Shown here one piece after another: positions 1 through 64,000 of a stretch of DNA of 64,000 nucleotides. Numbering within the stretch: position 1 is the first letter of the stretch; each line of letters starts with the position of its first letter. Under the pieces are notes generated by a model. It was not told where the DNA came from. It did no database searches and saw only the letters and a list, made by a program, of their open reading frames with translations. The DNA is from a virus. The stretch is from the IMG/VR virus record IMGVR_UViG_3300028423_000861, positions 32,001-96,000 of that record. The stretch is one strand, 5' to 3'. Both the position numbers and the translations under genes were made by a program.

Positions 1-647
1 CTCGTAATTGAATCTTCGCGATACTCCGGAAACGGAATATAAAGACCATTGCGATTATTGCGCAGTGCAAGAAGAACCAGGTCCGGTTCTTCATACTCGA
101 TTACAATTTGGTTTTTTGGCGACACGTATTCAAACAGCGGCGTGATACCAGCTGCGATCATGCGCTGCATCCAAACAGTAATTTCGGCAGCATCTGACCG
201 AGACAGGAGATATTCCAGTGCTTCCTCGGCAACGTCAGTGACGCCCATTTTAGTAGCAAGCTGGATACGACCGTCGAGATAAAGCGGACGCACCATTGAC
301 CCGTCCATCTTTTCCATGATCACATGCGGCTTGGACATGTCAAGGTTGTGAAGCTGAGTTTCCTCGCGCTCACTAACATTGAAAAACTTGTGGAAGGGAC
401 GGCTCATGATGTCGCCGTTTACATCAAAAATCAGGCCGCGGCACTCACGACGCATGATTCCCTTGGGGATCATTTCACCATGATTTTCCATGAGATCGTT
501 TTCATCGATGTCAAACGTGTCTGCATAACCAACATTGTAGTTGATCACAGTATAACGATCACGCTCGGCTACGACGAACTCGTCGCGGTCTTGGATAGCC
601 GGCAGCACATCTTCAATGCGCTCGATGATAGGAAATTTATAATGCAT
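1..647 (-). CDS. RNA ligase, T4 Rnl1-like (runs off the window start)
   Basis: Manual translation from ATG at 647: MHYKFPIIE...RECRGLIFD...SRPFHKFFNV...EKMDGSMV...TPLFEYVSPKNQIVIEY. These are Rnl1 motifs including the KxDGS adenylylation motif. Not in the ORF track because it is truncated. Confidence 0.9.
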   Translation of the reverse strand, partial: MHYKFPIIERIEDVLPAIQDRDEFVVAERDRYTVINYNVGYADTFDIDENDLMENHGEMIPKGIMRRECRGLIFDVNGDIMSRPFHKFFNVSEREETQLHNLDMSKPHVIMEKMDGSMVRPLYLDGRIQLATKMGVTDVAEEALEYLLSRSDAAEITVWMQRMIAAGITPLFEYVSPKNQIVIEYEEPDLVLLALRNNRNGLYIPFPEYREDSIT

Positions 648-660
648 CTCTATTCCTTCT

Positions 661-703
661 TGCTTACTCTATCACTGTAAGCGATATGTCTTGGTATGTC
701 AAC
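661..703 (-). promoter_or_regulatory. Repeated early promoter copy
   Basis: TTGACA-TACCAAGACA..., with GCTTA/TAAGC dyad, directly upstream of the RNA ligase ATG. Confidence 0.7.
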
Positions 704-1007
704 CAAGAACAGAAGACAGCATTATCAGGATGCCCAACGCTGCAAAGAAAGTGGTCATCCACGCACCTTCTCGGTTTGGAATTATCGCATAAAACAGAAT
801 TGACATGAAAAAGATTACAATTCCGGCGTGGGTCATTCGTAGTGTCCTCTCGTAACCATATTGAGACCGTATTCTTCCATATTATCGCCCCAATACATCT
901 CGTCTTTCGGAACAAGAATTCTCATACGCTGGCCGTTGTCGTTTTCAACCTCGACGTAATAGTTGTTCTGATCTCCATCATAAATTTTGGCTTGTTTCAT
1001 TTCACAT

Positions 1008-1056
1008 CTCCTTTGCTTACATGTATAATATAAGCAAAATGCCTTGGTTTGTCAAC
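1008..1056 (-). promoter_or_regulatory. Repeated early promoter plus RBS
   Basis: TTGACA AACCAAGGCATTTTGCT TATATT ATACATGTAAGCAAAGGAG. Confidence 0.85.
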
Positions 1057-1308
1057 TGGAAAGTTCTAGCATCGCCTGTTGAATTCCGCCTAGCTCGGTA
1101 TAGCATGAAAAGATCTGGTCATCATAGCTATGACCTTCGCTGTTCAGTTTCATGCACTGCTTTTGGTAATCGGTAGGCTGTTCAGGAATTTCTCCTTCAT
1201 AGAGCGATCCTACCTCTCGCAGCTGAGATTCAATTTCAGCACTGATATTAACGAGGTTAAGCAACGAGTATTCGTTTTTGATGTAGTAGTTTTCCATAAA
1301 GGTTCTCC

Positions 1309-1734
1309 TTAGAACAAAGACTGTTTGAATTCGGTTGCGTCGGGTTCGTTGCCCCAATACAGGACGGGTTCACCAAAATAGGTGATTTCGCCAACATAGC
1401 AATTTGCTGGCACAATGTATTCCTTGTCATCGTAATGCGAAACATGGACACGAAGCGTCTGTTCTCCGGGCTGAGCTTCGTCTTGCATCATATCTACAAG
1501 GTGGTAGACAAAGTCCCGCGGTGAATCAGCAACAGTGTTGTCGCTGCTATAAGGAGTCGTATCTTCAAGCCATTCCTGTTCACGGTCTGCAAACCAGGGG
1601 TGAGTTGTGCTGTGATAGTTTGCGATACACGGCTCGGGTGCTGTGGCACGTCCGTATTGCACACCTGCATAAACAGACAGCGCGACAGCACCGATTGCAA
1701 TAACAACTCCTGATGTATATCCTGGCATTTTCAT
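1309..1734 (-). CDS. Hypothetical membrane-anchored protein
   Basis: Track ORF 1309..1794; likely start at MKMPG; N-terminal hydrophobic helix. Confidence 0.6.
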   Translation of the reverse strand: MKMPGYTSGVVIAIGAVALSVYAGVQYGRATAPEPCIANYHSTTHPWFADREQEWLEDTTPYSSDNTVADSPRDFVYHLVDMMQDEAQPGEQTLRVHVSHYDDKEYIVPANCYVGEITYFGEPVLYWGNEPDATEFKQSLF

Positions 1735-1991
1735 TAGAAAAGACTCCCTCTCTGTTCCCACAGTTCCTGGTTTTTCATTTCTTCTTCCTCCCATTCTATC
1801 ATGAGATCAATAGCTTCATCAAGAGTGATATCACAAGGCCCATACTCAAAATTCTGTTCTTCAGCCATCGGACAAGAACCTTCTTCAATGTAATAAAGAG
1901 TGTGGTCTGGCCGAGAATAAATCGTGATATGACCATGGGCTTCATAGTCAAACCACCCGGCTTCAAAGACAATTTCATCAGTCATGATCAA
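1734..1991 (-). CDS. Hypothetical acidic protein
   Basis: ORF coupled to its neighbours by overlapping start and stop. Confidence 0.55.
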   Translation of the reverse strand: MIMTDEIVFEAGWFDYEAHGHITIYSRPDHTLYYIEEGSCPMAEEQNFEYGPCDITLDEAIDLMIEWEEEEMKNQELWEQRGSLF

Positions 1992-2520
1992 ATACGACTG
2001 CTTTCAGTCGTTCACGATGGCTGTCATGATAAATGTGCAGGGTAGCAAACCATTCATGCTTGCAAAGCGGGGAACCATCCGCTTTGACCCAGCCCTTTTC
2101 GTGCATACGGATTGCTTTCTTGATGTATTTTTCGATTGATTTGGCTTTTTTGCGAGACTTTATGTTTGCAGGCTTGGGCTTGGGGAACCGGCCAGCCAGC
2201 ATGTCCTCCACGCTGATCACGCCACGACGATGGTTGCAACTAGCACAGGCCATCGCAAGGTTATCCCAATCATCCGAACCGCCCTGACTACGCGGTTGAA
2301 CGTGCTCAATAGTGGCGCTGTTTGCATAATTTGATTCAGGACGGCAATCCATTCCGCACCAGCAGCACCGCCAGTTCTGTGCCTCAGCGAGGCGGCAGCG
2401 AACATAAATGTTTCGAGCAACTTTGGTCGCGATACCAGAACGTTCAATACCCGGTATCTTACGAATCGATACGCGGGTAGGTCGTTCGTTAAACACCGAA
2501 GGAAGTGGCATTTTAGACAT
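1978..2520 (-). CDS. HNH endonuclease
   Basis: CCWCG...ATIEHVQPRSQGGSDDWDNLAMACASCNHRRG; start reassigned to MSKMPL. Confidence 0.85.
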   Translation of the reverse strand: MSKMPLPSVFNERPTRVSIRKIPGIERSGIATKVARNIYVRCRLAEAQNWRCCWCGMDCRPESNYANSATIEHVQPRSQGGSDDWDNLAMACASCNHRRGVISVEDMLAGRFPKPKPANIKSRKKAKSIEKYIKKAIRMHEKGWVKADGSPLCKHEWFATLHIYHDSHRERLKAVVFDHD

Positions 2521-2682
2521 TAGACGCGCTCCACTTTGTCTTCGCGGATAGCAAATTCGGTGTTGCCAACAGCAACCCAAAGGACAACAACACCGCCAAT
2601 TTCCTGGCGGTCCTTGACAAGGGCCGTCTGGCCGTCATACCAGTTAACGCTGTCGTGGACGATGACCTTTTCCATACCTTAT

Positions 2683-2731
2683 CTCCTTTGCTTACATGTT
2701 CAATATAAGCAAAGTGTCTTGGTAAGTCAAC
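2683..2731 (-). promoter_or_regulatory. Repeated early promoter plus RBS
   Basis: TTGACT TACCAAGACACTTTGCT TATATT GAACATGTAAGCAAAGGAG. Confidence 0.85.
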
Positions 2732-3422
2732 TATTTTTTAGATAATTTGAGGAATATTTCAGCAGTGCTTTGATCTGCTTGCTGGCGCGCGGGAAGATTG
2801 AACGGAATCTTGCATAAGTCGGTAGCGAAGCCATGTATGCTTCTGGATTGCGAAGTGTTTTTTGCGGATCTTCCGTATCCGAAATTTCCTGTGCTAGAGT
2901 TTCGCCATAAGCCATGAGTTCATGTGGATCACGTAGATACTTGCGAGCCCATTCACGCGCAGATGTTGCAGTGGCGGCTTTTTGATATCCACTCGCCATT
3001 TTATCGAGATTTTTTGGAGGAATTCGCCCATGCTGCCCTTTGTGCACTAGTTCATGACTCACAAGACGATTTAAAATCTTTTTAAATGTTTTTGGGCCAT
3101 AAACACCTTCCATGTTCTTGGCCTTGAGTATTACGGTGATGTCTGTAACAACATCACCATCCTCGGTCGTTCCGGTTGTCGCTTCGGCACTCATCCACCA
3201 ATCCACGGTAGGTTCATCATGATCCACGGCAAAATCCATGCGTAGATCCTCGTCTACGCTTGAATTGAGAAGATCTGACAACACGTCAATGTTATCAACG
3301 TCGTCATGTGATTGTAAATACTCATCATACTCTTCCAGGGCTTCATCAACGCCCTGCTCTAGAGTTTCTAAATATTCCTTGTCCGGATAGACGTTCGCCT
3401 CGGTAATATCACGTATTCTCAT
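2727..3422 (-). CDS. Hypothetical late protein with HExxH motif (possible metallopeptidase-like or internal virion protein)
   Basis: HELVH...PHELMAY; N-terminus MRIRDITE; ATAAATA at 3428-3434. Confidence 0.6.
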   Translation of the reverse strand: MRIRDITEANVYPDKEYLETLEQGVDEALEEYDEYLQSHDDVDNIDVLSDLLNSSVDEDLRMDFAVDHDEPTVDWWMSAEATTGTTEDGDVVTDITVILKAKNMEGVYGPKTFKKILNRLVSHELVHKGQHGRIPPKNLDKMASGYQKAATATSAREWARKYLRDPHELMAYGETLAQEISDTEDPQKTLRNPEAYMASLPTYARFRSIFPRASKQIKALLKYSSNYLKNS

Positions 3423-3775
3423 ACGAATATTTATCTGGGATAATTACCGATCATACATTCGCTAACGAGCAAGCGGGCGAGCTGATCGTAATACGGACTC
3501 TCTTCAACAGGACCACGATGTTCAAGAACAAGAGAACGCAGATCTTGAATTAGATCGAGGCGCTCTTGATGAGAATCACGTTTTGGTTTTGCGGTATCGT
3601 TCATTACGGATCTTTCGAATATTTTTGGCACGTCTTTTAGCAATCGCACAACGAACCTTGGGATTGGGTTGACGGTTGTAATAGTCATACCATTGCTTAA
3701 TATTAGAGAGATGCTGACCCAGCCATTCTGAGTCAGCAGCAAAAAAGATGATTAGAAGTAGAAGAAAAACTTCCA

Positions 3776-4129
3776 TCAATCAAGACGCTCAGATACTTGG
3801 AAATCGAAAACAGCCAGTTCGTTCATGGTATCAGCATATGCCTGTGCACTTGCTGATTTGGCGTCGATATTTTGAGCACGGATCTGGCCCGGGTTATTCA
3901 ACCGCCAAGCTTTACCATAAACGTCTTTACGGAAGCCAATGCTTTCCAGCATTCGCCGCTCATCACGGCCGGCGCGAGTATTACCTTTGTTGGGCGGGAA
4001 AACCATGACCCAAGCAAACCCACATGCGCCACCATCCTGGCCATTAAAATACTTGTCCAGATAATCCTGCCCTGCCTGGGCAGCATCCATGACGGCTTGT
4101 TCGTGCTGTTGTTTAAAGATAGATGCCAT
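3776..4129 (-). CDS. Hypothetical phage protein
   Basis: 117 aa ORF with GACGFAWV motif. Confidence 0.65.
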   Translation of the reverse strand: MASIFKQQHEQAVMDAAQAGQDYLDKYFNGQDGGACGFAWVMVFPPNKGNTRAGRDERRMLESIGFRKDVYGKAWRLNNPGQIRAQNIDAKSASAQAYADTMNELAVFDFQVSERLD

Positions 4130-4284
4130 TAAGCTTTCTCCACTTTGAGATCGTAAAATTTATCCTGGACAACTTCCATTCGTTCAAGACACTCACGACG
4201 TGTGCCGCGCATCAGTTCATTGCGCGCGGTGCCAGTGAGATGGCTGAACATGGATTTATAAGTGAGTTTATACATTTTCCGTTT

Positions 4285-4332
4285 CTCCGTTGCTACCCTT
4301 TAAATATAACCGAAGTGTCTTGGTATGTCAAC
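4285..4332 (-). promoter_or_regulatory. Repeated early promoter
   Basis: TTGACA TACCAAGACACTTCGGT TATATT. Confidence 0.8.
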
Positions 4333-4339
4333 AGATTTT

Positions 4340-4714
4340 TCACTCGTCTCCGTATCTCTCTTTGAGAGTTTCAAGAAGAGCAAGTTCACGTTGTCTTTTT
4401 TGTTCAGCAGCCTGGCGATATATTTCCATGCGCTCCTGGTATTCTTCGTCAGTTTCTTCACGATACCCCAATACGAATGTAGTGATAATTTCATCACCTA
4501 CAATATCATAGTCTGTATCAACTTCAATTTTGAAGTCAGAATATTGGTCACCGTATTCTTTCTCAATACGATCCATTTCCTCTCGGAGGTCATTGAAAGT
4601 CATACCACCGTATTCGAGGTTAAAATCTTCTTTGATTTGATCGCCGCGTTTAGACGTCCACGTCACAAAATGCCAATCGGCAAGTTTGGGTTCAGGCTTG
4701 CGCTTACGCCCCAT
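4340..4714 (-). CDS. Hypothetical protein (paralog of 6520..6918)
   Basis: C-terminal YREETDEEYQER...LKERYG resembles YRLEDDREYQSR...LKKKFG. Confidence 0.7.
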   Translation of the reverse strand: MGRKRKPEPKLADWHFVTWTSKRGDQIKEDFNLEYGGMTFNDLREEMDRIEKEYGDQYSDFKIEVDTDYDIVGDEIITTFVLGYREETDEEYQERMEIYRQAAEQKRQRELALLETLKERYGDE

Positions 4715-4905
4715 CTGAATTGTCCTCTAGTTTACTGCGTCTTTTGACTTGAATATCTGTTCTTTGTTCCTGAGCGATTTCTTGTAGCTTACCACGAATT
4801 TGTTCAACAGTCCATCCGTCAGGAGGACGCCAGAGAACAATAGCTGCCTCTAATGGCATATGCTCTCCGAACAACTCCTCCATTTCCTCTATTGTGATTC
4901 TATTA

Positions 4906-5118
4906 TCAGTCATCCATTCGAACTCCATAGAACTTCATGAGATGCCAACAGGCAGAATCAGGAATCTTGTCTTCGTATGCACCGACTGAAAATTTCATAT
5001 GGAAATGACAAATTGCTTGGTCGGAATGTTCATAACCTTTTGGATTGGCCCACTCAGCGTCGACAAAACGCCCGTCTTGAGTGAGTTCTTTCCAGTAATA
5101 ACGAGTATAAGGAACCAT
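4906..5118 (-). CDS. Hypothetical protein
   Basis: ORF with upstream GGAG RBS. Confidence 0.55.
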   Translation of the reverse strand: MVPYTRYYWKELTQDGRFVDAEWANPKGYEHSDQAICHFHMKFSVGAYEDKIPDSACWHLMKFYGVRMDD

Positions 5119-5162
5119 GGTTTCTCCGATCTATTGTAACAACGATATTGCAAGAATACAGA

Positions 5163-5723
5163 TCAGTCAACGTATTCTTGCAATAGTTTTTCAACATACC
5201 ATTCGGGAGCATCTCCAAGATCCCCGTCGGGCATTCCTGGAACGTTCACGACGTGTGACGTTGTTCCTACCCGTGCAAGCTTGTGACCAGCTCTCCCAGG
5301 GTCACACACAGCAACGACTGGGCGCATTTGCCGCACACACATTAGCCAGTTACGGGTGCTTGTGCTTGGGTCGTTGCTGAGAACAGCGATAGCACTCACT
5401 CCGAGTTCAGTTAAACGAGCAGCGTCAAAGATGCCTTCAGTAACAAACAGAACTGTTGAACGATACCAGCTTTCAAGGCCCCATACAGTCACGCTCTTGC
5501 TGTGTTTGGGTATCAGTTTTTCACCACGAAACGTGTAATAGCGGCCACGTTTATCGTTTTTTTGAACTTTGCTTGCTTCGGGACGATATGCCTGATATCC
5601 TACCATCTGTCCACTAAGGTTCCAGAGAGGAAAACAAGCCACATGTTCAACATCGTCAACCCAGACATAGTGTAGACTGGTATCAACGTGGCGTTCGTGG
5701 ATATGTTCAAGCATTGTTGTCAT
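5163..5723 (-). CDS. Small TOPRIM-domain (primase-like) protein
   Basis: FPLWNLSGQMVGYQ...LFVTEGIFDA...AIAVLS...VVAVCDPGRAG...GDLGD. Confidence 0.8.
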   Translation of the reverse strand: MTTMLEHIHERHVDTSLHYVWVDDVEHVACFPLWNLSGQMVGYQAYRPEASKVQKNDKRGRYYTFRGEKLIPKHSKSVTVWGLESWYRSTVLFVTEGIFDAARLTELGVSAIAVLSNDPSTSTRNWLMCVRQMRPVVAVCDPGRAGHKLARVGTTSHVVNVPGMPDGDLGDAPEWYVEKLLQEYVD

Positions 5724-5754
5724 ATATTCACAGTAAGACGTCTTGGTAGAGATG

Positions 5755-5949
5755 TCAACCGCTATTATTGACAGAGAAGATTAATTTTGCCATGGTTAAT
5801 TGTTCGAAATCCAAAGGGAAAGTGTAGTATCCATGTATGAGTCTCATATCACCTAATTTGAGATTAATCCCGTAGTCTTCTAATACACCAATATTTTCAT
5901 GATAATCAACATAATTAATAAAACAAATTGTATTGTGTTTCAAAAACAT
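5755..5949 (-). CDS. Hypothetical protein
   Basis: ORF coupled to the upstream gene; LTMAKL motif resembles FTMFKL in 63485..63868. Confidence 0.5.
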   Translation of the reverse strand: MFLKHNTICFINYVDYHENIGVLEDYGINLKLGDMRLIHGYYTFPLDFEQLTMAKLIFSVNNSG

Positions 5950-6290
5950 TATGTAATCACCGGCTTCTTATTGAGAATGCGGCGGTCCGGATATAGTGGC
6001 TCCCCTTGTCGAGCAAAATCAGCAACAGCTTGAGGATCTTCCTCAGCCCACGACTCTAGGTCTTCAGCAGTGAACTCTTCACTGAGTTTCAAAAGCCAGA
6101 CTTCCATGCGGCGAGCTTCATTGTAACGTGCACGTAGTTGCATCATGCTCAGAATAGAAGACACGGTTTCAGTAGTCTTCTCACCAGCCATTTTCTCCAT
6201 GATGTTTCGTTGGTCAATTTCAGTGAGATTGACAATGGCCTCGAATCCTTCATTCGAGAACGAAAAAACAAAGACGTTACCACCTGACAT
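5949..6290 (-). CDS. Hypothetical protein
   Basis: 113 aa ORF with RBS and overlapping start/stop. Confidence 0.65.
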   Translation of the reverse strand: MSGGNVFVFSFSNEGFEAIVNLTEIDQRNIMEKMAGEKTTETVSSILSMMQLRARYNEARRMEVWLLKLSEEFTAEDLESWAEEDPQAVADFARQGEPLYPDRRILNKKPVIT

Positions 6291-6520
6291 TATTCACCTC
6301 CAACAGGGCGTAGAACCTTTTTAAATGTGTGATCATTCTTGCGGAATTTAACAACACAGTCAAATCCCGCAGTCTTGCCTGGTTGTGCAGTGCTGGGAAA
6401 CATGTAGGTATAAACCCACCATTCAGTGTCCTCGTCCAGCGTGTCTGCAAGTTCTGGGTTGACAAAAAGGCCTGGGAGTTCATCCCAAGCCTCTTGTCCG
6501 AGTCCGTGATATCCGTTCAT
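6290..6520 (-). CDS. Hypothetical protein
   Basis: Coupled ORF. Confidence 0.6.
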   Translation of the reverse strand: MNGYHGLGQEAWDELPGLFVNPELADTLDEDTEWWVYTYMFPSTAQPGKTAGFDCVVKFRKNDHTFKKVLRPVGGE

Positions 6521-6918
6521 TATTTGCCTCCAAACTTTTTCTTGAGGCGCTCGTATTCTCGACGCTCACGATCTTCTTTCTTCTGGCGCTGTTCACGCTT
6601 ACGTGCCGCCTCTTTTTCTTCTAGATCGATTCGAGACTGATATTCGCGATCGTCCTCCAAACGATAGAACTTGATTTTGATATCAAATGCTCCATCGTAA
6701 CCATAGTAATCGTAATCAAAATACACACGACCCGGAATTGCTCCTTTGTCGATAGCCAGTGACTCATAATAATCCAACCATTCACGAATTTCGGCTAGCG
6801 AAAGACCATCAAAATCCGCGCCTCCAAGCAGGCGATCTTCTACTTCACGTCGTTCTTTCGATATACGTCCCATTTCACCATCCTTCGCCGCCTCGACGGC
6901 TACGTTCGATTTCTTCAA
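6520..6918 (-). CDS. Hypothetical protein (paralog of 4340..4714)
   Basis: Shared C-terminal charged motif. Confidence 0.65.
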   Translation of the reverse strand: MKKSNVAVEAAKDGEMGRISKERREVEDRLLGGADFDGLSLAEIREWLDYYESLAIDKGAIPGRVYFDYDYYGYDGAFDIKIKFYRLEDDREYQSRIDLEEKEAARKREQRQKKEDRERREYERLKKKFGGK

Positions 6919-7132
6919 CAGTCAATGCACCGCCTTGGCGATCTACATCTCCTTGCCAACTGTCCTGAGCGGCTTGGCTTTCCAGTTCGCGAATACGATC
7001 AATTGCCCATTGGAGACGAACAGCCATTCGTCCTTCAAACCCGGGCTCGTTGCTGTCATTCATTTGACGCGAAACTGCTTCAATGCGTCCTTCGTTGAGA
7101 ACAGCAAGTAGACTTTGGTTTTCGGGTCTCAT
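6875..7132 (-). CDS. Hypothetical protein
   Basis: ORF with AAGGAG RBS. Confidence 0.6.
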   Translation of the reverse strand: MRPENQSLLAVLNEGRIEAVSRQMNDSNEPGFEGRMAVRLQWAIDRIRELESQAAQDSWQGDVDRQGGALTVEEIERSRRGGEGW

Positions 7133-7350
7133 GTTATTTCTCCTTCTGTATCTTAGTAAACAGTGATAATGATTGCAGGATCAAAGGCATTCCCGCCGGC
7201 AGTGTCAATACCGACATTGAGCTCATTTCCATCAGGATCCTGAAAGATAACTTGAGAATCCAAAGTCATGGGTTTTTTTACAGCCCCTTGAGCATGAAGT
7301 TCGACTTCTTCTTGCAGCCGCTCAATAAGTTTTTGGATGGTCATTAACAT

Positions 7351-7399
7351 CTCCATTGCTTACATGACCAATATAAGCAAAGTGTCTTGGTTTGTCAAG
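7351..7399 (-). promoter_or_regulatory. Repeated early promoter plus RBS
   Basis: TTGACA AACCAAGACACTTTGCT TATATT GGTCATGTAAGCAATGGAG. Confidence 0.85.
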
Positions 7400-7540
7400 A
7401 ACAATTTTAGGTTTTTTTCTGGTTTTGACGAACGGCTTTGGAAGCGGCGCGCTTCTGTGCCTTGCTTCCAGGACGGCCATAGCTGCCGGCGGCGCGGCGC
7501 CCAATTTTCATTGCAGTATTGGAGTTCATAGTATTACCTC

Positions 7541-7819
7541 TTAGTAAATGAGATCAAAAGGACGGGTATTCTCTGACTCAATATACACTTCACTGGAAGG
7601 TTTTCCATGCCTGTCATAAGTAATATGTTTGATCTTGCCATAGTTCTTGAACTTTTCATCCCAATATTCACGCATGATGGAACGGTTAAAAGCATGTTGC
7701 TCTGCGATTTCATATGCGCGTGAAACATTAAGATAATAGTCATAGTCGCGAACTTCAACAAGCCATTTAGCAATGTCTTTGAGAACCATGCGTTCAAAGT
7801 TGTTCATATCAGCAATCAT
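7541..7819 (-). CDS. Hypothetical protein
   Basis: 92 aa ORF with AAGGA RBS. Confidence 0.55.
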   Translation of the reverse strand: MIADMNNFERMVLKDIAKWLVEVRDYDYYLNVSRAYEIAEQHAFNRSIMREYWDEKFKNYGKIKHITYDRHGKPSSEVYIESENTRPFDLIY

Positions 7820-7946
7820 CGGTTTTCCTTATTTTTTCCATTTATCCTTATTACTCCAAACATCCAGTGCAATTCGCAAGCAAATAGCTGCAAGAACCAT
7901 ACAAAAAATTCCACTCGATGCTATGAGTAAATCGATAATCATTACT

Positions 7947-8207
7947 TCATTTTTCGTTCAATGTATTACGACTCAAGCGTTGGAATTCTCGCAAAATGGT
8001 ATGCAGGAAATCAACAGGTGGACCAGTGTAAACGCCGTCCTCAAGAACAAGACGATGGCCTTCCAAATGGTTTTCTGTCAGATTCTTTTCGATTACATTG
8101 TCAAGAAACATCAAAGTTTCTCGCAGACGTTCGATTTCTCTTGCAGCTTCATTAGTCAGTTTGCTTGCTTCATCACTTTCATACAAGCGGGTTACAAGAT
8201 CATTCAT
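7947..8207 (-). CDS. Hypothetical protein
   Basis: Coupled ORF; EAAREIERLR coiled-coil motif. Confidence 0.55.
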   Translation of the reverse strand: MNDLVTRLYESDEASKLTNEAAREIERLRETLMFLDNVIEKNLTENHLEGHRLVLEDGVYTGPPVDFLHTILREFQRLSRNTLNEK

Positions 8208-8403
8208 TTGTCCTTCTTTCCTTTTGCGTTACAAGCCGCCTGTTTTCCAGACCTATAATGCTTGTTATTCACATGACGTGGGTTATTATAACGCACACTT
8301 TCACGCAGGCCTTTGCTCACAACCTTGTAGCCGTGAGCAAACGCTTGTTCAGCATCGTTGCCAGGACGCGCCAAGACCGCTTCTAGCGAACGCTTGAACT
8401 CCA

Positions 8404-8799
8404 TTACATGCTCCAGAAGGATTCACGAGCCGGGCTCATGTAAGCAGGAGTGTCGTAACGCTCCTGGTATTCTTTGCCCGTCATGAGGTTCTTGCGGGTC
8501 ACCATCTCGCCGTTGATCTCTTCGTCCAGCGTTTCCTGGTCAACATCCTCGAAGATCTTGGTGCCAACTTTGAAGTAGGCAACCTGGGTGCGTTCACCAT
8601 TGTCCACGTAAATGCAACCAGCAACACCGTCGCTGTCAGGGCGACCAAAAAAATCAACTCCATAATCTTGCTTGAGGATTCGGGTGAGCATGTTCTTTTT
8701 GGAACGCTGCGAATCACGGTAAGTGCCATTGCAACCGCACATGCAGCCCGAACGGCCCGAGTAAACTTCAGTGATGTCGTTGTGGGTGATGTTGGCCAT
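8404..8799 (-). CDS. Hypothetical early protein
   Basis: YSGRSGCMCGC and TPAYMSPARESFWSM motifs; first gene after a repeated promoter. Confidence 0.7.
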   Translation of the reverse strand: MANITHNDITEVYSGRSGCMCGCNGTYRDSQRSKKNMLTRILKQDYGVDFFGRPDSDGVAGCIYVDNGERTQVAYFKVGTKIFEDVDQETLDEEINGEMVTRKNLMTGKEYQERYDTPAYMSPARESFWSM

Positions 8800-8806
8800 G
8801 TCGTGT

Positions 8807-8857
8807 CTCCTTCGTTGCTTACATATACAATATAAGCAAAGTGCCTTGGTCAGTCAA
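8807..8857 (-). promoter_or_regulatory. Repeated early promoter plus RBS
   Basis: TTGACT GACCAAGGCACTTTGCT TATATT GTATATGTAAGCAACGAAGGAG. Confidence 0.85.
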
Positions 8858-8883
8858 TAGAAAACAGAAACTTTTTTAAAAAA

Positions 8884-9447
8884 TTAACCTTTTCCGAACA
8901 TCGCAGCGGCCTGATTGCGATCAACCATATTGCCGTAGATGTCGAAATACATCACGCGATTAAAGCCCTCATTCTGGCTAGGCAAATCAAAGCTATTGCG
9001 CATGGACTTCATAACAAAATCCGGAATGTCCTTTCCAGAACGCCCTTCAAGACGTCGCTGTAGTTCGTCCTCTTGTTCTTGATTGAATGGGGGGAGAATG
9101 CAAACACATTCCAACCGATATTCCTTGGGAAACCGGTTGATAATCTTGCGACGCTTCTTAACAGTCATGTTGGTTTGGTCCCACAACACATTCTGCTTGC
9201 GAGCGATCGCATCATCTACTTCCTGGTTTGCAATTTGAGTTGCAACTTTGGCGTATTCTTGAAAAACCTCGCTGTAAGTTTTGCCCATTTCAGCAGCATA
9301 AGCATCGATACGATCGTCTGTGCTGTAAATGTGGCTATCACGTGCTGATCCCGTAGCAATGGCATTTGCACGAGCAGTGCTTTTGCCGCTCGCCGGAAGT
9401 CCAACGAGAACGACTACGCTGGGTCTTTGATCATTCGCTTTGTTCAT
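8884..9447 (-). CDS. P-loop kinase, AAA_33/polynucleotide kinase-like
   Basis: VLVGLPASGKST, STDD, WDQTN...RR, R...R lid and EGF motifs. Confidence 0.85.
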   Translation of the reverse strand: MNKANDQRPSVVVLVGLPASGKSTARANAIATGSARDSHIYSTDDRIDAYAAEMGKTYSEVFQEYAKVATQIANQEVDDAIARKQNVLWDQTNMTVKKRRKIINRFPKEYRLECVCILPPFNQEQEDELQRRLEGRSGKDIPDFVMKSMRNSFDLPSQNEGFNRVMYFDIYGNMVDRNQAAAMFGKG

Positions 9448-9486
9448 ATCTATGCTCTTCTCTCCATAACTGGTGTGTGTTTTATG

Positions 9487-9517
9487 TTATAATAGCAATA
9501 TGTCTTGGTATGTCAAC
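9487..9517 (-). promoter_or_regulatory. Repeated early promoter
   Basis: TTGACA TACCAAGACATATTGCTATTATAA. Confidence 0.7.
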
Positions 9518-9528
9518 TAAATAATATT

Positions 9529-9915
9529 ATGAAAGACATATACGTTGAAAAATTTTCAGCGGTGCTAGACGAGATCCATACGTTCAAGGATTGTCCAAGA
9601 ACAAAAATATATGTTTCGTGTCTTTTAGCTGATCATGTAGAACGAACAGGATTTTTTACTGAACCTGTCGGACTTCGTTACATGGATCTCCAAACATCAA
9701 CACATGCAAAAGAATTGGGTGACAATTGTCTTGTTCTTGTAGGTATTTTTCCTGGTTATCGTGGAATGCCAGATGATTATTATATAGAAATCGGTCGTGG
9801 AAGTTATGGTATGGCTGCGAGTGTTACTGGAAGTGATGTGTTTGAAATACTGGCAAGAGATTTTGATATTATACGCAGAGGATTAAATCAACTGCGCCCG
9901 CCAACTTTCTTGTAA
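9529..9915 (+). CDS. Hypothetical protein
   Basis: Plus-strand ORF (track 9505..9915) after TAAATA; likely start MKDIYVE. Confidence 0.6.
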   Translation: MKDIYVEKFSAVLDEIHTFKDCPRTKIYVSCLLADHVERTGFFTEPVGLRYMDLQTSTHAKELGDNCLVLVGIFPGYRGMPDDYYIEIGRGSYGMAASVTGSDVFEILARDFDIIRRGLNQLRPPTFL

Positions 9916-10166
9916 CTAATGCCTTTGGAATTGAGATATTTTTCAAACTCTTGTTGTTCTTCATTCGAGTAAAAACTCACCATAGCATTATCATTTACTT
10001 CATTGTAGCTATTGGTTCCTGAACGAAATTCACGCATGAGCTTGGTAAGTTCATAAGGTGTCATTTCAAGACTGAGCATACGTTCTGATTCAATCTGTTG
10101 TTCCTGTTGATCAGGCTCCAGATGATCATACTGACCCTCATTCAAAATATCAAGATATTTTCTCAT
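9888..10166 (-). CDS. Hypothetical late protein
   Basis: Start MRKYLDILNE downstream of ATAAATA (10187-10193). Confidence 0.6.
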   Translation of the reverse strand: MRKYLDILNEGQYDHLEPDQQEQQIESERMLSLEMTPYELTKLMREFRSGTNSYNEVNDNAMVSFYSNEEQQEFEKYLNSKGISYKKVGGRS

Positions 10167-10520
10167 AAATTCGCGTGTCATACAAATATTTATCGTCATA
10201 AAGAAACCGTTACCCTGATTGGATAACGGCTTCTTTTAATTCTATATCTTACTCTATTATGCCCCTGGCGATGAGAGCTTCTAACATGTATTCTGTGGCC
10301 CTAATATTATACGTATCCTAAATCTATTTATCGATTCATCATCGTCGCATTGTTAAATCCTAATACTTGAGGTTGATGATATTTTCTATTTTATTCTATA
10401 CTAAGTCTAATCTCTGATTGTAACCACTACCGTTTGTATTTCTAAGTTTGATCGCCGGCGTGGACATCTGATGTTTACTGTTTTACCTGTATGATATAAT
10501 AAACGATCAAACCGAATATA

Positions 10521-10595
10521 TGGTGGAGACTAAGGGAATCGAACCCTTAACTTCGCCGTGCAAAGGCGACGTGTTCCCGTTAGCACCAAGTCCCC
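10521..10595 (-). tRNA. tRNA-Ala(UGC)
   Basis: Cloverleaf GGGGACT...TCGCC TT TGC AC GGCGA...GGTTCGATTCC...CCA. Confidence 0.95.
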
Positions 10596-10646
10596 ATAAC
10601 GTGTTTCTATTTATAACTTAGCACCAATTCACTGTTGTTTCAATCA

Positions 10647-10970
10647 TCAATCTTCATTCAGAGTGTCTTGGTTATCCTGATTATCTGGTTCAGGCAATTC
10701 TCCGGTATCGGCAAAATACTGTAGTGCGGGCAATAACTCTTTAACCATCTTTTGACTAAGGTGCATTCGTGAATGAATGACTGCACCTTCAGGCAATGTA
10801 ACGCTCCTCCATCCTCCATCTATCATCACGTTGATTTCCGGATCTCTTATCCCCAACCAAACAGCATCCAACGTAGCTAAACTGGATTTTTGTAGACTAC
10901 ACTTATTACCATATAAATCGTCAAACTCTGTAATGATAAATCCTCGTTCGGTTTGTCTGGTTTCTTTCAT
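10647..10970 (-). CDS. Hypothetical phage protein
   Basis: TERGF...DLYGNKCSLQKSSLA...VWLG...RMHL motif. Confidence 0.7.
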   Translation of the reverse strand: MKETRQTERGFIITEFDDLYGNKCSLQKSSLATLDAVWLGIRDPEINVMIDGGWRSVTLPEGAVIHSRMHLSQKMVKELLPALQYFADTGELPEPDNQDNQDTLNED

Positions 10971-11401
10971 TAAAACAATTCCAATTCGATTCCAGCTTCC
11001 TTACACATCATACGTGTTGCATCGAAGCTATCACCAAAACGTTCCTTGAGTCCTTCTCCTGGCTCTGTTGTAACAATACGCTTGATGCCAGCTTGAATAA
11101 GAAGTCCTGCGCATGAACTGCATGGGTGTTGTGTAACGTATGCTGTAAACCCTTCAAGAGGCTCTCGTGCGCTGGAAATGGCATTTGCTTCAGCATGTTG
11201 GACGAGCAAATATTTAAGAGAGCGGTCATTATACCGTTCACTATTATCATTTACACCACGGGGAAAACCATTATAGCCTACACTGACTACGATCCGATTA
11301 TGGTTTACAATAACACATCCGACTTTGGTGCTTGGATCTTTTGACCATGCAGCAATATGGTCTGCGAGGTCAAGAAATCTTCTATCCCATTTTGTAATCA
11401 T
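10970..11401 (-). CDS. dCMP deaminase
   Basis: SKDPSTKVGC, GYNG, HAEANA, PCSSCA zinc motifs. Confidence 0.95.
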   Translation of the reverse strand: MITKWDRRFLDLADHIAAWSKDPSTKVGCVIVNHNRIVVSVGYNGFPRGVNDNSERYNDRSLKYLLVQHAEANAISSAREPLEGFTAYVTQHPCSSCAGLLIQAGIKRIVTTEPGEGLKERFGDSFDATRMMCKEAGIELELF

Positions 11402-11418
11402 AATTTTCCTGGAAGTTA

Positions 11419-11494
11419 TGGTGCCGGATCAGGGATTCGAACCCCGGACCTTCGCTTTACAAGAGCGCTGCTCTGGCCTCTGAGCTAATCCGGC
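11419..11494 (-). tRNA. tRNA-Thr(UGU)
   Basis: GCCGGAT...CGCT CT TGT AA AGCG...GGTTCGAATCC...ACCA. Confidence 0.93.
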
Positions 11495-11517
11495 AATGTT
11501 AGTTTATTTATATAAAT

Positions 11518-12198
11518 CTAAATGCTATACTTGAGAATGTCAAGTGCTTGGTTGTATTCATCGCGCTTTTTTTGTTTTTCTTCTTCAGTCAAAAGAGGAG
11601 CGCCAAATTCATAGTGATTAAGTTGGTCGGTATCAATATCAAAGAACTTCACACCTTGCTTGAAATGATCATATGTGAGGCCTTCCTGGTAATCCACATG
11701 CAACAGCTTCCATTCAACATTGCGTTCTAGGCGATTGCGGTTGCCGTCACTGTTGCTATCTGGCCCCCAGAATTCGTTTAGCCAAGTCAATCCTGGATCA
11801 TCATCAATAATTAGTGCACGACTGTTTTCTGGCAAATAGTCTTCAACATGTGTAGCAACGTCGTGAACTCTTTCCGAAGTAAGACCTCTCTTAACACAAG
11901 TTGGCTGATCTGCATATTTGAATTCCAATCCTTGATCATCAAACATTTGTTGAATACGTTCAATACTAACCCAGGACCTCCAATTGGTAACGAGAACAAT
12001 TTCTGCATCGCCATATTTTGCTAAGAGGTTGTGTGCACGGACCGAGAATGGGTCAAATATTGGCTGCACTTCATCCAATATTTCTTCAAGAGGACCCATG
12101 TCGCTGAATCGATCAATGAACCGCCTGTTTTCCGGAAAAAGGTAAGATTTTCCTGGAAGGAGAGGTCCATCGATGTCAATAAACATGAAGTTTTTCAT
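11518..12198 (-). CDS. HAD-family phosphatase (Swiss Army Knife RNA repair-like)
   Basis: FIDIDGPL, IVLVTNWR, LIIDDD; start reassigned to MKNFMF; ends in TAG. Confidence 0.75.
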   Translation of the reverse strand: MKNFMFIDIDGPLLPGKSYLFPENRRFIDRFSDMGPLEEILDEVQPIFDPFSVRAHNLLAKYGDAEIVLVTNWRSWVSIERIQQMFDDQGLEFKYADQPTCVKRGLTSERVHDVATHVEDYLPENSRALIIDDDPGLTWLNEFWGPDSNSDGNRNRLERNVEWKLLHVDYQEGLTYDHFKQGVKFFDIDTDQLNHYEFGAPLLTEEEKQKKRDEYNQALDILKYSI

Positions 12199-12209
12199 AT
12201 ATTGTCCTT

Positions 12210-12285
12210 TGGTGCCCCATGTGGGATTTGAACCCACGCACTCAAGATTTTAGAGATCCTGGCTCTACCGCTGAGCTAATGGGGC
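12210..12285 (-). tRNA. Amber suppressor tRNA, anticodon CUA
   Basis: GCCCCAT TA GCTC AGCGGTA GAGC C AGGAT CT CTA AA ATCTT GAGTGC GTGGG TTCAAAT CCCAC ATGGGGC A CCA. Confidence 0.9.
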
Positions 12286-12600
12286 TTGATAAGTTTTCTT
12301 TATATTAGCAGGAATTTTCTCACAGTCAACAACTACAAAGTAACCACGAAAAGGTTGCCCTCCAACAGCATAGCATATATCAGTTCGAGCGTCATGATAA
12401 TATCGAATATTTTTGACTACGCTACGAGTATGGTTATCTCGAGCTTCTTCCATGCCACCAGGTTCTTGGTTATAAATTGAATCGTATGTTTCATATGCTA
12501 CATACATACAAACAACAAAGGTCATTGTCATTATTGCAATTAAAAAGAAGTTTGCAAATCTTTCTTCATCAATTTTCATAGTAAAATTACAATCAACCAC
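12265..12600 (-). CDS. Hypothetical membrane protein
   Basis: Single TM helix; 3' end overlaps the tRNA 5' end. Confidence 0.55.
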   Translation of the reverse strand: MVDCNFTMKIDEERFANFFLIAIMTMTFVVCMYVAYETYDSIYNQEPGGMEEARDNHTRSVVKNIRYYHDARTDICYAVGGQPFRGYFVVVDCEKIPANIKKTYQAPLAQR

Positions 12601-13541
12601 CAGTATGCTGGAATGCCCAACACGATATTAAGAGGAAAAGTAATTGCCATGCTCATTGTTAGATACTTTGCTGGATTTGCTTCAGGCATTGCGTCTTTGA
12701 GCAAAGCAGGCGCTACAATATAACTAGAGCTAGCACAAAGAATAGTCAAAAGCAAAGCACTGCCGGGTGTAAGACCGAACAACACAGCACCAGCTAGGCC
12801 CAAGAGACCGTTTACAATAGGCGCAACAATTGCAAACAACACGAGAGCGGGATCAAAACCATCAATCTCACGCAATTTTTGACCAATAACAGTGCCCATA
12901 TAGAACAAGAAAAAGATCAGCATTCCAGTAAAAACATCGCCTGCGATCCAGGCTGTGAGCATGTTTTCTGGATTGCCCATGACCATAAGCAAGTAACCGA
13001 TCACCATACTGCCTACCAGAGTTAGCAATGTCCCATCACTAAGAGCTCTTTTGGTCAATGCCCAAGTGCTGGTTCCTTGGTTGTTTTCATATCGTCTTGC
13101 AAGCAAGATTGCAAAAATAATAGCAGGTGTTTCCATCAATACAAGAGCTACCGTCATATAACCTCCATAAGCAACCCCAATGCTAGATAGGAATGCAGCG
13201 GCAGTAATAAAGGTAAGTGTGGAATTTGATCCGTATGTTGCACCAATAGCTGCGGCATCAAAAATTCCAAATTTTGATTTGAGTAAAAAGAATGCATATA
13301 AAGGAACAACGGCACTCATTACAATAACTATTGCCACTGCGGCAAACCCACTACCAAACAGTGGTGATGTATACAATGCAACACCACCCTTGAAACCAAT
13401 AGCCATCATCAAATAGAGTGTAATAAATTTTACAATACTTTCGGGTATTTCTAAGTTAGAATGGACTAACATGGCCAAAACACCCAGAATAAAAAACATT
13501 ACTCCTGGATTAAATAGGGTAGACAAAAAAGCTAGTTCCAT
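12576..13541 (-). CDS. Sodium-dependent bicarbonate transport family permease (SbtA/DUF897-like)
   Basis: About 10 TM helices; SNLEIP...LYLMMAIGFKGG, AAAIGATYGS, LMETPAI, ASSSYI, ITFPLNIVLGIP. Confidence 0.88.
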   Translation of the reverse strand: MELAFLSTLFNPGVMFFILGVLAMLVHSNLEIPESIVKFITLYLMMAIGFKGGVALYTSPLFGSGFAAVAIVIVMSAVVPLYAFFLLKSKFGIFDAAAIGATYGSNSTLTFITAAAFLSSIGVAYGGYMTVALVLMETPAIIFAILLARRYENNQGTSTWALTKRALSDGTLLTLVGSMVIGYLLMVMGNPENMLTAWIAGDVFTGMLIFFLFYMGTVIGQKLREIDGFDPALVLFAIVAPIVNGLLGLAGAVLFGLTPGSALLLTILCASSSYIVAPALLKDAMPEANPAKYLTMSMAITFPLNIVLGIPAYWWLIVILL

Positions 13542-13565
13542 AATAGTCCTCTTAAAATAATAGTG

Positions 13566-13945
13566 CCGGTTGCTGCTGCCGGCGCCAGACGTTTCGCCTC
13601 TGGCAGCTTGGGAGGTGTGTGCGCGTCCCTTTTACTTTAATGGCCTTCACTAAAAATCAAATAATTTTTTGTGCCATCCAACACGTTCTTATAGGCGACG
13701 CAGTTCGCGGCATTTGCGGAATCTTTCTGATACTGCCTGGGAAAGGCAGCGCCCCACTGTGCTTGATGACCTCACCAGTCAAGCCCCTTCTAATCCGCGG
13801 CCTTTGTTACCGGTTACTGATCCGGCGCCAGATTTACACCCTGGCAGATCCTATCACGGGTGGTGAGTTGGATTAGACGTCGGTATTATAAAAGCCCCGC
13901 GCCATTGCTCGTTAATCAGGTCTTCGTCCAACTCCGAGCCTGATG
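13566..13945 (-). ncRNA. Unassigned structured RNA region with two copies of a two-hairpin motif
   Basis: GC-rich intergenic stretch; CTGCCAG-loop-CTGGCG-CCGG-loop-ACCGG at 13810-13847 and 13566-13606. Confidence 0.5.
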
Positions 13946-14174
13946 TTTTTTTCTTAGAGCGGCTTATCCTAGAAAAGTATCGATAATTCTTAACCAGAGT
14001 TCAAAACATCCCCATACCCATAGTGCTGGGAGGAAGAATATAAGAAATAGTGCAGCAACAATTGGTTGTCTTACAAAACAATAATAACCGCCCCAAACTG
14101 TGGGAACGATGAATATTAAGAATAGGATTAAAATTTCAAGCATGATTAATTAATAACAAATATTACGTGCAAAG

Positions 14175-15368
14175 TCAATCAATTATTCCAAGCAAACGCA
14201 ATTCTTCTTCCTCTTGTTCTTGTCTGGTTCGCATGTTTACCTCCAACAAGAATTCCTCGTCTTCTTTGCGTTGCCTGTGTTCGCGCATGTCAAAATGTTT
14301 GACTGCACCGGAACCCGACATAAATTTGACATCCGCTGATCCACCAGTTGATTTCTTTTTCTGATGAACATATCTTGCTTTGGGTCCGGGTTTTATCTTG
14401 TAATTGCCTAAACCTAGCATGTCATTTAGGAACAAATGATCTTCCAACTCGGCAATTTCTCTTGCTGTTGTTCCTTGATCGAATACATTTGGAAGTTCAA
14501 GTTCGATAGGTTCTAGTGGTGGATTGTTTGCAACAACAATTTCGCCATCTGGTTTATCTCTATAAACAACTGTTACATGTCCACGACCGTCAATTCCAAT
14601 CGTGCCTTTTGAAAGGTGATCAAGCTTGTTGAGTTTTTCTTGCTCAACTCGATCCAGCATGTCCTGGACTTTTTTAAGGTAGTCCATGGGCTGGAAATAG
14701 TCATCCGGGTCAAATTTAGGTGGTTCAAACGTAGTGGTTTGAGCAGGACGACGTCGTGGAATACGTGCCCCGCCACGTCCAAATTCCAATCCTTTTGTTT
14801 CAAGACCGGCCTCACCATCAATAATTAGGCCGCCTTGTGTACCGTCACCAGTTGTAAATGTGACGTTTATATTTCCTTGTCCGTCTGTTACAATTCCGCC
14901 AGTTGAAATGTAATTGAATGATATAACTTCGAATGCATCGCCATCAATAATTGGGCCGCCAGAACCTATATGATATCTAATTGTATTGACACTTGCTGAA
15001 CCACCAAGTGATATATTAGAATCAACAACAGGTGTTACGCTGTAATCAATATCAGCCTGGCCGCCAATTAACACACCGCCTGTGCCAGCAAACAATGGAC
15101 TAAATGTGATCAGTCCAGAACCGTCAGTAATTAATCCGCCTGTTCCTGAGAATCGGAATGCATAATATGCATCTGCAACACCGCCAATAACAAGGCCACC
15201 ACCCTCTACACCAGCATTAACGCCTTGCACAATAATAGCTTCGCCACCAAAAACAAGATCGCCAAGAATAGGCTCAATAAAACCTTGCGTGGATATACCC
15301 AGTCCGTCAGGACTAGATATACCCTGTGTTGCAATATCTCTGGAAGTTCCCTTCTTTCCGTCGACCAT
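14175..15368 (-). CDS. Putative virion protein with Gly-rich repeats
   Basis: Repeated GGLxxxG units; last gene of the late structural operon. Confidence 0.6.
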   Translation of the reverse strand: MVDGKKGTSRDIATQGISSPDGLGISTQGFIEPILGDLVFGGEAIIVQGVNAGVEGGGLVIGGVADAYYAFRFSGTGGLITDGSGLITFSPLFAGTGGVLIGGQADIDYSVTPVVDSNISLGGSASVNTIRYHIGSGGPIIDGDAFEVISFNYISTGGIVTDGQGNINVTFTTGDGTQGGLIIDGEAGLETKGLEFGRGGARIPRRRPAQTTTFEPPKFDPDDYFQPMDYLKKVQDMLDRVEQEKLNKLDHLSKGTIGIDGRGHVTVVYRDKPDGEIVVANNPPLEPIELELPNVFDQGTTAREIAELEDHLFLNDMLGLGNYKIKPGPKARYVHQKKKSTGGSADVKFMSGSGAVKHFDMREHRQRKEDEEFLLEVNMRTRQEQEEEELRLLGIID

Positions 15369-15980
15369 TTAATTGGTCCTTGTTACGGTAACATCACCAT
15401 CACCATTATCAGTAATTGTTTGTTGAATATCAGCTGCATTACGTGAAGTAGATGTAACATTGAGGGGGTTGTTTACATCCAAGCCATGTATTTTCCAAAC
15501 TTCGTCAATTTGAAGAACACTGTCAATACCAAGTTCAGCACCAATCTGACGGCCACCTTCAACGAGTGTAGATGTATTGAAGTTAACGGTGATCTTGTGT
15601 TCGCCTTCGCTGGGCAGAACAGGGTCATCACCTTCACGTGTGAACACGTTGCCAGTGATTGTAAGAATGTGGTCACCTTCCCAACTACGAATCCTCCATC
15701 CATTTTCCAAGAAGAATGTTGAACCTAGGATTCGATTACCTGGCAACGGGTCACCACCAATAACACTTATAGCTTCTTCATATTTTGCATTTTCAGCAGA
15801 AAGCAACCATTCTTTCCAGTTAGAATATACATCTACACGGAAATCGATTTCTGTTTCACCATCATTAATCAAAATAAGCTTGTTGGGACCGTCAAAGGTA
15901 ACTTTCTGGCCACCGTATGTACCACTTTCAGGATCATAAGCTTCCCAGAAGGTCCAATTTGCAAAATATAGTGATAACAC
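15369..15980 (-). CDS. Putative virion structural protein
   Basis: DVYSNWKEW...GGDPLPG...FFLENGWRI; in late operon. Confidence 0.65.
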   Translation of the reverse strand: MLSLYFANWTFWEAYDPESGTYGGQKVTFDGPNKLILINDGETEIDFRVDVYSNWKEWLLSAENAKYEEAISVIGGDPLPGNRILGSTFFLENGWRIRSWEGDHILTITGNVFTREGDDPVLPSEGEHKITVNFNTSTLVEGGRQIGAELGIDSVLQIDEVWKIHGLDVNNPLNVTSTSRNAADIQQTITDNGDGDVTVTRTN

Positions 15981-15992
15981 GTCGTTACTCGC

Positions 15993-17627
15993 TTATAATA
16001 GTATTTCTTCCCAATTGATCGCAGCTATTACATCTGCATTGGTCCCCCCCAAGACTTCTACCGTTATAGTAAACACTATACCTGTAGCATTATCGCCTTT
16101 AAGAAATGCTTCAAAACTATGCAGATCTCTTGGTGCAATGTCTTGCACAAATTCAGTTTTATCAGCAGAAACAAAAAGTGTTACTATTTGATGTAATTTA
16201 TTTGGATCAATCGAAGTTGATGATGTATCTAACTCAGCAATACTGTTCGGTTTATGACTCGTAAAATTATGACCAGTTAAGCCATCCGTTGTTCCCGCCC
16301 GCAGCCTAAATGCTACAGGTGCCCCTCCTGTATTTGTTATATTTGCCAATGAAATACTTGTTCCTCTGATTAGTGAGCTGTTTAAAATTCCATTCATTGT
16401 GACTTTTGGTCGTATAGATATGAGTGGTACCTCACCAGAAGATGTCTGTATTGTTTGAACTGTATTATTGGATGATGAATGTTTGTCACCTCCTATTTTA
16501 ACACCAGAAGAATGTTTCACGCTTGCACATACAAATCTTATTTCACTAGAACTGGCTGCGGCTGATGTATTCTCTTGTTCCACTCTTATAGGTAGAGTTG
16601 CTGTTCTCATATATGGAAATTCAGCAGTGGGATCGTTTGCATTTTCGATTATGTGGGCAGTAATCCTAGAGCCACCAGGTTCAACAATACCAAAACGAAT
16701 ACGTCCTGAACCCAACCACTGTAAATCGATCCAATAGATATTCGGCGCGGTGGGATCTAACTCAAAACCAATACTATCACGTCCATCTAGAGAATCTTTA
16801 TTCCATTGATCTTGAGGAATTCTTGTTTCAATAATTGAGCCAGAAACACTTGAACGTAAAACAATATTTAATTGTGTTCCGTCTAACTCCCAATAAACAC
16901 CATCATTGTCATTATAATATCCCCAACGGCGGCGGACACCGTTCTTACCAGAATCTCCACAACGTATTGAGAATTCTGCTACATGCCCTACGCCAGGAAC
17001 ATATGGGTGATTAAAATGGCTTGTTCTTTTTGCAAGATCACCAGATGCGGTTCCGTTTGATAACAATACTGTACCGGAAGCAGTTTCATAGCCCACCGTT
17101 GCTCCGCCAACTTCTTGATCATAAAATAAATCTGGCCTGCTATCGTATGCAAAACGATAATCTTTAATACTCTGTGGCTCACCAACAGACATTGTTCCAA
17201 ACGAACCAAAAACAGGAGAACCATCAGTGAAGGTATTTAATGTTGCACCAAAACGGTCAATTCTTTGTTGGAAACTTGGATTCTCCGGATCTGTTATAAC
17301 CATGTTTTGGTAATCATATTCATGTCCGGGATAAGCAGTTGTGATATTAACAGATGCTTGTGTAACATTGTTTATTTCTAGATTTTCGTTATTTTCAAAA
17401 GTTCCATTAACTTCTTTAAGCCATATGAGTCCGGTATTTGGTGCAAACCCTTCCGTAACTTCAGATGTGATAATGCCTGATGCTCCAGAAGTTGCTCCAG
17501 TAACAGTACTTCCTATTCCAAAACTTCCGGTTTTATTGTCATACTGTATGAGAACTCTAGCAACAGTTGAAATTCTTTTACCTGTGCTTTGTGGTGGCAC
17601 TCTTACAAATGATGCTCCATGACTCAT
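15993..17627 (-). CDS. Putative virion structural protein
   Basis: 544 aa, beta-rich; YWIDLQWLGSGRIRFG, PYMRTATLPIR; ATAAATA upstream. Confidence 0.65.
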   Translation of the reverse strand: MSHGASFVRVPPQSTGKRISTVARVLIQYDNKTGSFGIGSTVTGATSGASGIITSEVTEGFAPNTGLIWLKEVNGTFENNENLEINNVTQASVNITTAYPGHEYDYQNMVITDPENPSFQQRIDRFGATLNTFTDGSPVFGSFGTMSVGEPQSIKDYRFAYDSRPDLFYDQEVGGATVGYETASGTVLLSNGTASGDLAKRTSHFNHPYVPGVGHVAEFSIRCGDSGKNGVRRRWGYYNDNDGVYWELDGTQLNIVLRSSVSGSIIETRIPQDQWNKDSLDGRDSIGFELDPTAPNIYWIDLQWLGSGRIRFGIVEPGGSRITAHIIENANDPTAEFPYMRTATLPIRVEQENTSAAASSSEIRFVCASVKHSSGVKIGGDKHSSSNNTVQTIQTSSGEVPLISIRPKVTMNGILNSSLIRGTSISLANITNTGGAPVAFRLRAGTTDGLTGHNFTSHKPNSIAELDTSSTSIDPNKLHQIVTLFVSADKTEFVQDIAPRDLHSFEAFLKGDNATGIVFTITVEVLGGTNADVIAAINWEEILL

Positions 17628-17675
17628 TGATTAATCCTTTTTATATCATTCGAGTTATTTATCCGGTAAATATAA

Positions 17676-18281
17676 TTGATGTTTTACCGTGACCCCAATA
17701 ACCGCTTGGGCTACATGCCCGTTCCAAAAAATGCAAGTTCTACTCATAGTGCCTTTTTTCAAAAAAACGGCTGGACGAGAGAGGATGAGTTTGATAAACA
17801 TGTAGATTTGTTTAGTCATATTCAGGATCCCTGGAAGAGATTCAAGAAAGGCATGGCTCAGCTTGCTTGGATTAATAATGAGCGCAATTTCACTGCGGTC
17901 AGAAAAGGTCCATTTTTTAAGATGATCTTTTTTAATCCACACATCATGCCTATCAGTATGCAATTTAGCGAAGTTGTCGATCGAGTTCATTTCATTCCCA
18001 TTGATTCAAGACATTCAACCGAAGAGCTAACCAATCACTGGCTTAGAGAAAAAGGAGTAGATCTTGAAATCAGTCGTAACGATCGAAAACACGAGGCAAA
18101 TGTTCGTAAACGTGCTTATCAAGTTGAAACTGATGAATATTTTGAAACTCACTATTCTTATAAACGATATGTTCTTGAATTACACGAGCGTGATTTTGAA
18201 TTGTGGCGTGCAGCACATCGTTACTATGAATTACCTGAGCCAAAAACCAACTGGCTTCAGAAATTTCTGAAACGAATTTGA
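17676..18281 (+). CDS. Sulfotransferase-family-like protein
   Basis: YMPVPKNASST (5'-PSB-like) and DPWKRF (3'-PB-like) motifs. Confidence 0.6.
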   Translation: MMFYRDPNNRLGYMPVPKNASSTHSAFFQKNGWTREDEFDKHVDLFSHIQDPWKRFKKGMAQLAWINNERNFTAVRKGPFFKMIFFNPHIMPISMQFSEVVDRVHFIPIDSRHSTEELTNHWLREKGVDLEISRNDRKHEANVRKRAYQVETDEYFETHYSYKRYVLELHERDFELWRAAHRYYELPEPKTNWLQKFLKRI

Positions 18282-18826
18282 ACGTCCGCATAAAATGCTC
18301 GTTTGTCTCCGGGCAAGCTTTCAACTAGATCACGAACAAATTTACTGTCTGGATCATAAGCAAATACCTGATAATGACCGTGTACTCCGTCATCATCTTC
18401 ACTCATGACATCTTCGATCATTTCGTAAGTTCTTAACCAGTTCATCTTCATTTCACGATCTGGAAACCAACGTAACGGTATGCCTATCTGTTCTTGCTCC
18501 AATTCGTCCGCTTTTTTCTTGAGTGATTTTAGACACAATTCTAATGCATCATAATTGAGGAATCCACTTTCTTCAAAAACAATGCAGTGTGCAATCCATT
18601 TGCTTCCAGATGTTTGTGTCCATATAACATCACCCAACTTGGGTGGTTCTACTTCATAATTTTCATTTGTTGCAAACATATTATAAAGACTCTGACGAAC
18701 ATCTGGGTTCTTTTTCATAACTGTTTTTTCAATAGGCAGATGCGAATCACTGCCTACGCTTGCCGGGTAAGCAAGAATCTGATGTCCTTTTTCTAAAAAG
18801 TCACCTTCACCATATAGGATTTTCAT
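18257..18826 (-). CDS. Macro-domain-like protein
   Basis: ILYGEGDFL...KLGDVIW...WIAHC...NYDALELCL...IGIP follows the small macrodomain layout; catalytic loops divergent. Confidence 0.5.
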   Translation of the reverse strand: MKILYGEGDFLEKGHQILAYPASVGSDSHLPIEKTVMKKNPDVRQSLYNMFATNENYEVEPPKLGDVIWTQTSGSKWIAHCIVFEESGFLNYDALELCLKSLKKKADELEQEQIGIPLRWFPDREMKMNWLRTYEMIEDVMSEDDDGVHGHYQVFAYDPDSKFVRDLVESLPGDKRAFYADVQIRFRNF

Positions 18827-19257
18827 TAACTAATTTCCTGTTCTGTAAATGCCGACGGAAAATGTGTTCCTAACTCTGGATCAAATCCGCCCCCTTCTTT
18901 AACCCATGCTTCTTTACGCACAACAACTGGCATTCCCTTAGGATGTATGTCCCAAACAAACGTGAATCCCTCCCAGTTCATTCCCATGTTTGAATCAAGT
19001 TGTTCATCAATAATTTCATAGAGAGCTTTTAACTCTGGTGTCATCAGATGTTCAAGATCACGGGCATCATATTTGAGTATCTTAAACATCGCTTCACGCA
19101 GCCTACGCCGGTGCAAAATTTTTGATTTGCTTCCATCTGGAAGTGTCTGCCATTCTATTTTGGCTGCTTCCACGAATTGTTCTTCTGTTAAAACATCGTC
19201 AAATTTATCAACACCTCGCGCGACGTTGAGTAGTTTATCCATATCCGATTCTGTCAT
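18826..19257 (-). CDS. Hypothetical protein
   Basis: 143 aa coupled ORF. Confidence 0.65.
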   Translation of the reverse strand: MTESDMDKLLNVARGVDKFDDVLTEEQFVEAAKIEWQTLPDGSKSKILHRRRLREAMFKILKYDARDLEHLMTPELKALYEIIDEQLDSNMGMNWEGFTFVWDIHPKGMPVVVRKEAWVKEGGGFDPELGTHFPSAFTEQEIS

Positions 19258-20747
19258 TGATTATTCCTTTTATAAATGTATATATCATTACCTGCATCCC
19301 ATATACGATTATAACCGTTTATTTTCATGTTATCCCAGGCAGATAATTTTTCATCAAATATCTCTAGTTTATTTACTAGTTTGTGCTTCTGAAATTTCAT
19401 ACGATTGTGCAATGTTTTCCAATCTTCTATTACCCAAAAATTTGGATTTGAACGGCGTTCATATTCAAATCCCATGTTTTTATATACGTTGCCAGAGGCA
19501 TAACGAAGGTCTGCATAACTTATTATGGCTGGATCGTCATACAGTTGTTTAAAAGTTTTGAAAATTTTATTCGCTCCACCCACTACATAATGATATTTTT
19601 TTGTTGCTAATCGAATAATTTCAAATTGAAATCTTCTATCAAAACGAGGCTTTCTAAATGTCATGACTTGTGTTAGTTCATTGTCATGATACAAACCTAG
19701 CTTTATAGATGAATTGGCATATCCTTGTAAGTGATTCTGATTTAAAAATTCTCTTGCTTCAGATGTATTAATTTCTTTTACAACGCATTTCCTTGCTTGT
19801 ATTTGCTTATTGACTCCAATATGATTGGCAATCATCGATTTCCAAATATCATTAGACCTATCAGAAATCCATTCATTTTCAAAAATCTGAAAAAGTTTTA
19901 TATTTTTCTTAACTGACGATTCATATTTTTTATAATGATAATTTTTAGGTAAATTTCTAGCTTCTGAATGCCAATACAGTCCATGGTATTCTATTGCAAT
20001 ACTATAATCTGGTAAAAATATATCCAGTTCATATTTATTATCTAAAGGTTTACGCCTATTTTCCAAAATTTCAATATTGTTATCTAGTGATTTAATATAT
20101 TTCACTATCTCTTTTTCTGAACGGTGTTGGCTGATATCTAATCCAACTCTTTTGAAGATTTTTGAAAGATGACTTTGAGAAATACCTGTATCATTGTATA
20201 TTTGTCTTTTTTCCGTATTAGACAAGTAATCAATATCAGATAAAAGCTCTATAGCACCAGGCTTTAAGTGTGCTTGCTGATAATAAACGCCGTATTTGTC
20301 TAATGCATTCTTCTTTTTTCTTTCCTGAACTTCTGGCAATTGAGAAGCATTCAATACTCCATATTTTTTATTCATATATTTTTTTGAATCAGTTAAAACA
20401 CACCGTGTTCCGTGTTTTTTCATAGTGGTTTTTTCTATTTTTTCTCTTGTATTTTTGTGCTTCTGAGAGCAGGAATTAGAACAAAATTCAACCCTTCCTT
20501 TCCCGTGTATTCTTGCATACGGCATTGGGTTGTTGCATGTTAGGCATTTTTTAACATCATACATATCATTTAATATGTAATGACAGCGATGAGAAAATGA
20601 AACATCTGCTGGCAGGAAATCAGTTAGGTTGATTATCTTCTCATATTTGTCCTTCAAATCGTTCTTATCAAACCACGATGTAGTTATATTCGAATTAAAT
20701 GCACCAGAAGATTTTAGAAGGTGTTGTTTTATAAACTCTTTCATCAA
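19254..20747 (-). CDS. Homing endonuclease (Hef-like, PD-(D/E)xK/Vsr-type)
   Basis: CLTC...FCSNSC, KYG repeats, ELDIFLPDYSIAIEYHGLYWHS, SYADLRY, RIWDAG; AT-rich insertion in the structural region. Confidence 0.8.
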   Translation of the reverse strand: MMKEFIKQHLLKSSGAFNSNITTSWFDKNDLKDKYEKIINLTDFLPADVSFSHRCHYILNDMYDVKKCLTCNNPMPYARIHGKGRVEFCSNSCSQKHKNTREKIEKTTMKKHGTRCVLTDSKKYMNKKYGVLNASQLPEVQERKKKNALDKYGVYYQQAHLKPGAIELLSDIDYLSNTEKRQIYNDTGISQSHLSKIFKRVGLDISQHRSEKEIVKYIKSLDNNIEILENRRKPLDNKYELDIFLPDYSIAIEYHGLYWHSEARNLPKNYHYKKYESSVKKNIKLFQIFENEWISDRSNDIWKSMIANHIGVNKQIQARKCVVKEINTSEAREFLNQNHLQGYANSSIKLGLYHDNELTQVMTFRKPRFDRRFQFEIIRLATKKYHYVVGGANKIFKTFKQLYDDPAIISYADLRYASGNVYKNMGFEYERRSNPNFWVIEDWKTLHNRMKFQKHKLVNKLEIFDEKLSAWDNMKINGYNRIWDAGNDIYIYKRNNQ

Positions 20748-20758
20748 GACCTCAGAAT

Positions 20759-20786
20759 AAAAGCGTGGTAAATTACCACGCTTTTA
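20759..20786 (-). terminator. Intrinsic terminator
   Basis: AAAAGCGTGGTAA-A-TTACCACGCTTTT hairpin after the 988 aa gene. Confidence 0.8.
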
Positions 20787-20798
20787 TTTATCTTGATA

Positions 20799-23765
20799 TT
20801 ATACTGAACCTTCAAGGTAATTTCGTTCAAGTGCCGCAACGGCGGAAATTGTAATACCAGTTGATCTTGTAATCGTACCGGATGCAATAACGAACTGAGC
20901 GTTATTGAGTCCGATAGCAACCAACGTAACCGGTGCGTCTGTTTGAGCACTTGCTGAACCTCTTTGGGTGTTAACATCGTAGTCGTATGTGAATGGAATA
21001 CTAATGTTACCAGCAGCGTCGACAGATCCAGCTGCTCCTGTATGTGTTCCTGTGCCGTTAATATCACCGAAAATCTGGATATCATCTGCATCTTCAACTA
21101 GGATAGCATCTTTGGTTCCGTAATCACGACCAAGGTTATCACCTGCATTGTCATTCGTAAAGAACAACCAATATTTTGCATTTGTATCGCCTTCGAGGTT
21201 TGAGTTGAAAACCAAGCTTCCGGATGCAGTGAACGGGAAGTTACGGCTTGTTTCACTATGGTCTTGGAATGTAGCGTTGTTGATGTCGCTAGTGTTAAGA
21301 TCATCAATGAACAAGTCAATACCTGTTCCTGTTGGAGTAGCAAAGCTCATCAAGAGGTCTGTAATGTTACCAATTGATGTTCCGTTACCAAAGTCGATGT
21401 CTGCGTCATCACGTAGCTGGTTCTGAATAAACTGGAAACACTCCTGCAAGGTTCCGTTATTACCAAACAGTCTCCAACGATATGCAAATGTTCCTGTACC
21501 AATTTGACGCTTGAATCCTTCACGGACTTCAATTGTTGCGGCAGTGTCAGTTGCATTTGTTGTTAGAGTATCTGTTGTAACAAGTGTGATTTGTGAACTG
21601 CTGTCACGTGTTAGAACTGTATAACGGCCATCATTTTCACCACCGTTTTCAGAACCACTTATAACAATCATTGTACCTGGCCCAACACTTGCATCCCATG
21701 TATCACCTGTTAGCGTAATAGTTCTTGCTGATCCATCAAAGTTGTAGTTTGTGGCTGCTGTGGTTTGTGTTAATTCGTCCTTGAACTGTAGGAACATTCC
21801 TGGTTCACGGATTTCATATGTAACTCCACCATCACGTGATGCCGGCCATTCTTCATCTAGAGTGTTGACATAAACAGTTGTAGCTGTTGGTAATACGGCA
21901 TTACTGTCATAATTACTGTCAACAATCTTATAAACACCAACATCAGTTGTGTCGGTTGTTCCGCCTGTAATAACAAGTATATCTCCTGCTTCAACACTTC
22001 CAAACGGTGAGTTAGTCGTGTCGGTTATTTCACCAAGTGCACCCGAAGCAACTGTTCCTGGTGCAACATTAATAATACCTTCACCAGCAGTACCACCATC
22101 TGTTGTGCTTGAAACAATAACACTTGAGTAAACATCATATTCAACGTCTGTGGTGTCATCAACTGACTGCCAATCTCCATTAAACACGAAGTCGCCATCA
22201 GCATTTACATATTCAACATCATCAACTACGAGCTCTGTTTCACTTGTAACTGAAGCGATCAAATAATATCCAACGTCGCTTGTTGATGATGTTGGATCTG
22301 CTGTAATACGCAACACATCACCAACGGCGACACCGTCACTCTGGAAAGTTGCGCCAGAATCTGTAAATGTCAATGTTGAGCTCTTGGTTCCGGTTGTGCC
22401 TGTTGATAGTTCTGCGCTGGTTCCATTAGGATCTGCAGAGAACTTGTATGGGCTTGTGCCGAAAATTTGTGCGTCGGTGATTGTAATAGCTGCGTCTGCT
22501 GTAGCAGTAAGCGGGAATCGGTTAACAATAGTTTGTAGTGTGCTAACACCGATGTCTGCAATCTCTGACTGAGCGTATGTTCGACCCTTTTTACGAGCGA
22601 ATAGTTTGAGGTAGGTTGTTCGGTCAAAGCCATCACCATATGCACCATCCTGGTTAGGGTCATCAAGAATCTGAACTGATTCGTTAACAACACCGGTAAA
22701 GGTAAAGTCGTTTTTGGCTGTTGTTGCGCTGACCTGCTGGTAATAAACTTGAGTGTCAATATCAAGAGAACCAAGTGTAACAACACCGGTCCAACGTGCT
22801 AGGTCTTGGTCACCAACCTGGTTACGTGTCTTTTCAGCCCATCCTCCAGTTCTAACCTTTTTACGGGTATAATCGTTGAACCAATTCCAGTTATCGTGTG
22901 CTGAACCGCCGCCAACTTCGAACTGCTCACTGGTAATAGCCTCGAAAGGAAATTCTGTTCGGATAAGGTCGTCGTTGTAATCACCTGACAAGTCAGTGAT
23001 TAGTGAGTCAACACGCCATTCATCCTTACCAAAGGAGTATATAGCCTGGAGGGTAATACCGTCTTTAACGTCGCCATCATCATCACCTGTGGTTTCATTT
23101 CCATTAATAAATTCACCAGTTGGTGTTGTTGATGCGACAACTGCACTTGCACCGTTGTTAAACACACCGACAAGAATACGATCATCAAACGTGTGTGTTG
23201 TTCCGGTTGCATCACTGTTTAGTGTGAGAACGGTTCCAGCCAATGCATTTGCGTATGTTGTTGCAAGACTGATAGTGTTTGCATCAACCCAGATAATGTA
23301 ATAAACATTACCCACTGTGAGTGCTGTATCAGCGCCACCACCACCTGCACTGGTGTAAACAATGGCATCGCCAGTAACATATCCGTGTGCGTTGATTGTA
23401 ATTTGGTTTGAAGCAACGGTAGTCAAATCAACCGTTGTTTGTGCAACAGTCAGTGATGTAGTTGCTGCACCTGTTGAACCATTATCAATATCCACTGCTG
23501 TGAATGCTGATGTTGATGGTGTTGTGTCGACGAAATAATGACCTGCGTCTGGTCCTGTTAAAACCGCTGCAACGTCACCTTCAGTAATGCCTGTCCATCC
23601 TGTTCCATCTGTATTGGTGATTTCGCTTGTAGTTGACACGTAGCAGTTTGCTAGTGTTGCGCCACGCTGTGTATCACCAACCGGATAAATTGAGATTTCC
23701 TGGCTAGCTGTACCGAAAATAACGTCATAGCGACCGATTAGATCTGGATCGGTAATAATTGCCAT
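20799..23765 (-). CDS. Large virion structural protein
   Basis: 988 aa, Thr/Gly/Asp-rich; late promoter 23808-23814, GGAG RBS and its own terminator. Confidence 0.7.
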   Translation of the reverse strand: MAIITDPDLIGRYDVIFGTASQEISIYPVGDTQRGATLANCYVSTTSEITNTDGTGWTGITEGDVAAVLTGPDAGHYFVDTTPSTSAFTAVDIDNGSTGAATTSLTVAQTTVDLTTVASNQITINAHGYVTGDAIVYTSAGGGGADTALTVGNVYYIIWVDANTISLATTYANALAGTVLTLNSDATGTTHTFDDRILVGVFNNGASAVVASTTPTGEFINGNETTGDDDGDVKDGITLQAIYSFGKDEWRVDSLITDLSGDYNDDLIRTEFPFEAITSEQFEVGGGSAHDNWNWFNDYTRKKVRTGGWAEKTRNQVGDQDLARWTGVVTLGSLDIDTQVYYQQVSATTAKNDFTFTGVVNESVQILDDPNQDGAYGDGFDRTTYLKLFARKKGRTYAQSEIADIGVSTLQTIVNRFPLTATADAAITITDAQIFGTSPYKFSADPNGTSAELSTGTTGTKSSTLTFTDSGATFQSDGVAVGDVLRITADPTSSTSDVGYYLIASVTSETELVVDDVEYVNADGDFVFNGDWQSVDDTTDVEYDVYSSVIVSSTTDGGTAGEGIINVAPGTVASGALGEITDTTNSPFGSVEAGDILVITGGTTDTTDVGVYKIVDSNYDSNAVLPTATTVYVNTLDEEWPASRDGGVTYEIREPGMFLQFKDELTQTTAATNYNFDGSARTITLTGDTWDASVGPGTMIVISGSENGGENDGRYTVLTRDSSSQITLVTTDTLTTNATDTAATIEVREGFKRQIGTGTFAYRWRLFGNNGTLQECFQFIQNQLRDDADIDFGNGTSIGNITDLLMSFATPTGTGIDLFIDDLNTSDINNATFQDHSETSRNFPFTASGSLVFNSNLEGDTNAKYWLFFTNDNAGDNLGRDYGTKDAILVEDADDIQIFGDINGTGTHTGAAGSVDAAGNISIPFTYDYDVNTQRGSASAQTDAPVTLVAIGLNNAQFVIASGTITRSTGITISAVAALERNYLEGSV

Positions 23766-23827
23766 GTCTTAGTATCCCTCCTGGTTAATTATTGCATATG
23801 CTAGAGTTATTTATGCAAAACCGGCAA

Positions 23828-25795
23828 TTATATGGATCCAACGAGGTAATTTCGTTCAGTAATTTGCTGAACTGGAATACTCTGATTTGTATTGGTTAAC
23901 TGTAGTCCTGTTAGTCGAATATCTTTAGCGAACAGGTTGAAAATCACAACGATTAAGTTAATGTCTGTCGTATATGTATATGTATAGCTAAAATCTCCAA
24001 GGAAGGTGGCTGAAAAAGTTGCTCCGGTTCCGGTTCCTCCAGTCACACTTATCGGAGCAGATGGGTTTTCAGTGTATCCTGATCCAGGATCTGCAACACT
24101 TACAGAAGTAATACTGCCACCGCCATCAACACTATCAACATTCAATTGTGCTGCGGTTGTAAAAGTGCCACCTTGTAATGTAAGTGTATCGTTTACTGAG
24201 TATCCTGATCCACCTGAAATAATGTTAGCACTTCTTAATGTACTTTCACTACTTTCTGTTCCGGCGATTTCTATACCTTTTGTAGTAGATAGATCTGAAT
24301 TGAAAAGCCTGATTTCCGAATCTGTCTGGATACCGGTTAGAGTAAATGTAACCTGAAGTGGTTCTTCATATGTCACACCATCATCAGCAATAACTTGGTA
24401 ATTGTTAAGATCATCACCAGTGACATTTATCAAATACACTCCTGGTGCTCCAAAAAATCTTCCACCAGCGAATGTGCCAAGAGGACTTGCTTTGGTTGGC
24501 GTAAATGGAGTAACAGTTGTCGTCGTATTAAGACTATTACCTCCTATAACCAAGTTTTCACCAGTTACAAACGTCCCTTGTGAATTATTCAGCGTAACAT
24601 AAGTGTCTGATGAGTTCTTATTTGTAACGTACCCGGTTGCTCCTGACACCGAGCCCGTAACCTCGTCACCAATATTGACTGTGCCAGTTTCTGATGTATA
24701 ATCTATTCTATAGTCGATACCAATATATTGTTCTCCGTCAAGACCATTAAGTTGGGTAGTAGAACCTCTACGTGTAATATACTTCACGTATTCATAGACA
24801 TAACTTAGTGAGTTATTTGCACAATCCAATTGTATTGAATAATTCTCATTTGTTGTATCACTGTTAACATCGGCTGTATATGGACCTGTATAATTTATTG
24901 TTATCCCATTCGCAGCAATAACACCTGTTGTCTCGTTATTCAAATCATCCTGTGTAGCAAGTGGAATAGCAATACGACCACCGTTACTTGCATCCGAAAC
25001 AAAGTTATCATATGTGGTATTTGCTAAACGTGCATATACAGTCAAGTAACCGTTATCAATAAGTGTACCAAATTCATTTATTGGGAACAGTCTATCTATA
25101 GATCCTGTTGGAAAGAAAGTATCAAATGTCGTTTGATTCCTAGCAACATAAATTTGTGTTCCAGGAACAATCGTACCAATTGTATACAAGTTTGCCCATT
25201 CCCAGTTACCTGACTCAGGAGTAGCATCATTTTGGGTTGCTGTGTTTGATGATGTAGATGCGGTTAGTGTTCCTGTACTTGTAAAGCTATCCGTCGCGGC
25301 GCTTGAATCCGGTCGAATCCAAACTTGGAAATTCGTAGTATCAACATAAAGTATTTTACCACTATCTCCATCAGTGTGAGTTACTGTATCACCCTCATCG
25401 CTTGTTACCAGATTAAACGCCGTGCTTGAACACTGAACACGTATAATTCCGATATTGGTTGTTTCGGTTCTTGTCCATCCTGTCGTTGTGATACCACCAC
25501 CTGTAAAATGTTGAATAGTAAAAGGATCAATAAACCAAGGCTCGTTATCGTTTGTTTCAATTTCACCTATTGTATACTGTGTTGGCGTTACCGCACGAAA
25601 CGGAACACCTTCATTCATATAATCTCCGGCGCCAGCTGTGACATTATCAAAAACGTCCATCACAGCTGAATATACTTCATTAACGGTTCTCGTAGCAGTA
25701 TTTGCCGCAGACCCAGTCCATTTGATCTGCTTGTCTCCGCCAGTATCATCTGTAAAGTAGATGGTAATATCACCACCAAGAACTGAAACACTCAT
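23828..25795 (-). CDS. Virion structural protein
   Basis: 655 aa; GGSGY repeats; C-terminus ERNYLVGSI like the next gene. Confidence 0.7.
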   Translation of the reverse strand: MSVSVLGGDITIYFTDDTGGDKQIKWTGSAANTATRTVNEVYSAVMDVFDNVTAGAGDYMNEGVPFRAVTPTQYTIGEIETNDNEPWFIDPFTIQHFTGGGITTTGWTRTETTNIGIIRVQCSSTAFNLVTSDEGDTVTHTDGDSGKILYVDTTNFQVWIRPDSSAATDSFTSTGTLTASTSSNTATQNDATPESGNWEWANLYTIGTIVPGTQIYVARNQTTFDTFFPTGSIDRLFPINEFGTLIDNGYLTVYARLANTTYDNFVSDASNGGRIAIPLATQDDLNNETTGVIAANGITINYTGPYTADVNSDTTNENYSIQLDCANNSLSYVYEYVKYITRRGSTTQLNGLDGEQYIGIDYRIDYTSETGTVNIGDEVTGSVSGATGYVTNKNSSDTYVTLNNSQGTFVTGENLVIGGNSLNTTTTVTPFTPTKASPLGTFAGGRFFGAPGVYLINVTGDDLNNYQVIADDGVTYEEPLQVTFTLTGIQTDSEIRLFNSDLSTTKGIEIAGTESSESTLRSANIISGGSGYSVNDTLTLQGGTFTTAAQLNVDSVDGGGSITSVSVADPGSGYTENPSAPISVTGGTGTGATFSATFLGDFSYTYTYTTDINLIVVIFNLFAKDIRLTGLQLTNTNQSIPVQQITERNYLVGSI

Positions 25796-27486
25796 GCCGC
25801 TGCTATAATATCCTCGTTAAGTGTTACGGTTAGGAGAAGTCCTGAACCCGTATTAGCCGTGGTTTCGACAGGCACATATCGTGTGCTGCCGGTAGTGCTT
25901 CTGCGCACCCTAATATAAACATCATTGTTTGCCGATGTTGAAAATGTAACATCTCCATTAACATCCGTCTCATCATTCGCTAATTCTGTATCCGTTCCAA
26001 CATCATATACTGCAACAACTGCACCAGTTACTGGGTTAGTAGTCGAATCAACAACGGTAATCGTGACACTCACGTTGTTATTGATAGTTACAGTCCCGGT
26101 CGAGTTTGTAGTGTCAACAGTGGGAGTATCTCCACCTGTAACATTAATTGTTATAGGACTTCCACTCGTATTAACTAAAACTTCATTTCCTGTTCCGCCA
26201 TCTGTAGCTGCATACCCATCGTATGTAAAATTTGAAAATGTAAATGGAGAATTAGTAGCATCAGCTATTTCAATAGCATGGCCTGTGCCACCTGATGTAA
26301 AACTGAGATCACTCAAATTGGTAGTATCTTCAATCAATACAGCCGCTTCCGCTGTTCCAGTAGATGTTGTCGCTGATATATCATTATTGCGGAATTCTGT
26401 TTGTCCAATAACAATTTGTGAACATCCACTAAAGCTAGTAGCAAAAATTTCATGATTTGGACCAGCTGTGGCATCTGTAGTAAATGTGACTCCTTGAGTA
26501 AAGCCACCAAAGGTGCAACCATATAGTCCTAGCGTATCTATATTTGCACTTGATGCAGTAAAAAATGCACCAACGCCAGCAGGGGTGATAAGAGAACATC
26601 CTTCTGACCCCGAACCAATACCATCACGAACACCAAGAATAAAACTGGTCGTGCCAGTTGCGTTTCCTGTTATAGTATATCCATATTTGTTAGTGCTGAA
26701 ATTTCGATCTTCGAAAACAACGGTTTGTCCTGTATCCTCAAAATCAAGACTTCCGGTCCCAGCACTATCACCAAATGTTAGAGGTCCTTGGAGACCAATC
26801 AAGTCAGCACCCAGCTCTCTGCAAATACCATATGCACCTGAAGTCGCACTTGCTGTGGTAACATGGTCAGCGGTAGAACGATCTCTTTGAGCAATTTCTA
26901 AAAATTTACCCTCTGTTCCTGTTCCGCCACCTGTAATGGTCAATCCGCCGTTGCCGTAGAATATGATGTCAACAAAACAGTTTTCCTGGTTACCAACACT
27001 CTTAGCAAGCGTTTTAAAAACTGCACCAATATCATCAATACTTGTTAGAACCAATGAACCAGCACCACCGCCGGCAAGTGTTGTTGTATTTGCAGGTAAA
27101 TTACCAGTATCGATAGTAAAACATTGCCAGACAACTGGTCCATCGTCGTGGCGGAAACCCGCACCATCAGAGCCGCCAACGTGATATCCAGCAGCATTGG
27201 TTCCATCACCCAAATAAACTTGAATTCCTCCATTTACTGTTGTGTCAAGAACTCCACCCGGGAGCATCCACACATAAACTAAGGTATCTGTTAGATCAAC
27301 TCCTGCCGGCAATGTATGATAAACATCTTCAGTAGCAGTTGAGACCTGGATACCCAAACAAGCATTTGCCTCAACAGGATCTGGTGCACTAGTAAAAACA
27401 GTTGGACTACCTGAAGAACTAGTCCATCCAGTGTTGGCGTCAGCTTCGTCAACAACAGTCCTGTTATCCAAAATAGTTACTGCCAT
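25792..27486 (-). CDS. Virion structural protein with C-terminal Ig/CarboxypepD-like domain
   Basis: 564 aa, Thr/Gly-rich; VTITVVD...PVTGAVVAVY...TDVNG. Confidence 0.65.
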   Translation of the reverse strand: MAVTILDNRTVVDEADANTGWTSSSGSPTVFTSAPDPVEANACLGIQVSTATEDVYHTLPAGVDLTDTLVYVWMLPGGVLDTTVNGGIQVYLGDGTNAAGYHVGGSDGAGFRHDDGPVVWQCFTIDTGNLPANTTTLAGGGAGSLVLTSIDDIGAVFKTLAKSVGNQENCFVDIIFYGNGGLTITGGGTGTEGKFLEIAQRDRSTADHVTTASATSGAYGICRELGADLIGLQGPLTFGDSAGTGSLDFEDTGQTVVFEDRNFSTNKYGYTITGNATGTTSFILGVRDGIGSGSEGCSLITPAGVGAFFTASSANIDTLGLYGCTFGGFTQGVTFTTDATAGPNHEIFATSFSGCSQIVIGQTEFRNNDISATTSTGTAEAAVLIEDTTNLSDLSFTSGGTGHAIEIADATNSPFTFSNFTYDGYAATDGGTGNEVLVNTSGSPITINVTGGDTPTVDTTNSTGTVTINNNVSVTITVVDSTTNPVTGAVVAVYDVGTDTELANDETDVNGDVTFSTSANNDVYIRVRRSTTGSTRYVPVETTANTGSGLLLTVTLNEDIIAAA

Positions 27487-27911
27487 TATCTCTCCTTGAG
27501 GAACCGGTCATAAAGAATCATTATAGCGGCCTGCTCTCCCCAAAATCCTCCATTATTAACCATACTTGGAATTTTAACAGCATGGTCTATACCTTCACGA
27601 AATTCGGTCATATATGGAGAAAAACCAGTTCTACCAATAACGTAGAGCGCATTTGTTGGATGGTTAAAATCAGGAAGTTCAACAGTTGCATTTTCATCAA
27701 CAAAAACTCTTTCAAAATTTTGTTGATCGGTTTCTGCAAAAACCTCTTGTAGGTTTGTTTTTTCTAAACAACGACTTTTGCTAATACCTGAAACTGGAAC
27801 CATATAAAATTCATCAAGTCCAAATTCCTTTAATGGATGTATCCACACATCAAATTCATTAATTGGAGACCGCCAGCCCAATTCCCAATGTCCGACTACT
27901 TTTACTGTCAT
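27486..27911 (-). CDS. SPOUT (SpoU/TrmL-like) methyltransferase-like protein
   Basis: LPDFNHPTNALYVIG...VKIPS...QAAIMILYDR resembles the SPOUT knot C-terminus. Confidence 0.5.
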   Translation of the reverse strand: MTVKVVGHWELGWRSPINEFDVWIHPLKEFGLDEFYMVPVSGISKSRCLEKTNLQEVFAETDQQNFERVFVDENATVELPDFNHPTNALYVIGRTGFSPYMTEFREGIDHAVKIPSMVNNGGFWGEQAAIMILYDRFLKER

Positions 27912-27914
27912 ATT

Positions 27915-28313
27915 TTACTCCAATGTAATCTGTAATGTAATACGAATTTCATCGCCGTTGTTTTGAATGTTTAGTGGCGCATTAGTAAACCGTTCTGCCC
28001 ACATAAGCGCCCCGCTAGTTGCTTGCACTACGTAATATCCATATACATTACCAGCAGCACCGGTAAATGTAAATGTAACTTCTGGATACGCTGCGGTTGA
28101 TGGGCTTCCTGGTGTTACTGTCCAGCTTGCCGCAGTCAAAGGAACATCAGCATAACCACCTCCTGATGTTTCTGTATAAGTTAGTTCTGTATCGCTCTCG
28201 CTTGGTGTAGTATCTGAACTATAAAGTTTCAGAACAAGATCTTCAGGTGCTGTTTTATTGAGGAAGTTTTCCAAAATAATGGCTTCAGAGCTATTTGGGA
28301 CGAGTAAGGTCAT
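27915..28313 (-). CDS. Small virion structural protein
   Basis: LKLY...TETSGGGY...VTFTFT...VYGYYVV...WAERF. Confidence 0.65.
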   Translation of the reverse strand: MTLLVPNSSEAIILENFLNKTAPEDLVLKLYSSDTTPSESDTELTYTETSGGGYADVPLTAASWTVTPGSPSTAAYPEVTFTFTGAAGNVYGYYVVQATSGALMWAERFTNAPLNIQNNGDEIRITLQITLE

Positions 28314-29032
28314 TCGTTATCCTTTGGTTTTCTTTTCTTGCGTGTCTGTGTTTTTTCGGTTCGAGGTTCTTCCTGTTTAACTTCGATTAACGGTTCACCC
28401 TCAGGAGCCTCCTCAACATGCTCGCGAACAGTTTTGATCCAGTTATTTTCATCACGCTCTACTGCTTTGGTTACCGTGCGTTTTGTTTCGGGTAATGTCA
28501 CATGGATAACCGGAGCAGGAACATGAATAACAGGATTGAAATTTTGCATTTCGTCGATTTTGTCGATTAGCTTTCCTACCAATTGAATAAGAAGAGCAGT
28601 TTCACTCATTTCCTGAGTATCACCCGGATCCTCTGTGCTGGCATTTGGAACATATGTTAGAGGGCTTTCTTCCTCTTCTTGCGGTTGACGAGCATTGCGG
28701 AAAGAAACGTCGGCATTTTCAGCCAATTGTTCTTCATCTTCAACTTCTTGCTCTAGCTCGTCAATTTCATCATTCTCTTCAACAGCTTCATCATTCTCTT
28801 CAACAGCTTGTTGAGCAGCTTTTTCGGTTACTCGTGCAAGACGTTCGTTGAGGCTTTTGATCTGACTAGCAGCATCGAATTCCTTGTCGGCATGTTTTGC
28901 AACGTATTCTTTACTTGCTACAGATTCAGTAACTTCGCCCGATTCGTCAGTGCTGCGAAATTTAACTTCAGCACTGGGCTTGAGTTTACTCACTGTAGTA
29001 ATGTAATCATTAAGATCTTTTTTAGTGGCCAT
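28310..29032 (-). CDS. Hypothetical acidic late protein
   Basis: 240 aa; PVIHVPAPVIHV; ATAAATA upstream. Confidence 0.65.
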   Translation of the reverse strand: MATKKDLNDYITTVSKLKPSAEVKFRSTDESGEVTESVASKEYVAKHADKEFDAASQIKSLNERLARVTEKAAQQAVEENDEAVEENDEIDELEQEVEDEEQLAENADVSFRNARQPQEEEESPLTYVPNASTEDPGDTQEMSETALLIQLVGKLIDKIDEMQNFNPVIHVPAPVIHVTLPETKRTVTKAVERDENNWIKTVREHVEEAPEGEPLIEVKQEEPRTEKTQTRKKRKPKDNE

Positions 29033-29132
29033 GATTTATCCTCTGGTGTATCTATTTATCCGGAATCAGGCACTTACTGAAAACCGCACAGTGTAATTAA
29101 CCGCGCGGTTATTTATCTGAGCGTCTGTTCTT

Positions 29133-29681
29133 TCAAACAGATGTATTCTGCAATGCCTGCGTATACCTAGGTTCGGCTATTCCAGTCCCATATACCCACC
29201 AACCAACTGCATCGTGGTATCTACGTCCGTAGCTGCCTACTTCGATTCCATTAATTTCTATATCCCAACCGGCCTGGGTTTCAACAACAGTTGCTGAATC
29301 TCCCATGAATTTTTCGGCACGTTTGAGAACTTCCCATGCAGCAAATTTTGACTCTTCAGAGTTCACGCAACGTGTGAACAATTCGACTTTGAAAAATTGA
29401 TTTTGGTGTAGGTCGTCCACCCGTTCATTTCTAAAACACGGACCAGCACTTACAAAATTTACACCTTCTAGTTGGTTGTCTATGGATAATTGCAAGAAAG
29501 CTTGTTCAGCACTACCAACCAATCCGCCTTTTCCTGCTACACGATAGATATTTGATCTCTTTTCACAGGTAATTTCCAGTGCTTCAAGAGACACAAACCA
29601 CGGTGTTTCAATGTATTTGAAACCATGGTCCTGGTAGAATTCTACCGCATTACTGATTAATTTCCAATTAATATTTTTCAT
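29133..29681 (-). CDS. Minimal class II aminoacyl-tRNA-synthetase-like catalytic domain
   Basis: GFKYIETPW (motif 1), SAEQ, CFRNE...HQNQFFKVEL (motif 2), IEVGSYG...GTGIAEPR (motif 3). Confidence 0.75.
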   Translation of the reverse strand: MKNINWKLISNAVEFYQDHGFKYIETPWFVSLEALEITCEKRSNIYRVAGKGGLVGSAEQAFLQLSIDNQLEGVNFVSAGPCFRNERVDDLHQNQFFKVELFTRCVNSEESKFAAWEVLKRAEKFMGDSATVVETQAGWDIEINGIEVGSYGRRYHDAVGWWVYGTGIAEPRYTQALQNTSV

Positions 29682-29758
29682 TTATCTAATCATGTCTTTA
29701 TTATACTTATTATAAATTATCATATTTTAAATATGTGAGTAAGATCGGAATTTATAAC

Positions 29759-30070
29759 ATGTTCATAATAAAACAAAATGATACGGCACCTTCTATTAAA
29801 GCTATACTCAGTGGATTTAGCGATTTGACTGGCGTATCTGTAGTTTTTAATATGAAGCCAACTGATGATGACACTGTAAAAATATCTCGAGGCACTGGAA
29901 ATATCGTAGATGAAACAAAAAAACTTGTCGAGTATGAATGGCAAGCAGCAGATACAGACACATCTGGAACATTTTATGGAGAATTTGAAGTTACTTATTC
30001 CGACGGATCAATAGAAACCTACCCAAACAACACCTGTCTTCAAATCAAGATTATTGACGATATCGCTTAA
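29759..30070 (+). CDS. BppU N-terminal-like (baseplate upper) domain protein
   Basis: FIIKQNDTAP...YEWQAADTDTSGTFYGEFEVTYSDGSIETYPN. Confidence 0.7.
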   Translation: MFIIKQNDTAPSIKAILSGFSDLTGVSVVFNMKPTDDDTVKISRGTGNIVDETKKLVEYEWQAADTDTSGTFYGEFEVTYSDGSIETYPNNTCLQIKIIDDIA

Positions 30071-30885
30071 CTGCGTTGACCATTTTCAAATGCACGTCGA
30101 GTAACATTATACATTGCTCGAATATCTTTTATGTCAAGATCTGGGTGATGCTTTTCACGATAACGATCTAGAGCACCGTATACATCGCTCATTTCCAATT
30201 GAGACATAATACGCACCCCTTGACGATGAGCATCCGCTAACTCCAGTGCCTCTTCAACAATTTTGCTGGGTTCACCAACCTCTCCGCGATCAATGTTTGT
30301 CAAATGATAACCGGGCTTTCTTTGCTCAGGAAGCATTTCTCTAATCATTTCCCAACACTTATCTGCTGGAATTGGTTGACTGAACGGGCACACTTTTTCT
30401 TCGCCATCACGACGAACTACGCCAGCGAAATCTTTGTATGGTGTTTGACGAACAAGATATGTAATGCAATTGTCACGTGCTCTCACAGTGTGTAAAGTAT
30501 TAGCATAAATTTGATAGTATGATCCTGCAAGGTGTTCAGTATCAATCAACGGCCAGGTATGACCGCGTTCAGGGGGATGACCCTCTTTTTCATTTCCGGG
30601 CTTACAATCTTCCCAAAATTTTTGATACTCACCGTCAGGACCTGGTTGCCATCCCCAAATGGTCTGGTCAAATGTTCCTTGTAAGATATAGCTAATAAAA
30701 TCATAACGATGATCGTGTGGTTCTTCAGCTAAAACAGGAAGATCCTTGTGGTAAAAATGAACTCGCGCATTGGTTTTGGTTTTTAGCTGAATAAAGCCTA
30801 AACCAAAATATGCAGGCTCTGCTCCAAATGATTTTAAACAGTCAATATCAAGCAGATGTTCCGAATTCTTGTTGAAATCCATCAA
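30067..30885 (-). CDS. Cupin-like domain fused to a MazG-like C-terminal domain
   Basis: PHDHRYDFISYILQG...LHTV (cupin) plus SKIVEEALELADA...LEMSDVYGAL (ExxE...ExxD). Confidence 0.55.
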   Translation of the reverse strand: MMDFNKNSEHLLDIDCLKSFGAEPAYFGLGFIQLKTKTNARVHFYHKDLPVLAEEPHDHRYDFISYILQGTFDQTIWGWQPGPDGEYQKFWEDCKPGNEKEGHPPERGHTWPLIDTEHLAGSYYQIYANTLHTVRARDNCITYLVRQTPYKDFAGVVRRDGEEKVCPFSQPIPADKCWEMIREMLPEQRKPGYHLTNIDRGEVGEPSKIVEEALELADAHRQGVRIMSQLEMSDVYGALDRYREKHHPDLDIKDIRAMYNVTRRAFENGQRS

Positions 30886-31588
30886 TAGTCCTTTCTAGAT
30901 TTCCAAAATTAAAGAAATGAACTCGTTCGCGTTCTGATCCATAATCCGTATCACGCCAGAAACGGTTAACGTCGATTCTTCCGTTGTGAATATAATTTAT
31001 ACCAGATTTGTTTATCCACAATCCTTTAAGAGAAGTTGTAACACCACACAATTTCATGTATTTCCACAATCCCTTGGCAGTTGTTTGTGTGGGTAAACAT
31101 GGAATAATAAAATTTCTCCACCAACGCATCCTTTCTGGATTGAGGCAAAGCTGATTCATACCGTAAGATATATCCCCAACTCTCAAATAGGTTATCGATT
31201 TAAGACGTTTTGTTTCGTCGAGATTGGGGTCTACACCAATATAAAATTTCCAGTTCAAAGCTAAATTTTCCTGGAGATCATAATATACATCTAGTTTGTC
31301 ACGATATATCCAATTATCACCAGCACCTCCGATAAGAAGAGCCTGTTGAGATTCATTGTTGAGGTCTTGAATGCCTTCTATCAATTCTGAAACAGAATGT
31401 AGATTACGAGCAGCAATATGCGGAAAAGCAATACGGCGTCCAGCAACATCATTGATGCGCTTGACGCCGTCTACAGTAGCAGCAAAGCTATCATTCGGGA
31501 GATGTGTTACACTAACAGCATCTACCTTATCGAGAACTTGTTGGGATACTCTACTACGGGGGGTTGCTTCAAAACTAATTTTTACCAT
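30848..31588 (-). CDS. Methylenetetrahydrofolate reductase-like (MetF-like) protein
   Basis: ISFEATP, VSVTHLP, PHIAARNL, ALLIGG, LWKYMKLCGV. Confidence 0.6.
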   Translation of the reverse strand: MVKISFEATPRSRVSQQVLDKVDAVSVTHLPNDSFAATVDGVKRINDVAGRRIAFPHIAARNLHSVSELIEGIQDLNNESQQALLIGGAGDNWIYRDKLDVYYDLQENLALNWKFYIGVDPNLDETKRLKSITYLRVGDISYGMNQLCLNPERMRWWRNFIIPCLPTQTTAKGLWKYMKLCGVTTSLKGLWINKSGINYIHNGRIDVNRFWRDTDYGSERERVHFFNFGNLERTIDGFQQEFGTSA

Positions 31589-31744
31589 ACTCTATTTATT
31601 TTTCATTAGGACGATTCTTTTCCTGTGACTCACGAAATTGGCGTTTACCTTCTGCAAGCATCCATGCAAAAAAAGGACACATAGCCAGAAAAACGCAAAG
31701 TGCAAGAAGGGCTCCGGGCTCCATTTTTTCCTCCTGTATTGATT

Positions 31745-31804
31745 TAGGCGGGTGTGGGGATTCGAACCCCGTCTATAGCCGACCTTTCGTCACGGCTCAC
31801 CCGT
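31745..31804 (-). ncRNA. Minimal tRNA-like RNA (acceptor stem, one hairpin, T-arm)
   Basis: CGGGTG/CACCCG stem, AGCC-GAC-GAAAG-GTC-GGCT hairpin, GGGG TTCGAAT CCCC. Confidence 0.5.
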
Positions 31805-32036
31805 CATGTCATGCTCTTTCGTAATTGGTAGCCCCGCCACGCGAGCGGCGATCTTGACCACGTTCAAGATAATATGGGTCCTTGTTGAGTGCAATGCAAA
31901 CTTTTGCGGCTTTTTCTTTTCCGCGAATAGTTGTATAAAGCATACCACCAACGAGGATATCCCACAAATCAGTGGTATCGCGATTGGCCGATCGACAATT
32001 TACCATTTGAAAGTCTTGATGTTTCATATTGTTCCT

Positions 32037-32576
32037 TTATTTTTTTAGGAAATTTTGTATGAGCGGCACAGCTTTTTCAATATGATCAAAGCAGTGGCTG
32101 CCGCCAGTAAACTTGTGAAACTCGTAACTGTCCTCAACTATGCTCTCGGTTTTATGAGCGCTTACGATATCGTCACCCATTTCAGATATAACGATACCAT
32201 TCCCTTCCATGCTCATGTCAGGATATTTTTCGACAATATTATCACTAAGATAGTGATCTCGTCCTTCACGATCGGTAAAACTACCTAACCAACGCTCTAA
32301 TGTTTTACTTGGTTGAGTGATAGGATTAAATGCAACGAAAGGAATATCGTATTTTTCACTCACAAAGGCAGCAATGTAACCGCCCATACTCGTTCCGATA
32401 ATTAGATCAATTTCGTGTTCTTCAACACTCCAGGATACAGTTTTAAAAACATTTTCGTATCCTTTACAAAACTCTACGTCGACACCGTAAACCTTGCCCA
32501 ACTGTTCTAGTTGTTTGACTTTTTCATGTTCGGGGTCGAATCGACTCCCGAATCCATGGACATATAGTATCTTCAT
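32037..32576 (-). CDS. YqiA/YcfP-family alpha/beta hydrolase (esterase)
   Basis: ILYVHGFGS, GTSMGG nucleophile elbow, FNP, GDD, GGSHCF. Confidence 0.85.
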   Translation of the reverse strand: MKILYVHGFGSRFDPEHEKVKQLEQLGKVYGVDVEFCKGYENVFKTVSWSVEEHEIDLIIGTSMGGYIAAFVSEKYDIPFVAFNPITQPSKTLERWLGSFTDREGRDHYLSDNIVEKYPDMSMEGNGIVISEMGDDIVSAHKTESIVEDSYEFHKFTGGSHCFDHIEKAVPLIQNFLKK

Positions 32577-32845
32577 TATTCGTTCCGTATAATGATCTCA
32601 CTACCGTCTTTGAAGCTCATCCAGGCTCCAATGTAGTAATCACATCCTCCGTCAACTTTTTCGAAGGCACCATATTCGTCTTCAAGTGCTTCATACGCAA
32701 CTACCGGAATAGACGTATCATAACGTTTAGCGTTATCGGGATCAAATTCCACATACATTGCAAGATCAGCAATGGAAACTGTGTTGTCATTTTCTGTTTT
32801 GGAAACTTTTACTTGAGCATTTCCCAATTCGGCAATTTTTATCAT
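32576..32845 (-). CDS. Hypothetical early protein
   Basis: Follows a repeated promoter and RBS. Confidence 0.6.
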   Translation of the reverse strand: MIKIAELGNAQVKVSKTENDNTVSIADLAMYVEFDPDNAKRYDTSIPVVAYEALEDEYGAFEKVDGGCDYYIGAWMSFKDGSEIIIRNE

Positions 32846-32852
32846 GTCACTC

Positions 32853-32899
32853 TCCTTTGCTTACATTATCAATATAAGCAAAAACGATTGGATTGTCAA
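32853..32899 (-). promoter_or_regulatory. Repeated early promoter plus RBS
   Basis: TTGACA...TTTGCT TATATT GATAATGTAAGCAAAGGAG. Confidence 0.8.
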
Positions 32900-33549
32900 T
32901 CATCTTTTGGGCGCCGATGACCGATCTTTTTAGCCCAATCACGCATACGCTTGAACAAACGGGTAACTTGTGTTTCAGTATCGCTGCCTTCACTATTGTC
33001 AATTACATACATGTCATTGCCGAAATAATGTTGAAACTTGCCGATATTGTCTTGAACTGCATTCCACATCTTTTCAACTTCTTCGTCTGGAAGCTGACGG
33101 TTGCGCATCCTGTTTCTTTTCAATGCAGTTTCTAGATTGGTGTTGACAAAGATCATCGCGGTATCGTATCCCAACTCTTCTAGCTTTTCGGCTTGACGAG
33201 AGATCTTATCATAATCTTTACCAGTGCCATCGATTACAAGACCCAACGCACCTTTGAGATAATTCTGCATTTGCTTGTTAGTTATAGATTTGGCGTGGAC
33301 ACGTATTTCCTGTCCACGCCTGCTATAAATGTCATCTGGAGTAGTGGTTAACCCAGCGTCTTTTAAATATTTTTCAAATGCTGCATCGTTATTGACAACT
33401 TTAAATCCAAGAGATCTCAATGCCGAACGATCTACAATGTAGCTTTTTCCACTTCCAGGACCGCCTGCGAGGAAAACAGCTTTATATATGGAAGGATCGT
33501 TCGGTCCTTCCTCGAGAGTATTTTCCAGGATAATATCTTCTATCAACAT
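32896..33549 (-). CDS. Zeta-toxin/AAA_33-like P-loop kinase
   Basis: VFLAGGPGSGKS, IDGTG, FVNT...ALKRNRMR, IDNS; late-type N-terminus. Confidence 0.8.
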   Translation of the reverse strand: MLIEDIILENTLEEGPNDPSIYKAVFLAGGPGSGKSYIVDRSALRSLGFKVVNNDAAFEKYLKDAGLTTTPDDIYSRRGQEIRVHAKSITNKQMQNYLKGALGLVIDGTGKDYDKISRQAEKLEELGYDTAMIFVNTNLETALKRNRMRNRQLPDEEVEKMWNAVQDNIGKFQHYFGNDMYVIDNSEGSDTETQVTRLFKRMRDWAKKIGHRRPKDD

Positions 33550-33568
33550 ACATTTATTTATTTAGATT

Positions 33569-33653
33569 TGGTAGGGATGGAGGGACTTGAACCCCCACGC
33601 CTTGCGGCATCAGAACCTAAATCTGACGTGTCTGCCTATTCCACCACATCCCC
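33569..33653 (-). tRNA. tRNA-Leu(UAG)
   Basis: TCAGA TT TAG GT TCTGA; long variable arm; ACCA. Confidence 0.95.
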
Positions 33654-33658
33654 ACATG

Positions 33659-33997
33659 TCAATTTTTATCTTTAGGGTGATCAACATGCCTAAGTTTTTT
33701 ACGTGTATTGCGAGCTGCCTTGTTCATCGCTTCTTGTTGTTTTCTTGCATGACGAAACACAATGCATGTAATAAAAATACCACCAACAATCAAGAAATGA
33801 ATCACAACCCCAGCACCAAAAGCAAAAAAACTTCCTGTAATCCAACCAAAAATTATTGCCCACATGATGCCTAGCATTTGAAACGCTGTGTGTGACTCGT
33901 GAAATCCTAGATGACGTAGAGGTGATTTTTCTACTGCCAAAAACGTTTCTAGACATTCACCTATCCAGATAAAAAACTTTTTAAAAGGCTTACGCAC
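33659..33997 (-). CDS. Hypothetical membrane protein
   Basis: SPLRHL...FQMLGIMWAIIF; two TM helices. Confidence 0.6.
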   Translation of the reverse strand: MRKPFKKFFIWIGECLETFLAVEKSPLRHLGFHESHTAFQMLGIMWAIIFGWITGSFFAFGAGVVIHFLIVGGIFITCIVFRHARKQQEAMNKAARNTRKKLRHVDHPKDKN

Positions 33998-34028
33998 AAC
34001 ATGTTTCCTGGTAGTCGTTTATTTATAT

Positions 34029-34255
34029 GATAGAACATTCTCGGTTATTGCTAAGAGGCGAGGTGAAACGCTCTTTTATCGGCTTTGCCAGCAATTCTGG
34101 CCTGCACACATTACCCCCTCTACAGTTTGGATATGAAAGGTATGAGCTTTCATAAGTAATATGTGCTTTCTGACGGCCCCGTTAAGAAGGTCCTCATCTC
34201 CTTCATAGAAGTTCTATCTCCAAATGCCTGGGTTGATCATTCCCTGTGCACTTGA
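34029..34255 (-). ncRNA. Unassigned structured RNA
   Basis: Closing stem 34029-34036/34211-34218, nested stems 34104-34114/34156-34166 and 34132-34139/34147-34154; promoter 34265-34292. Confidence 0.5.
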
Positions 34256-34296
34256 TATTTCATCAATATAACAAATTTGTATATAATATCAAGACT

Positions 34297-34533
34297 TTAC
34301 ATGTATTGAGCTAGCATGAGTTTCGCAATAAGCAACTCATGATCGTCAAGATCAGCAACTTGATCATCAATATGTTGCAAATGCATGAGCTCAATGAGTG
34401 TATCAATTTGTTGGCGCCTGAATAGTGGTAATTGACTACGGAATTCTTCCAGTTCGGTTCTTGTATCAAATGACCAGATCATGTCGAGCATCTCGACTTG
34501 TTCAAGAGTCAGGTTTGATATTTCCATTTTCAA
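34297..34533 (-). CDS. Hypothetical protein
   Basis: LTLEQVEMLDMIWS ORF. Confidence 0.6.
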   Translation of the reverse strand: MKMEISNLTLEQVEMLDMIWSFDTRTELEEFRSQLPLFRRQQIDTLIELMHLQHIDDQVADLDDHELLIAKLMLAQYM

Positions 34534-34858
34534 GATCCTCGATTGCTTGGTTAACGGCAGTAGTAAAGTTTAACGCAGCTTGACGGCGTAAAAGCAGACT
34601 ATGGTGGCGAACGCTGTTGCCGCCCCAAATAACACGCCAGGCATCTGCAAGACGCTGGTGAAACTTCCTCCAACCTTGTAGGTCTGTTTGAACATAGAAT
34701 GTTACTTCAACATCATCAATATCAGGATCTTGAGATACCTCAATCCACGCCGTGATAGAATGATCTGGATCTGAACATTCACAATCTACATTGTAAACCA
34801 TAGCATCGTGCCATGAATTACTTCTTGAAATCCCAAGTGCAGGTTTTTCAGCTTTCAT
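34502..34858 (-). CDS. Hypothetical protein
   Basis: CECSDPDH motif. Confidence 0.6.
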   Translation of the reverse strand: MKAEKPALGISRSNSWHDAMVYNVDCECSDPDHSITAWIEVSQDPDIDDVEVTFYVQTDLQGWRKFHQRLADAWRVIWGGNSVRHHSLLLRRQAALNFTTAVNQAIEDLENGNIKPDS

Positions 34859-34867
34859 ATTTTTTCC

Positions 34868-35119
34868 TTATGCAATAATCATGCTCATTAACAGCAAAAC
34901 AACACCAGTTACACCAAAAACAGGATTGGTTTGCGCGACTTTGGTAAAAAATTCAATAAGGTTTGGCGGCGCGTTTGTAATAAAGTTTTCAACTAGTTGA
35001 TCACTGTCAACATCGCTTTCTCGCCAATTGGGCGTAAACTTTACGATCTGCCAAAACATCCACATCCAATTGAGGACCCAAATTAAAACCAATCCTGTAC
35101 CAAATTCAAAAAACATCAT
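34868..35119 (-). CDS. Hypothetical membrane protein
   Basis: Two hydrophobic segments. Confidence 0.55.
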   Translation of the reverse strand: MMFFEFGTGLVLIWVLNWMWMFWQIVKFTPNWRESDVDSDQLVENFITNAPPNLIEFFTKVAQTNPVFGVTGVVLLLMSMIIA

Positions 35120-35415
35120 TGTGACATACTCCCAATGTTTTTTCCAAGTTCTTGCATTTCACGAGCATGTTGACGATTAATCTCACGAATATTTTCTCGT
35201 TGTTCTTCTGTCAAATCTTCCCAATCAGGACCTTCTCGTTGATAGAATTCTAAAGAAAGATAATATTCTTTTTTATGCCCGTCTTCTACAGCACAATTAA
35301 CGAACCTGATCTTGTCTTGTTCGGAAAGGCCCATATACCCTTCTTTCTCGAGTAATTTTTGCCATTCTTGTGATTTATAGAACGGTGTGAAAAATTTATT
35401 CATGAATCTCTCCAT
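35116..35415 (-). CDS. Hypothetical protein
   Basis: Coupled ORF. Confidence 0.55.
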   Translation of the reverse strand: MERFMNKFFTPFYKSQEWQKLLEKEGYMGLSEQDKIRFVNCAVEDGHKKEYYLSLEFYQREGPDWEDLTEEQRENIREINRQHAREMQELGKNIGSMSQ

Positions 35416-35930
35416 GCAGATTTGTCTTGATAGTAACTGTTAATCGAACCAATCGTAATATTACCATCAGGACCGCGCCAGCCCGGATTCGCTCTCCACG
35501 CCCGAGAGCCTTTATGATAAACGATGAGCTCGTCTGTAATTGGTCGTCCGTTAGTCTTGAGTCGGAAAAATTTACCTGGCGCAGCTTGCATGAAACCCAG
35601 CGCAACCGAACCATCATATTTCCAAGCCTTAAGGTATTTGTGATATACATCCAATTGCTCTTCTGGTTTCATGTTGAGAACAAGCTCAGTATCAAGATTC
35701 ATACCATACACTCGATTGAGCCATTCAAGCGTAGATGGAATTAATTGAAATGCACCTGCCGCTCGTGATCCACGATTGTAGGAAGCAAAATTCCATTTAG
35801 GAACCGTCTCGCCATAAATGACGTCATAAAAATCACCGGGATTGATACCGTATTTCCTGGACATATACTCGAGTAATGATGTCCATCTTTTATTTCGTGC
35901 GAGGTCTTCTGGCGTTTGAATATTTGTCAT
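35400..35930 (-). CDS. Lysozyme/lytic transglycosylase-like protein
   Basis: IYGET...AAGAFQLIPST...EQLDVYHKYL. Confidence 0.7.
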   Translation of the reverse strand: MTNIQTPEDLARNKRWTSLLEYMSRKYGINPGDFYDVIYGETVPKWNFASYNRGSRAAGAFQLIPSTLEWLNRVYGMNLDTELVLNMKPEEQLDVYHKYLKAWKYDGSVALGFMQAAPGKFFRLKTNGRPITDELIVYHKGSRAWRANPGWRGPDGNITIGSINSYYQDKSAWRDS

Positions 35931-35937
35931 CTTTTTA

Positions 35938-37125
35938 TTAAACCATTTTGAGAAGCTCTTGTTTCGTGAGCTTGAATCCCGAAGTTTCCCACTCCGCCCT
36001 CAGTTGTGCCAGCTTGCGGCCCATCTCAGGACCAGGCGAATGTCCAGCAGAGATAAGATCGCTTCCGCTAAGAGGAAATTCAGGAGGTGACCAGGCCTTG
36101 AGTGCAGGAATTCGGTTCCCTTGACCAACACTGTTTAGCAATGCAAAGACATTTTCTGACTTGATTTTTGGGTCGGCAAGCATACGCTTGATGTCTTCGT
36201 CAGTGAGATCTTGATCACGATTATCGATAATAAATTTGGCGCGATTAAAGACCTCGTTGGAGAATTTCCATTTATTGCGGAGAGTCTGGAGTCCAGCGGT
36301 GTTATTTAGTGCCGCAGCAAGAGCGGCTACTGGATCGTCACCAGTGACCTGCCGCACCATACCAACACGATTATTCGGCATATCAATAGCTTCTAGAACA
36401 TCTGTTTGATCCATGCGCTTGAGAACTTCTGCACGGCTGTTAGGACGGCTGAGAATCTTTTCCATTTCCATCCAAACACGTTCTCCGCTTATATTAGCAA
36501 GTCCTTGGGCATTGCGGGCAACTGCATCCATGGTTTCTTGATCCCATGAAGGACCGTTCAAACGTCCCTGGAAACGAAAGAACCGGAGAATGCGCAAGTA
36601 ATCTTCTTGCATACGTTCATCAGGATTGCCTACAAAACGTGCAACGCCGTTTTCAAGATCTTCAACACCGTCAAAGTAATCATGCAACGTGCCATCCATT
36701 TCCATGCTCATTGCATTAAAAGTCAAATCACGACGTTCAGCATCTTTGCGCCAGTCATTTGTAAACTCTACATCGGCATGACGGCCATCGGTTTCAGAAT
36801 CGATTCTCAACGTTGTAATTTCAATAGGCTCGCCATCCAATATTGCCGTGATAGTCCCATGGTCGAGACCAGTCGGCTCGTGGCGTATTCCTGCCCGATC
36901 TAATATTTCCATCATTTGTTCAGGACGAGCGTCAGTTGCCATGTCAATGTCCTTGGGATCTTTGCCAAGAACAAGATCACGCACAGCACCACCCACAATA
37001 CGAACCTCAAAGCCAGCGGCACGGGCAGCTCGATCCAACGTTCGCACTGCCGGAGTAAGAAGATGATCAAAACGATCATGTTCAAGCTTCATTGTAGCTT
37101 CATTAAGGATATTATGTAGGCGCAT
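35938..37125 (-). CDS. cca: CCA-adding tRNA nucleotidyltransferase (class II)
   Basis: VGGAVRD...DIDMAT, EITTLR, DAERRDLTFNAM, EDYLRILRFFRF, ISGERVWME; start MRLHNILNE. Confidence 0.9.
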   Translation of the reverse strand: MRLHNILNEATMKLEHDRFDHLLTPAVRTLDRAARAAGFEVRIVGGAVRDLVLGKDPKDIDMATDARPEQMMEILDRAGIRHEPTGLDHGTITAILDGEPIEITTLRIDSETDGRHADVEFTNDWRKDAERRDLTFNAMSMEMDGTLHDYFDGVEDLENGVARFVGNPDERMQEDYLRILRFFRFQGRLNGPSWDQETMDAVARNAQGLANISGERVWMEMEKILSRPNSRAEVLKRMDQTDVLEAIDMPNNRVGMVRQVTGDDPVAALAAALNNTAGLQTLRNKWKFSNEVFNRAKFIIDNRDQDLTDEDIKRMLADPKIKSENVFALLNSVGQGNRIPALKAWSPPEFPLSGSDLISAGHSPGPEMGRKLAQLRAEWETSGFKLTKQELLKMV

Positions 37126-37180
37126 GTGTTCTCCCTTTCTCAACCTTTATTATGGCCAAGAAACTTCGGTATGTCAAACA

Positions 37181-37579
37181 CTATTTACCAAAGGGAAAGA
37201 ACTTTGGTTCAACTTCTACATCAAAAGGATCGACCGCTTGCCAATTACGGCTATCTTTGATTAGATCATTACTATCAACAGGCTTTGCTCCTGCAGAACG
37301 ATCAATACTCACAGTGATATGATAAAAACTACCATCGTCTCGCTGTGTCGTGCCATTAACCTTTACGATAGCTGCTTGAACACGGTCATTACTAGCTACC
37401 GCAGTTACACGAACAGAGTGTGTCTCGGGCGGGAGACTCTCGTAAACCCCAAATTCGTTAGTGACATGATGTGCAATAACATCCGGGTGCACAGGATCTA
37501 TATGAGCAAGTAGATGCTCCCGACCACGGGGCGTAAGGAGGTATCCATTATACCCTTTACGGAGTTTCTTTTCATCCAT
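37181..37579 (-). CDS. 2H phosphoesterase (cyclic phosphodiesterase-like)
   Basis: Two HxT motifs: HHVT and YHITVS...AKPVDSNDL; ends in TAG. Confidence 0.75.
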   Translation of the reverse strand: MDEKKLRKGYNGYLLTPRGREHLLAHIDPVHPDVIAHHVTNEFGVYESLPPETHSVRVTAVASNDRVQAAIVKVNGTTQRDDGSFYHITVSIDRSAGAKPVDSNDLIKDSRNWQAVDPFDVEVEPKFFPFGK

Positions 37580-37835
37580 GCAGATCTTCCTCCTTGACGC
37601 CTAATTGATCCAACACCTTACCGCGATAGTAAAGATGCACAAGTAATACTGGTATTCCAGGAATAGCAGTATAATCAACCCACCATGTCCAATATCCATA
37701 TACCAAATAGGAAACCGGCAAAGATAGCGCAGTGACCAATAAAAGGACCAGAAATATTAAAAAACTGGCCACAAACCATTTCTTGTCGTTTTTATTGACT
37801 CGTGACCAGTCTAGCTCATTCCTCTTCAAAGACAA
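37572..37835 (-). CDS. Hypothetical membrane protein
   Basis: Two TM helices. Confidence 0.55.
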   Translation of the reverse strand: MSLKRNELDWSRVNKNDKKWFVASFLIFLVLLLVTALSLPVSYLVYGYWTWWVDYTAIPGIPVLLVHLYYRGKVLDQLGVKEEDLHG

Positions 37836-38358
37836 TGTCCTTCTTTTCCAGTGCCTTTGTCAGCATCCTGATGCTTTTGTCGTAACGACGATTTAGGCGC
37901 TCGGCTCTATTTCCGGGCATCTTGCTTTTATCGCCTCGACGATTGACAATGTTATCAGCAAGCTTGACCATCATAGCACCAGTGTTGTCGCTATCAATAA
38001 TACGTTGGATATTAACATGGTAATCGTCACTTGTTTTAAGTGTGAGAAGCATTACCATCTCGACAACTTCGTCGCTGTATCGCTGCGTTAGATCATTGCG
38101 TGTATACGCAGTGTCTTCTACAACATCATGGAGCAGAGCAGCGAGTGTGAGGTTGATTTGTTCAGCCGCCGTGAGCTTTGTTCCTTGTCCTGATTTAAGA
38201 ATCAGGTGGTTAACTTCCTGTGCAACTTCCACAGGATGCATAAAATACGGCATGTCATCGTATTTCTGTCCCTGGTGCGCTTCTTGGATAAAGGCAACCG
38301 TTGCTGTAATAGCAAGGTTTTTGGAGGCGGGATCATTGTATGCGTTGAGCTTCATCAT
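37816..38358 (-). CDS. HD-domain (p)ppGpp-hydrolase-like protein (Mesh1/SpoT HD type)
   Basis: AHQGQ...PYFMHPVEVA...ALLHDVVEDT...LT...VKLADNIVN. Confidence 0.85.
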   Translation of the reverse strand: MMKLNAYNDPASKNLAITATVAFIQEAHQGQKYDDMPYFMHPVEVAQEVNHLILKSGQGTKLTAAEQINLTLAALLHDVVEDTAYTRNDLTQRYSDEVVEMVMLLTLKTSDDYHVNIQRIIDSDNTGAMMVKLADNIVNRRGDKSKMPGNRAERLNRRYDKSIRMLTKALEKKDIVFEEE

Positions 38359-38550
38359 ATTTTTATATTAAGCTAAATTAGTTATAGAGTCAATCACTAT
38401 CTGTCTCTTCACGTGCAAGAAAAAATCTAGGATCACGATTTCGCATAAGTTGATCAATAGTGAACTCGACTCGGTTGGTTTCAACAGTTTGAACAACTTC
38501 GTTCATCCTGCGATCAATCAGAGATACTTTGGCCATGACATGTATTCCTT

Positions 38551-38739
38551 TTAAAGCCTGATTAATTCATGTGGTTCAAAATTAAAACGATCGCCATTGG
38601 CGAATTCAACTCGTATGAGAATTCTATCACGCTCTCTAACAAATCCTACCACGTGTCCAGGGTTCGGATCCCAGTATTGGTCTCGTTCAGCCACGACGCG
38701 GCCCCGCCAAAATTCACCTAGTTCTTCAAGATTAAACAT
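38551..38739 (-). CDS. Hypothetical protein
   Basis: ORF with GGGAG RBS. Confidence 0.5.
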   Translation of the reverse strand: MFNLEELGEFWRGRVVAERDQYWDPNPGHVVGFVRERDRILIRVEFANGDRFNFEPHELIRL

Positions 38740-39204
38740 TACACATCTCCCTGATATATTTATTTAGAGGCTGGGATACCCTCCTAATACAAGAACAAAT
38801 GCAGCAGTGATTGCTTTAACACAAACAAGACCGCCTACAATTGCAAGAATATCCAAGATCATTTTTAACTCCAAACAACTTACTTTACGAGCGGAATGCT
38901 TCAGCAAGTGCGGCGATGCGCTTGCGTTCTTGCTCTTTGCGGAATTCTTCGGCCTCACGAGCAAGCTTTTGTTCGAGTTCTTGTGCTTTTTCAGACATAA
39001 GCGACCTCCTCAAAGTCTTCAAGTTTCATTTCCGGATAGAACACAACACCACGGGGCAGATTTGCACCCGGGCGTTTCATCCCAATATGTGTATTGTGTC
39101 GATACGGATGAGCTTCATACCAGCGACCCAAAATTTGACGTGGAGTCACGCGATAAATGGTATACAGCAAACCGTTTTTTCTGTAGCGGAAGAGTGTCAT
39201 TGTT

Positions 39205-39507
39205 TCACCTCTCATCAATGAAAGTGACATGTCGCGCTTTGCGATATTCTCTCGCCTGGGGATGATCCCATAGAAGATCAGGATTATCACCTGGCCCTAC
39301 CTTTTGACCATCAAGACGATACGGCTGAGCAAGAAACATCACTTCGTTTCCGATAACATTTACCAAAGTAATACGCGCCCGCCGACCTTTGAATTTTCCA
39401 TAATTCAAAATCACATCTTGTCCAAGAAGCTGAGATTCAGCTGAATCAAGAACACTCTTGTGAACTTCGGCAATTTCTTGATTGAGTTGTTCTAGAAGAT
39501 TTTTCAC
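39205..39507 (-). CDS. Hypothetical protein
   Basis: 100 aa ORF. Confidence 0.55.
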   Translation of the reverse strand: MKNLLEQLNQEIAEVHKSVLDSAESQLLGQDVILNYGKFKGRRARITLVNVIGNEVMFLAQPYRLDGQKVGPGDNPDLLWDHPQAREYRKARHVTFIDER

Positions 39508-39682
39508 GGTTCAAGAACCCTATCAATTTCCCATTGCAGGTCGCGAACACCATCAATAAGATCATCAAGTTCGCGACGTTCCCACGTGCTATCTGAATTT
39601 TCCTTGATGTCTTGAAGCCTACTTATGGCTTCATCAAGAACATCACGTCCTTTTTCGAGTTTGGATTTCATCTGATTCTCCT

Positions 39683-39916
39683 TTACTGGATTACCGCGGT
39701 GGACTGGTGAGTGGGCTCGGGCATCACAGCCGCGTATTTGGGCTGGCCCGCTCCATCTACACCATTTTGAACAATGAGTCCTCGCCGCTTGGCAGCACGA
39801 ACCGCCGCGCTAACAGTAGCACAACCGTGACTCTGGAAAAACATAGGAATAATGTCGTTACCTTCACGGGCAAATTCAACCATGTCGTTCATACATTGTT
39901 CAGTCTTGGGATTCAT
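39683..39916 (-). CDS. Hypothetical early protein
   Basis: First gene after a repeated promoter. Confidence 0.6.
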   Translation of the reverse strand: MNPKTEQCMNDMVEFAREGNDIIPMFFQSHGCATVSAAVRAAKRRGLIVQNGVDGAGQPKYAAVMPEPTHQSTAVIQ

Positions 39917-39923
39917 GCCGTAT

Positions 39924-39971
39924 CTCCTTGCTTACATGACCAATATAACCGAAGTGTCTTGGTCTGTCAAC
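39924..39971 (-). promoter_or_regulatory. Repeated early promoter plus RBS
   Basis: Core identical over 43 bp to the copy at 41063-41110. Confidence 0.85.
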
Positions 39972-39976
39972 CAAAA

Positions 39977-40234
39977 TTAGAGGTTAATTTGGAGATCCTT
40001 GGTAACTCCAGCACCGCCTTTGTAAAGTTCGCTACCATCCAGCAGAACACTATCACGCCGATGACCGCGGACTTCAATCGGTTGGTCCAGCATAACAGTT
40101 ACAGCAAGGTCGTTGCCGTAACGACTGCGAACTTCAGCAATGACACCGGTAAAGGGCGAATCCCAATAAGTGCCAACTACAGCTTTGCCAACACCGTTGC
40201 TGTAAAGCTTGCCCATAAAGTCGTTGAATTTCAT
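39977..40234 (-). CDS. Hypothetical early protein
   Basis: ORF in a promoter-bounded cassette. Confidence 0.6.
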   Translation of the reverse strand: MKFNDFMGKLYSNGVGKAVVGTYWDSPFTGVIAEVRSRYGNDLAVTVMLDQPIEVRGHRRDSVLLDGSELYKGGAGVTKDLQINL

Positions 40235-40246
40235 TGCGGAGTCTTT

Positions 40247-40450
40247 CTATTTGATTTCGCTTGCGTATCCCTTGAGGGTGGCACTGTTGGCAACCCAATC
40301 AGGAATATTGTCGTTTTTGAGGATGTATTGCTTGGCTCGCTCAACGCCTTGTTGGATAGCTTGGGCGCGGGTTTCAGCTTCGATGATGTATTGTTTGCCA
40401 CCAAAGTAGCCCGCACGCCATTCAACAAGAACGCTAAAACGTTTCATCAC
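40247..40450 (-). CDS. Hypothetical early protein
   Basis: Coupled ORF. Confidence 0.55.
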   Translation of the reverse strand: MMKRFSVLVEWRAGYFGGKQYIIEAETRAQAIQQGVERAKQYILKNDNIPDWVANSATLKGYASEIK

Positions 40451-40656
40451 GCAGTCTCCATCATTTTAGCGCGGACGAAGGCCATGATAGCTGCATCGCG
40501 GCTGTTAAAACCATCAAGCGGCTGGCGGTTATCGCCAAAGATAACAAACCAGGTCTTGTCGACCAGATTCTGGTCGATAATACCGCCATCATCGTTGGGA
40601 TTAACCAGCATCCCGTTTTCATTTTCTTTCCATTGGTTGTCAAGAAGGTCTTTCAT
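40447..40656 (-). CDS. Hypothetical early protein
   Basis: GGAG RBS; coupled ORF. Confidence 0.55.
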   Translation of the reverse strand: MKDLLDNQWKENENGMLVNPNDDGGIIDQNLVDKTWFVIFGDNRQPLDGFNSRDAAIMAFVRAKMMETA

Positions 40657-40829
40657 TATACTGTCTCCAGCCTTGCAGAGGTGATATGGCGAGCTTTCAT
40701 GCAGTATCCGTAGAAGAACCCTTTGGCAGCTTTTTCAGTCTCAAAGGATTTTTCCTTCTGGATACGACCATAAACTTTCCAAGTAACCTTAAACATAGTG
40801 GAATACCTCCAGTATAGGTGTTAAACGGC

Positions 40830-41054
40830 TCAGGCGCGGCGGAGCTCTTCCCAGTTATCAAGCATGTATTCGGCACTGACCTTTGCTTCACGCTTGGTGG
40901 GCAGGGGATCACTATGCAAGTCAAGTATACCAACAGCTGACGCAACCCACTCAGTGCCGTAACCATAGTCGGCGCTATATACTTCAACTTCATTGATACC
41001 ATCAGTAACAATGTAATATCCAGCACAGCTCTTGTGGGTTGCGAAACGTGTCAT
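40830..41054 (-). CDS. Hypothetical early protein
   Basis: First gene after a repeated promoter. Confidence 0.6.
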   Translation of the reverse strand: MTRFATHKSCAGYYIVTDGINEVEVYSADYGYGTEWVASAVGILDLHSDPLPTKREAKVSAEYMLDNWEELRRA

Positions 41055-41062
41055 TGTGGTCT

Positions 41063-41110
41063 TCCTTTGCTTACATGACCAATATAACCGAAGTGTCTTG
41101 GTCTGTCAAG
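41063..41110 (-). promoter_or_regulatory. Repeated early promoter plus RBS
   Basis: TTGACA GACCAAGACACTTCGGT TATATT GGTCATGTAAGCAAAGGA. Confidence 0.85.
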
Positions 41111-41114
41111 CACA

Positions 41115-41558
41115 TTATCGAATTTCTTCACGAATTTCCATAATTATCCTGCCGAGCCAATTTAAACCATTGCCATCTGTTGTAACTCCCCAGAAGCGAT
41201 CACCCCATGTATTTTCTTCAATTAGCTCTTGATCACCAGTGTCGATCAATCGTTGCTTGAGCTCCGGGTTATCCTGGCTATATTTAAATCTAGTCAAATC
41301 TTTCATGACCTCAATACGGATGTCTTCCCAGTCTGGACGCAAATCGACCATTTTCCCCACCCGCTTGATTTCAGCAGGTGTCCTCTCTAAAAACCATGTT
41401 AGGTTTTCAGAAGACAGAAGTCCTTGCAATGCCATGGGATACATTTTAGACGCCACGTATGCATGTTCGACAGTGGGCCAAACGATACCATAAGCGTCAA
41501 TTTTGGCTGGATAAAAATTCGAAAGCCAGCGATACTCGCCCTGAAATCCACTAATCAT
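41115..41558 (-). CDS. NADAR (YbiA-family) protein
   Basis: WLSNFYP...WPTVEHAY...LRPDWE...K...L..TG..ELIEENTWGDRFWG...GLNWLGRIIMEIR. Confidence 0.9.
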   Translation of the reverse strand: MISGFQGEYRWLSNFYPAKIDAYGIVWPTVEHAYVASKMYPMALQGLLSSENLTWFLERTPAEIKRVGKMVDLRPDWEDIRIEVMKDLTRFKYSQDNPELKQRLIDTGDQELIEENTWGDRFWGVTTDGNGLNWLGRIIMEIREEIR

Positions 41559-41779
41559 GCAGGTTCCTTGATAAATCCTTCGCCAATTGAACGAGTGTGT
41601 TTGCAACGGCCATGCATTTGCATCCCAACGCAATCACAGGTAAAGCCGCGGTTAGTAAATTCCACGGTGTAAACATTGTCTTTGCTTCCAGGAACAACCC
41701 ACTGTGTTCCTACAGCCCAGTGGTCATTGAAATTGATTTCCTCAGGAGTATAATAGCGAGGTCCAAATTTACGTGCCAT
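41555..41779 (-). CDS. SWIM zinc-finger protein
   Basis: YTV...FTCDC...RCKH. Confidence 0.75.
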   Translation of the reverse strand: MARKFGPRYYTPEEINFNDHWAVGTQWVVPGSKDNVYTVEFTNRGFTCDCVGMQMHGRCKHTRSIGEGFIKEPA

Positions 41780-41780
41780 G

Positions 41781-42443
41781 TTATACCTCTTGACTGTTGG
41801 TGTTATCGGCAGCCAATTCGTTCTGAATAATCTGTTGATGCATCCAGTGTTGGTTGGACTGAACGTGGTCAGCTCTTACGTATTTTGCAACATGTAACTC
41901 AAATTTGTCAATAGGAAATTCTCGTGTGGTTCTAACCACATAACCTTCCACGGGTTCTTCAGACTGTTCAATTTTGTCTATAACGCTTTTTGTGGTATGA
42001 AGTAGCCATGGACCGCGATATAGAACACGCGGTGTCGGATAATTAAATTGATCAAGTATTTCAACAGTTCGATCCCAGGAAAGACACATGTCGTCTTGGA
42101 ATACAGCAAACCCATAAAAATAGCTGAGCAAATTTTTGTAATGAATAGAATGCTGTGCAAACAAATTCTCGCCTACAATACGCATATTGTCAGGGAGGTT
42201 ATGTGCTTTGCTAGCCCAGTCGGCTTTTATCCATGTTCTGCTCTCATGATATTTGCTATCAGTGCTGCGAGCATGAGTATAACCATCAGGATACAGTGTG
42301 GTATTTTCGCCATCCATTTTTTCAGTGATAACAACTTCACCTATAAAAAGTTGGTGATAGACCTTCATGACACGATCATCATTGGTCAGACCCGGACTCC
42401 AATTCAAATGTGGAGTTCTTGGATATTTGTAACGATCAGTCAT
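41781..42443 (-). CDS. RNA ligase family nucleotidyltransferase
   Basis: KYPRTPHL, TEKMDGEN, GENLFAQHSIHY, EGYVVR, KYVR; start reassigned to MTDRYKY. Confidence 0.85.
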   Translation of the reverse strand: MTDRYKYPRTPHLNWSPGLTNDDRVMKVYHQLFIGEVVITEKMDGENTTLYPDGYTHARSTDSKYHESRTWIKADWASKAHNLPDNMRIVGENLFAQHSIHYKNLLSYFYGFAVFQDDMCLSWDRTVEILDQFNYPTPRVLYRGPWLLHTTKSVIDKIEQSEEPVEGYVVRTTREFPIDKFELHVAKYVRADHVQSNQHWMHQQIIQNELAADNTNSQEV

Positions 42444-42852
42444 AATTTTGAAACAATTCTTCATTGCGTGAAAGGTCACTCTGGACAAATCGAACAAACC
42501 CTTCATCTTCACCACCATCGCCTAGGAACCGCTGGTAAAGTTCCCATTGATAGTTTACCCAGAGCAAATAGTCTATCACTTTTGTGTCTTCTGTGGCTTC
42601 TCGTTCAAGAAAAATATCACGCAATATTGCACCTTGGGCTTCACACTCACGCTGATACATTTTTTGTAACTCTGTCTTTACTTTAAACCAACGTTCATGC
42701 AAAGGCTTCCCGCCACGATCAAGAGTGGGTTTGAAATATTTGCTATAACGATCACGATCTAACCAGAAGAGAGGCGTTGGCCGTCTCAAATTGAGAAAGG
42801 GGACAAATGGGAAATCCACTGGTTCTGTGTGTTCAAGATATCGTTTTTTCAT
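42436..42852 (-). CDS. Hypothetical protein
   Basis: 138 aa ORF. Confidence 0.55.
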   Translation of the reverse strand: MKKRYLEHTEPVDFPFVPFLNLRRPTPLFWLDRDRYSKYFKPTLDRGGKPLHERWFKVKTELQKMYQRECEAQGAILRDIFLEREATEDTKVIDYLLWVNYQWELYQRFLGDGGEDEGFVRFVQSDLSRNEELFQNYD

Positions 42853-42879
42853 ATGGCTATAATAGCAATACCCATAGAA

Positions 42880-42906
42880 AAAAGCAAGCCAAAAGGCTTG
42901 CTTTTT
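42880..42906 (-). terminator. Intrinsic terminator
   Basis: AAAAAGCAAGCC-AAAA-GGCTTGCTTTTT. Confidence 0.8.
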
Positions 42907-42932
42907 ATAATTATAGATTGATTGATCTATTT

Positions 42933-43553
42933 TTAGAACTGAAACTCGAGTTCGATATTTGCATAAGCATCATCATTTGCAGTGTCAAATGGCTTAACAA
43001 CGCTTGGACGAATTGCAAGATTGTCATTTAGTGACACATCAACACCCAATTCTCCGTATCCGCCTGTTGCGGTAAAATCTTCACTCGCATTCCACGAGTA
43101 GCCAACTTCACCGAACATGTCAAGTTGATCAGTTACCATGAACTCAAGACCAACACGTGGCGTGACAAATACATCGCCGTTACCAAAGTCGCTTGTGTCG
43201 GCAGTATATGCAACTTGTCCAGCAAGTTCAAGGGTAGCGCCTTCACGGGTTTCTGTGTAGATGTATTCTGCACCTAGTGTTCCGACACCCTGATCGTTTA
43301 CTTCAGTGTATTCACCAAAAACAAAAACTTCGCTTGTGCCTGCTCCGAGTTCGTATTCTAGAACATAAGCACCAGCACCAAGTGTCCAAACATCACCAAT
43401 GCCGTTAAAATCACTTCCTACATTTGTTGTAGCGGTGAATTCAAGAGTTCCGTCGGTGACGGTTGTAGTGAGACGATTTGTGTCAAAATCACCTGCTGAA
43501 GCGACAGATGATAGACCAAGAGCCATAGCGGCTGAAATAACAAGTGTTTTCAT
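42933..43553 (-). CDS. Outer-membrane beta-barrel protein
   Basis: Signal peptide (MKTLVISAAMALGLSSVASA), amphipathic strands, C-terminal IELEFQF. Confidence 0.75.
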   Translation of the reverse strand: MKTLVISAAMALGLSSVASAGDFDTNRLTTTVTDGTLEFTATTNVGSDFNGIGDVWTLGAGAYVLEYELGAGTSEVFVFGEYTEVNDQGVGTLGAEYIYTETREGATLELAGQVAYTADTSDFGNGDVFVTPRVGLEFMVTDQLDMFGEVGYSWNASEDFTATGGYGELGVDVSLNDNLAIRPSVVKPFDTANDDAYANIELEFQF

Positions 43554-43656
43554 AATAATTAATCCTTTTATTGTTATGTTTCAATAACTTACATTAGTTA
43601 TCACTTTTTGTCTATTATCTGATGACTTATCTTGGCAATGATTTCAAAATGTTGCT

Positions 43657-44331
43657 TTAGTGCAACAAATCAAAACGCCCCTTCATCACTTTGCTACATT
43701 TTGCAGATTTGCCAGTCTGGTGGTCTTTCACTTGGTCATCCTGAAAGCGATAGGTCCTTACCTTGTCTGCTCGCATACCGGTACCCGTTAATTCGCTACG
43801 TAGAGAGCTTGTCTCTGACAGAGATCGGGTTTCATAATAATCACGAACCCGACGTTCAAGTTCATTCCAAGCTTCCGTGTAACTCTGATTTCTTTTTCGG
43901 CACTGACTTGTCGTAACAATTCCAGTAGGTAAGTGTTTTATACGACATGAATTTTGATGGCGATTGCGGTGCTGGCCTCCTTTTCCTGTGCCACTAAACC
44001 ATTCAATGGTTACATCCTCCATCAAGACGTTCACGTCTTTCGCAGCTACCGTCGCACTGGGTAGAACCGCAACGGTGACAGTAGAGGTGTGAACTCTTCC
44101 TTTTCGTTCTGTTGGGGGTATTCGTTGAATACGGTGTCCGCCCGACTCCAACTTTAACTCTGCCTCCTCCGCATGAACTACAACCTTTGCTGTTCCATCT
44201 GACTGTTCTAGACTTTGCCACTTTCAACCTTGCTTTTCAAACCATTTGATATACGCATTCATGAGTTCACCCACGAAGATTTTTGCGTCATCACCGCCTT
44301 CACCGGCACGAATTTCTATTTGATATGGCAT
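43657..44331 (-). CDS. Class I peptide chain release factor, RF1-type (PxT), lacking domain 1, with in-frame TGA at codon 36 (44224-44226)
   Basis: MPYQIEIRAGEGGDDAKIF...WFEKQG*KWQ...ESGGHRIQRIPPTERKGRVHTS...GKGGQHRN...HLPTGI...KVRTY. Confidence 0.85.
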
Positions 44332-44402
44332 ATCTTTTCTCCTGGTTTGATACGTTGATATTTATCAGCTGAATAAATACATTACAATCCAAAGGACATT
44401 CT

Positions 44403-45638
44403 ATGAAAACATTTATCGTCAGAGTTGACAATCCCACCGTTCGTGACACACTTGCCAATCATGGACAAGTTGGTGATCCACAAACACTCAAAAAGATTAT
44501 TATTTTTAAAACTGATCTAACACAAGATGAGGTAGCTGATCTTCCTGGAGTATTGGAGGTTGAAGAAGAAAGTCTTGATACCCCTTTTGATATTGACGCT
44601 TATCCGTATCGAATGGATGGCGATACATCTGAAGAATCCGTTAAACAAGAACGAGAAGTTCAAGTGCAGAGTCGTCCAAGGAGTTGGTTCCTTCCCAGTG
44701 CAAGCAATACTCAGCCAGATTATACCTATACAAGAACTGGTCGTGGGATAGCAATTTATATCATGGATTCGGGCGTTCGCTTAGACCATCGAGACTTTAA
44801 TGGACGCCATATAGAAACTGTTTTTACATATGATGGTCGTGATTATGGTGGTGACGTTCGTGGCGCTGAACACGGAACCATGTGTGCTAGCTGTGCGGCA
44901 GGTAATATTTACGGTATCGCAAAAGAAGCTTCTATTTTTAATGCTCGTTATAATTGGACAAGTTCTGAAGGTATCAAAGCACTTGATACTATACTTGCGC
45001 ATCACCGCACTCATAACATGCCAAGTGTTCTTAGCATGAGCTTTAGCTCATCTAGTAACATTTATGATCAAGCTCTCACAGAATTAGCACATGATGGTGT
45101 TGTTCTTGTATCATCTGCAGGAAATTATGACGAGTCACGTCCGCGTTTCCCTGCTGTTCGTGATGATGTCATCGCTGTTGCAGCCTGTAACGAAAACTTG
45201 TATCCTAGTCGTTGGGGAGGCACTACTCCTGGAACAAACTATGGCAAAGAGGTTGATATTTGGGCTGGTGGCTCGGGTGGTCGTGCAGCAAGCATGGCAT
45301 CTACAACGTCTGAACAAAGTGCTGGGGGGACAAGTTCAGCTTGCCCATTGATTGCAGGCACCGTGGCACTCGTTCTTGAAGACAGTCCTAAACTCAAAAG
45401 CTACGCAGATGTTCTCAATGCAAAAGATATTTTGATTAAAAATTCACGCAAAGGTGTTATCAAATACAACGACGCAAAATATAATGAAACACCAAATCGT
45501 TACATTTATACTCTGATTGACGATGAAATGCCTGAACCATTACCAGTTCCAAAATCCAAGGGTGGAAATATGAAAAAAGCAGCCCTTGTTATCGGGGCTG
45601 CTCTAATACTTGGTATTGTGATATTTGGTATTTTGTAA
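44403..45638 (+). CDS. Subtilisin-like S8 serine protease with C-terminal membrane anchor
   Basis: IMDSGV, HGTMCA, SAGN, GTSSACP; propeptide-like N-terminus; C-terminal TM. Confidence 0.9.
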   Translation: MKTFIVRVDNPTVRDTLANHGQVGDPQTLKKIIIFKTDLTQDEVADLPGVLEVEEESLDTPFDIDAYPYRMDGDTSEESVKQEREVQVQSRPRSWFLPSASNTQPDYTYTRTGRGIAIYIMDSGVRLDHRDFNGRHIETVFTYDGRDYGGDVRGAEHGTMCASCAAGNIYGIAKEASIFNARYNWTSSEGIKALDTILAHHRTHNMPSVLSMSFSSSSNIYDQALTELAHDGVVLVSSAGNYDESRPRFPAVRDDVIAVAACNENLYPSRWGGTTPGTNYGKEVDIWAGGSGGRAASMASTTSEQSAGGTSSACPLIAGTVALVLEDSPKLKSYADVLNAKDILIKNSRKGVIKYNDAKYNETPNRYIYTLIDDEMPEPLPVPKSKGGNMKKAALVIGAALILGIVIFGIL

Positions 45639-46232
45639 TTATCCCCAACGCTCTTCTGGTGATGGCGGAGTTTTTCCTGTGAATGGATTAGGCTTCATGT
45701 AGTCATCACCAGGATCTGTTCCCATATTACCAATAGCATAGTCAGCCCAAATTTGGTCTAGATAATCGTGATAATCTTTTGCATCCAAATGCTTTTTTGC
45801 AGCGCGATCAAGCCAGTCGATTAGGTTATCCATTGGAACACCAATTTTACGAGCTCTTGGTGCTACGTAATCAAATGGGTCACCATCTGGAAAGGAATTA
45901 CTGACCCCGTCCTGAATCCATCTTGCTATTTTTTCTAGTGCTATATTCACTCTTTCGCGTTTTGCATCCTGACGACTTGTATCACGACGCTTGTTGACTT
46001 TCGCCTCAACGTCTTTCATGAAATCTTTACGAGCACGTTCACTACCGCGCATTTCAACTTGGTTACCGCCATGCTTTTTGATAGCTGCTGGAAGTTCACG
46101 TTTGGTAATTCCGTCCTTGTATTCACTATTAATTTTGTCAGCAACTTGTTGAACACGATCATCATATCCTTCAGTAATTGTATTTGCTTTTTCAATTGAT
46201 TCTAAAAGATTACGCATATATTCACTTGACAT
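45639..46232 (-). CDS. Hypothetical late protein
   Basis: MSSEYMRNLLESI...ITE N-terminus; ATAAATA upstream. Confidence 0.65.
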   Translation of the reverse strand: MSSEYMRNLLESIEKANTITEGYDDRVQQVADKINSEYKDGITKRELPAAIKKHGGNQVEMRGSERARKDFMKDVEAKVNKRRDTSRQDAKRERVNIALEKIARWIQDGVSNSFPDGDPFDYVAPRARKIGVPMDNLIDWLDRAAKKHLDAKDYHDYLDQIWADYAIGNMGTDPGDDYMKPNPFTGKTPPSPEERWG

Positions 46233-46272
46233 AGAGTTTCTCCATTTTCAATTATTTATGATTTAATTAGAG

Positions 46273-46300
46273 AAAAAGCGCCGTGTTTCCACGGCGCTTT
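46273..46300 (-). terminator. Intrinsic terminator
   Basis: AAAGCGCCGTG-TTTC-CACGGCGCTTT. Confidence 0.8.
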
Positions 46301-46314
46301 CTAGTGTCATTGTA

Positions 46315-46908
46315 TTACTTGTTATGTCCAGGGGCGCTGCCGCTTTTTCCACGATTGCCGCCCTTGTCATTTCCCTTGCCCTTGCCTTTGCCTCCGTGCG
46401 CAGCGGATCCTTTGCCGCTGTTGCTGTCTCCATTTGCAGTGCCGTCGGTTTGGCCTCCGCCATGGTTTTCGGCATTGTTATTTGGGCCACTGTTACCAGG
46501 ACTATCCTGGTTTCCATTGCCCCAACCGTTATTTCCTTTTGGCCCACGGTCCTTGGGAGGATCTTTCGGATCTGGGTCTTTCGGATCGGGATCTTTCGGA
46601 TCTGGGTCTTTCGGATCGGGATTATCAGGATAATCAGGATCGCCAGGACTAACCGGAGTATCCAGGACTCCATCGCCATCACTATCAATCACAACAGTCC
46701 TGGATTTCTTACAAGGACCGTCAGTATACCAATAAATTAGATCTGGATGAACTAGCCAGTGTTTGCAACGAACAGTCACAGGCCCATCTGCACCATACGG
46801 CACAACTACTGGATCTTCAAGAGCTGGATTAAAATTACCAGCTGTGGCACTGCCGGTCATTGCTACAGAAGCACCAACAAGTGCAGTAACATAAAGCATT
46901 TTACGCAT
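46315..46908 (-). CDS. Secreted low-complexity protein (PKDPD repeats, GNNGWGNG tail)
   Basis: Signal peptide, Pro/Asp linker, Gly/Asn-rich tail. Confidence 0.7.
   Translation of the reverse strand: MRKMLYVTALVGASVAMTGSATAGNFNPALEDPVVVPYGADGPVTVRCKHWLVHPDLIYWYTDGPCKKSRTVVIDSDGDGVLDTPVSPGDPDYPDNPDPKDPDPKDPDPKDPDPKDPPKDRGPKGNNGWGNGNQDSPGNSGPNNNAENHGGGQTDGTANGDSNSGKGSAAHGGKGKGKGNDKGGNRGKSGSAPGHNK
46561..46620. repeat. 15-bp tandem repeat x4 encoding PDPKD
   Basis: (atctttcggatctgg gtctttcggatcggg) x2. Confidence 0.9.
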
Positions 46909-46938
46909 GATATTTCCTTAAAGGTTAAAGTTTGTTTG

Positions 46939-47030
46939 TGGCGGACAGGGTGGGATTCGAACCCACGGTTGATGTCACCACCAACGCCGGTTTTCAAGAC
47001 CGGAGCATTCGACCGCTCTGCCACCTGTCC
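46939..47030 (-). tRNA. tRNA-Ser(UGA)
   Basis: CCGGT CT TGA AA ACCGG; long variable arm; GCCA. Confidence 0.95.
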
Positions 47031-47057
47031 AATTTACTATTTTAAGTATATACTGTT

Positions 47058-47786
47058 TTATTCTGGATTGTCAACCTGTTTTTTTAATTTTGTGTTGATT
47101 TCATCTTGATTTAGTCGATACAAATATGCACCACCATCTTCGTGATTCGACAAATCATCTAAAAACTCAGATTCACTTTCAAACCTGAATTTATTAAGGT
47201 CTTTTTCATCATCAAACACAACATATATTCTATCATCACTGTTGCTTGCGACTGTGTGATAAAATATCATTTTCCATTCATTTTCAAACAAGTAATCAAC
47301 CATGGCTATTGTCAGTTCAACGGTTGATTGGCTAATGTCATAAAGCGAGTCGCTAACAGAATAATTTGAGAAGAATGGAAGATGGAACGCTAGAAGACCA
47401 TCAATACTAATATCCTTACTAGATAATGCTAGATATGCACATGCGCTAATGCAAGCATCTCCAGCTCTAATTTTTATTGGTATTCCATATTTGCTAATTG
47501 ATTTGGCAGGGTCACGAATTTCTACCATATTTCCACCAGGAGATGCAAGTTCTATGTGATTTAAACTCTTATGATATTTTGTAATAAATGAATCCAACGC
47601 ATATCCAGACATATATCCAATTTGACCTGAATAGCGAATAAACGTTGTTTGGTCGTCGATTTGGTATACAACAATCTGATAGGAATTCGGCATAACAATT
47701 TGTTCGATTATTTCTGGTTCATTTGCTTTTGAAATGCCAGAAGCAAATAATAGAAACAACGTAATATAGATGATGTTAATTCGCAT
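47058..47786 (-). CDS. Exported ClpP/crotonase-fold protein
   Basis: Signal peptide; LASPGG...CISACAY...LAFH. Confidence 0.65.
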   Translation of the reverse strand: MRINIIYITLFLLFASGISKANEPEIIEQIVMPNSYQIVVYQIDDQTTFIRYSGQIGYMSGYALDSFITKYHKSLNHIELASPGGNMVEIRDPAKSISKYGIPIKIRAGDACISACAYLALSSKDISIDGLLAFHLPFFSNYSVSDSLYDISQSTVELTIAMVDYLFENEWKMIFYHTVASNSDDRIYVVFDDEKDLNKFRFESESEFLDDLSNHEDGGAYLYRLNQDEINTKLKKQVDNPE

Positions 47787-47821
47787 ACAACTATTTATAA
47801 TATCAAAATATGGGTTTTAAA

Positions 47822-48026
47822 TTCAGGCCTTCCACCTGATTGCCGGGTTTGGTGTGTATGCGCCCACACAGGTCTGATGCTGTTACCAGCTTGGTAGCCT
47901 AAAACCGGACTATTGCGTCAGAGTCTTGACCGCCCTCTAATAACTAGGAATTATGCACATGTGCGCCTAGCCGTTTCTAACAGGGTTGGCATTCGGGCTC
48001 TGAGGCTCAATGCAAATTTCAGAGTG
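47822..48026 (-). ncRNA. Unassigned structured intergenic RNA with a predicted pseudoknot
   Basis: Crossing stems 48019-48024/47998-48003 and 48009-48013/47989-47993, plus further hairpins. Confidence 0.4.
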
Positions 48027-48029
48027 TTA

Positions 48030-48524
48030 TTAATCCTGTTCTTCTTCACTAAAGTAACGTTCGTGGTCGATGGGTCCTACTTTGATCATTTCTTCTGATC
48101 CATGATCGTCTGGAAAATGATCTTCTTCGAATCCATCTGTCTTCCAGAACTTGGTGTCAAACTTGTCAGCAAGACTTTCAAACAGACCAAAGCTCGCCTC
48201 ATTGACTTCTTCAATTGTTGCCTGCACATAATGAGAGCCAGTATCTTCAATCAGATGATACAGCATTTTTTGTGCAAGCTTTTCCTTGCGGTATTCTGGC
48301 TGCACAGCAATCTGCCATACAAAGAGTGTATCTGGTGCTTTCTTGAATTCGAATCCAGTGACAAAGGCAACAATTTCACCACCATCTTCTACAACCATAC
48401 ACGTTTCCGAAAACAATTCAGCCATCATGAGATAGCTATAGCTTGAATTGAGATCAAGGCTGGTTTCTTTGGCGATGCGCCACATTTCACCAGCATCTTC
48501 AATAGTCGGATGTCTAAAATCCAT
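48030..48524 (-). CDS. ectA: L-2,4-diaminobutyrate acetyltransferase
   Basis: LDLNSSYSYL...FSETC...DTLFVWQIAV...TI...NEAS..LF...HFP..H..E...GP. Confidence 0.9.
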   Translation of the reverse strand: MDFRHPTIEDAGEMWRIAKETSLDLNSSYSYLMMAELFSETCMVVEDGGEIVAFVTGFEFKKAPDTLFVWQIAVQPEYRKEKLAQKMLYHLIEDTGSHYVQATIEEVNEASFGLFESLADKFDTKFWKTDGFEEDHFPDDHGSEEMIKVGPIDHERYFSEEEQD

Positions 48525-48820
48525 TAGTCTTCTATCTCCAAGTTTTCATGAAGTTTATCCATTACCTTTTGCCACCTTGTTCTTCGAGCGTGCTCGGTAA
48601 GATAGAACCGGTGACAAATTTCATAGACAACAGGGCCTTTAAAATCTTCGGGATTGTCAATATGCGCGCCAATAAAATTTTCATTACGCGGACAATATGT
48701 AGATTGGAACCATCTACAAATATAGCAGTTATCATATTCAGTTGGTTCAACAGTTGGAAAAGTTCTATTCACCAAAATCCAAACCTCGTTCTGTTTTTTC
48801 TCTGGTATCACTGGTTCCAT
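48524..48820 (-). CDS. Small Cys-rich hypothetical protein
   Basis: CYICRWFQSTYCP, similar to the upstream ORF. Confidence 0.55.
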   Translation of the reverse strand: MEPVIPEKKQNEVWILVNRTFPTVEPTEYDNCYICRWFQSTYCPRNENFIGAHIDNPEDFKGPVVYEICHRFYLTEHARRTRWQKVMDKLHENLEIED

Positions 48821-49076
48821 CTAGCTTGCGCATAGTTAATATTTGCAAAGCTTCGTCTGCTTGTTCATCAGGAGTCCATTCATCACAAGCACTCATTGAA
48901 CTCCAGGGATGACAGTTGTATTTGTCCCCAGGCTCTGGTGCTTTAGGACAATCATACGTTTGAAACTTTATACAGTGACGACAGATCCGTGTCGACAAAA
49001 ACATGAGTTCATAATCGCGTTTATCATTTAGATCCATTGTATTAGTATATATGATCAATTTTGGAAGGTCAATCAT
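48765..49076 (-). CDS. Small Cys-rich hypothetical protein
   Basis: CRHCIKFQTYDCP; start uncertain. Confidence 0.5.
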   Translation of the reverse strand: MIDLPKLIIYTNTMDLNDKRDYELMFLSTRICRHCIKFQTYDCPKAPEPGDKYNCHPWSSMSACDEWTPDEQADEALQILTMRKLDGTSDTREKTERGLDFGE

Positions 49077-49102
49077 AAAAAAACCCTGCACGATTGGCAG
49101 GG
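49077..49102 (-). terminator. Intrinsic terminator closing the giant RNA unit
   Basis: CCCTGC CAATCGT GCAGGG TTTTTTT. Confidence 0.8.
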
Positions 49103-49113
49103 CATTTGTGTTG

Positions 49114-49370
49114 AAAATTAGCAGACCATATTTCGAATTGCCCTATCCGGCCAGCACAAGTTGCTATCTTGTGCCTGGGCATGGCGGGTAACAAGTGTCT
49201 TCTGACAACCTTTATTAGCTAGATAAAAGTTATGCCTGTCAGTGCTAACCATCCGGGACAATAATAAATTTTCGACGCATTGGCCCCCTCCCGCCATGTC
49301 GTCCGACACGCTCCAAATGATCCCCAGCCCTCAGGCGGTCACCAAGTGTGGCGCTGTCTTTCCTGTGTTG
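49114..49370 (-). ncRNA. 3' structured RNA domain complementary to 51278-51381
   Basis: Local hairpins (GCACAAG/CTTGTGC, CTGACA/TGTCAG) and four nested long-range complements. Confidence 0.6.
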
Positions 49371-49371
49371 G

Positions 49372-50115
49372 TTATTTTCTTCCCCGAACCCAACCATTCG
49401 GTATATCACTATCTTTCTGTATTCGTTTATTTTTAACACCATCTGTTATCCAAACAGAGCCATACGAATAATTATTTGCACCAGTCATTGCGTTCGAAAT
49501 TTTTTGCTTTGTTTCAGTAGACAATTTATTGCCTTTTCTTGATTCACTCATCTTTTGTCGGGTTGCAGTCGATTTCTTTTTACCTACCAACGCTTCTGAC
49601 AATTTCTTACGATGCTCTTGAGTAATAACCCTTGGCTTTGGCTTCACTGATTTGTTATAGTATGGAATTCCTTGGCATCTTTTTGACATATAATGTTGCT
49701 CAAATGCCGAAACACTTATCTCATTCTGACATTTTAAGCAACATATTCTGTTATGCTTTTTTCCTTTAAATCCTGATGGTCGTTGTTTAGCTTTTTTACT
49801 TATTTTATCTCGAACTTCTGTAGTAAACAAGATTCCTGTATTAATTGAATTATTGTAAAAGGTATTTCCTTCAAATATTTCTTTTTTGTGTTCAGTTAAT
49901 AACTGTCTTTCTAAATTTATTGCTTCATAAGCATTGTCAAAGACTTGAATGATCTCACGTTTCCATTTAATATCAGGATCTTTCCAGTCTTTCCAAAATT
50001 CCTCTGAGCTACTTGATGAAATATATCCATCGTCAGTAGTTCCTTTGTGATACCCTATATATCGTTTGCCTAGTGTATTAGACCATTCATACACAAAATA
50101 TTCAACACGTTTCAT
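49372..50115 (-). CDS. Homing endonuclease, GIY-YIG-like with NUMOD3 repeats
   Basis: FVYEW...RYIGYH...GYISSS...E...FYN; HRKKLSEA/TRQKMSES/TKQKISNA repeats; own ATAAATA promoter. Confidence 0.8.
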   Translation of the reverse strand: MKRVEYFVYEWSNTLGKRYIGYHKGTTDDGYISSSSSEEFWKDWKDPDIKWKREIIQVFDNAYEAINLERQLLTEHKKEIFEGNTFYNNSINTGILFTTEVRDKISKKAKQRPSGFKGKKHNRICCLKCQNEISVSAFEQHYMSKRCQGIPYYNKSVKPKPRVITQEHRKKLSEALVGKKKSTATRQKMSESRKGNKLSTETKQKISNAMTGANNYSYGSVWITDGVKNKRIQKDSDIPNGWVRGRK

Positions 50116-50159
50116 AAATAAGCCTTTTAACTGTATACTTATTTATGTTAATAAGATGG

Positions 50160-51381
50160 AAATAGTGAGATTACCTAAATTTCCGCGGTTGCCTTTGGAC
50201 CGTACCGTAAACCTTGCGAGTCTACGTTAATCCGTTATCCACTAAGCGCCTTTCAGCTGACTTAGTATCAACCAGTGCTGCCTAGTTTAAAGTGGTGGCA
50301 TTTCCACTATCGTTACACGCTACTCGTCCTTTGATCTTCCGCCTGCCTTGCGAGCAGTTCAGAGTCGCTAAACCCTTACGTCTTCTCTCCGAACAAACAC
50401 TTCCGCCTTGCGAGCTTCCATGCACGACATTCACCGTAGTGTGTCGTATTAAGCACCTTTAACGTGCAACTGAGGCAGTCTTTGCGTTTTTGCTATAATG
50501 CATCTGCAGGATTTGAACCCACACATTCAGTTCCTAAAGACTGACGCTCTACCATTGAGCTAAGTTGCTAACCTACCAAGACGTGCTGCCTCTTGTTGCT
50601 TCGCATCCTTTTGGGAAACGAAATACAACACGCCTAAATGCCTTTCTCCTTGCGGGATACTAAACGTCTTTTCAAGTATCCAGCTACCTCACTAGTCGGT
50701 AACTCTCAACTTTAAAGATAACAAGTTGCCCTCCTGCGCGAACAGTCGGACTATTTGTTTACCCGTTAACATTCTGTCTTCGCTAGATTGGAGTGCATAG
50801 CTTTGGCTCCCACCAAATTGTAACCTCGCCGGTTGGCCCTGGTTACTATCCTTTCGGGCATTTGCTCTAGCTTAGGACTTACCTCGCTCTTCACAAGGGG
50901 TGCGCTACGGCTTATAGGAATACATCCGTCTGCCACCTAGTCCGGGCTTGCGTAAATGGACCATTGCTGGCGCAAGTGCGTAGGCTTCCTTGCTTTGGCA
51001 GTGTTACCACTGTTATCCTCCTGGACGTCACGCCGCCCATGTTCTTGTCTTAGATGATGAGTGTGCAGACATGTTGGGATTTAACCAACGAGTCGATTGC
51101 CTGGACATTTGTGTAAGCAAAGGGAAAGGAAATTGACAATCAACACCATCACCTTTGTCTGCACACACGACATCTAAGACCATTTTACAATAATCGGCTT
51201 CTATGTTTTTATATACACACCACTCGCATTTTGATATTATCTCAACGTTTTGACTGCATGGATCTTCCATCGCGGCGCAGGAAATTTCCTTTCAGGCCCG
51301 ACGCAGCGGATTGTCCCGCGATTCCATGACCAGGCAGTGTGCATGTAAAAACATAGTTGCCTATGTTGGTCTGCTAAATTT
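50160..51381 (-). ncRNA. Giant structured ncRNA with GOLLD-like core (5' limit of core uncertain)
   Basis: About 1.2 kb with no credible ORF; repeated GCAAG-capped hairpins; embedded tRNA-like domain. GCGUGUUGUAUUUC, AAAGGUGCUUAA and terminal GUAAUCUC resemble GOLLD as recalled, not searched. Confidence 0.65.
50499..50569 (-). tRNA. tRNA-like domain with 8-nt anticodon loop (CUUUAGGA), no CCA
   Basis: GCTC AATGGTA GAGC, TCAGT/ACTGA stem, GTGGG TTCAAAT CCTGC; mismatched acceptor stem. Confidence 0.65.
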
Positions 51382-51409
51382 TTAAAGAGCGTGTTGAGCT
51401 TTGCTCAAC
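51379..51409 (-). promoter_or_regulatory. Hairpin followed by a boxA-like antitermination element
   Basis: GTTGAGC AAA GCTCAAC then CGCTCTTTAAAAA (rrn boxA consensus TGCTCTTTAACA). Confidence 0.65.
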
Positions 51410-51419
51410 TTGTTTTACC

Positions 51420-51448
51420 AATATAGTGGTTTTATTTATGTTCGTCAA
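51420..51448 (-). promoter_or_regulatory. Sigma70-type promoter for the giant RNA
   Basis: TTGACG-17 bp-TATATT. Confidence 0.75.
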
Positions 51449-51466
51449 CCACTTTTTTCAACTTTT

Positions 51467-51790
51467 TTAGTTAAGCTTGCGATTTTTGCTTTCGCCAGTC
51501 AGCTTTTCGAAAAAGAGCCCGACAAGCTCTTCATCACTCATTTCTTCAACAACATCTTCATCAAGATGGCTGAGGTCTTCAAGCATTTCGTTCAACGCTT
51601 GGAGTTCACGATCAGACATGTCATCCGGATCCAGCTTGTAAGGTTCAGCCTTTTCAAGGAGCGAACCATCATTGGCCATTTGTTCAAGCTCTGCAATGAA
51701 CTCGTCAAGTTCTTCCTGGGTGCCATCAAATTCATCAAGAGCACCCGGTGCAAACGTAATCTTTATTTTATCTTCTTTGTCATCTGTCAT
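51467..51790 (-). CDS. Hypothetical acidic protein
   Basis: ITFAPGALDEFDGTQEELDE. Confidence 0.7.
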   Translation of the reverse strand: MTDDKEDKIKITFAPGALDEFDGTQEELDEFIAELEQMANDGSLLEKAEPYKLDPDDMSDRELQALNEMLEDLSHLDEDVVEEMSDEELVGLFFEKLTGESKNRKLN

Positions 51791-51828
51791 TGTTTAATCA
51801 ATCTATACAAAAATCTCTAAAGAGTCAA

Positions 51829-52287
51829 TTATTGTGTTTTATCCAAGACGTTTTGATTATTTTGGATATTCCATGCAGGTTGGATATAATTGATGAGGAA
51901 ATTTTCTTCAACATCAATTAAACTCATCGTCTGAGACACGGCCCCAGAAAACAAATCAATATGTCTGACCTCACTGTTACAACCATAAATCATCACTCGA
52001 TCGTTTTCAAGGGTTTCGCGCAATTTATAGGCTTTGGTAATACCTGTAACGCTGTTGCCGCGCCACCCACCACGATGTTGTTTAAACCTCTGCTCAAGTC
52101 CTTTTCCGGCCTTGCCCACATAAATTACTTCATCATGGGCTACCCAAAGATAAACCTGTGGAATCTTTTGTTTGAATTTGTCTTCTTGGATAACAAAATC
52201 AACAAGATCTCGATCATTGATAAAGATTTCACCAGCATATTCAAAATATAATTTTTTTATTATTTCAGAAGCAGATTTTTGATTCAT
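51829..52287 (-). CDS. GIY-YIG nuclease domain protein
   Basis: VYLW...IYVGKA...RFKQH...EE..LI...PAWN. Confidence 0.8.
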   Translation of the reverse strand: MNQKSASEIIKKLYFEYAGEIFINDRDLVDFVIQEDKFKQKIPQVYLWVAHDEVIYVGKAGKGLEQRFKQHRGGWRGNSVTGITKAYKLRETLENDRVMIYGCNSEVRHIDLFSGAVSQTMSLIDVEENFLINYIQPAWNIQNNQNVLDKTQ

Positions 52288-52553
52288 TTGTTTTTCAGTT
52301 TAACAACAGGAAAACTCCAACCCCGGCTGGGATTTTCGTTCATGCCAACAGCATAACCATTAGCCAATTCAACCCAGTAGTGAACATTCTTTTGCGGTCC
52401 AGGCCATGCCCGGGCATCGCCGCCAAAGAAGTTATACTGATTAATTACTTCAACATCAGCATATTTAAACGCCCGGCAATTACTATGCTCGGTGGAAAAT
52501 TCATGCGGCATGATATCAGCAAGAGTGGACATTTCAGGTTCCATTTTAGTCAT
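52284..52553 (-). CDS. Hypothetical protein
   Basis: WPGPQKNVHYWVEL..GYAVGMNENPSRGWSFPV. Confidence 0.65.
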   Translation of the reverse strand: MTKMEPEMSTLADIMPHEFSTEHSNCRAFKYADVEVINQYNFFGGDARAWPGPQKNVHYWVELANGYAVGMNENPSRGWSFPVVKLKNK

Positions 52554-52833
52554 AGTAGCGTTCTTCAAGGACTTCGCTCGTCTTCATATCAACAACAAGT
52601 CGAACACATGAAAAATCATAATCTTTAAAACGGAAAATAGCGCCGCCACCGATGCCCCAAAGATCACCACCAATGCCATACGGCGTGCTGGTTTTAAAAC
52701 TGTTTTCAATGTCTGAGGAGATATCACGCTGCATCACTTCGCACTCGTATGGGCTAGTCAAGGGGCCGACACGAGTTACTTCTTCTCCATTGAGTGAAAT
52801 GGCAACGAAAAAGGCAACTGTGGTCTTGAGCAT
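52546..52833 (-). CDS. Hypothetical early protein
   Basis: First gene after a repeated promoter. Confidence 0.6.
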   Translation of the reverse strand: MLKTTVAFFVAISLNGEEVTRVGPLTSPYECEVMQRDISSDIENSFKTSTPYGIGGDLWGIGGGAIFRFKDYDFSCVRLVVDMKTSEVLEERYYD

Positions 52834-52839
52834 TAGTAT

Positions 52840-52888
52840 CTCCTTTGCTTACATTATCAATATAAGCAATATGCCTTGGTTTGTCAAG
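52840..52888 (-). promoter_or_regulatory. Repeated early promoter plus RBS
   Basis: TTGACA AACCAAGGCATATTGCT TATATT GATAATGTAAGCAAAGGAG. Confidence 0.85.
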
Positions 52889-52894
52889 TGATTT

Positions 52895-53122
52895 CTAGGA
52901 TTGTTGTATTTTTCCTGTAATTTTTTTGGTTTCTGGTTCTGTCGTGTTTTTCCTGTGGATTTTTCTAGCATCCTTTAGCTGACCTATTGCAAAATCCAAG
53001 AGGTAACCACTTTGGTCAAGTCCTCTAGTAAAGTCTTCCTCATACAGCCGCAAATTAACTCTTGCAGCATTAATCAGATCAATAACATCGTCATCATTCT
53101 TAGGAATACTAAATTTGCCCAT
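52895..53122 (-). CDS. Hypothetical protein
   Basis: 75 aa ORF ending in TAG. Confidence 0.55.
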   Translation of the reverse strand: MGKFSIPKNDDDVIDLINAARVNLRLYEEDFTRGLDQSGYLLDFAIGQLKDARKIHRKNTTEPETKKITGKIQQS

Positions 53123-53124
53123 GA

Positions 53125-53664
53125 TTATACCTCAATTTCTGGAAATCTGCTGCGAACTTCTTCAAATTCAATCGGGCCGCAGTCTGTATGCTCGATTGAA
53201 ACGTTTTCGTATCTAGTATCACGCTCATCATTAGGCAGTCTGACCAAATTACTGTGTGTATGGCCGTGAATAATGCCGCGACACCAGACCGGAATACTTT
53301 CGGGATGCAATGGATAATGTGAGAGAATAACGTCGGCTAGCTTGTGTGTCCCGCGAATATCATCAAAATATTCAGCATAGTCTTTCATTTTAAAAATGTC
53401 GTGATTGCCCCTAATCAAGACCTTTCTTCCGTGCAATCCTTCCATGCATTTGAGGCCGCGGCGGGGGATCGCAACATCGCCAAGATGATACACCTTGTCT
53501 CCAGGCCTTACACGGGCATTCCAGGTCTCTTGCATGATCTCGTCGCCTTCTCGGGCTGATTGAGCCCAGGGGCGGATTGGTTCTCCAGTTCGAGAATCTA
53601 CAAATTTAGTATAGCAGCTTTCATGACCAAAATGCGTGTCACTTATTAACCAGGTCTTTGTCAT
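53125..53664 (-). CDS. Calcineurin-like metallophosphoesterase
   Basis: SDTHFGH, HLGD, GNHD, SHYP, HGHTH. Confidence 0.92.
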   Translation of the reverse strand: MTKTWLISDTHFGHESCYTKFVDSRTGEPIRPWAQSAREGDEIMQETWNARVRPGDKVYHLGDVAIPRRGLKCMEGLHGRKVLIRGNHDIFKMKDYAEYFDDIRGTHKLADVILSHYPLHPESIPVWCRGIIHGHTHSNLVRLPNDERDTRYENVSIEHTDCGPIEFEEVRSRFPEIEV

Positions 53665-54157
53665 AATAATCGATCTTTATCCCAAATTTTTCAAAATTTT
53701 CATGAACATGCTTGTTATGAATCCACTTGTGATCTGGTGCCCCGTATATAGTTCTTCGGTCTGAACCGCGTATCTTGAGAATTTCTCTAAACCTGTGCGA
53801 GTATCTTTCTTTGAATTGCAAGCGGGGATTATTTTTATAATGATGGCGTTCTTTATATGGAATATTCGAATCGACAGGCAACCATATTTTGTTATGGACA
53901 TTGCATTCAGAACATATGAATTCTGATTCTTCACATTCATAATGATAGTCACCCTCGGTGCAGCCACGAGGAGGTTCATATAGAAGTTCTTGAATGTAGA
54001 CTAGATCACAAATCTGAAGAATTTCACCACAGTGAGCACACGGAATTGTTTGTTGGCCCATCGTCTTGTTTTTTTCTTCTATTAGAAAATCTAAAACAAG
54101 ACGATGCTCTTGTATTTTTGATTCAAGCTGATCTAGTTGCTCTTCAATTGTCAACAT
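53639..54157 (-). CDS. Hypothetical zinc-ribbon protein
   Basis: CAHC...GCTEGDY...CSEC. Confidence 0.55.
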   Translation of the reverse strand: MLTIEEQLDQLESKIQEHRLVLDFLIEEKNKTMGQQTIPCAHCGEILQICDLVYIQELLYEPPRGCTEGDYHYECEESEFICSECNVHNKIWLPVDSNIPYKERHHYKNNPRLQFKERYSHRFREILKIRGSDRRTIYGAPDHKWIHNKHVHENFEKFGIKIDYYDKDLVNK

Positions 54158-54518
54158 CGACTTCTGTTAATCCATGCTCTCTATCAAGATACTTGTATTC
54201 AATTTTTACTGGATCAAATTGTTCAAGTTGTTTGAATACCACTTGGGGATCGAAAGGACCACAAGTATATACATCAAGTTGCATTAGACCAGGCTGTGCT
54301 TCGTCCCAGACATGAAGGGCGATATGACTGGTCTCGATAATTACGACTCCTGTGACACCACGATTTCCTGGCACTTCAACGTAATCAGCAAATGGACCTT
54401 TTAACGCTTTCATGCCAATTTGATCAACAAGATTACTGAGCCAATCCTCAACAAAAACAGTGTCTGCAGGAGGCGAATTAACTTCAGCACGAACAATCAA
54501 GTGTTTGTGAACAATCAT
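54144..54518 (-). CDS. speD: S-adenosylmethionine decarboxylase proenzyme (SpeH/SpeD short type)
   Basis: KHLIV...GVTGVVIIETSHIALHVW...QLDVYTCG. Confidence 0.85.
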   Translation of the reverse strand: MIVHKHLIVRAEVNSPPADTVFVEDWLSNLVDQIGMKALKGPFADYVEVPGNRGVTGVVIIETSHIALHVWDEAQPGLMQLDVYTCGPFDPQVVFKQLEQFDPVKIEYKYLDREHGLTEVDVDN

Positions 54519-54529
54519 ATTTTTTCCTT

Positions 54530-55078
54530 TTATTTTTTGTTGTCGTGAATTTTACGAGCAGTGTTATGACTAATACGCTGGAAAACTCTTCCAAGGCTTT
54601 TGTAGGCATTATTCCAGACCCAGATGGCCGGCTTGCGTGAAACTTCCCAAGTTAAGCTAAATGGCCAGAGGCCAACCCATGTGCCTAGACGCTCTTTGTG
54701 ATCTGATGCATTGAAATCATATGCTGAACTTTCAAGAAAGGCATCAAAACTATTATCTTGATTTGAGCCGCGTTGCATTGACCATTGTTGATACGCAGAC
54801 ATAATTTTTTCCTGATTCTTGCGAATAAACTCTGGCCAGCGCCAGATCCCAGTATATGCGGCGCCAATGCCTACGTAAAAAACCAACATTCCCACCGCCC
54901 ATAATGGATTCGCTGCAATAACTGAAAAAACAGAAATTTTCAAAACAAATTCTAACAGTGCGAACCCACCAATAAATGTGAATGCAGATGCAAAAGCACT
55001 ATCGACTTCAGCTGAAATGAATCCTGCAATTAGAAACAAGATCACAGCAATAATTTCGATAAATCCAAATCCTAGCAT
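54530..55078 (-). CDS. Hypothetical membrane protein
   Basis: 3-4 TM helices. Confidence 0.65.
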   Translation of the reverse strand: MLGFGFIEIIAVILFLIAGFISAEVDSAFASAFTFIGGFALLEFVLKISVFSVIAANPLWAVGMLVFYVGIGAAYTGIWRWPEFIRKNQEKIMSAYQQWSMQRGSNQDNSFDAFLESSAYDFNASDHKERLGTWVGLWPFSLTWEVSRKPAIWVWNNAYKSLGRVFQRISHNTARKIHDNKK

Positions 55079-55090
55079 TGTTTTAACTCC

Positions 55091-56218
55091 TTAAAATGCA
55101 TCAGGGTGGTATCTCCACCTATCAATAGGATCGTTCCGAGTGACATGCAGTTCAGCTTCCTCGCCATTTCGCTCGATACGATAAACAAAGCAATTGTTCG
55201 TTTGATCAAATTGCTTGATATGAGTAGGATTGAACACAAGGCATTCATCTCCAAACTCATTAGATCCCGCAACTTGTTCAATGGCATTCTTAACCGAATC
55301 TTCTTTGGCAAGATCTTTGGGCATGTCATCATCTGCCCAAATAAGATATTCAAAGTTATTGGGTTGGAAACGATCATAGGTACGATCGACAACAAGTTTC
55401 TTACCACCAGCAACGATTTCAACTTTGTAAGTATCAGTGCTGCGATTTTCTGGCTTGATGTTAAGAACTTCAAGAACTTCGGCAAGGCTTTCCCCATAAC
55501 GATTCATTTCTTCAACTGCGGCATTAAGCATGTCAAAATTAAAGAAACTGAATACCTTGGTATACTTGAGAATATCTTCGATCTGGCTCTGATCCTCAAG
55601 ACGATCTTCAAGAAATTCACGAATAAAATCTTGACCAAGCGTATCAAAGGAGAAGTTGTAATAGATACGGCCCGGACGATTTTGCATGAATTCTGAAACA
55701 TCACGCTCGGTATTCGTAGTCACGAGGAAAAGCTTGCGGCTAGGGAATACTCCATCAAAAAGAGTAAGAATTTTGCGTTGCGTCCCCCAATCATAAATCT
55801 TTTCAAACTCGTCAAACATCACGATTGCAGGCATGTTAATGCTCTGAATAAATGCATTAAACTCATCACCGTGCCAATCTCGATTGATTACGATGGTAGG
55901 GATCTTCATATCACGTCCGCGCACTGCAACTTGCTTCGCAAGAAGAGTTTTCCCTGCGCCCTTGATGCCGCTAAGAAGAACACCCGTGCTGCCAGAACGA
56001 TCCTCAAAGGTTTTTAGGATACGGTCGGCGTAATTATTATTCTTTCCATAGATTTTATCCGGAAGATCGAAATTTTCAATCTGTTCAAGGAAAAACTCGC
56101 CTGCACGTTCATCAAACTTTACCGTGTAAGTTTCAGGAGGCAGATGATCATACGGCTTGATTTCTCCATCGTCACGAATTCGAATCGTGTTACCGCTCTT
56201 AAGGAAAACTTTTTTCAT
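55091..56218 (-). CDS. AAA+ ATPase
   Basis: GVLLSGIKGAGKT, MFDEFEK, LFDG, TTN, RPGRI. Confidence 0.9.
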   Translation of the reverse strand: MKKVFLKSGNTIRIRDDGEIKPYDHLPPETYTVKFDERAGEFFLEQIENFDLPDKIYGKNNNYADRILKTFEDRSGSTGVLLSGIKGAGKTLLAKQVAVRGRDMKIPTIVINRDWHGDEFNAFIQSINMPAIVMFDEFEKIYDWGTQRKILTLFDGVFPSRKLFLVTTNTERDVSEFMQNRPGRIYYNFSFDTLGQDFIREFLEDRLEDQSQIEDILKYTKVFSFFNFDMLNAAVEEMNRYGESLAEVLEVLNIKPENRSTDTYKVEIVAGGKKLVVDRTYDRFQPNNFEYLIWADDDMPKDLAKEDSVKNAIEQVAGSNEFGDECLVFNPTHIKQFDQTNNCFVYRIERNGEEAELHVTRNDPIDRWRYHPDAF

Positions 56219-56595
56219 TATTCATTCTCGCTTTGGTTTTTAAAGTTACAAGTCCATGACTCTTTTTCAAAATACTTTGATACTTCTTGTTTGCATACAA
56301 TAGCAGGCGGTTGTTCTGAAGTCAATAACAGATAAAGATATTCTGACTCCAAGTCTTCCAGTGATCGTTGATGTTCGCCACATAGTGCCACAGCACCTTG
56401 TATTACAGTCCCGTCTTCTTTTTCGAGACCAAGAACAACTTTGCACTCATCATTAAATTTTTCAGTCTGAACATCCATTATTGCATAAAACCCGAACTGG
56501 ACAAGAATGACAACGACTGATGATACAGTAATAATTACTTGAGTAGGCATGGGAACCATTAGGTAATGATACCATCGTTCTTCTGGTTGTATCAT
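56218..56595 (-). CDS. Hypothetical membrane-anchored protein
   Basis: N-terminal TM helix. Confidence 0.55.
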   Translation of the reverse strand: MIQPEERWYHYLMVPMPTQVIITVSSVVVILVQFGFYAIMDVQTEKFNDECKVVLGLEKEDGTVIQGAVALCGEHQRSLEDLESEYLYLLLTSEQPPAIVCKQEVSKYFEKESWTCNFKNQSENE

Positions 56596-57065
56596 TTTTC
56601 ATCTACCTCTAGGACAGGACAAACACGGGTTTTAATTGACACGGCATATTCTTTAATTAATTTCCAAAATCCATGTGAATTTTCTTGATTCTCGTCTCCT
56701 GTGATATTGGATTTGTTTTTGTTCGAATAACGATATTTTTCATACAATTCAACCATAATAATGAAGACAGCTACAAAAAACATGAGTAATAATATACCAC
56801 CAAATGTCCACATGATACCTATTGAACCATTCAAGCTCGCTGGCACTACTATAAGTGCAAGGTATAATCCTCCAAATGGAATAATATTGCTGATAATCGC
56901 CAATGGCCCCCAGACCAAAATAGTCCTCATATAAGGACATAGACCTATGCGTTTATTCTCGGGCTGTCCTGCATTGATATAATTATAGTCTCTTAACCAA
57001 ACTGCGAACCATTGTGACATAAAAACATAGAGTTTATAATGCCAACTGTTAGAACTAATCTGCAT
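56592..57065 (-). CDS. Hypothetical membrane protein
   Basis: SNSWHYKL...LCPYMR...KTRVCP; TM helices. Confidence 0.65.
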   Translation of the reverse strand: MQISSNSWHYKLYVFMSQWFAVWLRDYNYINAGQPENKRIGLCPYMRTILVWGPLAIISNIIPFGGLYLALIVVPASLNGSIGIMWTFGGILLLMFFVAVFIIMVELYEKYRYSNKNKSNITGDENQENSHGFWKLIKEYAVSIKTRVCPVLEVDEK

Positions 57066-57360
57066 ATTCAACTCTTTCAATTATAGGCATGTCATAGTGG
57101 ACAACTTCAAGTTTTTTAAGCCCGGCAAGTGGTAGGTAACGGTTGCGGCCTTCCACACTCACGCGGTAGTAACGCTGGCCCGGTTTGAGGTTGAGCCAAC
57201 GGCTCGTTCTGTGAGTAAACATGGCGGGATGGGCTGTAAGCATCTTGAGCTCACGCAACACACCACCGATTTTGATCGAAAACAATTTTTCTTTCTTTAC
57301 GTCCCAGAAATAACCAGGACAGTTTGGAACAGGCGTTAGGGTGTCAGGAAAATAGATCAT
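57055..57360 (-). CDS. Hypothetical protein
   Basis: PGYFWD....LFSIKIGGVLRELK. Confidence 0.65.
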   Translation of the reverse strand: MIYFPDTLTPVPNCPGYFWDVKKEKLFSIKIGGVLRELKMLTAHPAMFTHRTSRWLNLKPGQRYYRVSVEGRNRYLPLAGLKKLEVVHYDMPIIERVEYAD

Positions 57361-57998
57361 TTGAGTCTCTCGTATGTTTCAAGAACAGCTTGAGCAATAT
57401 AACTTACATCTTCACAACCACTACGAATGTCACGCCAAACGCCATATTGTAAGTCTCTTTCAATATTGTATTCAGCAACTTTATAGAATTCTTCCATGAA
57501 GTCAATAGTATTTTTTGCTGCTTGGATAAAATCAATACCATACAATTCTTTAGCTTCATCTACTATCAACCAAAAATTTTCATATCTTTGCTGTGTGTAA
57601 GAAAGATCTGTTGTATCTAGTCGAATTAGCCAAGGATCAATTTGTGGAATGTATTTGTGATTGATTGTGTTGAGAATCATCTCGTTTGCTGAGGAAACGA
57701 TGACCCCTTCAAACCATTCAGGATATTCTTGTGCAGTTTCTTTGAGTAATTCTGCAGATCTAATTTCTTTATCTGGATGCTCGTCATAAACAACATCGTG
57801 CCATAGTATAGCAAGATCAAGCTTTGAATAATACGGAATATTAAGCAGATTGGCAATCTCATATAGTCTACGAACATGATTGATATTGTGATATTTCCGT
57901 CGAGGATCATCCATGTATTCAGCTACGAACTCTCCCATTTCACTATGAAGCAATTTACTCCAACTAGCATCAATATCATGATTTTGTTCAATGTTCAT
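57357..57998 (-). CDS. HD-superfamily phosphohydrolase
   Basis: RKYHNINHV...LAILWHDVVYD....E..SA; start reassigned to MNIEQ. Confidence 0.75.
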   Translation of the reverse strand: MNIEQNHDIDASWSKLLHSEMGEFVAEYMDDPRRKYHNINHVRRLYEIANLLNIPYYSKLDLAILWHDVVYDEHPDKEIRSAELLKETAQEYPEWFEGVIVSSANEMILNTINHKYIPQIDPWLIRLDTTDLSYTQQRYENFWLIVDEAKELYGIDFIQAAKNTIDFMEEFYKVAEYNIERDLQYGVWRDIRSGCEDVSYIAQAVLETYERLK

Positions 57999-58269
57999 TC
58001 CTGAACTCCTGCATTTTCTTTCGATGCACTTCAATTTCATGAATTCTGTTTTTCCAGGCTGTAACTTTTGTTTTATCCTCATCATCAAGACGATCAAAAT
58101 CCAAAATTGAAAGGCCTAGCTTTTCATCAAATTCAAGAAGTTCAAGGCAATTGATACACAGTGTAACATCGCCAGGCTCAGGAACATGGGTCACATCTTC
58201 CAATCCTGTAGCTGCATCAAGCACATGACTACAAGCAGGGCATTTAGATTTTTTGACACGATAAGTCAT
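57988..58269 (-). CDS. Zinc-ribbon hypothetical protein
   Basis: CPAC...PEPGDVTLCINC. Confidence 0.6.
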   Translation of the reverse strand: MTYRVKKSKCPACSHVLDAATGLEDVTHVPEPGDVTLCINCLELLEFDEKLGLSILDFDRLDDEDKTKVTAWKNRIHEIEVHRKKMQEFRNEH

Positions 58270-58543
58270 TTTCCTCCAACTGAGTATCTTCTCGGGCTTC
58301 CTGGAAACTCATTTCATCGATTAGGTTAAGATCAGCATGTGTTTCAATCCAAGCACGGGCACCACAGCGCAGTTGACGTCCATCGTAGACCATTTTACTA
58401 GGGCCCAGGATTTCTACTTCACGTGCATAGCGTGTGGTGCCGTTATTCAATTTGATGGTATAAACAGGACGATTGCCGCCGTCGCTGGCATTCATACTGA
58501 TATGTTGCCTGTTTACGTGTATAATGTGAGGTTTATTTTTCAT
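58244..58543 (-). CDS. Hypothetical phage protein
   Basis: IHVNRQHI...GPSKMVY...CGARAWIET. Confidence 0.65.
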   Translation of the reverse strand: MKNKPHIIHVNRQHISMNASDGGNRPVYTIKLNNGTTRYAREVEILGPSKMVYDGRQLRCGARAWIETHADLNLIDEMSFQEAREDTQLEENDLSCQKI

Positions 58544-59792
58544 TTAAAATCTCAAGAACAGATTGTTCAACAATATCAAGACCATCATACAACGATGGAT
58601 ATGTAATTGTCAATGGTGCAAGAACCTTTACAACTTCGTCATCAGCACCTGATGTTTCGATAATCAAGCCCTTTTCAAAACAACGTGCGCAAATGCGTTC
58701 TGCTAGTTCTCCAGATCCTACGTCAATACCTTTCATCATATCACGACCTTTTACTTGGGCGCCAGGAATTAGGTCTGCAATTTCTTCTAGACGTTTGCCA
58801 AGTATTTCGCCTTTTCCACGAACCATTCGTGCAAACTTGTCATCAGACCAAAACTTTTCCAGTGCTACACGAGCAGTTACAAAGGCATGTGTGTTGCCGC
58901 GAAATGTTCCATTGTGTTCGGCGGGCTTCCAAATATCAAGTTTTGAATCCAGAAGAACCATAGCAAACGGAAGTCCATACCCACTTAGCGATTTTGCCAG
59001 TGTGATAATATCAGGTTGGACACCCATGTAATCAAACGAAAAGAAGTTCCCAGTTCTTCCTACGCCTGCTTGAATGTCGTCAACAATTAGCAGAGCTCCG
59101 TGCTGTTTTGCTAGCTGCTGAATACCTTGTAGCCATTCCTGTGATGCAGCGTTAAGTCCGCCTTCGCCTTGCACAGTCTCGACGATAAACGCAGCCGGAG
59201 CATCAACGCCGCTGCTGGTGTTGTCGAGCATTGCCCGAGCAACTTCAAGTTCGCCGCCGCCTAGTGCACCATCGTAAGGCAAGTGTGCGACATCACTAAA
59301 CGACACAGGTCCGGCACCACCGCGCTTGCTGGCGTTGCCTGTGAGTGCTAGCGAGCCCATTGTCATGCCGTGGAAGGCGTTGGTAAATGCAACAATGTTA
59401 CGGCGCCCTGTAACCTTGCGAGCAAGCTTTACAGCCGCTTCTACAGCATTAGTTCCAGTAGGTCCAGTCATCATAATTTTGTGATTCATACCGCGCGGTT
59501 CGAGAATCAAACGTTCGAAGGTTTCAATAAACTGGGCTTTTTGTGTAGTATACATGTCGAGCCCGTGCGCAATACCATCATTTGAAATATGTTCAACAAG
59601 CGCCGCTTTCATGTCTTTGTCATTATGACCATAATTGAGTGTTGAGCAGCCCGACAGAAAATCAAAATATTCATTGCCGTCTTCATCAAACAAAAATGTT
59701 CCATAAGCACTGGAAAAGACCTTGTCAAAATTACGGCAATAGCTGCGAACTTCTGATTCACGACTGGCAAAAATCTTTTTATCGGTTTTCAT
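58533..59792 (-). CDS. ectB: Diaminobutyrate-2-oxoglutarate transaminase
   Basis: ESEVRSYCR, DFLSGCSTLNYGHN, GPTGTNAVEAA.KLARK, FHGMTMG, ETVQGEGG, DDIQAG.GRTG, AKSLSGYGLP, EHNGTFRGN. Confidence 0.93.
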   Translation of the reverse strand: MKTDKKIFASRESEVRSYCRNFDKVFSSAYGTFLFDEDGNEYFDFLSGCSTLNYGHNDKDMKAALVEHISNDGIAHGLDMYTTQKAQFIETFERLILEPRGMNHKIMMTGPTGTNAVEAAVKLARKVTGRRNIVAFTNAFHGMTMGSLALTGNASKRGGAGPVSFSDVAHLPYDGALGGGELEVARAMLDNTSSGVDAPAAFIVETVQGEGGLNAASQEWLQGIQQLAKQHGALLIVDDIQAGVGRTGNFFSFDYMGVQPDIITLAKSLSGYGLPFAMVLLDSKLDIWKPAEHNGTFRGNTHAFVTARVALEKFWSDDKFARMVRGKGEILGKRLEEIADLIPGAQVKGRDMMKGIDVGSGELAERICARCFEKGLIIETSGADDEVVKVLAPLTITYPSLYDGLDIVEQSVLEILNEK

Positions 59793-60126
59793 TTCGTAAA
59801 AGTTCCTCATATTCTTTTATTTGTTGTTCTATTTCTTTGTCGCTTTCCCAACGACCTTCTTCGTAATTCCAATGCCGAACATCGTAGATATTGAAGTCAA
59901 AGAAATACCCAAACAGTTCAAGACTAATTCCTGGACCAGCGTGGTCATGTCCCCGCCAAGAGAGATCCAGATCAAATCTTAGAATGCTTGGTGTTGCTGC
60001 TTTTGATAACTGAATGCACATTGCTTTACGACGAGAAATTTTCGGTTCTCGCCAAAAGTAATCGTGCTGAACTCTCCCGGGATCTTTAGCCCAGGGGCTT
60101 TCAAACTTGAAAGAAAAATAAATCAT
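59779..60126 (-). CDS. Hypothetical protein
   Basis: DHAG...YDVRHW motif. Confidence 0.6.
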   Translation of the reverse strand: MIYFSFKFESPWAKDPGRVQHDYFWREPKISRRKAMCIQLSKAATPSILRFDLDLSWRGHDHAGPGISLELFGYFFDFNIYDVRHWNYEEGRWESDKEIEQQIKEYEELLRNENR

Positions 60127-60152
60127 AATTTCTTTTCGTGTTTGATGGAAAT

Positions 60153-60255
60153 TGGCGGACCGTTAGCCCGATAAGGTTGGACTCTTGTCTGTGGACCCAT
60201 GCATTGCACGACTTTTTCGGCTCTCTTGTTCTAATAGCAAACTCCGCTACGGTCC
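60153..60255 (-). ncRNA. CCA-terminated small RNA with an acceptor-like stem but no cloverleaf
   Basis: GGACCGT-AGC...GCT-A-ACGGTCC G CCA, just downstream of tRNA-Pro. Confidence 0.55.
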
Positions 60256-60305
60256 TAGAGCGGTTCACCTATCAAATTATATGACAGGCTGCTGTCGAAA
60301 TTAAA

Positions 60306-60382
60306 TGGTCTCGGTGGTAGGATTCGAACCTACGGTCTCCTGGACCCAAACCAGGCGCTTTACCAGACTAAGCTACACCGAG
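60306..60382 (-). tRNA. tRNA-Pro(UGG)
   Basis: CCTGG TT TGG GT CCAGG; C1-G72; ACCA. Confidence 0.95.
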
Positions 60383-60566
60383 TTAATTATTTATAGATCT
60401 ACTATAACACGTTTCAATCTAACAGTCGAGTCCCAGTGTCCTATTTCAAATAATTGCTCAATGTCTTTTTCAAAAGCCAAGACGTCATCTTCATTATTGG
60501 GATTGAATTGTTCACTAAATTCATCTCCACTGTCTTCGAGGGTCACTTCAAATACATAGCTCTGTG

Positions 60567-61103
60567 TCATGTTTGTTGTTCTCCTTCAACTAATTCCATG
60601 ATAGGAATGACACGTGGCCTCCCCAAATGATCAAAACCCATGACAACGCCTTGAACATTCTTGAGCATATGATCTGTAATGTAGCCTTCTTTTATAGACT
60701 CATAAGTGATTTCATGATTGCCTGGGTCGCGGCGTCGAATATAACGAACATGACGACCTGTAAGGCTGTTACCATTAACCTGTTCAATTTCACGAAACTT
60801 AGTGGCACTACTAGCCTTAACTTTGACGATCATTCCGGGCTTGAGATTTTCCTGGCACCACTTGGGAATAACTTGATCGCGATATTCCTTTCGTGACCGA
60901 GCGTTTTTTCGACGGGCGGCTGCTTGTGCCGCTTGAATCTCTTTTTGCTTTTGTTGCATCTGATTGTATTTTTCTTCAATCAAGGACACAACCGAAATCA
61001 ATTGCATTTGTTGTGCTGTATCAAGACTGTCAAAATTCTTACAACGATCGACGATAACATCGAAAGCTTCGTCAAGAGACATTTCTGTATTTTGATCACT
61101 CAT
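60567..61103 (-). CDS. Hypothetical protein
   Basis: 178 aa ORF with coiled coil. Confidence 0.65.
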   Translation of the reverse strand: MSDQNTEMSLDEAFDVIVDRCKNFDSLDTAQQMQLISVVSLIEEKYNQMQQKQKEIQAAQAAARRKNARSRKEYRDQVIPKWCQENLKPGMIVKVKASSATKFREIEQVNGNSLTGRHVRYIRRRDPGNHEITYESIKEGYITDHMLKNVQGVVMGFDHLGRPRVIPIMELVEGEQQT

Positions 61104-61180
61104 CTTTGTAAGGCCGTTGTTCAGTGTGCATACGACTTTGCATTACACGAAGAGCTCGATAATAGACATGACGAACTTCG

Positions 61181-61408
61181 TTAGAGTCCATTCTTTCGAT
61201 CATGTCTATTAGATCTTCTCCGCTGGGTTTTGGGTTGGAGGTAGTTGCCATTTTTTACCCTTTCTGGGTCTGATAATGAGTCTAGAATAAACTTTTTTTC
61301 AGAGTCTGTCAATCGCGACCAAGCAGCGATTTCGTAAAGAGTTCTCCCACACCCAATACAGATGTCGTCTTGTATGCGACATATGTTTTGGCATGGCGAC
61401 TCAACCAC
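61181..61408 (-). CDS. DUF1289-like Cys-rich protein
   Basis: SPCQNIC...CIGCGRTLYEIAAW. Confidence 0.8.
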   Translation of the reverse strand: MVESPCQNICRIQDDICIGCGRTLYEIAAWSRLTDSEKKFILDSLSDPERVKNGNYLQPKTQRRRSNRHDRKNGL

Positions 61409-61626
61409 GCTGCCGACCTTTTAAGTTGCCCAGGTTCAATCGACAGACTCCTTGTTAGACAGCCTTGCAAGTTCACGTTCAATTCGCTTTTTTTCTTGTA
61501 TAAGAACAGCGAGCTTTATACGATAACTTGGCAAGTGCTTCTTTTCCTCAAATTGAGCTAACAGTTTTGACAATTTTTTCTCTATTTGTTCCAAATATGT
61601 CATAGCTGTTACTCCTCTTTTGGCCT

Positions 61627-61824
61627 TTATTCGATTATGAAATTAAAGGACTCTAGTTCTTCTCGTAGAACAAAATCATCAGGCAACGCTCTTGGTGTTC
61701 CTTCAAGAACGTCGTCTACTATTTTTTTACTCTCTTTTAAGCCAATCCCGGAATGTTTGTTGATTGCTTGAGTAGCATCAATTTTTCTAGCGCCGGGTCG
61801 CCATCCACTGATAATCATTACCAT
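61627..61824 (-). CDS. Ribosomal protein bL12 C-terminal-domain-like protein
   Basis: KIDATQAINKHSGIGLKESKKIVD resembles the K..IK..R...GLGLKEAK..V motif. Confidence 0.6.
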   Translation of the reverse strand: MVMIISGWRPGARKIDATQAINKHSGIGLKESKKIVDDVLEGTPRALPDDFVLREELESFNFIIE

Positions 61825-61870
61825 CTCCTCAAGACAAAAATACTGGCTTCATGCCAGTATTTAACGTATT

Positions 61871-61947
61871 TGGTACGGGTGGTCGGATTCGAACCGACAC
61901 TGAACAGGGTTTGAATCTGGTGCCTCTGCCAATTGGGCTACACCCGC
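61871..61947 (-). tRNA. tRNA-Leu(CAA), atypical (short variable loop, weak anticodon stem)
   Basis: GCGGGTG...CAGA TT CAA AC CCTG...GTCGG TTCGAAT CCGAC...ACCA. Confidence 0.7.
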
Positions 61948-61953
61948 ATATTT

Positions 61954-62044
61954 TGGTGGTAGACCTGGGTAACGATCCCAGCCGTGCACCCTAATCTGGG
62001 GCTACAAGTTTATAAATCTCGCCTGCACACCTGTGCTATCTACC
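61954..62044 (-). tRNA. Non-canonical tRNA, anticodon UAU, long variable arm
   Basis: GGTAGAT/GTCTACC, D-arm GCAC AGGT GTGC, loop TT TAT AA, T-arm CTGGG ATCGTTA CCCAG, ACCA. Confidence 0.7.
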
Positions 62045-62064
62045 AAATAAAAAAATTTTTAATA

Positions 62065-62152
62065 TGGCACCCCCTGGAGGAATTGAACCCCTTGGCTTCC
62101 ATCCCACTATTTTACGCCGAGAGTTTAGAAGACTCTTGTGGGGTCAGGAGGC
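62065..62152 (-). tRNA. D-arm-less 8/4 tRNA-like RNA, anticodon UCU
   Basis: GCCTCCTG/CAGGGGGT, AGAGT CT TCT AA ACTCT, GGGG TTCAATT CCTC, GCCA. Confidence 0.6.
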
Positions 62153-62827
62153 AGAAATTACTTTTTTTGCCCATCTATACCAATGACTCACAGCACCAGG
62201 ATAACCCATTTCTTTTAGTGCTGCGTTTAAGCTACCTTTCTTTTTATAGAACTCTAATAGCTCTTGCTCTCTGCCATAGTATGAGGCTGTTTTTGTTCTT
62301 CTATCTTTACATTTTTTACTACATATACGCTCGTTCTTTTGAGGTCGAAAACTACCCCCACACTCTAAACATTTTACCTTTTCTTTAGGAACGTATCTGC
62401 CTTTAATCCATCCAATTTTAATATATACTTCTAATTCAGTTTTTGCAATCTTTTTATTTTGTAGAGTTATTGGATCGTATATCCAACAAGACCCGTATTG
62501 TGAATTTCTTACACCAAAAGAGTTGATCTTTGCCGCATTCTGATGCTGACGCTTGATCCATCCATAGCGTTTATTGCTTCGAATTGCCTTACTTCCAGAC
62601 ACTGTCATCATATTAAGCGCAAAGATTAACTTGGCATTATCAGGATACATTTTAACTAACAGTTGGTGTGCTACATAATGTTCTTCTGGTGTTAGATTTA
62701 CAATATTATTTTTACTATTATCCCCTCCCAAACAACGTGGAATAATGTGATGTTTTTCAAAATATCCTTCAAGTATCCGATTTTTAGCCTTTGACATAAG
62801 GCTGTTATAGTGAAAATAATAATCCAT
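62144..62827 (-). CDS. HNH homing endonuclease (T4 Mob-like)
   Basis: EKHHIIPRCLGG....NIVNLTPEEHYVAHQLL; inserted in the tRNA cluster; start reassigned to MDYYF. Confidence 0.85.
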   Translation of the reverse strand: MDYYFHYNSLMSKAKNRILEGYFEKHHIIPRCLGGDNSKNNIVNLTPEEHYVAHQLLVKMYPDNAKLIFALNMMTVSGSKAIRSNKRYGWIKRQHQNAAKINSFGVRNSQYGSCWIYDPITLQNKKIAKTELEVYIKIGWIKGRYVPKEKVKCLECGGSFRPQKNERICSKKCKDRRTKTASYYGREQELLEFYKKKGSLNAALKEMGYPGAVSHWYRWAKKVISAS

Positions 62828-62854
62828 GCTTATATTTATAGAGGCATGTATTAA

Positions 62855-62944
62855 TGGCGGAGGGCCCGAGAATCGAACTCGATGCGCTTTCACGCACAAT
62901 CGGTTTAGCAAACCGTTCCAGGCACCAGCCTGATTGTACCCTCC
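62855..62944 (-). tRNA. tRNA-Ser(GCU) with long D-stem and tetraloop
   Basis: CAGGC TGGT GCCTG D-arm; CGGT TT GCT AA ACCG; variable arm; GCCA. Confidence 0.85.
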
Positions 62945-62962
62945 AGGTATTCATATTTATTT

Positions 62963-63052
62963 TGGCGGATAGGGTGGGAGTCGAACCCACACGACGCTTT
63001 AAGTCCTAACTGATTTCAAATCAGCGGCCACCTCCAATTGGCTTGCCTATCC
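62963..63052 (-). tRNA. tRNA-Ser(UGA)
   Basis: GCTGA TT TGA AA TCAGT; variable arm; GCCA. Confidence 0.88.
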
Positions 63053-63062
63053 ATATGTTGTG

Positions 63063-63143
63063 CGGAAGGTGGAGTAATCGAAACCCGAACCTTTCGGTCC
63101 CCCTGGAGTTCGAATCCAGTTTGCCACCTTGACGGCACCTTCC
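63063..63143 (-). tRNA. 8/4 (allo-type) tRNA-Ser(CGA), no encoded CCA
   Basis: GGAAGGTG/CACCTTCC 8 bp, T-stem GGGT/ACTC 4 bp, CTGGA TT CGA AC TCCAG, variable arm GGACC GAAA GGTTC. Confidence 0.8.
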
Positions 63144-63484
63144 CCATATTCAAAATGCTGGTAGTCATACATGCATTCTCTTAGCTTGCCCGCCCTATGT
63201 CTTTGTATTTGACTTTGGCAAGTGCCAGCAATTTTATGGTCTCGGGATTGAAAATTGAACATCTTGAATGTTCTTGATGTCTTGGATTATCTGGTTACGC
63301 TCCATAGGTGTAGTTGTGGCAAAGAAACCTATTACCACACCAGCAACAACAATATAAGGAATCATTCCAATCATTCCAATCTCCTTACTGTATGTTGGCA
63401 ATATACACTACTGCCAACATTGTTGTCAACGGAAACGTCGATGCAAATAATTTTTTCGTCGAATCTGTATACATCAATACCTCC

Positions 63485-63868
63485 TTATATGTGCATTTTT
63501 GAACGTATATTACTCACCCATTGACTTACGATCCACTCATCTGGGTCATCTTCATACCAGTCATCTTCGTCAATGTAACTTTCTTCTCGATGTTTGAATT
63601 TCTCATACATCTTATAATATTCTTCATTGGGCTTGAGCTCACGAAGATCATTTGCAGTGCAGCGAAGCTTGAACATTGTAAATTCTTCATCACTATTAAA
63701 TTCAGTAATGTAGAAGGTTGTGCTACATGCGCCGCCCACCGTTTTAATGCCTACATGTTTTAATCCATCACATGCCTCTCGTAGCTGTTTTCCATAAATT
63801 GTGATAACACGGATAACAACTTCTGGTTTATCAAGCCGTTGCTTGATTTCAGGCGTAAGTTCATTCAA
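63485..63868 (-). CDS. Hypothetical protein
   Basis: 127 aa ORF; FNSDEEFTMFKL motif. Confidence 0.55.
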   Translation of the reverse strand: MNELTPEIKQRLDKPEVVIRVITIYGKQLREACDGLKHVGIKTVGGACSTTFYITEFNSDEEFTMFKLRCTANDLRELKPNEEYYKMYEKFKHREESYIDEDDWYEDDPDEWIVSQWVSNIRSKMHI

Positions 63869-64000
63869 GTGTGCAACATTATCATCATCAATTACGAGAT
63901 GACAATTCTTGATCTTGATGCTGCCTTTTGTGTGTGAATTTTTCGGGGTTTCCTTTGTAGACCATGGAACACTACATTCAACGTGTTCGACATAATAGCT

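Follow-up and report, generated by a model that had tools for sequence, protein, structure and literature searches.

UGA is recognised only by release factor 2 (RF2), and factors that carry the PxT motif read UAA and UAG. UGA is also the leakiest of the stop codons and is read mainly by tRNA-Trp; in Escherichia coli the normal tRNA-Trp is the usual reader of UGA and a 3′ A favours this reading, an effect for which the work on Qβ and that of Engelberg-Kulka are reportedly the sources. The A1 protein of coliphage Qβ depends on such a leaky UGA decoded by tRNA-Trp. Outside the bacterial world, the eRF1 genes of some giant eukaryotic viruses are said to have been found by Jeudy et al. in 2012 to need recoding for their expression. 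Across over 12,000 surveyed bacterial genomes the premature stop of the prfB frameshift motif was TGA in 98.6% of cases and never TAG, and no evidence of programmed recoding was found in bacterial prfA (PMC12421855). Huge phages encode RF1, RF2, tmRNA and SmpB (PMC7162821). Phage class-I release factors that co-occur with suppressor tRNAs, RF1 in Jade phages and RF2 in Lak and Agate phages, have been proposed to reshape termination, and the RF1 genes of the TGA-recoded Jade phages are written in the standard code (Borges et al., 10.1101/2021.08.26.457843).

The locus analysed here lies in a window of 64,000 nucleotides (positions 32,001 to 96,000 of IMGVR_UViG_3300028423_000861), which belongs to a 141,983-bp IMG/VR phage record of about 60% completeness according to CheckV. 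Read from its sequence, the region 43657-44331 is an intact, selected RF1-type gene, the predicted full-length product of which can arise only by decoding of a conserved in-frame UGA. It resembles prfB in being a class-I release factor gene with an early RF2-specific UGA, never UAG, and in that its full-length yield would be tied to termination by RF2. It differs from prfB in keeping its frame (read-through and not a +1 shift), in having neither the CUU UGA C slippery site nor an SD-like stimulator, and in the RF1 type of its product, which would make the control act in trans and not by self-feedback. With the Qβ A1 system it shares a phage UGA followed by A that would occasionally be read as Trp by a normal tRNA-Trp in a standard-code host to give a minor longer product. 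The Qβ stop, however, ends a functional coat protein, whereas the stop of the phage release factor lies inside a single fold, so that only the read-through product can be functional; in addition, the present gene belongs to a DNA phage and itself codes for a termination factor.

The likeness to Jade, Lak and Agate phages consists in class-I release factors carried by phages with suppressor tRNAs. In those phages the late genes are recoded (TGA in Jade, TAG in Lak and Agate) and the release factor genes have no internal stop, whereas the present family is not recoded and its only in-frame UGA is that of the release factor gene itself. PrfH and ArfB/ICT1 have likewise lost domain 1 and kept the GGQ catalytic domain, but the phage protein retains the complete codon-reading domain 2/4 with PxT. 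The eRF1 of giant viruses is again a viral termination factor whose own mRNA needs non-standard stop decoding, but it is of the eukaryotic/archaeal type, with another host domain and other recoding signals. In the literature, the coverage of which was incomplete, we found no account of phage RF1-type genes with a conserved in-frame UGA. Comparison by blastn with GenBank phages gave no DNA match, tblastn against GenBank gave only matches of at most 38% identity, mostly to canonical prfA, and the family is absent from the cultured or annotated phages of the GenBank set.

The open reading frame track of the window shows only 43657-44151, a frame of 164 amino acids starting at TTG 44151. A preliminary description of the sequence had taken this frame for the 3′ part of a longer gene, which agrees with the reach of the Pfam release factor homology across the stop, and its positions for this frame, the ATG and the TGA, together with the continuous frame, were all found correct when the sequence was re-read (Table 1). 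Codons 1-35 begin with M-P-Y-Q-I-E-I-R-A-G-E-G-G and end with F-E-K-Q-G; after the TGA the frame resumes as K-W-Q and runs on through H-R-I-Q-R-I-P-P-T to GGQ. An equivalent GGAG precedes the ATG in four relatives (loci L004, L006, L008 and L009), and 73 of the 75 unique relatives end in TAA.

Table 1 Features of the release factor gene in the window (position 1 is the first nucleotide of the window)
Feature	Coordinates	Strand	Remarks
Complete RF1-type release factor gene	43657..44331	-	internal UGA counted among the 224 sense positions; terminal TAA follows
Shine-Dalgarno sequence AGGAG	44339..44343	-	7-nt spacer to the ATG
True start ATG	44329..44331	-	position kept in all relatives fetched
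Codons 2-35	44227..44328	-	beta-1 and long helix of the predicted decoding domain, up to the UGA
In-frame UGA, codon 36	44224..44226	-	column of the conserved RF1 Trp; context GGU UGA AAG UGG
188 codons past the UGA, frame unchanged	43660..44223	-	remainder of domain 2, domains 3 and 4
TTG taken as start by the ORF track	44149..44151	-	CAG at the same column in relatives
PPT (PxT 'anticodon' motif of RF1)	44110..44118	-	residues 72-74; invariant in the family alignment
GGQ peptidyl-tRNA hydrolysis motif	43972..43980	-	residues 118-120; invariant in the family alignment
Terminal stop TAA	43657..43659	-	readable by both RF1 and RF2

Judged by its motifs and predicted fold, the encoded protein is an RF1-type factor composed of domains 2-4, with domain 1 absent. 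Pfam recognises PCRF over residues 5-87, across the stop, and RF-1 over residues 99-204. The best NCBIfam match is prfA (NF001859 / TIGR00019) with 204 bits against an equivalog cut-off of 400; it begins only at position 108 of the 347 of the model, the protein itself having 224 residues. The prfB model reached 129 bits (cut-off 370) and the PrfH model (TIGR03072) 33 bits (cut-off 166.65), the latter over residues 98-170 only. In a search of solved structures (PDB) RF1 chains were matched at 4e-41 and RF2 chains at 1.5e-25, and in the alignment with the RF1 structure 1zbt the UGA fell on the Trp of its G-W-K motif; this position, called usually aromatic in release factors by the preliminary description, is Trp in canonical RF1. 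The AlphaFold model of the read-through product (pLDDT 86, pTM 0.71) was superimposed by Foldseek on ribosome-bound RF1 with a query-normalised TM score of 0.86. In the model, the decoding domain takes its first strand and its long helix from residues 1-35, and the 24 codons past the UGA form beta-2 and beta-3, so neither of the two open reading frames alone would give a complete decoding domain.

The decoding residues, namely the Pro and Thr of PxT, the Gln in RIQR and a His-Thr-Ser triplet, all align with RF1; the Gln and the His-Thr-Ser are presumably the residues with which RF1 reads the second and third stop bases, as in the Thermus RF1 structures. With PPT, GGQ and these residues in place, and with RF1 outscoring RF2 in every sequence search, the RF1 type proposed in the preliminary description is upheld, as is the lack of domain 1, on which the late start of the prfA match and the fold model agree. 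The resemblance to PrfH suggested at the same time is right as far as the shared loss of domain 1 goes, but membership in PrfH was rejected: besides the low score, the RNA ligase nearby is PF09414 and not RtcB. Canonical prfA was rejected as well on the sub-threshold score and the missing domain 1, and so was an RF2 gene (prfB) with a programmed frameshift, since the motif is PPT and not SPF and no frame change occurs at the UGA. That a factor lacking domain 1 would be active in release is assumed here from the motifs.

The closest homologues in the protein catalogue (60-75% identity) are 145-188 amino acids long and correspond to the C-terminal part only. When six of their loci were inspected, a PCRF frame of 35 amino acids preceded the truncated one in all of them, and the junction TGA AAG TGG was in frame in all six, with variation in the neighbouring codons. 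A profile search of IMG/VR gave 299 contigs with relatives, of which the best 80, reaching down to about 50% identity and including complete genomes of 340-524 kb, were inspected together with five further loci. The column of Trp36 was TGA in all 85 fetched loci (80/80 and 5/5), a recurrence well outside what chance would give. None of the 75 unique coding sequences obtained has another TGA in frame, and TGG codes for the remaining Trp residues, about 2.2 per gene. Scanning the whole viral collection for the motif E-G-G-[DE]-D-[AS]-K-x-F followed 48 nt on by a chosen codon, we found TGA at codon 36 in at least 119 contigs, TGG in three, and TAA or TAG in none; 110 of the TGA contigs listed, representing 99 unique sequences, have PPT and GGQ in frame. 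The question left by the preliminary description, whether homologues carry TGA or TGG at this codon, is thereby answered in favour of TGA.

Two of the three TGG members carry a displaced TGA, one at codon 38 (TGG GCG TGA CTG) and the other at codon 40 (TGG CAG TTT CGT TGA CTG), and in both the frame then runs on to a TAA. An early RF2-specific stop has thus been retained though moved off the Trp codon, which argues that the stop itself is selectively maintained; the UGA appears to be under selection as a stop. The third TGG member, the divergent L170, is fully open without any internal stop, so members of the fold family can do without one. Some catalogue proteins have W36; these can be translated only with TGA as Trp and derive from code-4 gene calls on short contigs. 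The protein clusters of the family are full of halves of 35 and about 166 amino acids, the 35-residue piece being catalogued as a separate 'release factor A' frame.

Pooled Nei-Gojobori pN/pS values were calculated over the 75 sequences and separately for the clade of the window. They were 0.28 (0.23 in the clade of the window) for codons 2-35 ahead of the TGA, 0.63 (0.47) for the 24 codons after it and 0.31 (0.40) for the remainder of the gene, with synonymous differences near saturation (pS 0.56-0.78). By this measure the gene is under purifying selection on both sides of the UGA, a point that the preliminary description had proposed to check. The stop codon conserved in diverged homologues and the in-frame purifying selection that follows it are features by which programmed read-through genes are recognised. 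No conserved start was found past the UGA in the 75 sequences: the first in-frame ATG, GTG or TTG, mostly GTG or TTG, is scattered between +4 and +162 codons. Independent initiation downstream, which the preliminary description had named as grounds for refutation, is accordingly not borne out, and its view that the full-length protein needs read-through is strengthened by the conserved TGA and the lack of a shared downstream start.

The family is hosted by huge, tRNA-rich phages that use the standard code. In G000 and four complete relatives (G001, G003, G004 and G005) a greedy code-11 map of open reading frames covers 0.88-0.94 of the genome, TGA is the terminal stop of 35-53% of the genes of at least 100 amino acids, and no gain in coding coverage was obtained when TGA was treated as sense. 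Long genes end most often with TAA in four of the five genomes (43-63%) and with TGA in the GC-rich G005. A screen for a mini-ORF followed by a stop and a gene in the same frame revealed no excess of TGA over TAA or TAG. Genome-wide recoding (code 4) was rejected on coding density, terminal TGA usage and the mini-ORF screen. A candidate with an in-frame TAG (about 30848-31705, minus strand), a possible match to a tRNA(CUA), was dismissed as an ordinary ATG-started frame behind a junk mini-ORF.

The 141,983-bp record contains 46 tRNA genes, all on the minus strand, one of them with a CUA anticodon. Neither a tRNA-Trp nor a tRNA with a UCA anticodon was found in these 142 kb, which represent about 60% of the genome, so the opal suppressor that the preliminary description had considered is missing from the 46 tRNAs of that portion. 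The four complete relatives all encode a tmRNA and a tRNA-Trp(CCA), and each of them has exactly one gene with a release factor domain, the UGA-interrupted one, and no RF2. The tmRNA tags of the relatives are of the A-N-D-x-x-Y-A-L-A-A type, which we take to look proteobacterial. A tRNA(UCA) occurs in only one of the four, G005, as two genes of ordinary 77-nt length with an A73 discriminator and 7-bp acceptor stems, labelled 'SeC' by ARAGORN; G001, G003 and G004 have a tRNA(CUA) and no tRNA(UCA). A phage opal suppressor would thus be optional, and we infer that the common denominator is near-cognate reading by tRNA-Trp. A Hirsh-type tRNA-Trp in G001 was considered and rejected, as the wild-type U11-G24 pair is kept. 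The neighbours of the release factor gene encode an S8 subtilase, an OMP-like beta-barrel protein and the PF09414 RNA ligase. The gene lies within or adjoins a tRNA-rich region, and a CCA-adding enzyme is encoded near it in relatives.

The base following the internal UGA (+4) is A in 54, G in 20, C in one and U in none of the 75 sequences; among the at least 119 loci listed in the scan the corresponding counts are 93, 17, 9 and 0. Of 609 genuine terminal TGA stops in the same genomes 31% are followed by T. The +4 context would fit leaky termination, both the +4 and the -1 contexts being confounded by amino-acid constraint and shared ancestry. Secondary structure was evaluated against synonymous-codon randomisation. 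A large subclade designated ACT/GCT showed a structural excess in the 45 nt from the UGA (mean z -1.8, lower than at any other of the 15 positions tested), corresponding to a hairpin 6-9 nt past the UGA. The clade of the window showed no excess at the UGA (z about 0, n=6), and shuffled versions of the window's own 96 nt folded better than the native sequence (z +1.5). RNAalifold returned zero consensus pairs for 24 diverse members and only a weak fold (-3.95 kcal/mol) for the clade of the window, and Rfam gave no match around the UGA site. A family-wide hairpin after the UGA was rejected, the excess being confined to the ACT/GCT subclade. On these folding statistics the hairpin is an embellishment of one subclade, outside the core device and absent in the window; with no stimulatory structure after its UGA, the read-through efficiency in the window may be only basal.

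As a whole, the data are best explained by programmed UGA read-through of an RF1-type gene, probably with Trp and with a yield coupled to host RF2, to which we assign a probability of roughly 0.6. We infer the read-through, the inserted residue, the release activity and the RF2-dependent response alike from the comparisons described above. Most ribosomes would stop at codon 36 through the action of host RF2 and release a 35-residue peptide, and a minority would read through it and finish the 224-residue factor. The UGA would most probably be decoded by Trp-tRNA(CCA) of the host or of the phage, acting as a near-cognate, or, in genomes that have one, by a phage tRNA(UCA). The residue at position 36 is probably Trp, the natural guess from the Trp column of RF1. 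Since the motifs of the factor predict reading of UAA and UAG only, it would not act on its own internal stop, and its yield would be set in trans by the activity of RF2 relative to that of the UGA-decoding tRNA: ample RF2 would keep the yield low, and scarce RF2 or abundant decoding tRNA would raise it. A plausible purpose would be homeostasis of termination capacity, in that additional RF1-type activity would take over UAA stops, which form the majority in most of these phages, and so free RF2 for UGA. It is possible, and we put it forward tentatively, that the UGA is a dedicated sensor and the factor a homeostat, such that a shortage of RF2 would lead to more factor, RF2 would be freed and read-through would fall again.

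The UGA might instead be a plain attenuator or timer that senses nothing of RF2 and serves to keep a factor that could be harmful down to about 0.1-3% of the coding potential of its mRNA, or to delay its synthesis until tRNA-Trp or tRNA(UCA) accumulate. Basal near-cognate read-through would indeed yield a constant low level, unlike the switch proposed in the preliminary description, by which the protein would be made only if host RF2 is limiting or an opal suppressor present; the window has no structure that would stimulate read-through, and overexpression of RF1 or RF2 lowers fitness in Bacillus subtilis (PMC12421855); delayed synthesis would also be in keeping with the tRNA-Trp genes that all complete relatives carry and with the position of the gene in or beside a tRNA-rich region. 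We consider such a device less likely than RF2-coupled read-through, though a live alternative. Any stop codon or a weak ribosome binding site would serve, yet only UGA is used (at least 119 contigs with TGA against none with TAA or TAG), it is re-created when displaced, and the Shine-Dalgarno sequence (AGGAG) is strong. Besides, any yield limited by a UGA must depend on RF2, so that an attenuator differs from RF2-coupled read-through only in what selection has acted upon.

Autoregulation, with the phage factor itself terminating at the UGA in spite of its PPT, would make the gene a counterpart of prfB that works by read-through. The stop lies early in the family (codons 36-40), much as it does in prfB (codon 26), and PPT is unlike the usual PAT or PVT. 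In prfB an early in-frame UGA does provide negative feedback (PMC12421855). Every decoding element of the RF1 type is present, however, there is no SPF, and RF1 models beat RF2 models, which leaves self-termination quite improbable.

Still less probable is a split gene, in which the 35-residue peptide would assemble into a functional factor with a C-terminal protein that has a start of its own, perhaps through termination-reinitiation, with no read-through at all. Gene callers give two frames everywhere, and the window has a GGAGGAGG stretch 11 nt ahead of TTG 44151. That TTG is nevertheless CAG in relatives, no start is conserved over the +4 to +162 codons past the UGA, and the 24 codons that follow the stop are still constrained (pN/pS 0.47-0.63) and would form beta-2 and beta-3.

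That a dedicated element would direct the insertion of selenocysteine, or of some other residue than Trp, is hardly credible. UGA is the codon of selenocysteine, one subclade has its hairpin 6-9 nt past the UGA and ARAGORN labels the tRNA(UCA) genes of G005 as 'SeC', but the column is Trp in canonical RF1, neither the window nor the diverse family sample has a consensus hairpin that could serve as a SECIS, Rfam gives no match around the site, the tRNA(UCA) is an ordinary 77-nt one missing from three of four complete genomes, and the displaced UGAs at codons 38 and 40 stand in differing contexts. A sequencing error, a recent pseudogene or genome-wide use of TGA as Trp (code 4), any of which a single window with one stop in a conserved gene, or the use of code 4 for the family by some gene callers, could bring to mind, is a practically negligible explanation, given the same TGA in more than 200 independent assemblies with frames otherwise intact and synonymous divergence saturated, and a standard code in which TGA is a frequent terminal stop and the other Trp codons of the gene are TGG.

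RF2-coupled read-through would place an RF1-type gene under recoding control, exerted by read-through and in trans, where recoding of bacterial prfA has been reported absent (PMC12421855). The family spans hundreds of huge-phage genomes from many environments. If the homeostat proposal is true, it would provide the first natural example of a circuit that lets one class of release factor govern synthesis of the other through programmed read-through, and this circuit may be tuned from lineage to lineage by suppressor tRNAs of the phage, by unusual tRNA-Trp genes or by a 3′ hairpin. The family offers a testable model of how termination is handled in standard-code hosts by large phages that bring tRNAs, tmRNA and suppressor tRNAs of their own, and the gene might be developed into a compact natural reporter of RF2 activity. 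For annotation, public catalogues either split the gene into frames of 35 and about 165 amino acids or silently apply code 4, and both forms should be corrected. As regards unusual tRNA-Trp genes, the anticodon stem is weakened in that of G004, a trait reminiscent of the short-stem tRNA-Trp variants treated elsewhere (PMC13092985) and mentioned here as a lead only.

The release factor gene of the window phage is located within a tRNA-rich, translation-related region (42-110 kb) of the 142-kb record, whose tRNA genes number 46, every one of them on a single strand. Among the complete relatives, G001, G003 and G004 likewise have the main tRNA cluster and the release factor gene only a few kb apart. 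In the relatives, the RNA ligase is encoded directly 3′ of the release factor gene, and a few kb further on come the genes for a CCA-adding enzyme and for an HD-domain protein; this arrangement is suggestive of a neighbourhood for RNA and translation repair. The flanking genes encode a signal-peptide-bearing protein, whose matches include a cyanophage OMP-like domain (below the cut-off), and an S8 subtilase, the synteny of which is kept in the relatives (loci L004-L007).

Coordinates of features related to the release factor (RF) gene and to decoding in the window phage and in the complete relatives
Feature	Location	Strand	Remarks
RNA ligase near RF gene	window 41781-42518	-	PF09414, 111 bits
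Signal-peptide-bearing protein, RF gene flank	window 42933-43553	-	weak beta-barrel OMP matches
S8 subtilase, RF gene flank	window 44403-45638	+	hydrophobic segment at C-terminal end
tRNA with CUA anticodon, amber-suppressor type	window 12210-12285	-	76 nt, A73, CCA encoded
tRNA-like gene	window 50498-50569	-	8-nt anticodon loop; ARAGORN: four-base anticodon 'ttag'
tRNA-Trp(CCA), weakened anticodon stem	G004:C1:72056-72129, in L151	-	
Two adjacent tRNA(UCA) genes, opal-suppressor-type	G005:C1:199793-200005, in L101/L102	+	ordinary size, A73 discriminator
RF gene; tRNA cluster	G001: 221 kb; 225-240 kb		
RF gene; tRNA cluster	G003: 231 kb; 232-237 kb		
RF gene; tRNA cluster	G004: 66 kb; 58-73 kb		

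Three members of the release factor family have TGG at the Trp36 codon. In two of them, L171 (match 4116-4193, + strand) and L172 (match 9728-9805, - strand), TGA followed by C is found at codon 38 or 40, and the third, the divergent L170, has no internal stops. In L010-L016 and their relatives the UGA is followed, about 6-35 nt 3′, by a hairpin (CGCC-UGAUA ... UAUC-UUGGCG), which is the top structural excess along the gene within that clade; it is subclade-specific and is not present in the clade of the window phage.

In the tRNA-Trp(CCA) of G004 the mismatches A27.C43 and U31.U39 leave three Watson-Crick pairs in the anticodon stem, and tRNA-Trp variants with a short stem have been discussed as UGA readers (PMC13092985); the tRNA-Trp encoded by G001, by G003 or by G005 has a normal stem. 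The bearer of both tRNA(UCA) genes, G005, uses the standard code, has a GC content of 57%, and its own release factor gene also contains the UGA.

A tRNA with the CUA anticodon is encoded by the window phage and by three of the four complete relatives (G001, G003 and G004). Genes in these phages end in TAG (4-11%) less often than in either of the other stops, and no credible gene with an in-frame TAG was found in the 142-kb record. The tRNA-like gene with the 8-nt anticodon loop has mismatches in its acceptor stem and no encoded CCA, and could be a pseudo-tRNA or a decoder of the quadruplet or frameshift type; a comparable oddity ('tttc') occurs in G001.

No tmRNA was found within the 142 kb of the window phage, about 60% of its genome. 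A tmRNA is encoded by all four complete relatives (G001, G003, G004 and G005; loci L092-L165), with tags of the proteobacterial style: ANDSVFALAA, ANDNVYALAA, ANDESYRVAA and ANNSVYALAA.

Follow-up and report, generated by a model that had tools for sequence, protein, structure and literature searches.

A candidate phage transcription unit that carries GOLLD RNA on the plan of a bacterial rRNA operon

We analyzed a stretch of viral DNA 64,000 nucleotides long (hereafter the window) and found that positions 51459-49077 of its minus strand are probably transcribed as a single phage unit whose layout follows that of a bacterial rRNA operon, GOLLD RNA taking the place of 16S rRNA. We give this reading, in which the unit is an rRNA-operon-style GOLLD transcription unit and not a split or permuted RNA, a probability of roughly 0.65. 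A first-pass annotation of the same DNA had listed four long-range complementarities between the two ends of the region, which we number pairs 1 to 4 from the outside inward. In the order in which they would be transcribed, the parts of the unit are as follows.

51420-51459, minus strand: sigma-70-like promoter with an A-rich, UP-like tract before the -35 (hexamers 51448-51420, 10/12 matches, spacer 17)
51393-51409, minus strand: boxB-like hairpin with a 7-bp stem and a 3-nt loop, detected as a palindrome in the scan and lying between promoter and boxA, as in E. coli rrnH
51379-51390, minus strand: boxA-like element, 11/12 identical to the boxA of E. coli rrnH
51367-51381, minus strand: leader strand, the 5' side of pair 1 (14 bp with 49128-49114, -18.9 kcal/mol)
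51198-51359, minus strand: X-hairpin, a self-contained branched hairpin module of 160 nt with a 22-nt invariant core, which holds the 5' strands of pairs 2, 3 and 4
51047-51180, minus strand: second hairpin module, with a 25-nt invariant pyrimidine-rich loop segment
50162-51040, minus strand: GOLLD RNA, with a variable 5' region (51040-50637) and a conserved 3' region (50636-50162)
50498-50569, minus strand: tRNA-like element inserted in the linker of GOLLD; Rfam tRNA match of 50.1 bits, anticodon loop of 8 nt
49372-50115, minus strand: Seg-like GIY-YIG/NUMOD3 homing-endonuclease gene (247 aa), between GOLLD and the conserved 3' element
49268-49365, minus strand: conserved 3' element ending in the "Y hairpin", which has a G-rich loop; no Rfam match (E up to 10)
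49129-49267, minus strand: variable 3' subdomain with the 3' strands of pairs 2 and 3, predicted to fold into a closed structure of its own
49114-49128, minus strand: trailer strand, the 3' side of pair 1, ending 10 nt before the terminator stem
49077-49103, minus strand: intrinsic terminator (stem 49103-49083, 7 bp with 5 G-C pairs, followed by a seven-T run)

Limits and cargo of the unit

The promoter and terminator that had been claimed to bracket the region were both found on the minus strand, and our scan revealed no further promoter or terminator on that strand between 51420 and 49103. The promoter of the next gene lies just past the terminator, at 49072-49044. All six complementarities of the first-pass annotation are present in the sequence, with 14/15, 12/13, 9/9 and 7/7 matches for the long-range pairs and 10/10 and 11/11 for two local helices. 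That annotation had added that no described family has such a layout, which is too strong a statement, as an rrn leader and trailer enclosing a known RNA have just this layout. Of the three options it had offered for the outer parts, an rRNA-like processing scaffold fits best.

GOLLD is among the largest non-coding RNAs of bacteria and phages, and its cage structure has been solved. What had been called a GOLLD-like RNA proved to be a true match to Rfam RF02032 at 50636-50162, scoring 181.9 bits against a cut-off of 150 over model positions 1-416. With nhmmer, the whole 880 nt (51040-50150) aligns end to end with the GOLLD loci of many phage contigs (for example, locus L090 at E 5e-92; L-numbers denote the phage contig loci that we compared with the window) and also with Phaeobacter phage MD18. 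The proposed tRNA-like domain likewise corresponds to the Rfam tRNA match at 50569-50498, for which ARAGORN reports a four-letter anticodon and makes no amino-acid call. A tmRNA was considered as well, as GOLLD adjoins a permuted tmRNA in MD18 and XacN1, and was rejected when the Rfam search at E up to 10 gave no tmRNA match here.

An rrn-like leader and a helix that joins leader and trailer

The leader resembles that of an E. coli rRNA operon in both sequence and order. The boxA-like element together with the next 11 nt is identical at 21/23 positions to E. coli rrnH, a reference leader that need not resemble the host's own, and the A-tract, -35 and -10 also align with rrnH P2. Seven other GOLLD loci on phage contigs (L036, L047, L073, L075, L076, L078 and L103) show matching promoter elements ahead of boxA, and such a leader of promoter and boxA precedes GOLLD in all seven. 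These other leaders carry hairpins of differing sequence at the boxB position. A counterpart of boxC was not recognizable in the alignment to rrnH. Searches with leader patterns in viral and genome collections returned no matches, and a looser boxA pattern matched mostly an unrelated repeat in Desulfobacterota metagenome-assembled genomes.

The leader strand starts within the 3' end of the boxA-like element. In E. coli, the trailer immediately behind 16S is the pairing partner of the corresponding stretch, which spans boxA and the first part of the helix. Leader-trailer helices and boxA elements of bacterial rrn operons have been described previously (PMC10250234). In the folding ensemble of the 2309-nt transcript, the 11-bp core of pair 1 has pair probabilities of 0.8-1.0, and no site within 5 kb pairs better with the leader than the trailer strand does, in the window as in L130. 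An exact 11-mer match of this kind was reached in 8/1000 dinucleotide shuffles of the 3' part. L130 is the only relative in which both strands are present, and comparison with it reveals two compensatory events, a change from C:G to U:A at 51373:49122 and one from A:U to G:C at 51367:49128. Pair 1 of the first-pass annotation (51367-51381 with 49114-49128) is therefore a helix with high ensemble probability that has been kept through two compensatory changes. It measures 14 bp in the window and 19-21 bp in L130. The 16S leader-trailer helix of E. coli rrn operons is cut by RNase III, and a 14-bp helix is at the low end for this enzyme, which would call for about two helical turns.

Other loci vary on this arrangement. 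A similar trailer strand lies directly before the terminator in four relatives (L130, L150, L151 and L152). The leader of L036 has a 12-nt match to a trailer sequence just behind the last tRNA of a 5.2-kb array, which the two strands thus bracket. In most other boxA-led GOLLD loci the stem that follows boxA closes locally, before GOLLD, and not around it. Two ORFs also fall within the bracket of L130, and the unit can hence not be called a pure stable-RNA operon.

An alternative is that the region is a string of independent small RNAs plus GOLLD in the style of a phage tRNA cluster, in which case the complementarity of the ends would be inherited or accidental and have no role. The shortness of the helix is in keeping with this, as are the facts that the modules are separable and occur in other combinations and that GOLLD is commonly found in tRNA arrays. 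However, an accidental helix would not be expected to be placed relative to boxA as in rrn, to be kept with compensatory changes and be longer in L130, or to have a trailer strand that persists before the terminator in four relatives while the neighboring 3' sequence is rearranged. We consider this alternative unlikely.

Hairpin modules, the 3' part and long-range pairs 2 to 4

Between the leader strand and GOLLD lie two hairpin modules that fold locally with covariation. A consensus fold of the X-hairpin from three sequences has 53 pairs, 13 of which are changed on both sides, and is 98.7% paired; in the controls for this fold, the count was 0/500 for shuffles and at most 2 for slid alignments. 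A covariance model of the X-hairpin finds matches in L110/L130, L116/L134, L109/L123 and L061 only. The X-hairpin lacks any 3' partner in L116, where a tRNA directly follows, in L109/L123 and in L061, and one copy of it lies in a tRNA array. The second hairpin module comprises the two local helices of the first-pass annotation, 51047-51056/51171-51180 and 51061-51071/51156-51166. These helices stand, with pair probabilities of ~1 and with 27 pairs, 6 of them compensatory, in comparison with L110.

The conserved 3' element occurs in L130, L150, L151 and L152, directly after GOLLD or after an inserted ORF. The loop of its Y hairpin is invariant in 4/5 sequences, and the lower stem is changed on both sides. 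Together with the two 5' hairpin modules, it makes three RNA modules at this locus that match no Rfam family. The variable 3' subdomain is shared with L150 only. L151 lacks it, and its place is taken by a small ORF in L130 and by 300 nt of unrelated sequence in L152. A 63-aa ORF within this subdomain was considered as a gene and dismissed, having no family match, and the small acidic ORF of L130 was likewise not accepted as a homolog of the gene upstream in the window, the match reaching E 0.027 only.

Further relatives were sought by several routes. Two patterns for the 3' hairpin returned only high-G+C coding matches in IMG/VR. Contigs with homologs of the upstream acidic protein had no adjacent RNA unit, and the 5' half of the L150-type unit was not recovered from them. 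Searches with flanking proteins in IMG/VR led to loci that were unrelated or free of GOLLD, and an exact look-up of the window's own flanking proteins gave no record. Sixteen related phage fragments, identified via a 988-aa protein, contained no GOLLD, and most of them end short of the region.

The first-pass annotation had proposed a split outer RNA in which the 5'-terminal 200 nt and the 3'-terminal 260 nt come together in four nested long-range helices that enclose GOLLD and the endonuclease gene. A variant of this model takes pairs 2 and 3 as lineage-specific tertiary or alternative pairings that form after the outer helix has joined the ends. The complementarities of pair 2 (51324-51336/49172-49184), pair 3 (51310-51318/49254-49262) and pair 4 (51278-51284/49359-49365) are present exactly at these positions. 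The nested chain of pairs 2-4 is reached in only 35/1000 dinucleotide shuffles of the 3' part, and the four-pair nested chain in 3/1000. Forcing pairs 2-4 costs ~10-12 kcal/mol out of 156, which is not prohibitive, and when the window is compared with L150, the 3' strands of pairs 2 and 3 stand out as identical islands separated by diverged sequence.

Against these points, each of pairs 2, 3 and 4 has an ensemble probability of 0, and their 5' strands are occupied within the local, covarying X-hairpin: nearly all of the strand of pair 2 is used by covarying local helices, that of pair 3 contributes two nucleotides to a covarying local helix and another four to an invariant one, and that of pair 4 contributes four to a non-varying local helix. 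The 3' strands of pairs 2 and 3 are absent in L130 and L151, both of which keep the trailer strand of pair 1, and the conserved 3' islands are able to pair locally with each other. Pair 4 is at chance level, as its 7-mer is found in 941/1000 shuffles. As complementarity, pairs 2-4 stand out only marginally, and as helices they lack support. The occurrence of the self-contained X-hairpin elsewhere without a 3' part also speaks against a separate outer domain of four nested helices, and we regard the split-RNA model, including its variant, as quite improbable. Of the earlier proposal of one precursor whose ends fold into a separate domain, the first half survives, in that the region reads as a promoter-to-terminator unit with pairing ends, and the four-helix outer domain does not.

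Contacts among the modules may nevertheless be imagined within an rRNA-operon-style unit. After closure of the end helix, the X-hairpin, the second hairpin and the 3' hairpin might engage one another or GOLLD in loop-loop or pseudoknot contacts, perhaps including parts of pairs 2 and 3 and an 11-nt match between the X apical region and the loop of the second hairpin, and might so form a composite RNA of >1.5 kb or a scaffold for the folding or assembly of the GOLLD cage. We hold this to be rather unlikely. For the apical region of the X-hairpin, sites in GOLLD score better than the 11-nt match. We also examined whether the invariant core of the X-hairpin pairs with the 3' hairpin, and rejected the idea: in L130 no partner scores higher than the 3' hairpin, but a chance site matches its score, and in the window another partner is better.

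The endonuclease gene, a proposed route to mature GOLLD, and known systems

The ORF that had been read as a GIY-YIG/NUMOD3 endonuclease matches NUMOD3 (E 3e-12) and PHROG 314, a homing endonuclease family (E 1.8e-17); the GIY-YIG match is weak (E 0.02, below the Pfam cut-off) and covers 73/78 profile positions. Full-length identity to annotated Seg-like endonucleases of T4-like phages is 27-30%. The G+C content of the gene is 0.28-0.35 vs 0.45-0.55 in its flanks. L150, L151 and L152 lack the gene, and alignments with them break off at 50166 and pick up again by 49342-49299, the exact point differing among the relatives. Because three endonuclease-free alleles exist, the gene is an insertion, as the first-pass annotation had supposed in calling it an invader. 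A different ORF occupies the same spot in L130. In L030/L032 and L042, GOLLD is immediately followed on its 3' side by HNH genes, and L026 shows a weak HNH match.

Phage group I introns often carry GIY-YIG endonucleases, and the ends of the unit pair, so one might suppose that a group I intron, or some other ribozyme that splices or circularizes itself, makes up the outer parts and carries GOLLD and the endonuclease gene within a loop. The options raised earlier had included a split or permuted ribozyme. An Rfam search of 48900-51600 at E up to 10 gave no match, to an intron, a ribozyme or otherwise, for either outer half. Moreover, there are no flanking exons, the promoter and boxA lying directly upstream and the terminator directly downstream, and the endonuclease-free alleles keep all of the RNA parts, the gene being merely missing from the spacer. 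A ribozyme is hardly credible on these grounds.

For a unit on the rRNA operon plan, we infer from rrn biology a single transcript, loading of Nus factors and processing. Host NusB/NusE and other Nus factors would load on boxA, and RNA polymerase so equipped could cross >2 kb of mostly untranslated, highly structured RNA without termination by Rho; Nus loading may also aid co-transcriptional folding. Once the trailer has been made, the end-to-end helix would close the precursor and either protect its ends or serve as a site for an RNase III-like double-strand nuclease that releases the cargo, after which further trimming would free GOLLD. By analogy with SegB of T4, the Seg-like endonuclease would be translated from the same precursor and, in a mixed infection, would cut endonuclease-free alleles near the GOLLD 3' boundary, carrying itself and flanking RNA genes in.

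If phages do make GOLLD by the host rRNA route, with Nus antitermination and a leader-trailer helix, this would explain how such a long untranslated RNA escapes Rho, and it would provide genetic handles in vivo in the form of boxA mutants, strand-swap mutants of the helix, and host rnc and nusB backgrounds. Homing endonucleases appear to have inserted repeatedly at the GOLLD 3' boundary, a point of relevance to the spread of these RNA islands between phages. The locus also contributes three RNA modules for which Rfam has no match.

Comparison with known systems shows features that the unit shares with several of them and others in which it differs. It shares with E. coli rrnH the order of P2 promoter, boxB, boxA and leader strand, a leader strand that begins at the same place after boxA, and a trailer strand after the cargo RNA. 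It differs in that the cargo of the phage-encoded unit is GOLLD with accessory hairpins and a protein gene instead of rRNA, and in that the helix is ~30 bp in E. coli vs 14 bp here. Members of the GOLLD family other than this one have been described as forming a 14-mer cage, and linker tRNAs have been reported (10.1101/2024.12.08.627333). The core at 51040-50162 is a full-length RF02032 member with a tRNA-like linker insert, whereas the boxA leader, the enclosing helix and the flanking accessory modules are absent from the published descriptions that we searched, and a literature search combining GOLLD with boxA found no relevant paper. Mycobacterial and cyanobacterial tRNA arrays that contain GOLLD and a linked HNH gene resemble the unit in that a boxA leader precedes a stable-RNA cargo, a helix flanks it and a nuclease gene follows; here, however, there is no functional tRNA array, the nuclease is of the GIY-YIG and not the HNH type, and three accessory RNA modules not seen in those arrays are present. 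Finally, SegB is a GIY-YIG homing endonuclease encoded in the T4 tRNA gene cluster (PMC2330249), and segB is likewise a free-standing Seg-like gene among stable-RNA genes that related phages lack in the same region, whereas the gene described here lies at the GOLLD 3' boundary inside a bracketed unit and encodes a protein with only the modest identity to Seg proteins given above.

Layout of the unit and pairing of its ends

At this locus a known giant RNA, GOLLD, lies inside an rRNA-operon-style unit that also contains a mobile endonuclease and accessory modules not yet catalogued. The unit is carried by an uncultivated phage whose record spans 142 kb. The promoter and terminator said by the first-pass annotation to bracket the region were both found on the minus strand, with 2.3 kb between them, and a signal scan revealed no further minus-strand promoter or terminator signal inside this bracket. 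The analysis shows the order of the parts, covariation of the end-to-end helix, local folding of the modules and an insertion polymorphism.

51448-51420, minus: sigma-70-type promoter
51409-51393, minus: boxB-like hairpin
51390-51379, minus: boxA
50115-49372, minus: Seg-like GIY-YIG/NUMOD3 homing endonuclease ORF (family matches)
49365-49268, minus: conserved 3' element after the endonuclease gene, terminating in a hairpin whose G-rich loop is invariant
49267-49129, minus: variable 3' subdomain after the conserved 3' element, common only to contig L150
49103-49083 plus T run, minus: intrinsic terminator

All six complementarities described by the first-pass annotation are present, each exactly where it had been placed. 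The outermost (51381-51367 with 49128-49114), proposed to close the ends of the unit, is real. When the complete 2309-nt transcript was folded with a partition function, pairs in the core of this helix had probabilities of 0.8-1.0, and the minimum-energy structure contains 14 pairs of the helix. The trailer strand stops 10 nt short of the terminator stem. Within 5 kb the leader has no better partner, and this is true of the window and of L130, a contig that represents one phage type with L110 and has an overall layout like that of the present unit. The helix is 19-21 bp long in L130 and differs from that of the window by two compensatory changes (C:G to U:A at 51373:49122, A:U to G:C at 51367:49128), which, along with the ensemble, support the pairing. 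Three further contigs (L150, L151 and L152), reached via homologs of the gene downstream of the unit, all retain a comparable trailer strand immediately 5' of the terminator; their leader strands are absent from the data because the contigs begin inside GOLLD. Phage contig L036 has a 5.2-kb tRNA array whose final tRNA is followed by 12 nt that pair with the strand of a boxA leader. Thus, such bracketing of stable-RNA cargo recurs among GOLLD-carrying phages.

Local hairpins and the inner long-range pairs

Three inner pairs (pair 2, 51324-51336 with 49172-49184; pair 3, 51310-51318 with 49254-49262; pair 4, 51278-51284 with 49359-49365) had been proposed as further long-range helices of an outer RNA that is split or permuted. 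All of their 5' strands fall within 51359-51198, a self-contained branched hairpin (X-hairpin) with homologs in contigs L110/L130 and L116/L134, and with its core only in L109/L123 and L061. The local fold comprises 53 pairs, 13 of them changed on both sides among the three full-length sequences, and 98.7% of the cells in its consensus are paired; these values were reached by none of 500 shuffles, and slid controls gave at most two both-side-changed pairs. This fold occupies 11 of the 13 nt of pair 2's 5' strand and the last four nt of pair 4's; in pair 3, the two leading nt belong to a covarying local helix and a further four to an invariant mini-helix. L116 carries the X-hairpin inside a tRNA array, with a tRNA directly after it and with neither GOLLD nor the 3' domain. 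Likewise, the outer helix is retained in L151 and L130, where nothing corresponds to the 3' strands of pair 2 or pair 3. Pairs 2-4 have a probability of 0 in the folding ensemble of the whole transcript, and in a construct made of the two ends a fold constrained to include them is less stable by 10-12 kcal/mol. Their chain was reached by 35 of 1000 shuffles, a marginal result, and by shuffling a 7-mer such as pair 4 is at chance expectation. The complementarity is present, but the covarying local fold, the ensemble and the partners missing in relatives argue against these three long-range helices, and the split or permuted RNA is not borne out; the finding is real, but different in kind from that proposal. 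L150, the only relative that has the 3' strands of pairs 2 and 3 and one whose 5' half is missing, preserves these strands as islands of conservation, but they could also pair locally with each other. We consider tertiary or alternative contacts involving parts of pairs 2 and 3 improbable.

A second, shorter hairpin in L116 (1397-1509) and L134 (758-871) has an outer stem like that of the X-hairpin and a different interior, and lies immediately 3' of another boxA leader and 5' of tRNAs, suggesting that leader hairpins form a family in which the core can be exchanged.

The two remaining complementarities, noted earlier as local helices, together form a second hairpin (51180-51047), which six compensatory pairs relative to L110 confirm and which has a 25-nt invariant loop segment. 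The X-hairpin apical region (51297-51276) has an 11-nt complementarity to this hairpin's invariant pyrimidine loop (51135-51120), kept in L130 with G-U pairs; GOLLD-internal sites score equally well or better. The conserved 3' element was found in all four relatives (L130, L150, L151 and L152). No Rfam match was obtained for either hairpin, the 3' element or the variable subdomain. A perfect Shine-Dalgarno-like run lies in the invariant G-rich loop of the 3' hairpin (49290-49278); the paper on the GOLLD structure (10.1101/2024.12.08.627333) cites pull-downs that report ribosome binding.

GOLLD and the endonuclease

The GOLLD-like RNA of the first-pass annotation is a true GOLLD, matching Rfam RF02032 at 50636-50162 with 181.9 bits (cut-off 150), and nhmmer extended the homology to other GOLLD loci over 51040-50150. 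The tRNA-like domain is likewise present, with an 8-nt anticodon loop, in the GOLLD linker, an arrangement already known for GOLLD (10.1101/2024.12.08.627333). ARAGORN reads the linker tRNA of L110 (1168-1240) with a UGA-reading UCA anticodon, where the window counterpart has the 8-nt loop instead. Window tRNAs at 12210-12285, 62859-62944 and 62963-63052 include an amber-reading CUA-anticodon tRNA labelled Pyl (ARAGORN) and a tRNA-Sec match (Rfam, 53.4 bits, cut-off 47) adjoining tRNA-Ser(UGA); with the odd GOLLD element, these hint at stop-codon reading by the phage. In two cultured phages, Phaeobacter phage MD18 (L021 3714-4129) and Xanthomonas phage XacN1 (L023 1439-1858), a permuted (two-piece) tmRNA gene adjoins GOLLD, the pair occupying an otherwise unannotated non-coding gap of ~2.5 kb.

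The GIY-YIG/NUMOD3 ORF proved to be a Seg-like homing endonuclease and, judged from sequence, is an invader, as had been suggested. Its G+C content is 0.28-0.35 versus 0.45-0.55 in the flanking RNA. L150, L151 and L152 lack it, so that the GOLLD 3' end runs directly into the conserved 3' element; their homology to the window ends at 50166 and is back by 49342-49299, according to the relative. The same spacer in L130 holds an unrelated ORF (PHROG 23051, function unknown). At other GOLLD loci (L030/L032, L042 and, weakly, L026), HNH endonuclease genes begin ~30-190 nt past the GOLLD 3' end. Methyltransferase genes (FkbM-type, class I and DNA N6/N4 methylase) begin ~30-200 nt past it in L031 (1938-2630), L067 (1894-2586), L073 (10866-11489) and L100 (2482-3225). 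A 152-aa ORF (51829-52287, minus) that lies upstream of the unit, two genes away, has weak GIY-YIG matches just under cut-offs (E ~2e-4 to 9e-4) and may be a second, degenerate endonuclease.

Comparison with known systems

We compared the leader with the real E. coli rrnH leader. Both have, in common order, a -35 element, a boxB-like hairpin, boxA and the leader half of a long-range helix, and boxA with the bases after it is identical at 21 of 23 positions. The post-boxA bases pair with the trailer immediately after 16S in E. coli, and with 49128-49114 in the window. The A-tract, -35, -10 and boxA of this leader also lie upstream of GOLLD in seven other phage contigs; a literature search revealed no relevant paper tying GOLLD to boxA. 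In bacterial MAG contigs (L192-L247), a boxA-like run with a fixed 5' extension lies within sequence repeated many times in Desulfobacterota MAGs, which resembles a dispersed repeat more than it does rrn leaders.

By extension from rrn biology (PMC10250234 and general knowledge), boxA would recruit Nus factors, which would keep RNA polymerase going along the extended stretch of untranslated RNA; the precursor would be closed by the leader-trailer helix, acting as a protective clamp or nuclease entry site, and trimming would free GOLLD. By analogy, the endonuclease would be translated from the precursor and home into empty alleles. Among studied systems T4 SegB comes closest: this GIY-YIG enzyme, encoded in the tRNA cluster, drives the inheritance of surrounding RNA genes (PMC2330249).

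Follow-up and report, generated by a model that had tools for sequence, protein, structure and literature searches.

The E. coli rrn antitermination complex comprises NusA, NusB, NusE, NusG, SuhB and S4. The elements of rrn leaders come in the order boxB-boxA; in Enterobacteriaceae a boxC, dispensable for complex formation, lies 18-19 nt after boxA, and in the rrn model boxA anchors the leader for leader-trailer pairing, as in the leader-trailer helix of 16S (PMC10250234). The functional boxA consensus of Baniulyte et al. 2017 is GYTCTTTAANA, and boxA is also known outside rrn operons, at suhB (PMC5725501). Further non-rrn cases are the boxA that precedes CRISPR arrays (Stringer et al. 2020, as cited in PMC7862264) and the early boxA of phage T7 (Savalia et al. 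2010, as cited in PMC3709561). In phage λ, boxA has a shortened form, CGCTCTTA, and needs N on a specific boxB pentaloop.

GOLLD is among the largest non-coding RNAs of bacteria and phages; it forms an RNA-only nanocage, and its function is not known (PMC12286853). Its production in cells is not addressed in print. In a full-text literature search, no paper was found that connects GOLLD to boxA, to antitermination or to Rho, and the words leader and terminator are absent from the 2025 cryo-EM paper on GOLLD.

We analysed a 64,000-nt stretch of DNA (the window) belonging to a 142-kb IMG/VR virus record from an uncultured large phage, with an estimated completeness of ~60%. Nearly all large ORFs of the window lie on the minus strand. 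The original prediction had placed a leader resembling that of rRNA operons in front of a giant phage non-coding RNA. This RNA is indeed a true GOLLD (RF02032, 181.9 bits against a gathering cut-off of 150, 50636-50162 on the minus strand, model positions 1-416, Rfam). The whole GOLLD RNA occupies 50162-51046 (-), from a conserved 5' block starting at about 51046 to the Rfam 3' domain at 50636-50162.

Promoter, hairpin and boxA in the window phage

A promoter-hairpin-boxA arrangement is present on the minus strand, between an upstream 107-aa ORF ending at 51467 (-) and GOLLD. The sigma-70-type promoter (51420-51448, -) is made of a -35 element TTGACG (51448-51443), a 17-nt spacer and a -10 element TATATT (51425-51420). 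It fits the consensus at 10 of 12 positions, which gives it the joint best score among the seven promoter-like sites found in 49500-52000, and its position predicts a transcription start at ~51413. Eleven nt past the -10 element, and about 4 nt past the predicted 5' end, begins hairpin 1, GTTGAGC-AAA-GCTCAAC (51393-51409, -), with a stem of 7 bp. It is separated by a single A from boxA, CGCTCTTTAAAAA (51379-51391, -), itself followed by TTTAGCAGACCA. A boxB-like hairpin is thus present 5' of boxA, ending 1 nt before CGCTC and 2 nt before the GCTC core, and the promoter ends 29 nt upstream of boxA, the start position itself being predicted. This hairpin and the boxA behind it had been described exactly in the original prediction, as the minus-strand coordinates attest. 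Hairpin 1 was also considered as a terminator and rejected: on the minus strand no U run follows it and its position is downstream of a promoter, and the plus-strand terminator call made at the same place has no plus-strand gene to serve.

The boxA core GCTCTTTAAAA (51390-51380, -) is an exact fit to the gammaproteobacterial consensus GYTCTTTAANA. Over the whole 142-kb record the consensus has one match, the window boxA, and the word GCTCTTTAA occurs once within the window. The sequence following boxA is TTTAGCAGACCAA (51378-51366, -).

For comparison, the rrnB sequence of E. coli K-12 was fetched. Its leader, given correctly in the original prediction, contains TGCTCTTTAACAATTTATCAGACAATCTG and reads ...GCGGCAC TGCTCTTTAACAA TTTATCAGACAATCTGTGTGGGCAC; the phage 22-mer GCTCTTTAAAAATTTAGCAGAC is identical to it at 20 of 22 positions. 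The 16S-23S spacer of rrnB has TTTGCTCTTTAAAAATCTGG after a hairpin, and here the phage sequence GCTCTTTAAAAA is identical over 12/12 positions (11/12 with the leader copy). When the K-12 chromosome was searched with the 22-mer, allowing up to 3 mismatches, seven matches were obtained, each with 2 mismatches and all of them in rrn leaders; the reversed 22-mer, used as a control, gave no match. Bacterial genome contigs were also scanned for a host: the exact leader 22-mer had no match, and a degenerate scan gave one chance match, on a Flavobacteriaceae MAG contig with neither rRNA nor hairpin. The pattern boxA-TTTANCAGAC in IMG/VR retrieved only enterobacterial rrn leaders at prophage edges. 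The window leader is a version of the proteobacterial type, with a resemblance to the rrn leader of E. coli that extends over 22 nt; the version in phages attributed to Bacteroidota has GTTCTTTGAAA.

The order of elements in the phage (promoter, hairpin, boxA) is that of rrn leaders, and as in E. coli boxA lies within ~30-40 nt of the -10 element, the 10 nt after boxA are similar (phage TTTAGCAGAC, E. coli TTTATCAGAC), and a long untranslated structured RNA follows. The differences from E. coli rrn are a single promoter in place of tandem P1/P2, a product consisting of GOLLD and a homing-endonuclease ORF rather than rRNA, and the fact that the element is borne by a phage. In addition, the GU-rich boxC (UCUGUGUGGG) is absent from the window leader, the sequence of which diverges from E. 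coli after TTTAGCAGACCA.

The leader, of ~370 nt, is structured; 375 nt separate the predicted start from the conserved 5' block of GOLLD. In the predicted fold (-123.9 kcal/mol, z = -5.3 relative to shuffles), the 5' hairpin is succeeded by a boxA region that stays unpaired and then by two long, imperfect helices (51047-51364, -), pairing 51364-51337 with 51220-51193 and 51180-51156 with 51071-51047; boxA is single-stranded in the centroid fold. A second hairpin, AACATAG-GCAA-CTATGTT (hairpin 2, 51350-51367, -), lies after boxA. The motif ACATGCACA, which follows hairpin 2 at 51350-51337, is common to the window and to four otherwise divergent leaders of related loci (L059, L080, L096 and L100), which points to a leader element, conserved between loci, in the interval from boxA to the 5' block of GOLLD. 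The sole ORF of the leader encodes 80 aa; no relative of it was present in the fetched loci, and it was treated as non-coding.

boxA at GOLLD and tRNA genes of related phages

We then asked whether boxA accompanies GOLLD in other phages. A pattern derived from the conserved GOLLD core retrieved 88 IMG/VR loci, grouped into 66 clusters plus the window, a sample biased by the fetching pattern. GYTCTTTAANA was picked before data inspection, and 668 kb of dereplicated GOLLD loci were scanned with it. On the GOLLD strand the 66 dereplicated loci contained 27 matches, against 2 on the opposite strand (p = 1.6e-6), the reversed pattern giving 0 and 4. Seventeen of the 27 sites, from 14 clusters, were located no more than 1.6 kb upstream of the GOLLD core, in a region representing 13% of the DNA (p = 1.5e-9). 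With a looser boxA pattern, and the window included, 37 sites were found on the GOLLD strand against 0 on the other. Among the dereplicated clusters having enough upstream sequence, 17 of 51 have a boxA within 1.6 kb, and a few further clusters have near-matches, such as GTTCTTTGATAG in L103. Some 60% of the sampled loci are without a boxA nearby: boxA is a frequent, non-obligatory feature of GOLLD. As many of these boxA-less loci have tRNA genes upstream, their leader may be situated further away.

The looser sites are placed close to stable RNA genes. For 32 of the 37, a tRNA gene or the GOLLD 5' end is found within 400 nt downstream, compared with 33% of random positions (p = 4e-11); these divide into 16 sites preceding the GOLLD 5' end and 16 preceding a same-strand tRNA gene. 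Thirteen tRNA genes start 20-40 nt after boxA, a spacing seen for 3% of random positions (p = 2.5e-11). Upstream, a promoter of the form TTGAYN-N16-19-TANWWT is present within 85 nt of 20/37 boxA sites (54%, against 2% of random positions), and 21/37 sites have a hairpin of 5 bp or more that ends no further than 5 nt before boxA (57%, against 27%, p = 1e-4). The design that recurs begins with TTGACA-N17-TACAAT; a stretch of ~25-32 nt comes next, containing a short hairpin whose loop is often GAAA or GCAA, and leads to G[CT]TCTTTAAAAA. When 15 leaders were aligned with MAFFT, the hairpin 5' of boxA proved to covary: all 5 pairs change on both sides, 0 of 500 shuffles reach the covariation score, and the score collapses in slid controls. 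The spacing between boxA and the conserved 5' block of GOLLD is variable: ~25 nt in L050, ~180 nt in L096 and ~370 nt in the window. In three IMG/VR loci (L045, L100 and L102), a single GOLLD is preceded by two promoter-hairpin-boxA modules spaced 370-730 nt from each other, reminiscent of rrn operons, where boxA is tandem or repeated (leader and spacer).

These data bear on one alternative, a chance resemblance in AT-rich DNA. The 9-mer alone would be expected 0.57 times per window; the specificity of the 22-mer for rrn leaders, the enrichment in strand and position and the covariation of the hairpin nevertheless refute this explanation, to which we assign practically no probability.

A second alternative is a nut site of the λ type. 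Of 19 GOLLD-proximal sites, 16 have a second hairpin, of at least 6 bp, starting 0-16 nt after boxA; for random positions the figure is 39%. This would fit a site where boxA, together with the following hairpin (51367-51350, GCAA loop in the window) or the preceding one, recruits a phage-encoded N-like antiterminator plus host Nus factors; antitermination would then be timed and under phage control rather than simply copied from the host rrn system. The sequence of λ nutL, CGCTCTTAAAAATTAAGCCCTGAAGAAGGGC, is moreover close to the window's CGCTCTTTAAAAATTTAGC, and the CGCTCTT...AAAAATT...A word of the window is nearly identical to its counterpart in nutL (CGCTCTTAAAAATTAAGCCC...). Like nutL and nutR, the window element is phage-borne, would lie in promoter-proximal RNA and has a hairpin 3' of boxA. 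However, the window boxA has the full rrn form CTCTTTAA rather than λ's shortened one, a hairpin is also present on its 5' side, the loops of hairpin 2 vary widely between loci, unlike a protein-specific boxB, the sites preceding tRNA genes leave no room for a second hairpin, and no N-like gene came to notice. A nut site is on this account unlikely.

Cultured phages were examined as well. Within 1.8 kb upstream of GOLLD, no boxA was present in seven cultured-phage loci found by BLAST. In whole-genome scans of five cultured GOLLD phages, a boxA on the GOLLD strand, further upstream, heads the stable-RNA array in 3 of 5. Phaeobacter phage MD18 (L108, MT270409.1) has TGCTCTTTGACAA ~100 nt before the first tRNA of a tRNA-GOLLD-tmRNA array; Xanthomonas phage X1 (L109, OQ427096.1) has GTTCTTTAAAAA 17 nt before tRNA-Trp, in a tRNA array upstream of GOLLD; and in Xanthomonas phage XacN1 (L110, AP018399.1), GTTCTTTAACAA comes after a promoter and ahead of tmRNA and GOLLD. 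As to the two others, phiCbK has no match genome-wide and Phosso has no boxA near GOLLD, its only match being far from it. In XacN1 and MD18, the tmRNAs adjoining GOLLD are permuted.

Proposed role of the leader

Taken together, the strand-specific boxA upstream of GOLLD and tRNA genes, the covariation of the hairpin, the promoters at a fixed distance and the three cultured phages support the borrowing of host rRNA antitermination put forward in the original prediction, and a functional rrn-type antitermination leader in front of GOLLD appears likely to us. As the window and related phages carry the promoter-hairpin-boxA module, their GOLLD and tRNA transcripts are probably made by the termination-resistant rRNA transcription machinery of the host.

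The sequence of events would be as follows. Host sigma-70 RNA polymerase, judging from the promoter, would start at ~51413, and the first 35 nt of RNA would present a 5' hairpin followed by single-stranded boxA, as sequence and fold predict. Given the exact fit to the consensus and its conservation, the host NusB-S10 dimer would be expected to bind boxA and, with NusA, NusG and SuhB, to convert the polymerase into a complex similar to rrnTAC. This complex would carry transcription across ~2.3 kb of mostly untranslated RNA without Rho-dependent or premature termination. It would further accelerate elongation and tether the 5' leader at the RNA exit channel, leading to co-transcriptional folding of the large GOLLD RNA. 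In related phages, the same device would head tRNA arrays. No phage-encoded NusB or NusG was found in the ~60%-complete record.

Two other roles can be weighed against this one. The leader could serve stability or processing, with no link to Nus factors: the 5' hairpin would block 5'-end-dependent decay, and mature GOLLD would be released by cleavage at the AU-rich CUCUUUAAAAAUUU, either by RNase E or, if the trailer takes part, by RNase III. In the window and its relatives the hairpin does lie within a few nt of the predicted 5' end, the boxA motif is AU-rich and single-stranded in the fold, and leader and trailer of the window are complementary (see below). An RNase E site, however, requires no fixed 11-nt word, whereas here one word is kept across loci with wholly different flanks; this word equals the published Nus consensus, and it recurs in alpha- as well as gammaproteobacterial phages, varying between G and A as expected. 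We hold this explanation to be quite unlikely.

Alternatively, boxA could be a Nus-dependent brake of the suhB kind, where bound NusB/S10 lowers expression or promotes Rho termination, thereby coupling GOLLD and tRNA output to free Nus factors. boxA is able to enhance Rho termination at suhB and hisG, but these cases work through blocked translation of a nearby start codon, while the genes that come next here are RNAs and no conserved ORF follows boxA. Such a brake is very improbable.

The rrn-type reading has parallels outside rrn operons in the boxA of CRISPR arrays, where the RNA is untranslated, and in that of T7, where a phage element is read by the host polymerase; both keep RNA polymerase processive on long RNAs. 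The targets here differ, being stable RNAs of phages (GOLLD and tRNA arrays), for which the literature search returned no earlier report of a boxA. If correct, the conserved boxA leader would point to the host polymerase making GOLLD-type RNAs in rRNA mode, and boxA-dependent control, known for rRNA, λ, T7 and CRISPR arrays, would come to include the tRNA arrays of phages. The finding also suggests that large phages compete with their host for Nus factors.

The transcription unit and a possible leader-trailer helix

Downstream of GOLLD lies a homing-endonuclease-like ORF of 247 aa with NUMOD3 (49372-50115, -). The two are not separated by any detected terminator, and a clear intrinsic terminator, GCCCTGC-loop-GCAGGGT followed by T7 (seven T), is located at 49077-49103 (-). 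We therefore define a unit of ~2.34 kb containing the leader, GOLLD, the homing-endonuclease ORF and the terminator.

Because the transcript contains more G than C and is highly structured, how far it is exposed to Rho is uncertain. A single stretch of the transcript is clearly C-rich and G-poor (51133-51050, -, C minus G = 14 in 80 nt). It falls within the second leader helix (51180-51047) and could be a Rho-loading site for the boxA complex to pass.

In E. coli the sequence directly after 16S, GTGCTCACACAGATTGTCTGATAGAAA, is the complement of the leader stretch 3' of boxA. The corresponding stretch of the window, AAATTTAGCAGACCA (51367-51381, -), starts in the last three bases of boxA and is similar to TTTATCAGAC, which in E. 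coli forms the base of the leader-trailer helix of 16S. As in E. coli, this strand beside boxA has a complementary trailer strand, TGGTCTGCTAATTTT (49114-49128, -), 11 nt before the terminator stem: 14 of 15 positions of 51381-51367 are complementary to 49114-49128, and 0 of 60 leader shuffles reach this score in the 3 kb downstream. When window leader and trailer were cofolded, the gain in energy was not significant, 9 of 100 shuffles reaching it. Among the sampled relatives the pairing, unlike that of E. coli rrn, shows no conservation: neither a comparison with shuffled nulls nor one of 15 relatives with a cross-locus null revealed it. In the window phage itself, the complementarity is probably real, and the strand beside boxA may pair with the trailer just before the terminator, in a helix like that of 16S.

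One could go further and suppose that the whole 16S-like frame has been rebuilt around GOLLD, with boxB, boxA and leader strand on the 5' side and trailer strand and terminator on the 3' side. From transcription through folding to excision, GOLLD would in this case be treated as an rRNA, and the rrn antitermination complex would act as a chaperone for the folding, and perhaps the co-transcriptional assembly, of the 14-mer cage RNA. We regard this extension as doubtful; if true, it would make GOLLD biogenesis dependent on the ribosome-assembly pathway of the host.

Some further features of the region were noted. Homing-endonuclease-like ORFs are present on both sides of GOLLD, one upstream (51829-52287, -) with weak GIY-YIG matches, and the downstream NUMOD3 one (49372-50115, -), which sits within the boxA-to-terminator unit. 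The GOLLD linker contains a tRNA-like insert (50569-50498, -) with an enlarged anticodon loop, which ARAGORN reads as a 4-base anticodon 'ttag'; if the loop is read as normal, UUA is possible, that is, an ochre-suppressor type. Elsewhere in the window are a CUA tRNA (12210-12285) and a tRNA-Sec-like gene (62859-62944). Together with the possible UUA insert, these genes raise the possibility of phage-borne suppressors acting on several stop codons.
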